Assembly (NCBI GenBank): GCA_951406725.2
Contig: OX597821.1
Coordinates: 79,732,001 to 79,796,000 of the forward strand
DNA: 64,000 nt
Origin: Octopus vulgaris
Taxonomy: Eukaryota
Direction: 5' to 3'
Part shown: positions 1 through 64,000 of the stretch, one piece after another
Position numbering within the stretch: the stretch's first letter is position 1
How the letters are laid out: each line of letters opens with the position of its first letter
Translations under genes and position numbers: made by a program
Notes under the pieces: generated by a model
Told to the model about the DNA's origin: nothing
What the model saw: only the letters and a program-made list of their open reading frames with translations
Database searches by the model: none

Positions 1-29
1 ATGACTGATACAAATAAAGGAATATAACA

Positions 30-910
30 AAGAATAAGAGAGGTTTACCAGCTAGTGCCAGTCGAGGACCTCGAAAGTTTCAAAATCAATTTAAACACCG
101 AAGTCAAGTACCCTCTCCAACTGTCTTTTTTCCGACTTACAGATCTATACTTAGAGCGATATCATTCACTCTTTCCATTTTGTCATTCCATTTTTGTCAT
201 TCGACTGCAGTACCTGTCTCTGCACTCTCATCCTCCCTTTGATGTAAAACCTAAGAGAAAACTCTCTGTCCTCAAATATCTAAACCTCGTTCATTGCACA
301 ACCACTTTCAGACAGAGAAAAAATTGCCTTCATTGCTCGGTATAAATAGGGCGACATATCTATCTTCACGATGGATTTTATTGATAGCCAGATCCATGTC
401 ATACGCCACTTCAACTCTTTGACTTATATCCACGTTAGCAACGCCCGGACACTGAACGAGTGCGTGCAGAACAGTTTCGATCCTCTACGCTGGCCTCAAA
501 CAGTTCTTCCTAACGGTATTTCTGAGAATGTAGAAATTACTTCGAACTGGAACAGCCCCTCGATAGCACTGCCAGGCCAATACCTGTAGCCATTATCCTA
601 TTATTCGTAGTAATTTTTGAAAGTCTCTTGGAACAGACAAACCGGTTCGTTCCCGCTCGACATCCAGAGTATCCCCGAGACCTCATTCTCGCCACTGACC
701 TTTTATAAATTGCTGATATGGAACATCCACCAATCCCGTTGCCCGATTAGCAGAGGTGTTTACTCCCCCCAGGACTTCAACTGCAAAGACACGCGTTGCA
801 AAAAGACGTGCCTCACGAACGGTTCACAGTAGGCTGCCATTTAAGAATTTCTGCAGGTGGCTCAATCGCAATGCATGTCTGCACCTGAGCAGCGAGGGCA
901 TGTCTGACAA
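30..910 (-). mobile_element. Degenerate Tx1/L1-like LINE 3' fragment (zf-RVT region)
   Basis: Minus-strand translation gives RHALRLSHL..PFVRH and LAWQCYRGAVPVR..ETVLHALVQCP, homologous to the copy at 5672-6913. It has stops and frameshifts. Confidence 0.8.
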
Positions 911-1529
911 ACATACAAACACATACAAATATACATGTATACATATAGTAGAGTCCAGAGTAGTCCATAGGCAGGAGAGGTGCCGCCGGAGTGTAGAAAG
1001 TCCAAAAGAGAATCCGTAAAGGGTAGAAAGGTAGAAAGTCCAGTGGAGAAGTTCGTGGGTGATGAGAGGAGACAGGATCAACTGGTGCGACCACGTGAGC
1101 GTGTGATATATGGTGAGAATTCACGAAAAAACCCCAAAAAACAAAAGACGAAGACAGGTGGTGTAGAAAACAAAGAGATGTATTAGTACATATATACTTT
1201 TAATGATTCATCTCTTTCTATCTCCGTTCTTCTCTGTACACACACACACACACACACACACACGTTTATGTATGTATATCAATGTATATATGAATATCGG
1301 GAGATGTGCAGCAGATTTATGGGGTGGAGTGTTTTTAGTAAACACACATTTTAGTCCCACAGTCAAAAGCATCCACTGTCGTTATAAAGCATGTTTCCCT
1401 CTGGAACCCCCCCCCCCAAAAAAAAAACATTTACAAATATGTGTATAAATACTGACTTGAGTGCATGCGTGCGTATGTGTGTATTATCAAATATCTATCT
1501 GTATCTGTTAATCTGTCTATATGTACTCG

Positions 1530-1571
<42 letters not shown>

Positions 1572-1732
1572 TCCATATATACATATATAGATATACATGA
1601 GCACATATAGCCAGGCACATAATTCATAAACGTACACGTATGCATATATATGTATGCGCGTATGTGTGTGTGTTTGTTTGTGTATATGTAAATATGTATA
1701 CGTACATATACATACATACATACATACATACA

Positions 1733-1768
<36 letters not shown>

Positions 1769-1857
1769 TATATTTCTGTGTTTACATACATGATTACATG
1801 TATGTATATATATGGTCGAATGCAGACGTGATATACAGTTTTGTGATAGGTAACTGT

Positions 1858-1914
<57 letters not shown>

Positions 1915-2435
1915 GGGAGAGGGGCAAGAAAGAGAGAGAGAGAGAGAGAGAGGAGGGACAAAGAGAGGGGGGACAGAGATACAAAGAGAGGAGAGGAGGG
2001 CCAAGGTGCAACCATTGATCACACCAATTTATGCACTCCTCTCATGCATCTCGTACTCATATTTATCTTTTATTTTCTTTCATAAACTACTCCATTCGAT
2101 ATTCAGCGATGGCGCTTCATCCCAAGATGGATGCTATATATCTTCCTTCCTCTCACACCAGTTACTTTCGTTTCTAAGCTGATGTGGTTGGCTTTGCACA
2201 CGTTTCACTAAGTGACGAACAAAATGCACAGCGGATCATCGAAACCCGTATCACCCATTCCACACCATCTCTTTATATATTCAAATAAAAACATACGAGG
2301 GGACAAACACACACACACTACACATGCACACGGACAAAAGCACGCAAATACACAAGCACGCATTCAGATACTTTTGTGCTCATAAATACATGTATAATTA
2401 CGTATACGTACATACGTACATACATACATACATTC

Positions 2436-2501
<66 letters not shown>

Positions 2502-2509
2502 TATATATA

Positions 2510-2663
2510 GGCGTGGCTGTGTGGTAAGACGCTTACTTCCCAATCACATGGTTCCAGTCTCGATTCCACTGCGTGGCACTTTGGGCCTATCTCTTCTACT
2601 ATAGCCCCGGGCCGACTAAAGGCTTGTGAGTGAATTTGTAGGTGGAAACTGAAAGAAGCCCGT

Positions 2664-2736
<73 letters not shown>

Positions 2737-2950
2737 GTTTGTGTGTCTGTGTTTGTACCCGCCCCACCATCGCTTGACAACCAATGTTGATATGTTTGCG
2801 TCCCCGTAACTTAGCAGTTCGGTAAAATAACCGATAGATTAAGTACAAGGCTTACAAAGAATAAATCCTGGGGGCGATTTGTTTGACTAAAGGTGATGCT
2901 CCAGCATGGGCGCTGTCAAATGACTGAAACAAGTGAAAGAATAAAAGAAT
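2510..2950 (+). mobile_element. tRNA-derived SINE family A (CORE-like) with internal (CTAT)n
   Basis: Head GGCGTGGCTGTGTGGTAAG and tail CCAGCATGG..ATGACTGAAACAAGT. Matches copies at 23290-23715 and 59535-59945. Confidence 0.8.
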
Positions 2951-3051
2951 ATATATATATATATATATACACATGCATACACACCATATATATACATATA
3001 TATATGCATACATACATATGTAAGTATACACGCATTCACACATACACGCAC

Positions 3052-3106
<55 letters not shown>

Positions 3107-3117
3107 CACATATATAC

Positions 3118-3395
3118 GTGGAGGCGCAATGGCCTAGTGGTTAGGGCAGCGGACTCGCGGTTTCGATTCCTAGACCGGGCGTTGTGAGTGTTTATTGAGC
3201 GAAAACACCTAAAAGCTCCACGACGCTCCGGCAGAGGGTGGTGATCTCTGCTGTACTCTTTCACCACTCTTTCTTCTGTTGGCCTGCTCGCTTAGCCAGC
3301 GGGGTGGCGTCATTCGAAGGCTAAAACAATGCGATCGCATTGTGACCAGCGATGTGTAACAACATCTGATGGTCTGGTCGGTCACGTGATCACGT
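3118..3395 (+). mobile_element. tRNA-derived SINE family B
   Basis: A box TGGCCTAGTGG, B-box-like TTTCGATTCC and body GAGCGAAAACACCTAAAAGCTCCAC, shared with 19052, 43875, 61195 and 62453. Confidence 0.8.
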
Positions 3396-3466
3396 GATAT
3401 ATATATATATATATAATATATATATATAATATATAATATATATAATATATGTATATATAATATATG

Positions 3467-3508
<42 letters not shown>

Positions 3509-3552
3509 TATATAATATATAATATATATAATATATGTATATATAATATATG

Positions 3553-3616
<64 letters not shown>

Positions 3617-3780
3617 ATTAATTATGAATTTTCTGGTTAATTCCGTAATGGAATCGACGGCTTATATTTATTTGCTGCCGATAAATTTGGCGCGAGTGCG
3701 ACGATTTGAAAATTTTAGGTCAGATATAAACTTGGCAACGTCGGAAATGCCTCGTGAAAATATCTGTTCCGTCTTGGGCT

Positions 3781-3887
3781 ATTTCTTACTGAAGAATCTG
3801 AGGGCCTGAGGAAGATTGGCTTGATTTAATTTAATCAGGTTAGTTTACCATTAATCAGCAGATGAAACGGTATATCGTATAAGAAAT
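3781..3887 (+). ncRNA. Type I hammerhead ribozyme, copy 1
   Basis: Stem I ATTTCTTA(3781-88)/TAAGAAAT(3880-87); core CTGAAGA; stem II ATCTG/CAGAT with ~58-nt insert; GAAA; stem III ACGG-TATA-TCGT; cleavage triplet GTA (3877-79). Confidence 0.85.
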
Positions 3888-4273
3888 TACAGGGTAAATG
3901 TTTTTTAAATTTTCTCCTGGTTTACTGAATTAACTTTTATTTGCGGTTGAAGCTTTGGCTGTTATTTCTAGTGGGTGAATGGCCTATTATGGCCGTTCCT
4001 TTATTGTTGATGTTGAACTTAAAAATGGTCTATGACTATTTTAATTTTTTCCTACTAGGCCGCTGGTGGCAAAAGAATTCTACAAAATTTTTTTTGCCAC
4101 CCTATATTGATTAATTATGAATTTTCTGGTTAATTCCGTAATGGAATCGACGGCTTATATTTATTTGCTGCCGATAAATTTGGCGCGAGTGCGACGATTT
4201 GAAAATTTTAGGTCAGATATAAACTTGGCAACGTCGGAAATGCCTCGTGAAAATATCTGTTCCGTCTTGGGCT

Positions 4274-4380
4274 ATTTCTTACTGAAGAATCTGAGGGCCT
4301 GAGGAAGATTGGCTTGATTTAATTTAATCAGGTTAGTTTACCATTAATCAGCAGATGAAACGGTATATCGTATAAGAAAT
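4274..4380 (+). ncRNA. Type I hammerhead ribozyme, copy 2
   Basis: Same sequence as copy 1, offset +493. Confidence 0.85.
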
Positions 4381-4766
4381 TACAGGGTAAATGTTTTTTA
4401 AATTTTCTCCTGGTTTACTGAATTAACTTTTATTTGCGGTTGAAGCTTTGGCTGTTATTTCTAGTGGGTGAATGGCCTATTATGGCCGTTCCTTTATTGT
4501 TGATGTTGAACTTAAAAATGGTCTATGACTATTTTAATTTTTTCCTACTAGGCCGCTGGTGGCAAAAGAATTCTACAAAATTTTTTTTGCCACCCTATAT
4601 TGATTAATTATGAATTTTCTGGTTAATTCCGTAATGGAATCGACGGCTTATATTTATTTGCTGCCGATAAATTTGGCGCGAGTGCGACGATTTGAAAATT
4701 TTAGGTCAGATATAAACTTGGCAACGTCGGAAATGCCTCGTGAAAATATCTGTTCCGTCTTGGGCT

Positions 4767-4873
4767 ATTTCTTACTGAAGAATCTGAGGGCCTGAGGAAG
4801 ATTGGCTTGATTTAATTTAATCAGGTTAGTTTACCATTAATCAGCAGATGAAACGGTATATCGTATAAGAAAT
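4767..4873 (+). ncRNA. Type I hammerhead ribozyme, copy 3
   Basis: Same sequence as copy 1, offset +986. Confidence 0.85.
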
Positions 4874-4993
4874 TACAGGGTAAATGTTTTTTAAATTTTC
4901 TCCTGGTTTACTGAATTAACTTTTATTTGCGGTTGAAGCTTTGGCTGTTATTTCTAGTGGGTGAATGGCCTATTATGGCCGTTCCTTTATTGT

Positions 4994-5053
<60 letters not shown>

Positions 5054-5353
5054 CAAGTAACTGGAGGGATTTACTTCTAGTTATATTTCTTATTAGAATA
5101 ACGGCGACGATGACGACCATCACCACCACCACCACCACCACCACCACCCACCACCACCACCATTACCACCACCACCACCACCACTTCACACACCACAAGA
5201 AGGAGGAGTAATCTTTATCAGTCCATAACATTATGTCAAGTTCATTAACATATATTATACACAATCTGTCGTATGTGGCCGATTGGGAGGTGGGGCTATT
5301 TTCACATGCCGCGCGCAGGTGTTGCATGTAATATCTATCTATCTATCTACCTG

Positions 5354-5466
<113 letters not shown>

Positions 5467-5581
5467 ACAGACTTGCATATATACACAATGAGAGATGCAC
5501 ACATATGTTTGCGAATGTGCATGAGTATGTATGTCTATCTCTTTCTCTGTCTGCCTGTCTGTCTGCCTGTCTGCCTGTCTG

Positions 5582-5639
<58 letters not shown>

Positions 5640-5671
5640 CATCTATATATCTATCTATCTTGTGTATAAAT

Positions 5672-6913
5672 CTTGTGATGCGCAGACACGCGCTGAGACT
5701 GCGACATCTCTGGCTCTATGTAGACGACGGTGAACAGGTGTGGTCGCCGTTTGTGAGGCACGCTTTCCCGCAGCTCGTCTCCATGACCGAACTGCAGTCG
5801 TGGATCAAAAAGAGGCCGAGGAAGGGCGAATGGCACCGCGAGTGTCGCGTTGCTCTCAAGCAACTCTGCCGTCCTGGGTCGACCTTGAGTGACTTCAACA
5901 CAACCAAAGCATTCTATAGGGGTTTAGTGGAGGGGAGGTGCGACGACGAGCTCGGGGCGAACCTGGACGTCGACGAGGAGTACCTGACCCGCCTGTTCAG
6001 GACGACTTTCGGGCCAGGGCCCATGGACAACTTCCAGAGATCCCTGGCCTGGCAGTGCTACCGAGAAGCGCTACCCGTTCGGGATAAGCTCTACATACAC
6101 GGCTCGAGAAACACGGGGCCGACCTGCCCGAGATGCGGTCAGAGCAACGAAACCGTTCTGCACGCACTCGTGCAGTGTCCAACAATTTCCGACCTGTGGG
6201 CTTATGTCGAACAACTGCTGTCACGTGTGGGACGAGTCGGTTTAACAGCTGAGTCTATCGTCAATATTGTCACGCCTCCTTCCTTCAAACGGGAAGGAAG
6301 AGCTATTTTCATCATCCTTGTGGCTATGGCGAAAGAATGTATCTGGTGGACGCGTCTGAAAGGATTGGAGACAAACACTTTCCTCTCTGGTCAATCTCTC
6401 ATCAACTTCTTCAAGTACCACTTGAAAAGGAAAGTGAGAGTAGAGAGGCAAGTTTTGTCTAGCGAATGTTTTAAAAAAAGATGGGTGAATGTAGCAAGAA
6501 TGGCACATATGAATGACGAAGCCACCTTGAGCATGATCCTATGAACCCAGAAATTGAAAACAGAGAGTTGCTTATTCGCAAAAAAAAAAAAGAAATATAA
6601 CATGTGACTCCATTGACCGAGGTTACCGTGGTCTTTTCCGTAGGCTTTTCTTTCCACGGGTAAACCTCACCTGTCCTCCCCTTTACACTTCATATTGACA
6701 TTTCTGTGATAACGATCCCTATTGATCAATTTTTTTTTTTTCACTCCCCCTTTTTTTTAACCACCCTTTTTTTGTCCTCTTTCTCTCCTTTTACGATCCC
6801 TTTTGATCGAAACTCCCCCTTCCTTTTTTTTTTTTTTTAAACCTTCAAAAGAAAAGCTCTACCTTGTAATTTGTTCTATCTGTGTGCAGCCCTGTGTGGC
6901 TAATAAAAAAACA
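5672..6913 (+). mobile_element. 5'-truncated Tx1/L1-clade LINE with 16-bp TSD
   Basis: Open ORF2 C-terminus ending at 6544 with CCHC knuckle CPRCGQSNETVLHALVQCP (zf-RVT-like). Pyrimidine-rich 3'UTR and AATAAA at 6902. Direct repeat TATCTTGTGTATAAAT at 5656-5671 and 6914-6929. Confidence 0.88.
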
Positions 6914-7361
6914 TATCTTGTGTATAAATACACACAGATGGGTAGACGCTGCTAAATATCTAGAACGTGAAACCGAAATTTATATATAAATCCTTAAAAT
7001 CCTTAAAAATGTTTCAGCCCGAAGGCTGAGGCCATGCTGGGGCACCACCGTTGCTTTCATGTCCAGTTATACATAAAAACTATTTGACATTAAATTGAAG
7101 AGGTACTCAATGCTTATTAAACTTTTACAAGAAGATGGCTGATAGTGACTTCGAACTTTCGGCTTGCTTTGTATGATATACTCGAGAATTATCTATTTTG
7201 ATATAATATTCTCGAAATAGCTATTGCAGTCAGAACTCAATTTAATTCTGAACTTTTTTATTGAACCTTCTCAGCAGCAACCATCTCGCTTTTAGTTCAA
7301 TTGTAAAATGTTCAGTAAAATACAAGAGTATCTGTTATATACATACATAGAATGTATGTAT

Positions 7362-7486
<125 letters not shown>

Positions 7487-8016
7487 TTTAATTAGAGGTT
7501 GTGTTAGCCTCACGAAAGGCTCGTTTCATCCAAGGAAATACTGGTTCAGTTTTGGGGTATAATAGGTATATATAAAAACTCATAGCTTATATTCATTTAA
7601 AAAGAAGAAGAAAATGGAGATTGGGGAGTTAACTGTTAATTATTAACAGCAAATTGGTCATCTTCAATTGATGAAACAGGTGTACTTACGAGTACATTTC
7701 GAAGCATAATTTTATGTCCCGGATTAAAGGTTATATATACATATCTGCTTTCTATGATAGGAGCGAGAGTTTTTTTAATTCTACTTTACTCCCATAGGCA
7801 TTGTTGTCATTAATTAGTTAAGTTAATGTTGAATTTGTTATTGACATCTTCCAATGAAAAGCATCTGGTTTTTAGATGAAAGATGTGCACTTGAAGTCTT
7901 GTACTGTACTTTACGTTTCGTCTACACATGCACACGCTCAAATACGCATGCATACATACACACACACACACATATATATATATATATGAATATATGTATA
8001 CATGTATATATATACG

Positions 8017-8129
<113 letters not shown>

Positions 8130-8398
8130 TCGGCTCTTTACGTCTTGACAGACAGTCTAAGAAGCGGAGAATGTCTTCAATACTCATATTCTTCTTCCTC
8201 TAGTTTCTCTCATGGCTGATCCTTCCTATGTTTGGTGAACAAGTTCTGCTGCAAAATCTGCAAATCTGCAAGCAAAGAAGGCGCTGCAGAGCTGCAGTGA
8301 GTCGCCTTTATTTTTTGGGATGGGTATATAAATATATGAACATGTATGTATATATGTATGTATGTATGTGGGTGTATATACATATATATAATTATATT

Positions 8399-8431
<33 letters not shown>

Positions 8432-9131
8432 TTATGTATATATCTATACAGATATATAAATATACATCACCCGAGAAGGAAGAGAAACAGAGAGAGAGAG
8501 AGAGAGAGAGAATGTGAAGGAATAAAGACAGAAAGAGAATGTATATACATATACACATAAATGTTTATTATGTGTGCTTGTAGGTATGAATGCATGAGTG
8601 CATAAAAAGTGGAGAGATGTGTGTGTAGCTTGGGCTTATGTGTATAGATGTGCGTATGTGTTAGCCCATGGAAAGGAGAACAAGTAATCAGGATTAACCG
8701 GTATATAATTTTGAATAATTAATCTTGTTAAACCGTGTCCTGTTGCTTTCAAAAATAAATTCCTTGTGACCGCAATTGTTTTGGTCAAGGCTAACGATTT
8801 CCACCATCAAAACCACTATCAACACCAACATCACCACCACTACCACCACCACACCCACATTCTTCTTCTTCTTCTACTACTACTACTACTACTACTACTA
8901 ATACTACTACAAGATGAAAGCTTGATTTGGTTCTGACAGTATTTAAAGTCAGAACATAGTGGGACTTCAAAATACTATTGGGTCGGGTCATTCGGAAGTT
9001 TGTGGTTCCGATAATTTACATAATCTACAGTTTCAGCCACTCTACTGTCTTGCGTGAAGACGATAAATAGAGTTTACGTTATTTACTTTATTTACATTCG
9101 ACGGATATTTGTCCTCATCTTGTTTTTTGTT

Positions 9132-9177
9132 AACACAACGTTTCAGCTGATATACCCTACAGCCTTCATCAGGTGTC
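9132..9177 (-). ncRNA. Minimal type I hammerhead motif (Penelope-type)
   Basis: Minus strand GACAC-CTGATGA-A-GGCTG-loop-CAGCT-GAAAC-GTT-GTGTT, with palindromic AACGTT in place of stem III. Confidence 0.72.
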
Positions 9178-9264
9178 TTGGGGAAATTTCGAACCTGGGT
9201 TCTCATTCCTAAGGTATTTTTCGATGTTGTATTATTATTATTATTATTATTATTGTTGTTGTTG

Positions 9265-9332
<68 letters not shown>

Positions 9333-9346
9333 TATTATTATTATTA

Positions 9347-10025
9347 TATGTTTGACTTTTGCTTTATGTTTGTACAAGTTGGCTTCAAGTCTCACCCAGA
9401 GACCTCAATAGATAACAGGTTGGAAGTTCACATTGTTGTTATGCCTAGTGTGCCATATATTTGGGGTTTTTTTTGGTGTTGTACTAGTGAATGTCTAATA
9501 AATAAATTAAACAAAAAAAAAGTTTGTTTTAAACCTTGAGATTACATAGAGAGTATTTTGCGTAGGATATGAGCAGTTCTTTTGAATTTCTGTCACTTTT
9601 GGGTTTCCTGGTATCTGAGTTAGGTAGCAATCAGCCCCTTTCGCTATCATTCCCAGGGCACCTATGACAACAGGTATTGTTTTAGTCTTCAGGTTCCACA
9701 TTTTGCTGATTTCAAGATCTTTATATTTGCTCAGTTTTTGGTAGGTGTTGACAGATACGTTTATATCGATTGGGACAGTCATATCAATGAGGAGGCATGT
9801 TCTTTGTCTGAAGTCTTTCAATATGATGTCTGGCCTGTTTGCATCTATCTTTCTGTCAGTTTGAATGGTGAAGTTCCAGAGGAGTGAGATGTGGTCATTT
9901 TCAAGCACTGGGGGTGGATTGTGTTCCCACCAGTTTTTTTCATGGGGCAAATCCAGGTTTTTGCAAATTACCCAGTGAATATATTGTGCAGCTCTATCAT
10001 GCCTTTTGAGGTACACTGTAGGCGC
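9347..10025 (-). mobile_element. R4/Dong-clade LINE 3' fragment (RLE endonuclease + 3'UTR)
   Basis: ORF 9507-10016 has RHD..YIHW, NRPDIILKD, LLIDMTVP, KLSKYKDL and IPVVIGALG. Both ends abut (TTA)n. Confidence 0.9.
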
Positions 10026-10222
<197 letters not shown>

Positions 10223-10270
10223 TCACTGCCTGGAATCGAACTCGGAATCTTGAGGTTAGTAGCTACGCTA

Positions 10271-10347
10271 TATGGCATAGTGGTTAAGAGCGCAGGCTAC
10301 AAAACTCCAAGATTCCGAGTCCGATTCCAGGCAGTGACCTGAACAAT

Positions 10348-10379
<32 letters not shown>

Positions 10380-10440
10380 ACAATAATAATAATAATAATA
10401 ATAATAATACCACCACCACCAACAATAATAATGATAATAA
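10271..10440 (+). mobile_element. Inverted tRNA-like head of the same element followed by (CAA/TAA)n
   Basis: A box TGGCATAGTGG at 10273-83 and B-box-like GAGTCCGATTCC, ending GACCTGAA. Head-to-head with copy 1 across ATAT. Confidence 0.78.
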
Positions 10441-10442
10441 TG

Positions 10443-10800
10443 ATTTCATTTAATTGCCACAAGGGCGAAGGTGAGAGGGACAATACAAAGACAGACGTAG
10501 AGTGTGGGGGATTAAAAATAATGAAATGATAAAAAAAATGAAAGAAAGAAAGTATACACTGAAAAAGAAGGGACATCTGCATAGCATACAAAGGTTTAAA
10601 AAAGAGGTGGCAGGGTGGATGATAGAGATGTGGCCCTCCTCATACAGGAAAGCCTTCAGGGACAATCACAGGACCCCACTGTTCAAGATTTTCCTTAAAC
10701 CCCCAGCAGCAAGTGCCCTCTGCAATTCCTTCTCGCCGACTCACAGGTTTACACTTAGAGAGGTACCATCTACTCTTACCATTTTCACAACTTTCACCCT
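10443..10800 (-). mobile_element. Tx1-like LINE 3' end inserted in (TAA)n
   Basis: Minus strand RVKVVKMVRVDGTSLSVNL* resembles the C-terminus at 6480-6544. Ends GCCCTTGTGGCAATTAAATGAAA. Confidence 0.55.
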
Positions 10801-10809
10801 AATAATAGT

Positions 10810-10886
<77 letters not shown>

Positions 10887-10890
10887 TAAT

Positions 10891-13870
10891 ATTACCAGAC
10901 TCACAGATGCAGAATTAACCTCTATTAAAAAAGTGGTAGAGAATGACCTAAATGCAAGTCAGGAAAGAAATAACGAAGCTGAGGAGAGGAATGTTGGGCC
11001 ACAAGCATTGACTGAAAGGCAACCATCTGCCGAAACGACTCAAGATCCTGAAGAAGAAGGAAAATATGACCCCAGAAAAAACAGCCCGGAAAATGATGTC
11101 GAAACAGAATTTGAAAATCACATGTTTGTTGAAGAACACAGAAAATCTATCATTGAAATGAAGCAAGAAGTTCTGAATGAGCTTGCAGTTGTAGGCCATA
11201 CAACTATGAATGATAGGGAACCACTCCATAAACTCTCAAATGCACACCAACATAAAACACAAATAAAAATTGGCAACTGCGTTACACAAGAAATCATACA
11301 CAAACTAAAATCCGATCTTAATAAATTAAATGAAATTATTTACTCTGTCGCTAAGGTAATCGAAAGACGCTGTTTAACACCCTAAAAGCCAACAATACCA
11401 AATTCCAAAAAGAAAATCAAACTGGAGGAGTAGAATTGAAACTGAAATTGAATCATTTCGAAGGGAGATATCAATATTAACTGAGCTAATTTCTGAAAAT
11501 GATGTAAGATCAAGAAAAGGCAGGAAGATTGTGAGAAAATGTGGACTCTCAACAAGAGAAGAACTAATGTCAGCGAAAGAAACACTTAAACAAAAAGTTC
11601 AAGCAAAAGCTCAGAGAATATGCAGATTTGAGAAAAGAATCAAATTCTACAAACAAAATAAGATGTTCAAATCCAATGCCAAATCATTTTACAGGGAAAT
11701 AGGGAAAGAAAAAAATAACCATTGAAAATCCACCCCTAATGGAAGAAGTTGAAAACTTTTGGAAGGGAATCTGGAGTGATGAGAAACCATACAATGAAAA
11801 TGCAGAGTGGATCAAACGCACCCAAGACAACTACAAAAATTTACAAGAACAGGTATGGGAAGACATCTCAATCGCCGACCTCAGGAAAGCACTAACAAAG
11901 GCTCATAAGTGGAAATCCCCTGGTATTGATAGAGTACCAAATTTTTGGCTCTCATCACTCTCGTCCGCGCGAAAAATGTTAGTAATACTATTAAATAGTA
12001 TTATGAAATACCCGAAAAAAACACCACATCGGATAGCAAATAGTATTACTTACCTCCTCCCCAAAAATAACAAAACGAAAGACCCAAAAAACTATCGGCC
12101 TATAACATGTTTATCTACTACCTATAAGATCTTGACATCTATTCTAGTAGAGAAAACATATACGTTTATGAAAGAGAATAACCTCTTTCCCACTGAACAA
12201 AAAGGATGCAGACGAGGCTCATACGGATGCAAAGATCAGCTCCTAATTAATCGCATGATCCTTGAGAACTGCCATAACAAGCGCAGAAATCTCAGCTCTT
12301 CGTGGATTGATTATAAAAAAGCCTTTGACAGCATACCACATTCGTGGATTCTGAAATCGCTGGACATTTTCAAAATTTCTCCTGTGATTTCAGATTTTTT
12401 AAAGTATATGTCACAATGGAACACGAAGCTCCAATTATATCATTCTAATGGAGTATTGCGCTCAAACAACATTAGCATAAACTGTGGAATTTTCCAAGGT
12501 GACTCACTTTCACCACTAATATTCTGCATAGCACTAATACCACTCTCAAGTGAACTGAATAGAACAGGATATGGCTACAAAATTGACAAGAAAATAAGCC
12601 ATCTATTTTATATGGATGACTTAAAGCTATATGGCAAAGATGATGAAGAGCTTGAAGGATTATTACATACTGTGAAAGGATTCAGTGATGATATCGGGAT
12701 GGAGTTTGGCCCTGAAAAGTGTGGCCAAAGCCACTTTTAAGAAAGGGAAATTGGTCTTGAGCAGCTAATATGTCAATCGAATTAGATGTCGAAATAGTAA
12801 TAAAGGAGCTTGAGCAGGAACAAACCTATAAATACCTAGGAATAAATGAAGACTCTGGTATCCAGCATGCAAGCATGAAAGAGAAGGTTAGGAAAGAATG
12901 TTATAGAAGAGTTCGAGCAGTCCTGAAGTCTGAGCTGAATGCATATAATAAGGTTTTAGCCATAAATTCCTTAGCAGTACCAGTTGTTCTTTATAGCTTC
13001 AATGTGCTTAACTAGTGAAATAATTAGAATGATATAATTGGAGCTTCGTGTTCCATAGTGACATATTATACTTTAAAAAATCTGAAATACTAGTGAAATA
13101 ATGAAAATTGACAGGAAAATCCGCAAGCTACTGACTTGTAATAAGATGCATCATCCAAAGGCAGACGTAGATCGCCTTTACCTTCCCAGAGTTCAGGGAG
13201 GTCGAGGTTTGATCCAGCTTGAACTTACATACAAAACCACCACAATCGGACTGGCCAAATACCTTGAAGTAACCAACGATTGGATGCTAAAACTTGTTGA
13301 AAAGCATGAAAGACCTAAAACACTTCACTCTGTTCTCAAAGAGAGCAAAAAATTCGCTGCTGATCTCTTAGATACCCACCAGATTGAGCAGGCTGAAGGA
13401 ACTGCGCCAACTGCAGCTGCAAAGAAAATGAAATTAATTGCAAAGACAAAAGCACATGAAAATTTAGCTAGCAGATGGGAAGAGAAACCTCTCCATGGCA
13501 AGTATGTGGCCCGTAGCAAACAAGCTGATGTCGACCAGAAACACACGCACCAATGGTTACGAAGTTCAGGGCTAAAAGCAGAGAGTGAAGGTTTCATATT
13601 AGCTGCTCAAGACCAAAGCTTATTTACCCGGAACTACCAAGCCAATGTGATGAAAAATGGAGCTGACCCAAAATGCCGATTCTGTAACGATGAGATTGAA
13701 ACAATAGACCACCTAATCTCAGGGTGTAGAGTCTTAGCACCTGCAGAATATAAAGCAAGACATGACAGAGTCGGCCAGTATTTACACTGGACAATATGTC
13801 GGCATTATAAAATCAAAACCGCTGACAAATGGTATAAACATCATTCTGAAGCTGTGACTGAGGGGGAAAA
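10891..13870 (+). mobile_element. R4/Dong-clade non-LTR retrotransposon, truncated at both ends, frameshifted RT
   Basis: RT motifs NYRPITCL, QKGC..GCKDQLLIN, WIDYKKAFDSIPH, GIFQGDSLSP and YMDDLKLY; CCHC CRFC..ETIDHLISGC; RHDRV. Flanked by (TAA)n; the RLE domain is missing. Confidence 0.93.
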
Positions 13871-13959
13871 TAATAATAATAATAATAATGATGATGATGA
13901 AGATAATAATAATAATGATAATAATTCTATAGGCACATGATTTTAAATTTTGGTTGGAT

Positions 13960-14085
13960 TCAGACAATAAATAAAGATCCATTTGATAGTAAGTATATAT
14001 CAAAAGATACAGTGTACAAAGCGGAGGCAGAATCGGCAAAGTGTATAGTTAAGGCATATATCCCTTTAGCTGAAAATTTATTTAT
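13960..14085 (+). mobile_element. Penelope-like GIY-YIG endonuclease fragment
   Basis: PFDSKYISKDTVYKAEAES..KAYIPLAENLF resembles the PLE CPL.GKCL..VVYKA..YIG..E motif. It is a diverged duplicate of 15292-15415. Confidence 0.65.
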
Positions 14086-14240
14086 TTATATGTCGATTAC
14101 ATCGATCTCAGTGTTCACAAGGTACTGATTTCATCGACCACGAGAGAAGAAACAAAGCTAACCTCCGCGGCATTCGAACTCTGAACGTATGAGGCCGGAA
14201 CGGATACCGTAAGCCGTTTATCCAATGCTCCAATGATTCT

Positions 14241-14430
14241 GCGGATGATAATTGTATAATGTCTGTACACTAAGGCTGGCAACATCTGAGGAAAGGACCC
14301 ATATCAAGACGGGGGAGGGGAAGAAGAAGAAGAAGAAGAAGAAGAAGAAGAAGAAGAAGAAGGAGGAGGAGGAGGAGGAGGAGGAGGAGGAGAAAAAGAG
14401 GAAGATGGAGGAGGAGGAGGAGAAGAAGAA

Positions 14431-14477
<47 letters not shown>

Positions 14478-14481
14478 AGAA
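14241..14481 (+). repeat. 80-bp unit + (GAA/GAG)n tail; inverted twin at 20980-21432
   Basis: 14241-14320 is the exact reverse complement of 21353-21432. Confidence 0.85.
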
Positions 14482-14733
14482 TTGAATAAAGTGGAAAACA
14501 GAATTCTTCATAGTTATGCTTTTCCTATGCGCACTGAAAACATTTAAGTTATGTAATTTTGAAAACATATTCCCTGTATATTTATTAATATCAATAAAGT
14601 AAGTTTCCAAACGTAAAGAATAGAAGCAAGAAAGAGTGTTATTGCGCATCGGAGGTCATTGAGAACAGACGCAGTCGTTTCGGTACATTGCAATAATAAA
14701 TTTCTTAAATCGGCTGGCTTTTGTGTACGTGTA

Positions 14734-14846
<113 letters not shown>

Positions 14847-14964
14847 ATCTGCCAATATGTTTGTATATGCGCGCGCATGACTGTGCTTGTGTGAGTGATT
14901 GTGTGTAATCTATGTGTGTGTGTGTGTTTCTGTGCTTATGTACATGCGTTTGCATTTCCATCGT

Positions 14965-15415
14965 TCTGGTGTATTCTCTAGTTCTCATGAAAGCAGTGAT
15001 TGAGTATTTAACAACACTATCCCATACTACGAGTGAGATCTAACGAGAAGGGCCACATAAAACCACCCATAACAAACAATATCAAACATAAAAAATAGAA
15101 AATGATTTGGTTCAATCCTCCTCATAATTTAATCTGTACAATTCTTGCGTACACTGTTTCACAGTGATATCACAAAGTTTTCGACAGAATTTCTGCTAAG
15201 ATTATCTATAGTTGTACATATAAGAGGATTATATTACAAATCTCAAATGAAAACCAATAATCCTATAAACATTACGTGATCAAAATGCAATCAGATAACA
15301 AATAAATATCCATTTGATAGGAAGTACTTGTCAAAAGATACAGTATACAGAGCGGAGGCAGAATCGGCAGATTGTATAGTTAAAGTATATATCGCTTTAG
15401 CTGAAAATTTGTTTA
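14965..15415 (+). mobile_element. Decayed Penelope-like element (RT thumb/linker to GIY-YIG)
   Basis: Colinear remnants FNNTIPYYE, RKMIWFNPP, HKVFDRISAKIIYSC, decayed Cys linker (CN...KYPFDRKYL) and TVYRAEAES..VYI, with frameshifts. Confidence 0.72.
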
Positions 15416-15417
15416 TT

Positions 15418-15790
15418 TTGTTTTTGCTGGGTTGCGGCCATGCTGGGGCACCGTCTCGACAGGGTTTAATCAAAGAAATTGATCCCAATACTTGTTTTTA
15501 ATCTGCTGCTTATTCTACCGTGCTTTTTTTCCCGAAACCGCTAAGTTACGATAGTAGTGGGGGCAAGCACAAATACAAACGCGCGTGCACACACACAGAC
15601 ACACGCGCGCGCGCACACACATGCACACATACATATACGATGGGCTTCCTCACAGTTTCTGTCTACCAAATTCATTCAAAGAGCATTGATCGACCCTGGG
15701 CCATAGTAGAAGACACTTACCAAGGTGTCTGAAGTCGAAATCACGTGCTTGCAAAGCAAATCGCTTAAGCGCTGAGCCTTACCTGCGCCT
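15418..15790 (-). mobile_element. SINE family A, diverged
   Basis: Reverse complement matches the family A tail and body. Confidence 0.7.
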
Positions 15791-16671
15791 GTATCTGGTA
15801 TATCTGGGATATAATGAGATCCTTTTTTTAAGATTGTAAAGAAATAAATCAAGGGAGATTTGGCAGCTATTTAGCAGGTTGAGTAGACTCCTCCTCCTCC
15901 TCTTTCTTCTCCCTCTCATCCTTCTCCCTCCTCCCTCTTTCCCTCCCTCTCCTCCCTCTTACTCTCTTTCTCTTCTTCTCCTCCCCTCCCCCTTCCACTT
16001 TCTTCCATCCTTCTTCCTCTTCATCAATTTTCCTTCTCCTTCCTCCTCATATCCCCCTCCTCCTACCCCTCCTCCTCCTCCCCTTCTTCTTCTTCTTCTT
16101 CCCCCTCCTCCTACCCCTCCTCTTCTTCTTCTTCTTCTTCTTCTTCTTCTTCTTCTTCTTCTTCTTCTTCTTCTTCTTCTTCTTCTTCTTCTTCTGTTAC
16201 TGCTGCTGCCATTATTATTTTTTCCGATGTTTCTGTTGTTTGATTGCTGTACTTGTTTGTTTTAGTTTCCGAGATTTCCTGTGAAAACAAAAGCAAGGAA
16301 AGACAAGAGAAAAAAACAAAAGCTGTGTTGATACAAATTAAAAGGTGTGTTTAAACAGTTCTTTATAAAAATATTTGTCTTTTCTTTACCCGTTTTCCCA
16401 CCCAAGTTCATATGTAAGAATTGTAAAACAAAAGCAGAAACCTGACGACTACTGGTTTACCGCGCGGAAAACACGAAATATCAAAGAGGCATTGGCGAGG
16501 AAAAAACAAAACAAAGCAAAACCCCCCCCCAAAAAAACAACCAAACAACAAACAACAACAACAACAAAACAAAAAAAAACACGCATGCTGTTTCCTCCAA
16601 TGAATGATCCAACTTAAAGTACTGGAATCCACTTTCCTACAGTGAGCTAAACATTATTATTATTATTATTA

Positions 16672-16784
<113 letters not shown>

Positions 16785-16790
16785 ATAGAT

Positions 16791-16844
<54 letters not shown>

Positions 16845-17231
16845 ATAGTAGTATCATTCTTGTTGTTTCTGAACATTCCAGATATGTACCTCATCAAAAG
16901 TTCAACCTTTCTATCGATGAAGCTTGTGATGCAAAGCAGAAAACCGTAAGTGCTTCATGAAGTATTATGGAGGTTTTCTGCATTGCAAAATGCTGGCAAA
17001 AGCTACACCCAAATTTCTGCACTTGAAAAGAGAAGGAGAAAGAGAAAGAAAAAAAAAAGAAGGATGCAACCAATAGCAGATAGCATGCAGTAGGAACAAT
17101 AACGATGAAGACGACACCAGCAATAGTGCAATAGCTGGCATCTAAGATGCAAAGAGGGGGTCACAACAGAAAGGTATTGCTGCCAACGTACCACTATTTC
17201 CTGTTTCGAAGTAGTCTTGGAAAAATGTTAA

Positions 17232-18349
17232 AATCAGTTTCTTGAATCCCATTGGGGAAGAAGCTTTCGTCCTGTTGGTAAAAAAAAGTCATCAACAGCA
17301 GATATACCCTCATCATTGCTGCAATACTGCTTCCCAGCTAAGTGGTTTTTAATGCTGGGTAACAAATGATTGTAAGTTGGGGCTGAATCAGGAGAATAGG
17401 GAGGATGATCATGCACAGCAGCCATTGAAAGCAAGGACTTGTATGCTGGAGCATTATCCTGATGAAACGACCCATCTCGTCAGTTTTCCTGGGCGTTTGG
17501 TCATGGTATCGTTTCCTATCTGTCTCAGCAAGTTGGTTTACTACCCTCTGTTCATGGTGTGGATCTTTTGAAGATAGTCAATGAACACAATGCCTTTTGA
17601 ATCCCCCAAAAGTGAGGCCATCGCTTTCCCTGCAGATGAAACGACCTTGGCCTTCTTTGGAACAGGTGAGGAAAGGTGTTTCCACTACATGGCTTATCTC
17701 TGAAAGTGATGAACCTAACACTCATCTTGTTGTGTTGGGTGTTCAAAGAAACTGGTTAGATCTACCTTAATGTCAGATTTTCCATTCATGTGATCAGCTT
17801 GGCCCGCTTTTGATCATGTGTCAGATGACGTGGTACCCATCGTGCATGCAAGTTCACTGTGCAGAGTATTTTCACCTCACTCACGGGACGTGTTAATAGC
17901 ATTGGTTATTTGATTTATAGCCAGTCACCTGTCATCGATCATCATGTGGTGGACACAGTTAATGTTTTCCTTGGTGTTGACAGTCGCAGGAAGTCCAAAC
18001 CTTCGGTCATCTTCAAGACTCTACCTTTCTCTCACTCTGCATTTCTCTCCTAATTCCAGCTGCCCGCTTTCATACTGTTGACTAAGCTGGAGCGTCATTC
18101 CCTAAAGTAGCAAACGATGTCAGCTAACCACTTTTTCTGCAGATACATGATAAAACCACGATGCCAAATTTTGTCCATTTTCAAGAGAAGTCACTAAAAG
18201 CCACTTTTGAAATCTCTGAACAGTCAGATGTCAGTTAACCTGGAAAGAAACAAGGCAGTTATTAAATACGAATTGAAATTAATGCAAGAATTCACAGCTC
18301 TAGCATCACTCCTTCGTAGTCTGTCATTGAACTTTTCGGATCACCCTCG
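17232..18349 (-). mobile_element. Degenerate mariner transposon
   Basis: HPPYSPDSAP..HLLPSIKNHLAGKQY (YSPDLAP motif). Terminus CGAGGGTGATCCGAAAAGTT lies next to TA at 18350-51. Confidence 0.85.
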
Positions 18350-19051
18350 TACGTACATACGTACGTACATACATACACACACAAACATACATACGTACGT
18401 ACGTACACGCATACACACTCACATACATGCATATATATTGTGTGTGCGTTTGTGTATGAATAGATGTATATGCCCTCGTACTTCGTATTTTTGTTGTTTA
18501 TGTTTTGTGACTTACATGTATACATATACATGTATATACGTATACATGTATGTACGTATACGTATGTATATATGCATATATATATTATTTTTATTATATA
18601 TGTATGTATGTATGTATTTATATACTCATCTCTCCATCATACTAAAGAATTATGAACTTATGCCTCTAGCCTGAAGAAATGCTTCTATCATATACTTCCC
18701 TCTACTTCCTTCTCCTCTCTAAGGCTAATGATTTAGCGCAATGTAATGTTTGATAGACTGTAGATTCCCAAACACTTGTTACTGAAGAGATCCAATAAGG
18801 TCGAACTAGTAGCTGTATACGAATTAATATTAAAGACTTCATGATTAAAAGAAACGTTAAACGACCTGGAGCTTCAGTTGTTGCTGATTTATGATGGTAG
18901 GCATTGTAGAGATAGTGATTGTACTACTTCTATTGGTAGTTGTATTGGTGATAACTGTATTGGTGATGATATTGGCAATTGTTCTAGAAGTGAAAGTGAT
19001 TGTGTTCGTACTGGTAGTGTTTTCTTGAATTATGTGAACATATATTGTGCG

Positions 19052-19357
19052 TGTGAGGAGGCACATGGCCTAGTGGTTAGAGCAGCGGAATCGCGGTCGA
19101 GGGATCGCAGGTTCGAATCTCAGACCGAGTGACGTGGGTGTTTATGAGCGAAACACCTAAGCTCCACGCGGCTCCGGGAGAAGGCAATGGCGAACTTCTG
19201 CTGTGTCTTTCTCCACAACTTTCTCTCACTCTTTCCTCCTGCATCTTGCAGCTCACCTGCGACAGACCGGCGTCCCGTCCAGGTGGGGAATCTATACGCC
19301 AAGGAAACCGGGAAACCGGCTCTTATGAGCCAGGGATGACTCGGGAAGGAACAAACA
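19052..19357 (+). mobile_element. SINE family B (alternative tail)
   Basis: A box TGGCCTAGTGG and B box GGTTCGAATC; near-identical to 62453-62760. Confidence 0.85.
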
Positions 19358-19814
19358 TATCGTGCGTGTATGCGAACATGCGGAGTGGTGCATATTGATA
19401 GACAGATAAGTAAATAGGGAGCGAGTGTGATTTAAAAAATTTTATGTATTTGTGTATATATATGCGTTGTCATGTCTAGGTGTGTACACGGATGTGTACA
19501 CTGCAGTATATTCCGCATTGTTTTTGGTGTCTTGGTGATATATCAATAACAATACGCTGTGTTGTTTATCATATATATATATATAAAATATATATATATA
19601 TATATGTGTGTATGTGTGTATGTGTATGTGTGTGTGTATGTGTGTGTGTGTGTACTTATATTATGTATATGTACATGTATGCATGTATATATTCGAAGCA
19701 ATGTGTCCCTTGTGTCAGTAGCGGGTGCACATGTGTATGTGTGCGTGTGTGTTTGTTTGTGTGTTCTGTGTCGTATTGCGACAGGTTGTCTTGGGCAGTG
19801 AATAGAAGTAAACA

Positions 19815-19856
<42 letters not shown>

Positions 19857-20376
19857 CATCGTGCATACATTGGCACATACACACGCGCACACATAATTAT
19901 ACATATGTACTACGCATACAGAAAGCGTACAGTCACCTACACACACACATGCACACACACACACACAAACACGCGCATATACAAGTAAAGGCATGTACAT
20001 ACAGAGCACACACAACATATATATTCAGATGATTAAACATATAAAAGTACATTCATAATAATAATATTCATCTACTACACTCCCACACACACATAAATTA
20101 TGGCCACACCCGTATACATTCGCACAGAAACACTCACACACAGCAAACAGTCACAAATACACATTCATACATACATAGATATGCATAAACATACAAACAC
20201 ATACACACGATAAAATGAACAGACATAAGTGCATAGAAAAGAAGAGAAGAGAAAAAGAGTGAAGAAGAGTGATAGAGGTGAATGTAGGGAAAAGGGTTCG
20301 GGGAGAGGAGAGAGTTATAGAAAGGATTTGAACCAAGAAATAGTCTGTATGTGCGTGTGTGGGTGTGTGTGCATAG

Positions 20377-20434
<58 letters not shown>

Positions 20435-20979
20435 TGAAGGGAGAGAGGGAGAGAGAAGAGGAGAGAAAAGAGAGTGGGAGAAGGAGAGAGAATAGACTGA
20501 TAGAAAAAAGTATAATTTAGAGTTATAAAAAAGGATATGTCGGCTGGGAAATATGGTGTATATACATATACATACATAAATATATACATACACAGACACA
20601 CATACACACATATATATGTGATATGTGCACTCACATACACAAACACACATACAGTATATATAGAGAGAAAGAGACATGGGTGAGGTAGAAACCAAAGAAA
20701 ATGGAAGAAAAACAAAGGGAGAGAATCGTGTGAGCGAAAGAAGGGAGGCGAAGGCAATCCAATATTTACCACCGACAATTAAATGTGAAATGTGAAGGAA
20801 AGAGCAACAAAAATATAAAAAAACAAACAACCACCACCAACAACAACAACAAACATCGAATAAAAATAAAAAAACATACACACACAGACGAACAAATAAC
20901 GAAAAAAATAAGTTTATTATGAATGCTATCACTTACAACAGCAACTCTCAATTTTTACGCACTCCTACAATAAAACCCG

Positions 20980-21038
20980 TCTTCTTCTTCTTCTTCTTCT
21001 TCTTCTTCTTCTTCTTCTTCTTCTTCTTCTTCTTCTTC

Positions 21039-21086
<48 letters not shown>

Positions 21087-21276
21087 TTCTTCTTCTTCTT
21101 CTTCTTCTTCTTCTTCTTCTTCTCCTCCTTCTTCTTCTTCTTCTTCTTCTTCTTCTTCTCCTCCTCCTTCTTCTTCTTCTTCTTCTTCTTCATCATCATC
21201 ATCATCATCTTCTTCTTCTTCTTCTTCTTCTCCTCCTCCTCCTTCTTCTTCTTCTTCTTCTTCATCATCATCATCC

Positions 21277-21332
<56 letters not shown>

Positions 21333-21432
21333 TTCTTCTTCTTCTTCTTCTTCCCCTCCCCCGTCTTGATATGGGTCCTTTCCTCAGATGTTGCCAGCCT
21401 TAGTGTACAGACATTATACAATTATCATCCGC
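20980..21432 (-). repeat. 80-bp unit + (GAA/GAT/GAG)n tail
   Basis: Inverted copy of 14241-14320 plus a compound triplet microsatellite. Confidence 0.85.
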
Positions 21433-22401
21433 GTTAGATGTCAATGAAGAAGATAAAATAAAATTTGAAAAATAAACAACCAAATATAACAAAAACTAAC
21501 TGAAAAAAGTTTTTAAACTCCTCCTCCCGAAAGCAAAGCAAAAACGTAAGATGAACAATAAATAAATGGAATAAAGTAATAAAATAATAATAAAAAGATA
21601 TGTTTCTATTCAGAACGTTGCAATTGTTTTATTCCGTTTTGGATTTTTAATTATCAGATAAAATATCTGTATTTTGTAGTTGATAAAATGAAATAAAATT
21701 ATAAAAATAAAATAAAATTAAAAATAAAATATAAATATAAAAAAAAGGAAAACACGAGATTTTAGTTTCCATGGGAAAGCTTTTATTTTATTGGTGAAAA
21801 AAGAAATGGTTGTGAAAAAAGATTTTGGCTTTTTGTTTTTGATATTAGTCTTCGTTTCAAAACAAATCTATGAAACCCAAGAAACAAATAAATAAAACAA
21901 AACCAGCAAAAGAACGCGCCCCTTCTAAAGAAAAACAAACGAGCATGCCCTAAACAATCGAATGTCACGGGGTTGGTGAACCTTACGGTTAACCTTAAAA
22001 TAACGGTTTGTGCAGTAACGTTTTATTGATTTACAATTGTCTCTATTAGATTTGTTGTTGCACGGGAGTCCAATACAGAACTTACAGATGGCAAAAGTCT
22101 CTTTGTTTTTCTTATTATTATTTTCTTTCCCAGTTAATCTAGAGTAGGAGTTTTGTATGATTGTTTTTATGCTGATTTTCATTATGAAGTAGCTGTAGAA
22201 ACCATGATAACATAATCATTCTAGCAATTATGCCAAATGTGGTCGCTACGTGACCACAGATCAGCCTTCTTCGAGCAGACCTATGATCAAATTTACTCTT
22301 CTACGACCATCTCACATTTAAAAAATAAATGCAGGACTTCATTATGTGATATGACTACTCCTTATTTAAGATGGTAGGGTGTGATTTACGGGAGATATTT
22401 G

Positions 22402-22790
22402 GCACGAACTTTCTGGACAACCCAATACTTGCAAAAGAGAGGTTTAGCCTCCAACCACATTCATGCTGATATGGTTACAATATTAAGGGATCACGTTTCA
22501 GCTTTATCAATAGTGCACAAGTGGGAAACTGAATTAAGTTGTGGAGAAGGTAAAGTCTTGATGATGACCCAAGGTCTGGACATCCTGTAACTGCTACAAT
22601 CATAGAAAACATTGATCGTGTTCACCACATGGTGGTAGATGGTAGGCGATTGACGATAAATCAAATAGCTAACGCTATTAGCATAGCACGTGAGAAAGTT
22701 GAGGACATTCTACTGCTTCTTCTCGGTGGGTACTACGTGTTCTGACACCTGATCAAAAGCGCACCAAGCTGGTCACATCACGGCAAATTC
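22402..22790 (+). mobile_element. Mariner fragments (solo TIR + HTH region)
   Basis: GAACTTTCTGGACAACCCAATA matches the right TIR at 54682-54703. IHADMV..IVHKW..DDPRSG is related to the 17.2-18.3 kb element. Confidence 0.72.
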
Positions 22791-22877
22791 TCGTAAATAT
22801 CAATCTATCGTAGCAGATTTTAGGACAGAAGTCAATAAAGTGCCACTTTAGCAGATATCTTTTATCTTTTATTTGTT

Positions 22878-23288
22878 ATTTCTTTACTGCCCACAAGAGG
22901 CTAAACACAAGGGACAAACAAGGACAGACAAACGGATTAAGTCGATTATATCGACCCCAGTGCGTAACTGGTACTTATTTAATCGACCCCGAAAGGATGA
23001 AAGGTAAAGTCGACCTCGGCAGAATTTTAACTCAGAACATAGCGCAGACGAAATACCTATTTCTTTACTACCCACAAGGGGCTAAACACAGAAGGGACAA
23101 GCAAGGACAGACAAATGGATTAAGTCGATTATATCGACCTCAGTACGTAACTGGTACTTATTTAATCGCCCCCGAAAGGATGAAAGACAAAGTCGACCTC
23201 GGCGGAATTTGAACTCAGAACGTAACGGCAGACGAAATACGGCTACGCATTTCGCCCGGCGTGCTAACGTTTCTGCCAGCTCGTCGCT
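22878..23288 (-). mobile_element. SINE family C with tandemly duplicated 3' half
   Basis: B box GAGTTCAAATTCC. Body and tail (TAAGTACCAGTTACG..GCCCCTTGTGGG) occur twice. Confidence 0.8.
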
Positions 23289-23289
23289 T

Positions 23290-23715
23290 ATCTTTTATTT
23301 GTTTCAGTCATTAGACTGCGGCCATGCTGGAGCACCGCCTTGAAGAATTTTCAGCCAAATGTATCAACCCCAGTACTTACTTTTTATAAGCCTGGTACTT
23401 ATTCTACCGGACTCTTTTGCCGAACCGCTAGATTACAGGAACGTAAGCACACCAGCACAACTTGCCAAGCAGTGGTGGGGGGAATAAAGACAGACCCCAA
23501 AACACACACACGCACACGCACACACGCGCGCACACACACACATGCACATATAAGACGGGGTTCTGTCAGTTTCCGTCTACCAAATCCACTCACAAGGCTT
23601 TGGTCGGTCCGAGGCCATAGTAGAAGACACTTGCCCAAGGTGCCACGCAGTGAGACTGAATCCGGAACCATGTGGTAGGGAAGCAAGCTTCTTACCACAC
23701 AGCCACGTCTACGCC
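23290..23715 (-). mobile_element. SINE family A
   Basis: Full-length match to 59535-59945, including CORE-like CCTTGGGCAAGTGTCTT. Confidence 0.85.
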
Positions 23716-24707
23716 TAGATATGTTAATAAATATAGAGTTACTGTTGTCATCCAACTGGAAACGTAACTTGAATGCTTGCAACGGAGTGAACTCTAAAGA
23801 ACAAGAAGTTGTGAAGCTGGTCGATGGATCTATCGTGCGCGCCAGCACAATCATCCGAGGAGAAATTTCAGAAGATATTTAGTGAAGCATCATCAGCAAA
23901 TCTCAGCAAATCGTCGTCATCGCCATTGCCGCTTTCGTCGTCGTCGCCACCATCACGAGGATCATCATCACTCCGCCCCGCCGCCGCCATTGTCGTCATC
24001 GTAGTTTTTCTTGTTGTCGTCTTCACCATGATAAACGTCATCCCATCATCGTCGTCGTCGTCGTCGTTATCATCAGCATCATCAGCATCATCAACATCGT
24101 CTCTCTTATTAAAAAAGACTGAGAATCGTTACTCCTCCCGTATCTAACACCTGAATGACCATTTCATTTTTACCTTTTCAACTTTCTTATGATCCTCTTC
24201 TTCCTCGTCCTTATTATCGACTGCTTTTGTGATGCTGTCATCCGGGAGAAGATAAGTATGGACTGGAGAGAAAGGTAGGAAGAAAGAAACGTAGAGAAAT
24301 ACAAAGGAGGGTAAGAGAGATAGAAAAAGAGAGAGCGACGGGGAAAGGAAGAGAGAGAGACAGATTAGATACAAAAGAGAGAGAAAGGAGAGGGAGAAAG
24401 AGAGGAGAGGGAGAAAAAAGAGAGAAGCGAGAGAGAAAGAGAGAGAAAGGAGAAAGATTGAGAGAGAGAGAGAGGGAACAGAAAAAGAATGGAAAGGAAA
24501 CCGGGGACTGCTATTTTACAGTTGGTTGACCAGAAATAACGACGGTTTCTTATCAAAGAACTGGCTGTCATTCCCATTTCTACTTGTCACACTACGCAGT
24601 AATGAGAATGTCCTCTACAGTACAGTTCTATATTTAAGAGATGTGGAATTATGTACATTATTTACATTATTTACATTCGACGGATATTTGTCCTCGTCTT
24701 GTTTGTT

Positions 24708-24753
24708 AACACAACATTTCAGCTGATATACCCTCCAGCCTTCATCAGGTGTC
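24708..24753 (-). ncRNA. Minimal type I hammerhead motif (one CpG-type mutation)
   Basis: GACAC-CTGATGA-A-GGCTG-GAGGGTATAT-CAGCT-GAAAT-GTT-GTGTT. Confidence 0.65.
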
Positions 24754-24800
24754 TTGAGGAAATTTCGAACCTGGGTTCTCATTCCTGAAGTACTTTTCGA

Positions 24801-24885
<85 letters not shown>

Positions 24886-24888
<3 letters not shown>

Positions 24889-27800
24889 TAGTTTTATTTT
24901 TATAGTGTGCTTTCACTTCACTACCGAGCGCAGCTCTGTGTGCCTTGGGTATGTGCTGTGATTTGTTGTGATGCTCTGATGGTTATTGTATGGAAAGTGT
25001 TCTGTGTAGGATGTGTGCAGTGCCTAGTGGTGCAATTTTCTGTATGTTATATGTGTTTGTAAGTCCTGGTGTTTTTGTTATGTATTTGTCTGAATATTTT
25101 TTTATCATGCCTAATGCACCTACTATGATAGGAATTGTTTCTGTTTTTAGATTCCACATTCTGGTTACCTCTATTTCCAGGTCTTTGTATTTTGAAAGTT
25201 TCTCCATTTCTTTTAGAGACACGTTGTCATCTGCTGGTATTGATACATCAATTAGAAAGCATTTTTTTTCTTCATGATCTCTGACAACTATATCTGGTCT
25301 GTTGGCCTTAATTTCTCTATCTGTGTGTATCGGCATATCCTAGAGTATGGTTGCTTTCTCGTTTTCTGTGACCTTTTCTGGTGTGTGCCTATACCATCTT
25401 TTTTCTGTTGTTATTCCATAATGTTGGCATAGCTTCCAGTGTATGTAGGTTCCAACTCTGTCATGTCTGTGAATATATTCCTTCTTAGCCAGGACTGGGC
25501 AGCCAGAGATAATATGATTTATTGTTTCTTGTCCATCTCCAAATATTCTGCAGTTACTTGTAATATTTCTTTTCATTACATGTTTTTGGTAATTTCTGGT
25601 GGGGAGGCTTTGGTCTTGTGCTGCAATTAAAAAATCCCTCTGTTTCTGCTTTGAGTCCTGAGCTTCTCAACCATTGCTGGGATTTTTCTTTGTCTATTTC
25701 TTTTGCGTTTAGTTCAGTCAAGTATTTACCATGAAAGGGCTTTTCTTGCCATCGTTTTATCTTGTTTCCTTGCTGTTCTATTTTTAGTTTGGATTTCATT
25801 TGTTTTATAGCTTTTGTTGTTTCTTCATCTTCTTCATATTTATTAGGTGGTATGATTTCTTGTTTGTATTTGTCAGCTTCCTTAAATACTGAGAACAGTT
25901 TTTTTTGTTTTGCTCGTGTTTTGCTGCTATTTGTATCAGTTTCCCTTCCTTCTGAAGTAGATATTTTTGCAGTCCTATGGTGGTTATTTTATAGTAGTTT
26001 TCCAGCTGTATAAGGTCTCTACCACCTTCTATACGTTGTATATATAGTCTTTCTATGTCAGATTTTGGGTGATGCATCCTAGATCCTGTCATTATTTTTC
26101 TTGTTTTCCTATCTATTTTGGTCAGTTCATTTAGTGTCCAGTTAAGGATATTGTAGCTGTAACTTATAACTGGGACATCTAAAGTGTTAATACCTATTAT
26201 CTTGTTTTTAGCATTGAGCTCTGTTTTTAGTATTGATCTAACTCGTCTATAATATTCTTTTAATTTTCTCTTTCATTTGTGTGTGTTATGTCTTATCTAG
26301 TTCATGGATTCCTAAGTATTTGTAAGTTTGGCTTTGGTCTAATTCTTTTATTTCATTGGTTTTATCTAGTGTGATGTTGCTACTCTTAACTAGTTTTCCT
26401 CTTTTCGGGGTTACTTTGGCGCATTTTTCTAATCCAAATTTCATATCTATTTCTTTGGTAAATCCATGAACTATCTTTAATAGTGTTTCCAGCTGTTTGT
26501 CATTTGCAGCGTATAATTTTAGGTCATCCATATATAAAAGGTGGCTGATCGTTTTGCCGTAACATTTATATCGCATCCAGTTCTATTTAGCATATCAGAT
26601 AGAGGTGACAGTGCCAAACAGAAAAGGAGTGGGGAGAGTGTGTCTCCCTGGAATATTCCTCTTCTAACGGGGATGGCTTTGGTTTTCATGAGTCCCTCTT
26701 TCGTTTGGAGCTGTAGCACTGTTTGTCATTTATTCATATAGTGCCCTATGAGTTTTATAATTGTTGGTGCTACTTTGTTAATGACTAGTGTTTCGAGGAT
26801 CTATGTGTGGGGGATGCTATCAAACGCCTTTTCGTAATCAATCCCGGCCATACTGAGGCCCTTCTTCTTTCTGTGGCTGTCTTCAGTTATGGCTTTATTA
26901 ATCATTAGTTGATCTTTACAGCCATATGAGACTGTGCGGCATCCTTTCTGCTCTTCTAGAAACAGGTTGTTTTCGTCCAGGTGTTTGTTCAACCTTTGCG
27001 ATATCACTGCAGTAAATTCCTTGTACATTGTAGGGAGACAGGTTATTGGTCTGTAGTTTTCTGGTTTTGCTGTCTCATTTGATTTGGGAATTAAGATGGT
27101 TTTCCCCTTCGTGAGCCATTCAGGCATTGTCTCTGGCTCTGCTAATATGTTGTTAAAGTTTTCAGCCAGCTTTTTGTGCATTCCTGTTAGATATTTCAAC
27201 CAGAAGTTAGGGATCTTATCATGCCCAGGTGCCTTCCAGTTGCTTATACTTTGCAGTGCCTGGGTGACCTCTTCAGTTGTTATGGGGGTCCAAAGTTGCT
27301 CAGATGCTGAGTTTGTTGTTTTAATACTCCTTTTTTTGGTTGTTCGTTCGCCGACCATATTTCTCTCCATGATTCTTCCACTTCTTCTGCCGATGGTACT
27401 GCAGTGATTTCTATTTTACTTTTGCCAAGTTCTTGGTATAACTTTTTGGGGTTGGAGTTGAACTGTTTGTTTTGTTCAAAGAAGCGCTGGCGTTTCTCGT
27501 ACCGGCGGATCCTTTGTGCTTTGGCAAGGATATCTTGCTTCAGCTTTTCTTTTATTTCAGGCAAATCTTTCTCTGTGATGTTATATTTGCGGAGTATTTT
27601 TGTTTTCTTTTTGTTGCTCAGTAGCGTTGATTGTCTACTGATTTCATTAAGAATCGACAGATCTTTTCTCATTTTTTGTATTTTCTTTTGGGTGTTATTT
27701 ATCCACAGGGTTTGTTTGGGTGGTGGTACTCCTGTTTGAATGGGTCTGAGTGAGTATCCAGCTTCTTTTGTGGCTGCAGTGGCTGCTGCGTATACTAAGT

Positions 27801-28971
27801 CATTTATCTCAGTGATATCGCTTTTTGTTTCAGTGGCTATTAGTTCCGTGACGGCTAGGTTTATGCTGTTTATAATTGGTGTTGTTGTTTCGTCTATTTT
27901 GATTTTTGGGAGGTATGGTCGGTGGTCCATTTTGAGCTCTGTGTTTTTCAGTTCTTTGATTATTTTACTTTTTATATTATCATAATCATTAGGCTCCCCT
28001 TCGTTGTTTCCAGGTTTTAGATTTATGTCGCTTTCTTTCTTATTTATATGTTTGTTTGTCGTGTTTTGGCTTGCTGTTTGTCGTGTATTATTATGCATCC
28101 TTACGGTCTGGGTTTGTGGTTTTTTGTTTACATCGTGTTTGTTGGGAATGTTACGTTTGTCTTCGTGTTTTACTGTTTCAGTGTTTATATTATTGGGCAT
28201 TGTTGTGTGGCTTCTATCTACATTTTCCTGTTGTATTTTTTCTTTTAGATGTTCTCTTTCTATTTCTGATATATTTTTTGCGTTGATAATGTATCTTCGT
28301 TCGTTAGCTAGTTTATTAGGGTTCATTGCTGTATCCAAGTCTATATTTATGTTATTTTCCTTCCATATTTTATATGTATGTGTTGTTGTGTTTTAATTTT
28401 TTGGGTAGAGCACTGCTGTGAAGTATGCGTGTAGGATAGTAATGTATTCCTCACGGGTCCATTTATGTCTTTTGGGTTTTATTTGCGGGACATGAGGAAC
28501 AACGTCCGGCCCATTATTTTGACGGTCGTCATTTTCATAGGGTACCGGTCCGTTCATTTCTGTTGTCACATTGTTTTGCACGTGTAGTTTTTCGTACATT
28601 TTGTGTTGTAAGTTTAAAGTACGTACTTCCCGATTGTTATTCTTGGGTTGAATAATATCGGTGGTATTTAATTTCTTCGTAGTTTTTTGTACATGGCGTT
28701 TGGGGTCGGGGATGATCTGGTGTTGATGGATCGTAATGGTCTACGCATGTTTACATGTGTTGTGTTAGAGGTGGAGATGATATCGAGTTAAAATACGTCA
28801 TTTCGTTTCGAAAATAGTAATAAATTTCAATGAGTATTACTTACTCGGATATAGTCCAATCCTTTGTTAGTAAATTTTTGGCTCCATACGATGTCTTTAT
28901 TTTCGATGTTTGTGGATACATTTCGGAGCTCTGTTTTATCATTCTTACATCTTAAACGTCCCCGGCGTCTC
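24886..28971 (-). mobile_element. Apparently full-length R4/Dong-clade retrotransposon (~4.1 kb), pseudogenised
   Basis: Colinear N-terminal RHKWTREEY (Myb-like), RT (NYRPITCL, IDYEKAFDSIPH, GIFQGDTLSP, YMDDLKLY), knuckle region ETINHIISGC..RHDRV and RLE NRPDIVVRD..IDVSIP..KLSKYKDL. Several frameshifts; (TTA)n on both sides. Confidence 0.95.
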
Positions 28972-29037
<66 letters not shown>

Positions 29038-29393
29038 TCACTGCTTGGAATCGAACTCGGAATCTTGGAATTAGTAGCCCGCGCTCTTAATCACTACGCT
29101 ATATGGAAGCTGGAGGGTGTATCAGCCGAAACGTTGTATTAACAACAAACAAGATGAGGACAAATATCCGTCAAATATAAATAATGTAAATAATGTAAAT
29201 AATGTCCTCTACAGTCTCCAGGATTGTTCCTTTGGTATTTCCAAATGGACGTCAGGATTTCACTTGATTTCGTGTACACACATCGCTGCGCATCTATGTG
29301 GTTTCAGGTTCGGTCCTGCTGCGTGGTATAAGGCGGGTAAGTGCTATATGAATGAATTCGATAGATAGTAACTGTGTGAAAGCCCCTCATATA

Positions 29394-30237
29394 CAGGGTT
29401 TTCGGCTTAAATTTGAATTTCCGTAAGAGGAAAAGAAAGCATATCTCATGCAAAAAGAAATTATTTTTAAAAAAGATAAAAAAATATTAACTAGATTATG
29501 GCCGGGAGATAATTTACTCAAAGTAGCCACCCTCAACTTCTATCGCAGCTTCAAGACGGCTCCGGAACCTGGTGCATGCGTTCCTCGTTGTGTTCCCGAG
29601 AAGAAGGAACACCTTTGATCTTCGCCACCAGCTCCACCTTGACTGAATGATTGGTGTCTTTCTCAACTGCGCTCCACACATAGTAATCCATGAGAAACGA
29701 ACTGGTGAAGTCGTAGAAATTCTCTGACAACAGCTTCTGACTCTCTCCGGTAGTATGGTACGAAAACGAATCCTGCTGCTACTCATGTGGCCTTCCAACA
29801 GCAACTCTCTCCAGTCGGGGCTTGACCACAGTCCCCAGCAGCCTCATATAACCGTCTGAATTGAGCCTAGGACCCTGTTCAAAGATGCGTGGCTCAATTC
29901 CGGCGTCCGGGCGTAGTCAGAACGTCTGCTGGCTTCAGCTTCGTAATCTCCGTTGCAACTGTCCATGTCACGTCTTACACTCTTTATAGTGTTCAGAGGG
30001 CATTGAACAGCAGTCATGATGTCGGCATTTTGATACCCAGAACGACTCATCATAATACATGTAGCTCTTTTCCAATATTCAAATGGCTTCAAGTCTTCCA
30101 TGTCGGCTAACTTTTTCTCAACTATAATCTTAACCATTTTGCTCGTCAACGTCGTTCTCTCTTCACCAATGCATCAAGCTGCTCCTGAAAAAAAAAAGAA
30201 GGCATTAAAATTTGTTAAATTTAGTCCGAACACCCTG
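29394..30237 (-). mobile_element. Internally deleted IS630/Tc1/mariner element (maT/DD37D-like)
   Basis: TIRs CAGGGTTTTCGGCTTAAATTT / AAATTTAGTCCGAACACCCTG with TA on both sides. C-terminal ACTRFRSRLEAAIEVEGGYFE. Confidence 0.8.
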
Positions 30238-30690
30238 TATATATCTTTCACCTTTTGTCTTTTACACGCTTCAGTCAATGACCATGGCCATACTAGAGCA
30301 CTTCCTGGAAAAGTTGTAGTTGAACGAATCGAAACCGGTATTTATTTTTAAAGCCTAGCCATTATTCTATCAGTGTGTGTGTTTTTTCAATGTTTACAAA
30401 CAACATGAAAATAAATAAATAAATAAATAAATAAAATAAATAGTTACCAGGTTAGCAAAAATTCGCACAAGTACCAATGATGTAACAGTCTACTTATAAA
30501 GGTAGAAACTTCAGGTTTAGGTGAAATGTTTTTGTATAATATAGGTAAATAAATAAATGGAATTAAACGCATTCTGTTAAAATGTCTTATTGACGTGTTT
30601 GGTTTCTTTCTTCCCTTGATAAAATTGCATTATTTTACACCATTTTATTCCTTCTGGAATAATACTCACTCGTAAAGTGAGGTGTTCATG

Positions 30691-30739
<49 letters not shown>

Positions 30740-30849
30740 TTGGTTGAACAAAGAGCAGTGGAACTGAGGACATGAGTACATTTTTTCTTTCTTTGTAGTT
30801 TCAGCTCAGAGCTGCTGCCATGCTGGGGCACCGCCGTTTTGTTACACTG

Positions 30850-31074
30850 TTATTATTGAGAGCCTCCTCTAATATGTGACATTTGGTGAATAAGGGAAAT
30901 TGATGTCGCTACACTTATTTGCACCTCTTGCCGCGAGGCAGGTTCATCTGGAACTCTCGATATTAAGAGGTTCAGTTTTGCTTTGAAAACACCTACATCC
31001 ACTTTATGTAGGTCCCTCAGGCTCTTTGGGAGAGTATTAAAAAGCTGAAACCCAAGCTGTTGCAGCAACTAGTC

Positions 31075-31075
<1 letters not shown>
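30850..31075 (-). mobile_element. CR1-group LINE 3' fragment
   Basis: QLFNTLPKSLRDL..VFKAKLNLLISRVPDEP..SLIHQ is typical of a CR1-group ORF2 C-terminus. Confidence 0.6.
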
Positions 31076-31159
<84 letters not shown>

Positions 31160-31164
31160 AATAA

Positions 31165-31640
31165 AAAGGTAAAGGCCTCCTTCGGCTATGAATGACCTTG
31201 GGATTGCCCCTAGAAAGCTCCCCTTTTAAGCACAAGTCCGGAAGACCAACAGTCGCCCATGCCTTCTCTCTTCACCGATGGGAAAGGCAAAAACTGATAC
31301 AGCTTGGCACCAGTGACGTCGCAGCTCCTTTCTACAGCTGAGTGAACTGGAGCAACGTGAAGGAAAGTGTCTTGCTCAAGAACACAACAAAAATAATCGA
31401 ACTCAGCACCTCATGATTGTGAGCCCGACGGTCTAAACCAGTGCTCCCAAACCGGTATCCCGGGGCACACCGGTGTGTCACGAGACAATGCTAGGTATGC
31501 CGCAGTGTAAACTGAATATATTTTCCCCCTTATACTTTTAGTTATATTTATCGTTCAGGTGTACCGCCGAATTTTGAAAAGAATATAAATGTGCCGCAAG
31601 TGGAAAAAAGGTCGCGGAGCACTGTTCTAAATCACTGAGC
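31165..31640 (-). mobile_element. SINE family D, interrupted by a hAT MITE
   Basis: CAGCTGAGTGAACTGGAGCAACGTGAA..GTGTCTTGCTCAAG is shared with 37380-37686. Confidence 0.65.
31439..31624. mobile_element. hAT (Charlie-like) MITE
   Basis: TIRs CAGTGCTCC../..GGAGCACTG with imperfect 8-bp TSD GTCTAAAC/TTCTAAAT. Confidence 0.75.
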
Positions 31641-32729
31641 TCACAAGGCTTTGGTCGGCCCTGAGCTATAGTAGAAAATACTTGCCCAAGTACCGCGCAG
31701 TGAGACTGAACCCGGAACCATGCTGTTGAGAAGTAAGATTCTTTTGCTACATGTATGTATGTGCATGAATATACACTCACACGTATAAATTATGTACCAG
31801 CAATGGATTAGTACAATCTGCTAGAGATTAAGCCTGAGAAATATTATTGGATTTCTTCGTTTTACCTTTCTTGCATTTGTAGCTGATAATGATGATGACT
31901 ATGATGATGATGATTATATCGAATAAGGTAATAACGACATCAACAACGAAGGCAACGACGAACAATGACGGTGGCGACCATGATGACAGCAATGACAATG
32001 ATTAGGATAATGGTGACGTTAATAACGATGTTGTTGTTGTTGTTGGTCGGAACGCTAGTGTCTCATTCATGTGAATGGGAGGAGCCATTTGAAACTAATT
32101 CATAAATATGGTAGCATACAGTTTACGGATGATTGGGTGACTGAACGGGTGAGCGGAGCGAGTGGGTTGAGCGGTGTGCGTGGTTTTGTTGGTGGTGCTC
32201 GGTCAGGAGAAAAAGATTCATTTCTTTAGCGACTCTATGTTATTAATTGATTTTTCACCCCACCCCCACCCCCACCACCATCGCAGCCGCTGCCACCACC
32301 GCCACCGCCGCCCCCACGACCATGACGATGACGACGACGACAACGACCCCCCCCCACCACTTCATCTACTCCAATTCAACCATGTATCGAACCTGCTAAT
32401 TGGCAGTTATGTATCGGCACGCGCTGTGGCTAATTATTGGTTTTACACCGGGGAAATCGAAGCCATTTGTTGCACAGATAATCACCACCACCGCTTCAAC
32501 GACCAACACTACAAATCCCACCCCACCATCATCACCACCACCACCACCACCACCTTCACCACCACCACAAATCCCCTATTACCATCACTATTATTAACAC
32601 AATGACAGCTACCACGACCACGACAACGACCACCAATGGCATAGCACCTCACAAGCAGCACCATCACTCATGCCATTACCACCGTAATCACCACAACCAC
32701 CACCACTATCACCATCTCATCACTGCTCG

Positions 32730-32760
<31 letters not shown>

Positions 32761-33257
32761 TGCGGTTTCTTTCCACCTCACAGCTTTCTTCCGTTCCCCC
32801 TTCTCCATACCCCTACCAACTCGTGCTGTTTGATGGCAGCGTATAAGAAATATATTAATAAATACAAAAACAGCCTTCGTTCGATTGGTATTGATCACAC
32901 ATTTTCCCAATATTTGGAAACAACACACGCAAAAAGAAACAATGAAAAAATAAATGATAAAATAAAGTGAGGAATACCGAGGCTATTTAAGATGTCAGGT
33001 GAACAACATTTCATAAACAGCTATTAAACTGTGGATTGTGAGTTCAATCTTAGTGCGGAAAACGTAATAAATTTGCAAACTTGAATAAGATGAAGGTTGC
33101 TAATATCATCATTATTTTTTTCTATTCACAGCGAAACATTAGACTAGAAGGAAGTTTGAAACTATTGATTGTATATAAATCTGTGTTTATCCTTATGTCA
33201 CCTCTGTGTGTGTGTATAAATGTATATATATATATGTATATGTATATAAATGTATAT

Positions 33258-33395
33258 GTAGGAGTGGCTGTGTGGTAAGTAGCTTGCTTACCAACCACAT
33301 GGTTTCGAGTTCAATCCCACTGCGTGGTACCTCTGGTCGACCAAAGCCTTGTGAGTGGATTTGGTCGACGGAAACTGAAAGAAGCCCGTCGTATA
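33258..33395 (+). mobile_element. SINE family A 5' part
   Basis: GGAGTGGCTGTGTGGTAAG..GAAACTGAAAGAAGCCCGTCG. Confidence 0.75.
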
Positions 33396-33778
33396 TAACA
33401 CCATCTATATAACACCAAGTAAGTTAGGGGCTGTGGATCCAACCCACTAAGGGATAATATTTACCCAATATACTGTTGGTATAATACCCAAATTATTAAT
33501 GCACAAGTGTTTTTAATTGTAATGCAATTAACTTACTTATTGTATTAAATGGGTGAAGGCAAAGAAATATTTTACCATTAATTTATAATATAAACAAGAA
33601 AATAGAGAAACAATTTAGTTGGTTCATCAGCTTTAGGATATTAGAATGTTGACTTATTTATTTATTTAACAAAAACGAGAACCTTAATAACATACATATA
33701 TACATTATAATTCAATACATATGAAATAAGAATACAATTATAAAAATCTTAATATAAATTATAGAAATCATTAAAATC

Positions 33779-33907
33779 ACTCTTACAGCTGTTTCAGCCT
33801 ATGGAAAAAAGTAGTTTTTCAGTGCCTGCAGTTGTCAATTATATTGAGGTTGTAGGCATTTAAAAATAGGGTACTTATATATATAACCATAGGCCTCGTC
33901 AGAAATT
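33779..33907 (-). ncRNA. Type I hammerhead motif with long stem II insert
   Basis: Minus strand CTGACGA-GGCCTATGG..(~82 nt)..CCATAGGCT-GAAAC-AGCT-GTA. ACAGCTGT is palindromic; stem I is weak (AATTT/AGAGT). Confidence 0.68.
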
Positions 33908-33991
33908 ATAAAAAACTTCCAAAATATAAATACATGAAACAGGATACACGTATAATTTAATATATATAAATATAAACAAATAACCATATAC

Positions 33992-34416
33992 GGATCTTTT
34001 CGGTTTGAACGGCAGTTTTTAACATAATTTCTAGGTTACTAAAAAATTTTAAACTTCGTATACTGGTAGAATGTGTTTATAAAACATCTTTTTCTCTTGG
34101 CTTTATTGAGAAAATTCTATATTTGTAAGATATTTGTTGTTTTTTTCTTCAATTTCTGCAATTTCAACCCATCACTGACGTCCATTGAGGTAAACAGCAT
34201 TCTGTGCCGTATGAAAATATCCCTCGTTTAAGAAACAGATTGGGTTTATTTACATTTGTGAAGAAAAAAAGATACCATTCCCCCCACCCCTAACCCTAAC
34301 CCTAACTAACCCTAAAATAGATTGAAATGCAATAGATCGATACTAGGGTCATAATTATGGGTGACAATTTCGTATGACACCGCTAGAAAAAACTGCCGTT
34401 CAAACCGAAAAGATCC
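33992..34416. mobile_element. MITE with 29-bp perfect TIRs and internal (CCCTAA)n
   Basis: GGATCTTTTCGGTTTGAACGGCAGTTTTT at 33992-34020 and its reverse complement at 34388-34416. Confidence 0.85.
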
Positions 34417-34452
34417 CCATATATACATACACATATACTTTGCTTATGTATG

Positions 34453-34522
<70 letters not shown>

Positions 34523-34564
34523 GTTATTTGTCTATATTTATATATATTAATATTTATATATTAT

Positions 34565-34853
34565 GTGATCGACCAGACTATCGGGTGTTGTTAGACATCG
34601 CTGGTCACAATGCGTTTTACATGGTTTTAGCTTTCAAATGAGGCCACTCCACTGGATAGGCGAGCAGGCCAACATTTCCTATGATATGGATGCTAGTCTG
34701 TCGCAGGGTTACCTACTTGCAACTGAGTGGATTGGAGCAACGTGAAATGAAGTGTCTTGCTGAAGAGCACAGCGCATCGCCCGGTCCGGGAATCGAACCC
34801 TAGATCTAGCTATCGTGAGAGCAACACCCTAACCGTTGGACCACGCGCATTCA
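34565..34853 (-). mobile_element. Chimeric SINE (family D body, tail as in the family B copy at 3118)
   Basis: Tail CATCGCTGGTCACAATGCG is the reverse complement of ~3338-3355. Body GGAGCAACGTGAAATGAAGTGTCTTGC. Confidence 0.65.
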
Positions 34854-35515
34854 TATGTGTGTGTGTGTATGCCACTAGTGTGTGTTTGTTTACATAAGCT
34901 CTGAATGATAGGAGTTATAAGTAGTGAAGCTGTTGTCTTTTCTCCTGTCAATACATTGTCCACAATTAAAATTTGGTATAGAAATTGCTCTAATAGTGTC
35001 TGCATTCATTGGCTGCAGGATTCGTTCAGGAAAATACCCTCAATTTTGTTTCACTTGTGCGGTGCTATTGCACACCAGCAGATTGATTTTACGCTATTTG
35101 CATCTATAGCTCAGACCAGTTATTCGAATTCGTCTCTAGTTAACAAGGGTATACGGTGCCAGCGGGCTAGAACAACAGAGAAATATCAATACCCACCATC
35201 CTCGTTCACCCACGGGGCGATTCATTTCGTATGTTTTCGAGATATTCAGTGTTTTTTTTTTAATACGCGACATCTTAAAGGGTCTTTTCCTTGGACGAAT
35301 CCCAAAGCCAATGAACGCATAAACAGAACACATACATTAAGTATGTGGCATCAGTGATGTTTATATTTTGCGCCTTCAGAGACAACTGAAATAGGAGACT
35401 AACACAGTACATCACCCAGTCCAGGAATTGAAACCACAATCTTACGATCATGAGTGCAAGACTCTAACCACTAAGCCATGCACCTTCACCCCACCACACG
35501 CACACACATATATGC

Positions 35516-35546
<31 letters not shown>

Positions 35547-35582
35547 TGTATGTATGTATGTATGTATGTATGTATATATATA

Positions 35583-35622
<40 letters not shown>

Positions 35623-36291
35623 CACATATACATCTCTCTCTCTCTTTCTATCTATCTATCTGTCTATTTGTGTATTTATATGTTTCTATATTTGTATGCA
35701 CGTAGTAACCGACTTACACAAAATTACTTGGAATTTTATCGGCAGCAATCCACAGGCCTAATCGATGAGGTCCCCCCTGTAGATGGAACCCCTGTCAATG
35801 GACCCTTCGACTTCTTAAGGTGGGTGCTCAATGGAGACGTTACGGGAACGTTGCAGGAATTGTTACATACTGCTAACTCGAGTCACTTCAACTTGCTATC
35901 AGAGTATAAGGCGATTAGATAGATAAAATGGTAACCTCGATATTACGTGACAAGGTTTTTTGTGTTAGTTGATTGAAGTTAGCCTAAGAGATATGCTCGT
36001 CTGTGGTGACAATTGTAAACTTCCTCGTATATTTTGTTGAGCAATACGGAGCTTCTACAGGATATGCAGTTTCTCTGAAACAGATCCTGTAATTATATAA
36101 TCCACTGGAATATAGAGGGACATTACTAGGATTGTTCTAAGTTATAATGGAGCAATCATGCTCTTGATTCTCTAGGCTCCCAAATATAACGAGACTACGA
36201 AGTGGTGTTATTCTCAATGCAAATAAATTCCGATGATGCTTATAACATTCCTTAAATAGTTTGTGATAAGTCCATATCATTCCTCTGGAGG

Positions 36292-36509
36292 AGTGAATGT
36301 TAGCGCGCCGGGCGAAATGCTAAGCGGTATTTCGTCTGTCGTTACGTTCTGAGTTCAAATTCCGCCGAGGTCTACTTTGTTTTTCATCCTTTCGGGGTCG
36401 GTAAATAAAGTACCAGTTTCGCACTGGGGTCGATGTAATCGACTTAATTCCTTTGTCTGTCCTTGTTTGTCCCCTCTATGTTTAGCTCCTTGTGGGCAGT
36501 AAAGAAATA
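36292..36509 (+). mobile_element. SINE family C
   Basis: Matches the reverse complement of 23060-23288; ends CCTTGTGGGCAGTAAAGAAATA. Confidence 0.82.
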
Positions 36510-37070
36510 TATATATACTACGGCTTCGGAAAGAAGATCTGCTGAGCGAAGTGACTCCTTTTCAGCAATTGTAAGTGGGCTGCTGGCGTAGGTGCTATAC
36601 AGATATATACTTTCACCAGTAGCATGTAATTCCGGAAGTGATATTGTCATGTCAAGAATTGCTAATCTTAATGTAATGTGTGTCGAAGAGTTTGAGTTCA
36701 TTATGCGTAGTCGGAAAGCGGTACCTTACATGAAATAGAAAGTTCCTAACAATATTTACTGTGACGTCTTAACTGTGAACGCCTATTAATTTCTACTCCC
36801 CAGTTCTTGGTGGGTTTGAGGATTCTTCATAAAAACTAATTCTAACTGTTAAAAATTACTCTGCATAAAAATGCCACGGATTTCTTAATTACAGAAGGGG
36901 AAGATTGGAAATACACCGTCCCTTCGTTTCACATCCTATAAGGGAGATCTCAGCGAGATTCAGCGTGACACAGAATGTGACATTGCTGCTCTTTTGAATA
37001 ACAGATACAATACATTTTTGCTAGCTGAGTGGACAGGAGCCGAATACCCTTACTACTAAGCCACGCGCCT

Positions 37071-37126
<56 letters not shown>

Positions 37127-37379
37127 ACACACCAGCTTAATTTAATTCCCCCTTAGTCGAAAGACACCTGTTGTTATATCCTGTTATTTGTATTTGTGTA
37201 ACATTCTCCGTTTCTTTTCGTCCTTGTTTTCGTATACATTCGCTGCTTTCTTCCAAGGAATCTAATGCCCTTAGCTTTTTCTTTGTTTTCTTTGTATCAT
37301 CTAGCTGGATGTTTTGTTGTCCCTTTTTTGTATCACCTGACTGTCTGGATGTTTTGCGTTCTTGTCCAATTTACGGTTA

Positions 37380-37686
37380 CGACGACGAGGGTCCCAGCTG
37401 ATACTATCAACGGAATAGCTTGCTCCTGAAATTAACGTGCAAATGGCTGAGCACTCCACAGACACGTATACCCTTCACGTAGTTCTCAGGGAAATTCAAC
37501 GTGTCACAGAGTGTGACAAGGCTGGCCCTTTTAATTACAGGTACAACTAATTTTTTCCACCTGTGTGGACTGGAACAACGTGAAATAAAGTGTCTTGCTC
37601 AAGAACACAACGCGTCGCCGGGAATTGAACTCACGACCTTACAATCGTGAGCCGATTGCCGTAACCACTAAGCCACGTGCCTTCAC
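37380..37686 (-). mobile_element. SINE family D
   Basis: Minus-strand head GTGAAGGCACGTGGCTTAGTGG with B box GAGTTCAATTCC. A deleted copy lies at 36945-37075. Confidence 0.8.

Positions 37687-64000: not shown

Follow-up and report, generated by a model that had tools for sequence, protein, structure and literature searches.

A head-to-head repeat of Octopus vulgaris as a Penelope/Poseidon pLTR, with a tRNA-like head as its likely internal promoter

Between positions 24607 and 29215 of the window (the whole 64,000-nucleotide stretch of Octopus vulgaris DNA analysed here), a tRNA-like head, a TAA-rich spacer and a tail with a minimal hammerhead ribozyme occur together in one repeat. A first-pass annotation took this repeat to be a SINE-retrozyme hybrid, that is, a non-autonomous element driven by Pol III, processed by its own ribozyme and mobilised by the enzymes of a Penelope-like element (PLE). 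The question raised by the locus is whether head and tail form an independent element of this kind or are parts of something larger.

Anatomy of two head-to-head loci

The unit is bracketed, as annotated, by a 15-bp direct repeat, a target-site duplication (TSD) on the plus strand whose left (24607..24621) and right (29201..29215) copies are its only occurrences in the window. Between them lies a minus-strand arm split by a nested LINE, again as described. The tail of this long arm (24621..24802, tail positions 1-185) is the 3' part of the pLTR and the 5' end of a Penelope ORF; the predicted start ATG of this 838-codon frame is at 24780..24782, the frame is open to the end of the arm, and the arm ends at the distal putative start site of reverse transcription (~183). 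The spacer follows in two parts, (TAA/CAA)n at 24803..24886 and (TAA)n at 28974..29033, and then the tRNA-like pLTR head at 29029..29105, which begins at about +4 of the tRNA-like region and has its B box at 29047-29058 and an A box that has lost one G at 29091-29101. All of these features are on the minus strand, as is the LINE inserted between the two TAA runs (24887..28973), a frameshifted and unrelated passenger with RT, CCHC and restriction-like endonuclease motifs that we take to be of R4/Dong type. It was rejected as the source of head or tail, as it sits within the TAA run and is missing from most copies. The inverted partial tail said to abut the head is indeed present on the plus strand from 29103, as a short arm (29103..29205, tail position 58 to ~150, without CTGATGA) that stops at the proximal putative start site, with microhomology to the TSD.

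A second locus (9075..10346) has a similar organisation. Its minus-strand part consists of a short-arm tail (9075..9226, tail positions 1-152) and a head with an internal deletion (10214..10272), with TAA runs and a LINE 3' fragment between them. An inverted head follows on the plus strand (10269..10346), with the intact A box already noted in this copy at 10273-10283 and a B box at 10317-10328. The two heads do meet head to head at an ATAT, but this junction is not a fixed one, pair junctions in the family being located at many positions, and the plus arm has no tail within the window. Another R4/Dong-like LINE comes after this plus arm.

The hammerhead pattern matches twice in the window and not once in 100 shuffles. 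Rfam run on single copies called no hammerhead, and the identification is by motif and folding. The copy in the reported locus (24708..24753, minus strand) is of the minimal type I, with stem I (GACAC/GTGTT), CTGATGA, an extra A, stem II and GAAA, and a predicted cut after 24713; the annotated core is there, but two changes (C11.1>T and C15.2>T) are found in it and it reads GAAAT-GTT rather than GAAAC-GTT. The core of the second locus (9137-9172) is intact, and GAAACGTT is retained only there. As far as the available account of metazoan PLE hammerheads goes (PMC4209133), these have the same short helix I, long helix II and lack of helix III, the same extra base between A9 and G10.1 and the same palindromic 15.2-16.2 positions, and likewise occur mostly as solos derived from truncated PLEs; the octopus family differs in its GUU cleavage triplet and in the tRNA-like head that precedes the ribozyme. 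It would be an ordinary PLE minimal ribozyme, with its putative cut site, that overlaps the start of an ORF.

An autonomous parent carrying both head and tail

Head and tail are found together at roughly 35,000 loci genome-wide, and their co-occurrence in other copies, on which the annotation depended, is clear (26/30 head-seeded loci and 125/138 heads). The autonomous PLE whose pLTR would match the tail was found in the same genome, traced through weak tblastn matches beside heads at two loci (L179 and L183). The family majority, from which copies differ by ~4-6%, is a single open frame of 838 codons with its ATG at tail position 21, in the order head, (TAA)n, tail/ORF start, RT, GIY-YIG, 26-nt 3' UTR, head, (TAA)n, tail. 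The "tail" is thus the first 55 codons of the ORF, read in frame, and the next head begins ~26 nt after the RT/GIY-YIG stop codon. A head lies immediately 3' of the ORF in 28/30 ORF-seeded loci (19/21 once 10 near-duplicates on contig C31 are collapsed) and adjoins 20/23 ORF ends. Partial tandems are also found, with a tail 5' of the ORF and head plus tail 3' of it (L372, L380, L384, L393 and L398) or with head plus tail 5' of it (L249, L251 and L253). No intact copy was found.

The parent ORF has an RVT_1 match and a GIY-YIG-type motif with CxC that aligns to homologues, Pfam PF01541 not scoring on the ORF fragment. P0003, 53% identical and among the three closest homologues (P0001-P0003), retains the hammerhead-encoded N-terminal motif. 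In a quick tree with SH-aLRT support only, the protein clusters with Poseidon-type and not Neptune-type PLEs. A zinc-finger-like linker between RT and endonuclease is a feature of Neptune and Nematis elements; it is missing in the parent and present in L131 and L139. Neptune-type PLEs, recovered by a Pfam GIY-YIG search of the genome, were rejected as partners: none of the 30 loci or 20 extensions of ten kb that were examined has the tail as its pLTR. Two same-strand hammerhead pairs (L181 and L182, 3 and 5 kb apart) were likewise rejected as pLTR-ORF-pLTR structures and are independent insertions.

Among the closest described systems is the Poseidon of Anolis carolinensis (PMC11167929, PMC8557442). 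An 836-aa Anolis protein (P0016), taken as Poseidon by inference, is 35% identical to the octopus protein over 99% of the query. In the available descriptions, the anole element is alike in its single RT and GIY-YIG ORF, its hammerhead over the ORF start, its two internal RT start sites that leave a 30-40 bp tail on one arm, and its inverted 5'-truncated copies, partial tandems and variable TSDs. It differs in its pLTR, which here is almost only a tRNA-like A/B-box head and (TAA)n, with a 3' UTR of 26 nt; and among the descriptions compared, only here do 5' ends cluster at the head and is TTTT absent from the unit.

The repeat of the reported locus is the detached pLTR of this autonomous, protein-coding Penelope/Poseidon element, inserted back to back. 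Its reading as an independent non-autonomous hybrid does not hold, both head and tail being parts of the Penelope and no solo-specific base being found among 87 solo and 51 ORF-linked heads, nor in their tails. Like a SINE, the unit has a tRNA-related A/B-box head at its 5' end. Instead of a LINE-like 3' end in A-rich or simple repeats, it has two fixed internal 3' ends and no repeat tail, and the head expected to be absent from an autonomous partner is carried by the Penelope parent. Octopus SINEs go by the names OK, OR1 and OR2. The pLTR family itself may already stand in Repbase, Dfam or the supplements of PMC13282606.

Comparison with retrozymes and with schistosome repeats leads to a similar distinction. 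Non-LTR retrozymes, as far as they are described in bioRxiv 10.64898/2026.07.22.740005, share an origin as non-coding hammerhead repeats from PLE pLTRs, but they are head-to-tail tandems with a hammerhead per unit and no tRNA head in that description, whereas the units here are mostly single or inverted. A few short tail-ORF-head-tail tandems occur. A retrozyme would further have its ends defined by self-cleavage to unit-length or circular RNA. The pairing of a tRNA-type head with a hammerhead in a short abundant repeat is already known from Sm-alpha and Sj-alpha of Schistosoma, whose head is tRNA-Gln-derived and of Pol III type (PMC2770079, PMC6765202, PMC8293314). Those are non-autonomous SINE-like tandems, not dispersed inverted pairs, and a canonical hammerhead cleaves them into unit-length pieces; the available accounts of them name no autonomous head-bearing parent such as the one present here.

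Inverted pairs and the ends of inserted copies

Counts of inverted junctions and TSDs gave a Penelope signature. Among 73 inverted pairs, 61 combine a long and a short arm, none two long arms, one two short arms, and 11 are of other kinds; a TSD of at least 8 bp is found in 40/73 pairs, against 11/576 shuffled flank pairs. Arm pairing and TSDs together bear out the annotated mobilisation by a Penelope RT/GIY-YIG protein. The prevalence of long+short pairs and the lack of long+long ones suggest that one RT start site is used per target strand. Reverse transcription from two start sites has been shown in vitro for the anole Poseidon, according to the part of PMC11167929 available.

Inserted copies have their 3' ends at tail ~148 and ~183, away from the hammerhead cut. 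Their 5' starts show no peak at the cut (90/91) either, with 5, 7 and 8 starts in tail bins 81-90, 91-100 and 101-110. Because genomic ends do not cluster there, the claim that the unit is ribozyme-processed is unsupported.

We propose that the element protein would cut the two target strands ~9-15 bp apart and that reverse transcription would begin inside the RNA at tail ~148 and ~183, ~35 nt apart, with one site for each strand. Most events would copy head, spacer and tail only, halting at the RNA 5' end and leaving tens of thousands of SINE-looking solos; short copies would predominate, as the start sites are present at ~300 nt from the RNA 5' end too, and short RNAs made from solos would have them as well. 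Two cDNAs could be joined by their 3' ends, aided by a 12-nt quasi-palindrome found at the 5' boundary, to form an inverted pair within a TSD. Hammerhead cleavage would not be what sets the ends of inserted copies, and R4/Dong LINEs would be drawn to the TAA run later.

The tRNA-like head as a promoter

The A and B boxes are perfect in the family and 45 nt apart, which is tRNA spacing, with the tRNA stems decayed. Aligned to the genome's own tRNAs, the head scores best with tRNA-Arg (z 7.0-7.9) among 30 loci that cover only Arg, Ala, Thr, Cys, Lys and Glu; ARAGORN and Rfam made no tRNA call for the head on single copies. In 89 head-bearing arms, picked irrespective of their 5' end, 43 begin at -10..+7 of the tRNA-like G1 and seven at -17..-11 through the junction palindrome, while 32 are truncated within the head, seven extend to the ORF, and none starts between -94 and -17. 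ORF-start copies with a near-complete head behave alike (6/7 begin at the head, 1/7 runs further upstream). Part of the 5' pile-up could reflect an RT stop or joining at the palindrome.

The 2,648-nt unit has no run of four or more T, where 2.9 are expected from synonymous shuffles (P 0.026) and 4.4 from base shuffles (P 0.006); under a first-order Markov model the deficit is weak (2.3 expected, P about 0.1), and GGGG is likewise absent. Neptune PLE ORFs of the same genome have 7-9 such T runs per 2.3 kb, and 42 distant Poseidon-type loci have 241 against 148 expected; 0-1 are likewise found across 1.1-1.6 kb in five distant loci that lack a tRNA head. No tRNA-like boxes were found by pattern in those 42 loci (0.9-3.2 kb of ORF each, of 79 fetched) and no tRNA heads by Rfam in 12 distant relatives, so that the head appears lineage-specific as far as these distant loci go. 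In RNA reads from three raw runs of a related organism, neither starts nor ends pile up; the reads track copy number, equally on both strands.

Since the repeat opens with a tRNA-type promoter and most head-bearing copies start there, the whole element is likely to be read by Pol III: it is probable that this Penelope/Poseidon pLTR, here in a head-to-head pair, has its tRNA-like head as an internal promoter. The 5' pile-up at the tRNA start, the intact boxes and the lack of TTTT suggest a Pol III-driven autonomous retrotransposon. TFIIIC would bind the A and B boxes and transcription would begin ~6-7 nt before the tRNA-like region. Pol III would meet no TTTT over 2.65 kb and could pass through the ORF into the next pLTR. 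The need to translate an uncapped RNA counts against Pol III reading, and Kojima (2024) argues, in the part of PMC10886601 available, that an autonomous element has to be transcribed by Pol II. TRIMp3 elements (Cassandra, Helenus, Ajax) share a small-RNA-derived Pol III promoter in a terminal repeat, proposed in the same source to come from a SINE insertion; they are non-autonomous LTR elements of 311-1263 bp, whereas the carrier here is an autonomous PLE of ~2.7 kb. A more elaborate scenario, offered tentatively, is that a captured tRNA/SINE head replaced a Pol II promoter, that the full RNA of 2.7-2.9 kb is a Pol III transcript, that the ORF was purged of TTTT, and that the uncapped RNA is translated from the ATG just 5' of the hammerhead. 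The same RNA would spawn SINE-like repeats by internal initiation of reverse transcription near its 5' end, making the element LINE and SINE in one and a route to Sm-alpha-like repeats.

It seems rather unlikely that the pLTR is instead transcribed through host read-through or from a Pol II TATA/initiator that lies directly before the head. In that case the tRNA-like part would be a SINE head captured as a passenger, and the 5' pile-up would mark a Pol II start or a hairpin of RT stop and cDNA joining. Translation would be explained more easily, the quasi-palindrome is at the right boundary, a TATA-like TTTATAAG occurs ~28 nt upstream of it in tandem copies, and other PLEs, here and elsewhere, have pLTRs with CCAAT/CRE/TATA-like motifs. 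The internal promoter of Drosophila virilis Penelope has also been likened to TATA-less LINE promoters (in the available part of PMC2377424). Against this, the tRNA stems have decayed but the two boxes are still perfect and spaced as in a tRNA, the TATA-like box is missing from copies that start at the head, including the 6/7 ORF-start copies, and TTTT is absent across the element.

Still less probable as a full account is a mixed case, in which the unit was born as a Penelope pLTR, most copies come from short Pol III RNAs of young solos mobilised in trans as a Penelope-dependent SINE, and synthesis of the protein depends on Pol II or read-through transcripts. Solos do retain the boxes and both RT start sites, sufficient for trans-mobilisation, ORF sequence is absent from 82/89 head-bearing arms, and the two arms of a pair share 14 non-CpG changes against 6.5 by chance (P 0.004). 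Yet these are only 14 of ~235 changes per arm, so decayed solos are rarely sources; no base separates solo from ORF-linked copies, and the T4-free ORF is left unexplained. As young solos would be indistinguishable by sequence from the master, this case can coexist with Pol III reading of the whole element. An independent SINE-retrozyme chimera whose hammerhead cuts RNA as a step of its cycle is highly improbable: the core is kept in the family majority (925 exact 44-nt matches), as the annotation required, it is strictly intact in 86/227 copies, and an AACGUU palindrome lets two copies pair, but head and tail belong to an autonomous element, copy ends do not cluster at the cut, cleavage would split promoter and ATG from the RT start sites, and the anole ribozyme is dispensable for insertion in vitro (available part of PMC11167929).

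Whichever polymerase is used, the genomic copies of this family support the two-start-site Penelope mechanism with unusual clarity. The family also cautions that among the abundant "SINEs" of repeat libraries some are solo pLTRs, and it supplies host transcripts with thousands of short inverted repeats. The new point is that a tRNA-type sequence, a likely promoter, starts a Penelope pLTR and that the 5' ends of most head-bearing copies lie right there. By the usual rule, as given in the available part of PMC10886601, Pol II serves the autonomous retrotransposons and Pol III only their short parasites. If our reading is true, a Penelope whose promoter is of tRNA type and whose ORF is free of terminators would be an exception to this rule. 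It would raise the question of how an uncapped RNA gets translated, and the PLE hammerhead might find its missing role there.

The repeat in the window and across the genome

The minus-strand locus of the window has the anatomy ascribed to it in the first-pass annotation: a head resembling a tRNA (29029-29105), TAA repeats interrupted by a LINE, a 182-bp tail (24621-24802) carrying a minimal hammerhead, and a partial inverted tail (plus strand, from 29103), the whole lying between the two copies of a 15-bp duplication, which has no other occurrence in the window. Two matches to the hammerhead pattern are present in the window, and none arose in 100 shuffles. This copy is damaged, reading GAAAT instead of GAAAC, with an A box one G short and an inverted arm devoid of CTGATGA. 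The nested LINE (24887-28973, minus strand, 4,087 bp), which we take to be of the R4/Dong type, has reverse transcriptase (RT), zinc-binding and restriction-like endonuclease motifs and TAA runs on both sides. Across the family, R4/Dong-type LINEs and a repeat of about 600 bp have frequently inserted into the (TAA)n spacer, often parting head from tail (also at 9340-10030 and 10400-13870 of the window, and at L164, L171, L189, L197 and L219, L-numbers being loci fetched from the same genome).

The head-tail unit is a real repeat family, the two parts co-occurring well outside the window: the tail lies downstream of the head in 26 of 30 head-seeded loci and for 125 of 138 heads over all loci. 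The hammerhead core is likewise conserved, with 925 exact genome matches to the 44-nt hammerhead sequence (reversed control, 0) and the strict core retained in 86/227 copies. Five loci were found in eight 50-kb blocks at fixed positions, every head having its tail, which extrapolates to some 35,000 loci, with an approximate Poisson range of 11,000-80,000. In the head, the A and B boxes are exact and spaced by 45 nt, but the tRNA stems have decayed, and neither ARAGORN nor Rfam made a call on head or hammerhead; tRNA-Arg is nearest to it (z 7.0-7.9) among 30 genomic tRNA loci of six isotypes only. At least three other tRNA-headed families, with boxes 44 nt apart, occur in the window and sampled blocks B3-B7; these are possible head donors, and possibly Penelope-like element (PLE) ends themselves.

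An autonomous parent element

Neptune-type PLEs found with Pfam were rejected as partners, the tail not being shared by the 30 loci and 20 ten-kb extensions inspected. Weak PLE matches beside two heads led to a second PLE family, in which RT and GIY-YIG coding ends about 26 nt before the head. The head directly follows the ORF in 28 of 30 ORF-seeded loci (19 of 21 independent ones, 10 being near-duplicates on contig C31) and, among loci seeded with the protein, at 20 of 23 ORF ends; at the element's other end the tail passes unbroken into the ORF. The family majority is a single open frame of 838 codons whose start ATG, at tail position 21, precedes the hammerhead; the window's own tail is open in this frame, and a 53%-identical homologue retains the hammerhead-encoded N-terminal motif. 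Copies lie about 4-6% from the majority, none of those examined being intact. The protein has no Neptune linker and clusters with Poseidon-type proteins in a quick tree, and the layout is that described for anole Poseidon in PMC11167929, with the hammerhead overlapping the ORF start and RT initiating within the ORF. The autonomous PLE that was sought, with a pseudo-LTR (pLTR) matching the tail, has thus been found, and the unit is almost certainly that pLTR.

An independent, non-autonomous SINE lineage, as first proposed, does not hold up, since head and tail adjoin an autonomous ORF and 87 solo heads (from units without the ORF) have the same majority base throughout as 51 ORF-linked ones. 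Young solo units are possible source copies, although this identity speaks against a separate lineage. A tRNA head joined to a hammerhead, as in the octopus unit, is already described in Schistosoma Sm-alpha/Sj-alpha (PMC2770079, PMC6765202, PMC8293314), and retrozymes are presented as non-coding repeats of pLTR origin (bioRxiv 10.64898/2026.07.22.740005). No autonomous PLE with a tRNA-derived pLTR turned up in searches of openly available full texts.

On C31, a single truncated copy is repeated at least 10 times over 2-11 Mb between the same flanking sequences (L207, L208, L211, L214, L215, L221-L223, L228, L229), which is segmental amplification. Three further repeats with hammerhead-like motifs were seen: 1) a young Neptune-type PLE inserted in (TA)n (3' ends of L131, L132 and L147), with a 781-codon open frame, many intact copies, and a pLTR that combines CCAAT/CRE-like repeats with a hammerhead-like motif showing U3-A8 core covariation; 2) a 495-bp tandem repeat (L135, 6876-7775) whose units are 99% identical and all contain a hammerhead-like core of the form CTGAAGA...GAAA, which makes it a candidate non-LTR retrozyme with no relation to the present family; 3) an abundant repeat (L107, 3942, and other loci) with the hammerhead-like motif CTGACGA-A-GAGC-TCC-GCTC-GAAACGTT, a putative further PLE-type family.

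Copy ends, insertion and the hammerhead

Among 89 head-bearing arms selected independently of their 5' ends, 43 start at -10..+7 of the tRNA-like G1, 32 are cut within the head, 7 extend into the ORF and none starts between -94 and -17. Seven ORF-start copies have a nearly complete head, and six of them begin at it. This pile-up places the head at the PLE internal-promoter position (PMC2377424, PMC8557442) and at the apparent RNA 5' end, and judging from these copy ends it is probably the transcript start. Alternatively, the palindrome at the junction could cause the pile-up; the apparent starts at -17..-11 in 7/89 arms are attributed solely to it.

The inverted junctions and target-site duplications (TSDs) drawn upon earlier are borne out by counting. 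Of the 73 inverted pairs, among which one locus appears twice, 61 combine a long arm (ending near tail position 183) with a short one (130-165, mostly 139-158), none has two long arms, one has two short arms and 11 have a truncated arm. A TSD of at least 8 bp flanks 40/73 pairs, three of them in microsatellites, versus 11/576 mismatched flank pairs. The offset between arms is the 30-40 bp tail described for PLEs (PMC8557442). From the pairing of arms, RT would initiate at two sites in the RNA, one for each target strand; a hairpin is predicted whose loop contains the short-arm end. Since paired arms share just 14 of their 224 and 246 non-CpG changes (chance 6.5, P 0.004), source copies were near the master.

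Ribozyme processing finds no counterpart in the copies, neither 5' nor 3' ends being marked by the cut at tail 90/91. This agrees with anole Poseidon, for which PMC11167929 describes a ribozyme dispensable in vitro and no reads ending at the cut; in shape, the hammerhead belongs to the minimal type already described for PLEs (PMC4209133). Short derivatives (L403, L424, L411, L404 and L426) are arranged tail-ORF(1-232/252)-head-tail, with two hammerheads about 500 bp apart, one junction being common to L403 and L424; they may be retrozyme-like tandems or products of a template-jump hot spot.

Possible transcription by Pol III, and inverted pairs in RNA

Terminal-repeat Pol III promoters are reported in PMC10886601 only for non-autonomous TRIMs, autonomous partners being argued to need Pol II. 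The sense strand of the 2,648-nt unit has no TTTT, against 2.9 expected by synonymous shuffling (P 0.026), 4.4 by base shuffling (P 0.006) and 2.3 (P about 0.1) when a first-order Markov model is used; nor does GGGG occur. In this genome, Neptune ORFs carry 7-9 TTTT runs per 2.3 kb (the eight fragments analysed range from 1 to 9). A set of 42 distant Poseidon-type loci, none with A/B boxes, has 241 versus 148 expected, five loci having 0-1. Together with the 5'-end pile-up, a TTTT-free unit, unlike Neptune and most distant Poseidon-type loci, favours Pol III without proving it. Set against this are a TATA-like box that tandem copies carry about 28 nt upstream, the palindrome as another possible origin of the pile-up, and the want of any account of translation under Pol III. 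Pol III transcription of the full-length RNA may be put at even odds or somewhat less.

RNA reads from a related organism track copy number, equally on both strands and with no end pile-ups, and are uninformative on transcription start. At L209 and L249, reads span opposite-strand joints, and inverted pairs are therefore transcribed as hairpins in host RNAs. Given the tens of thousands of family loci, such pairs would be candidate double-stranded substrates for A-to-I editing.
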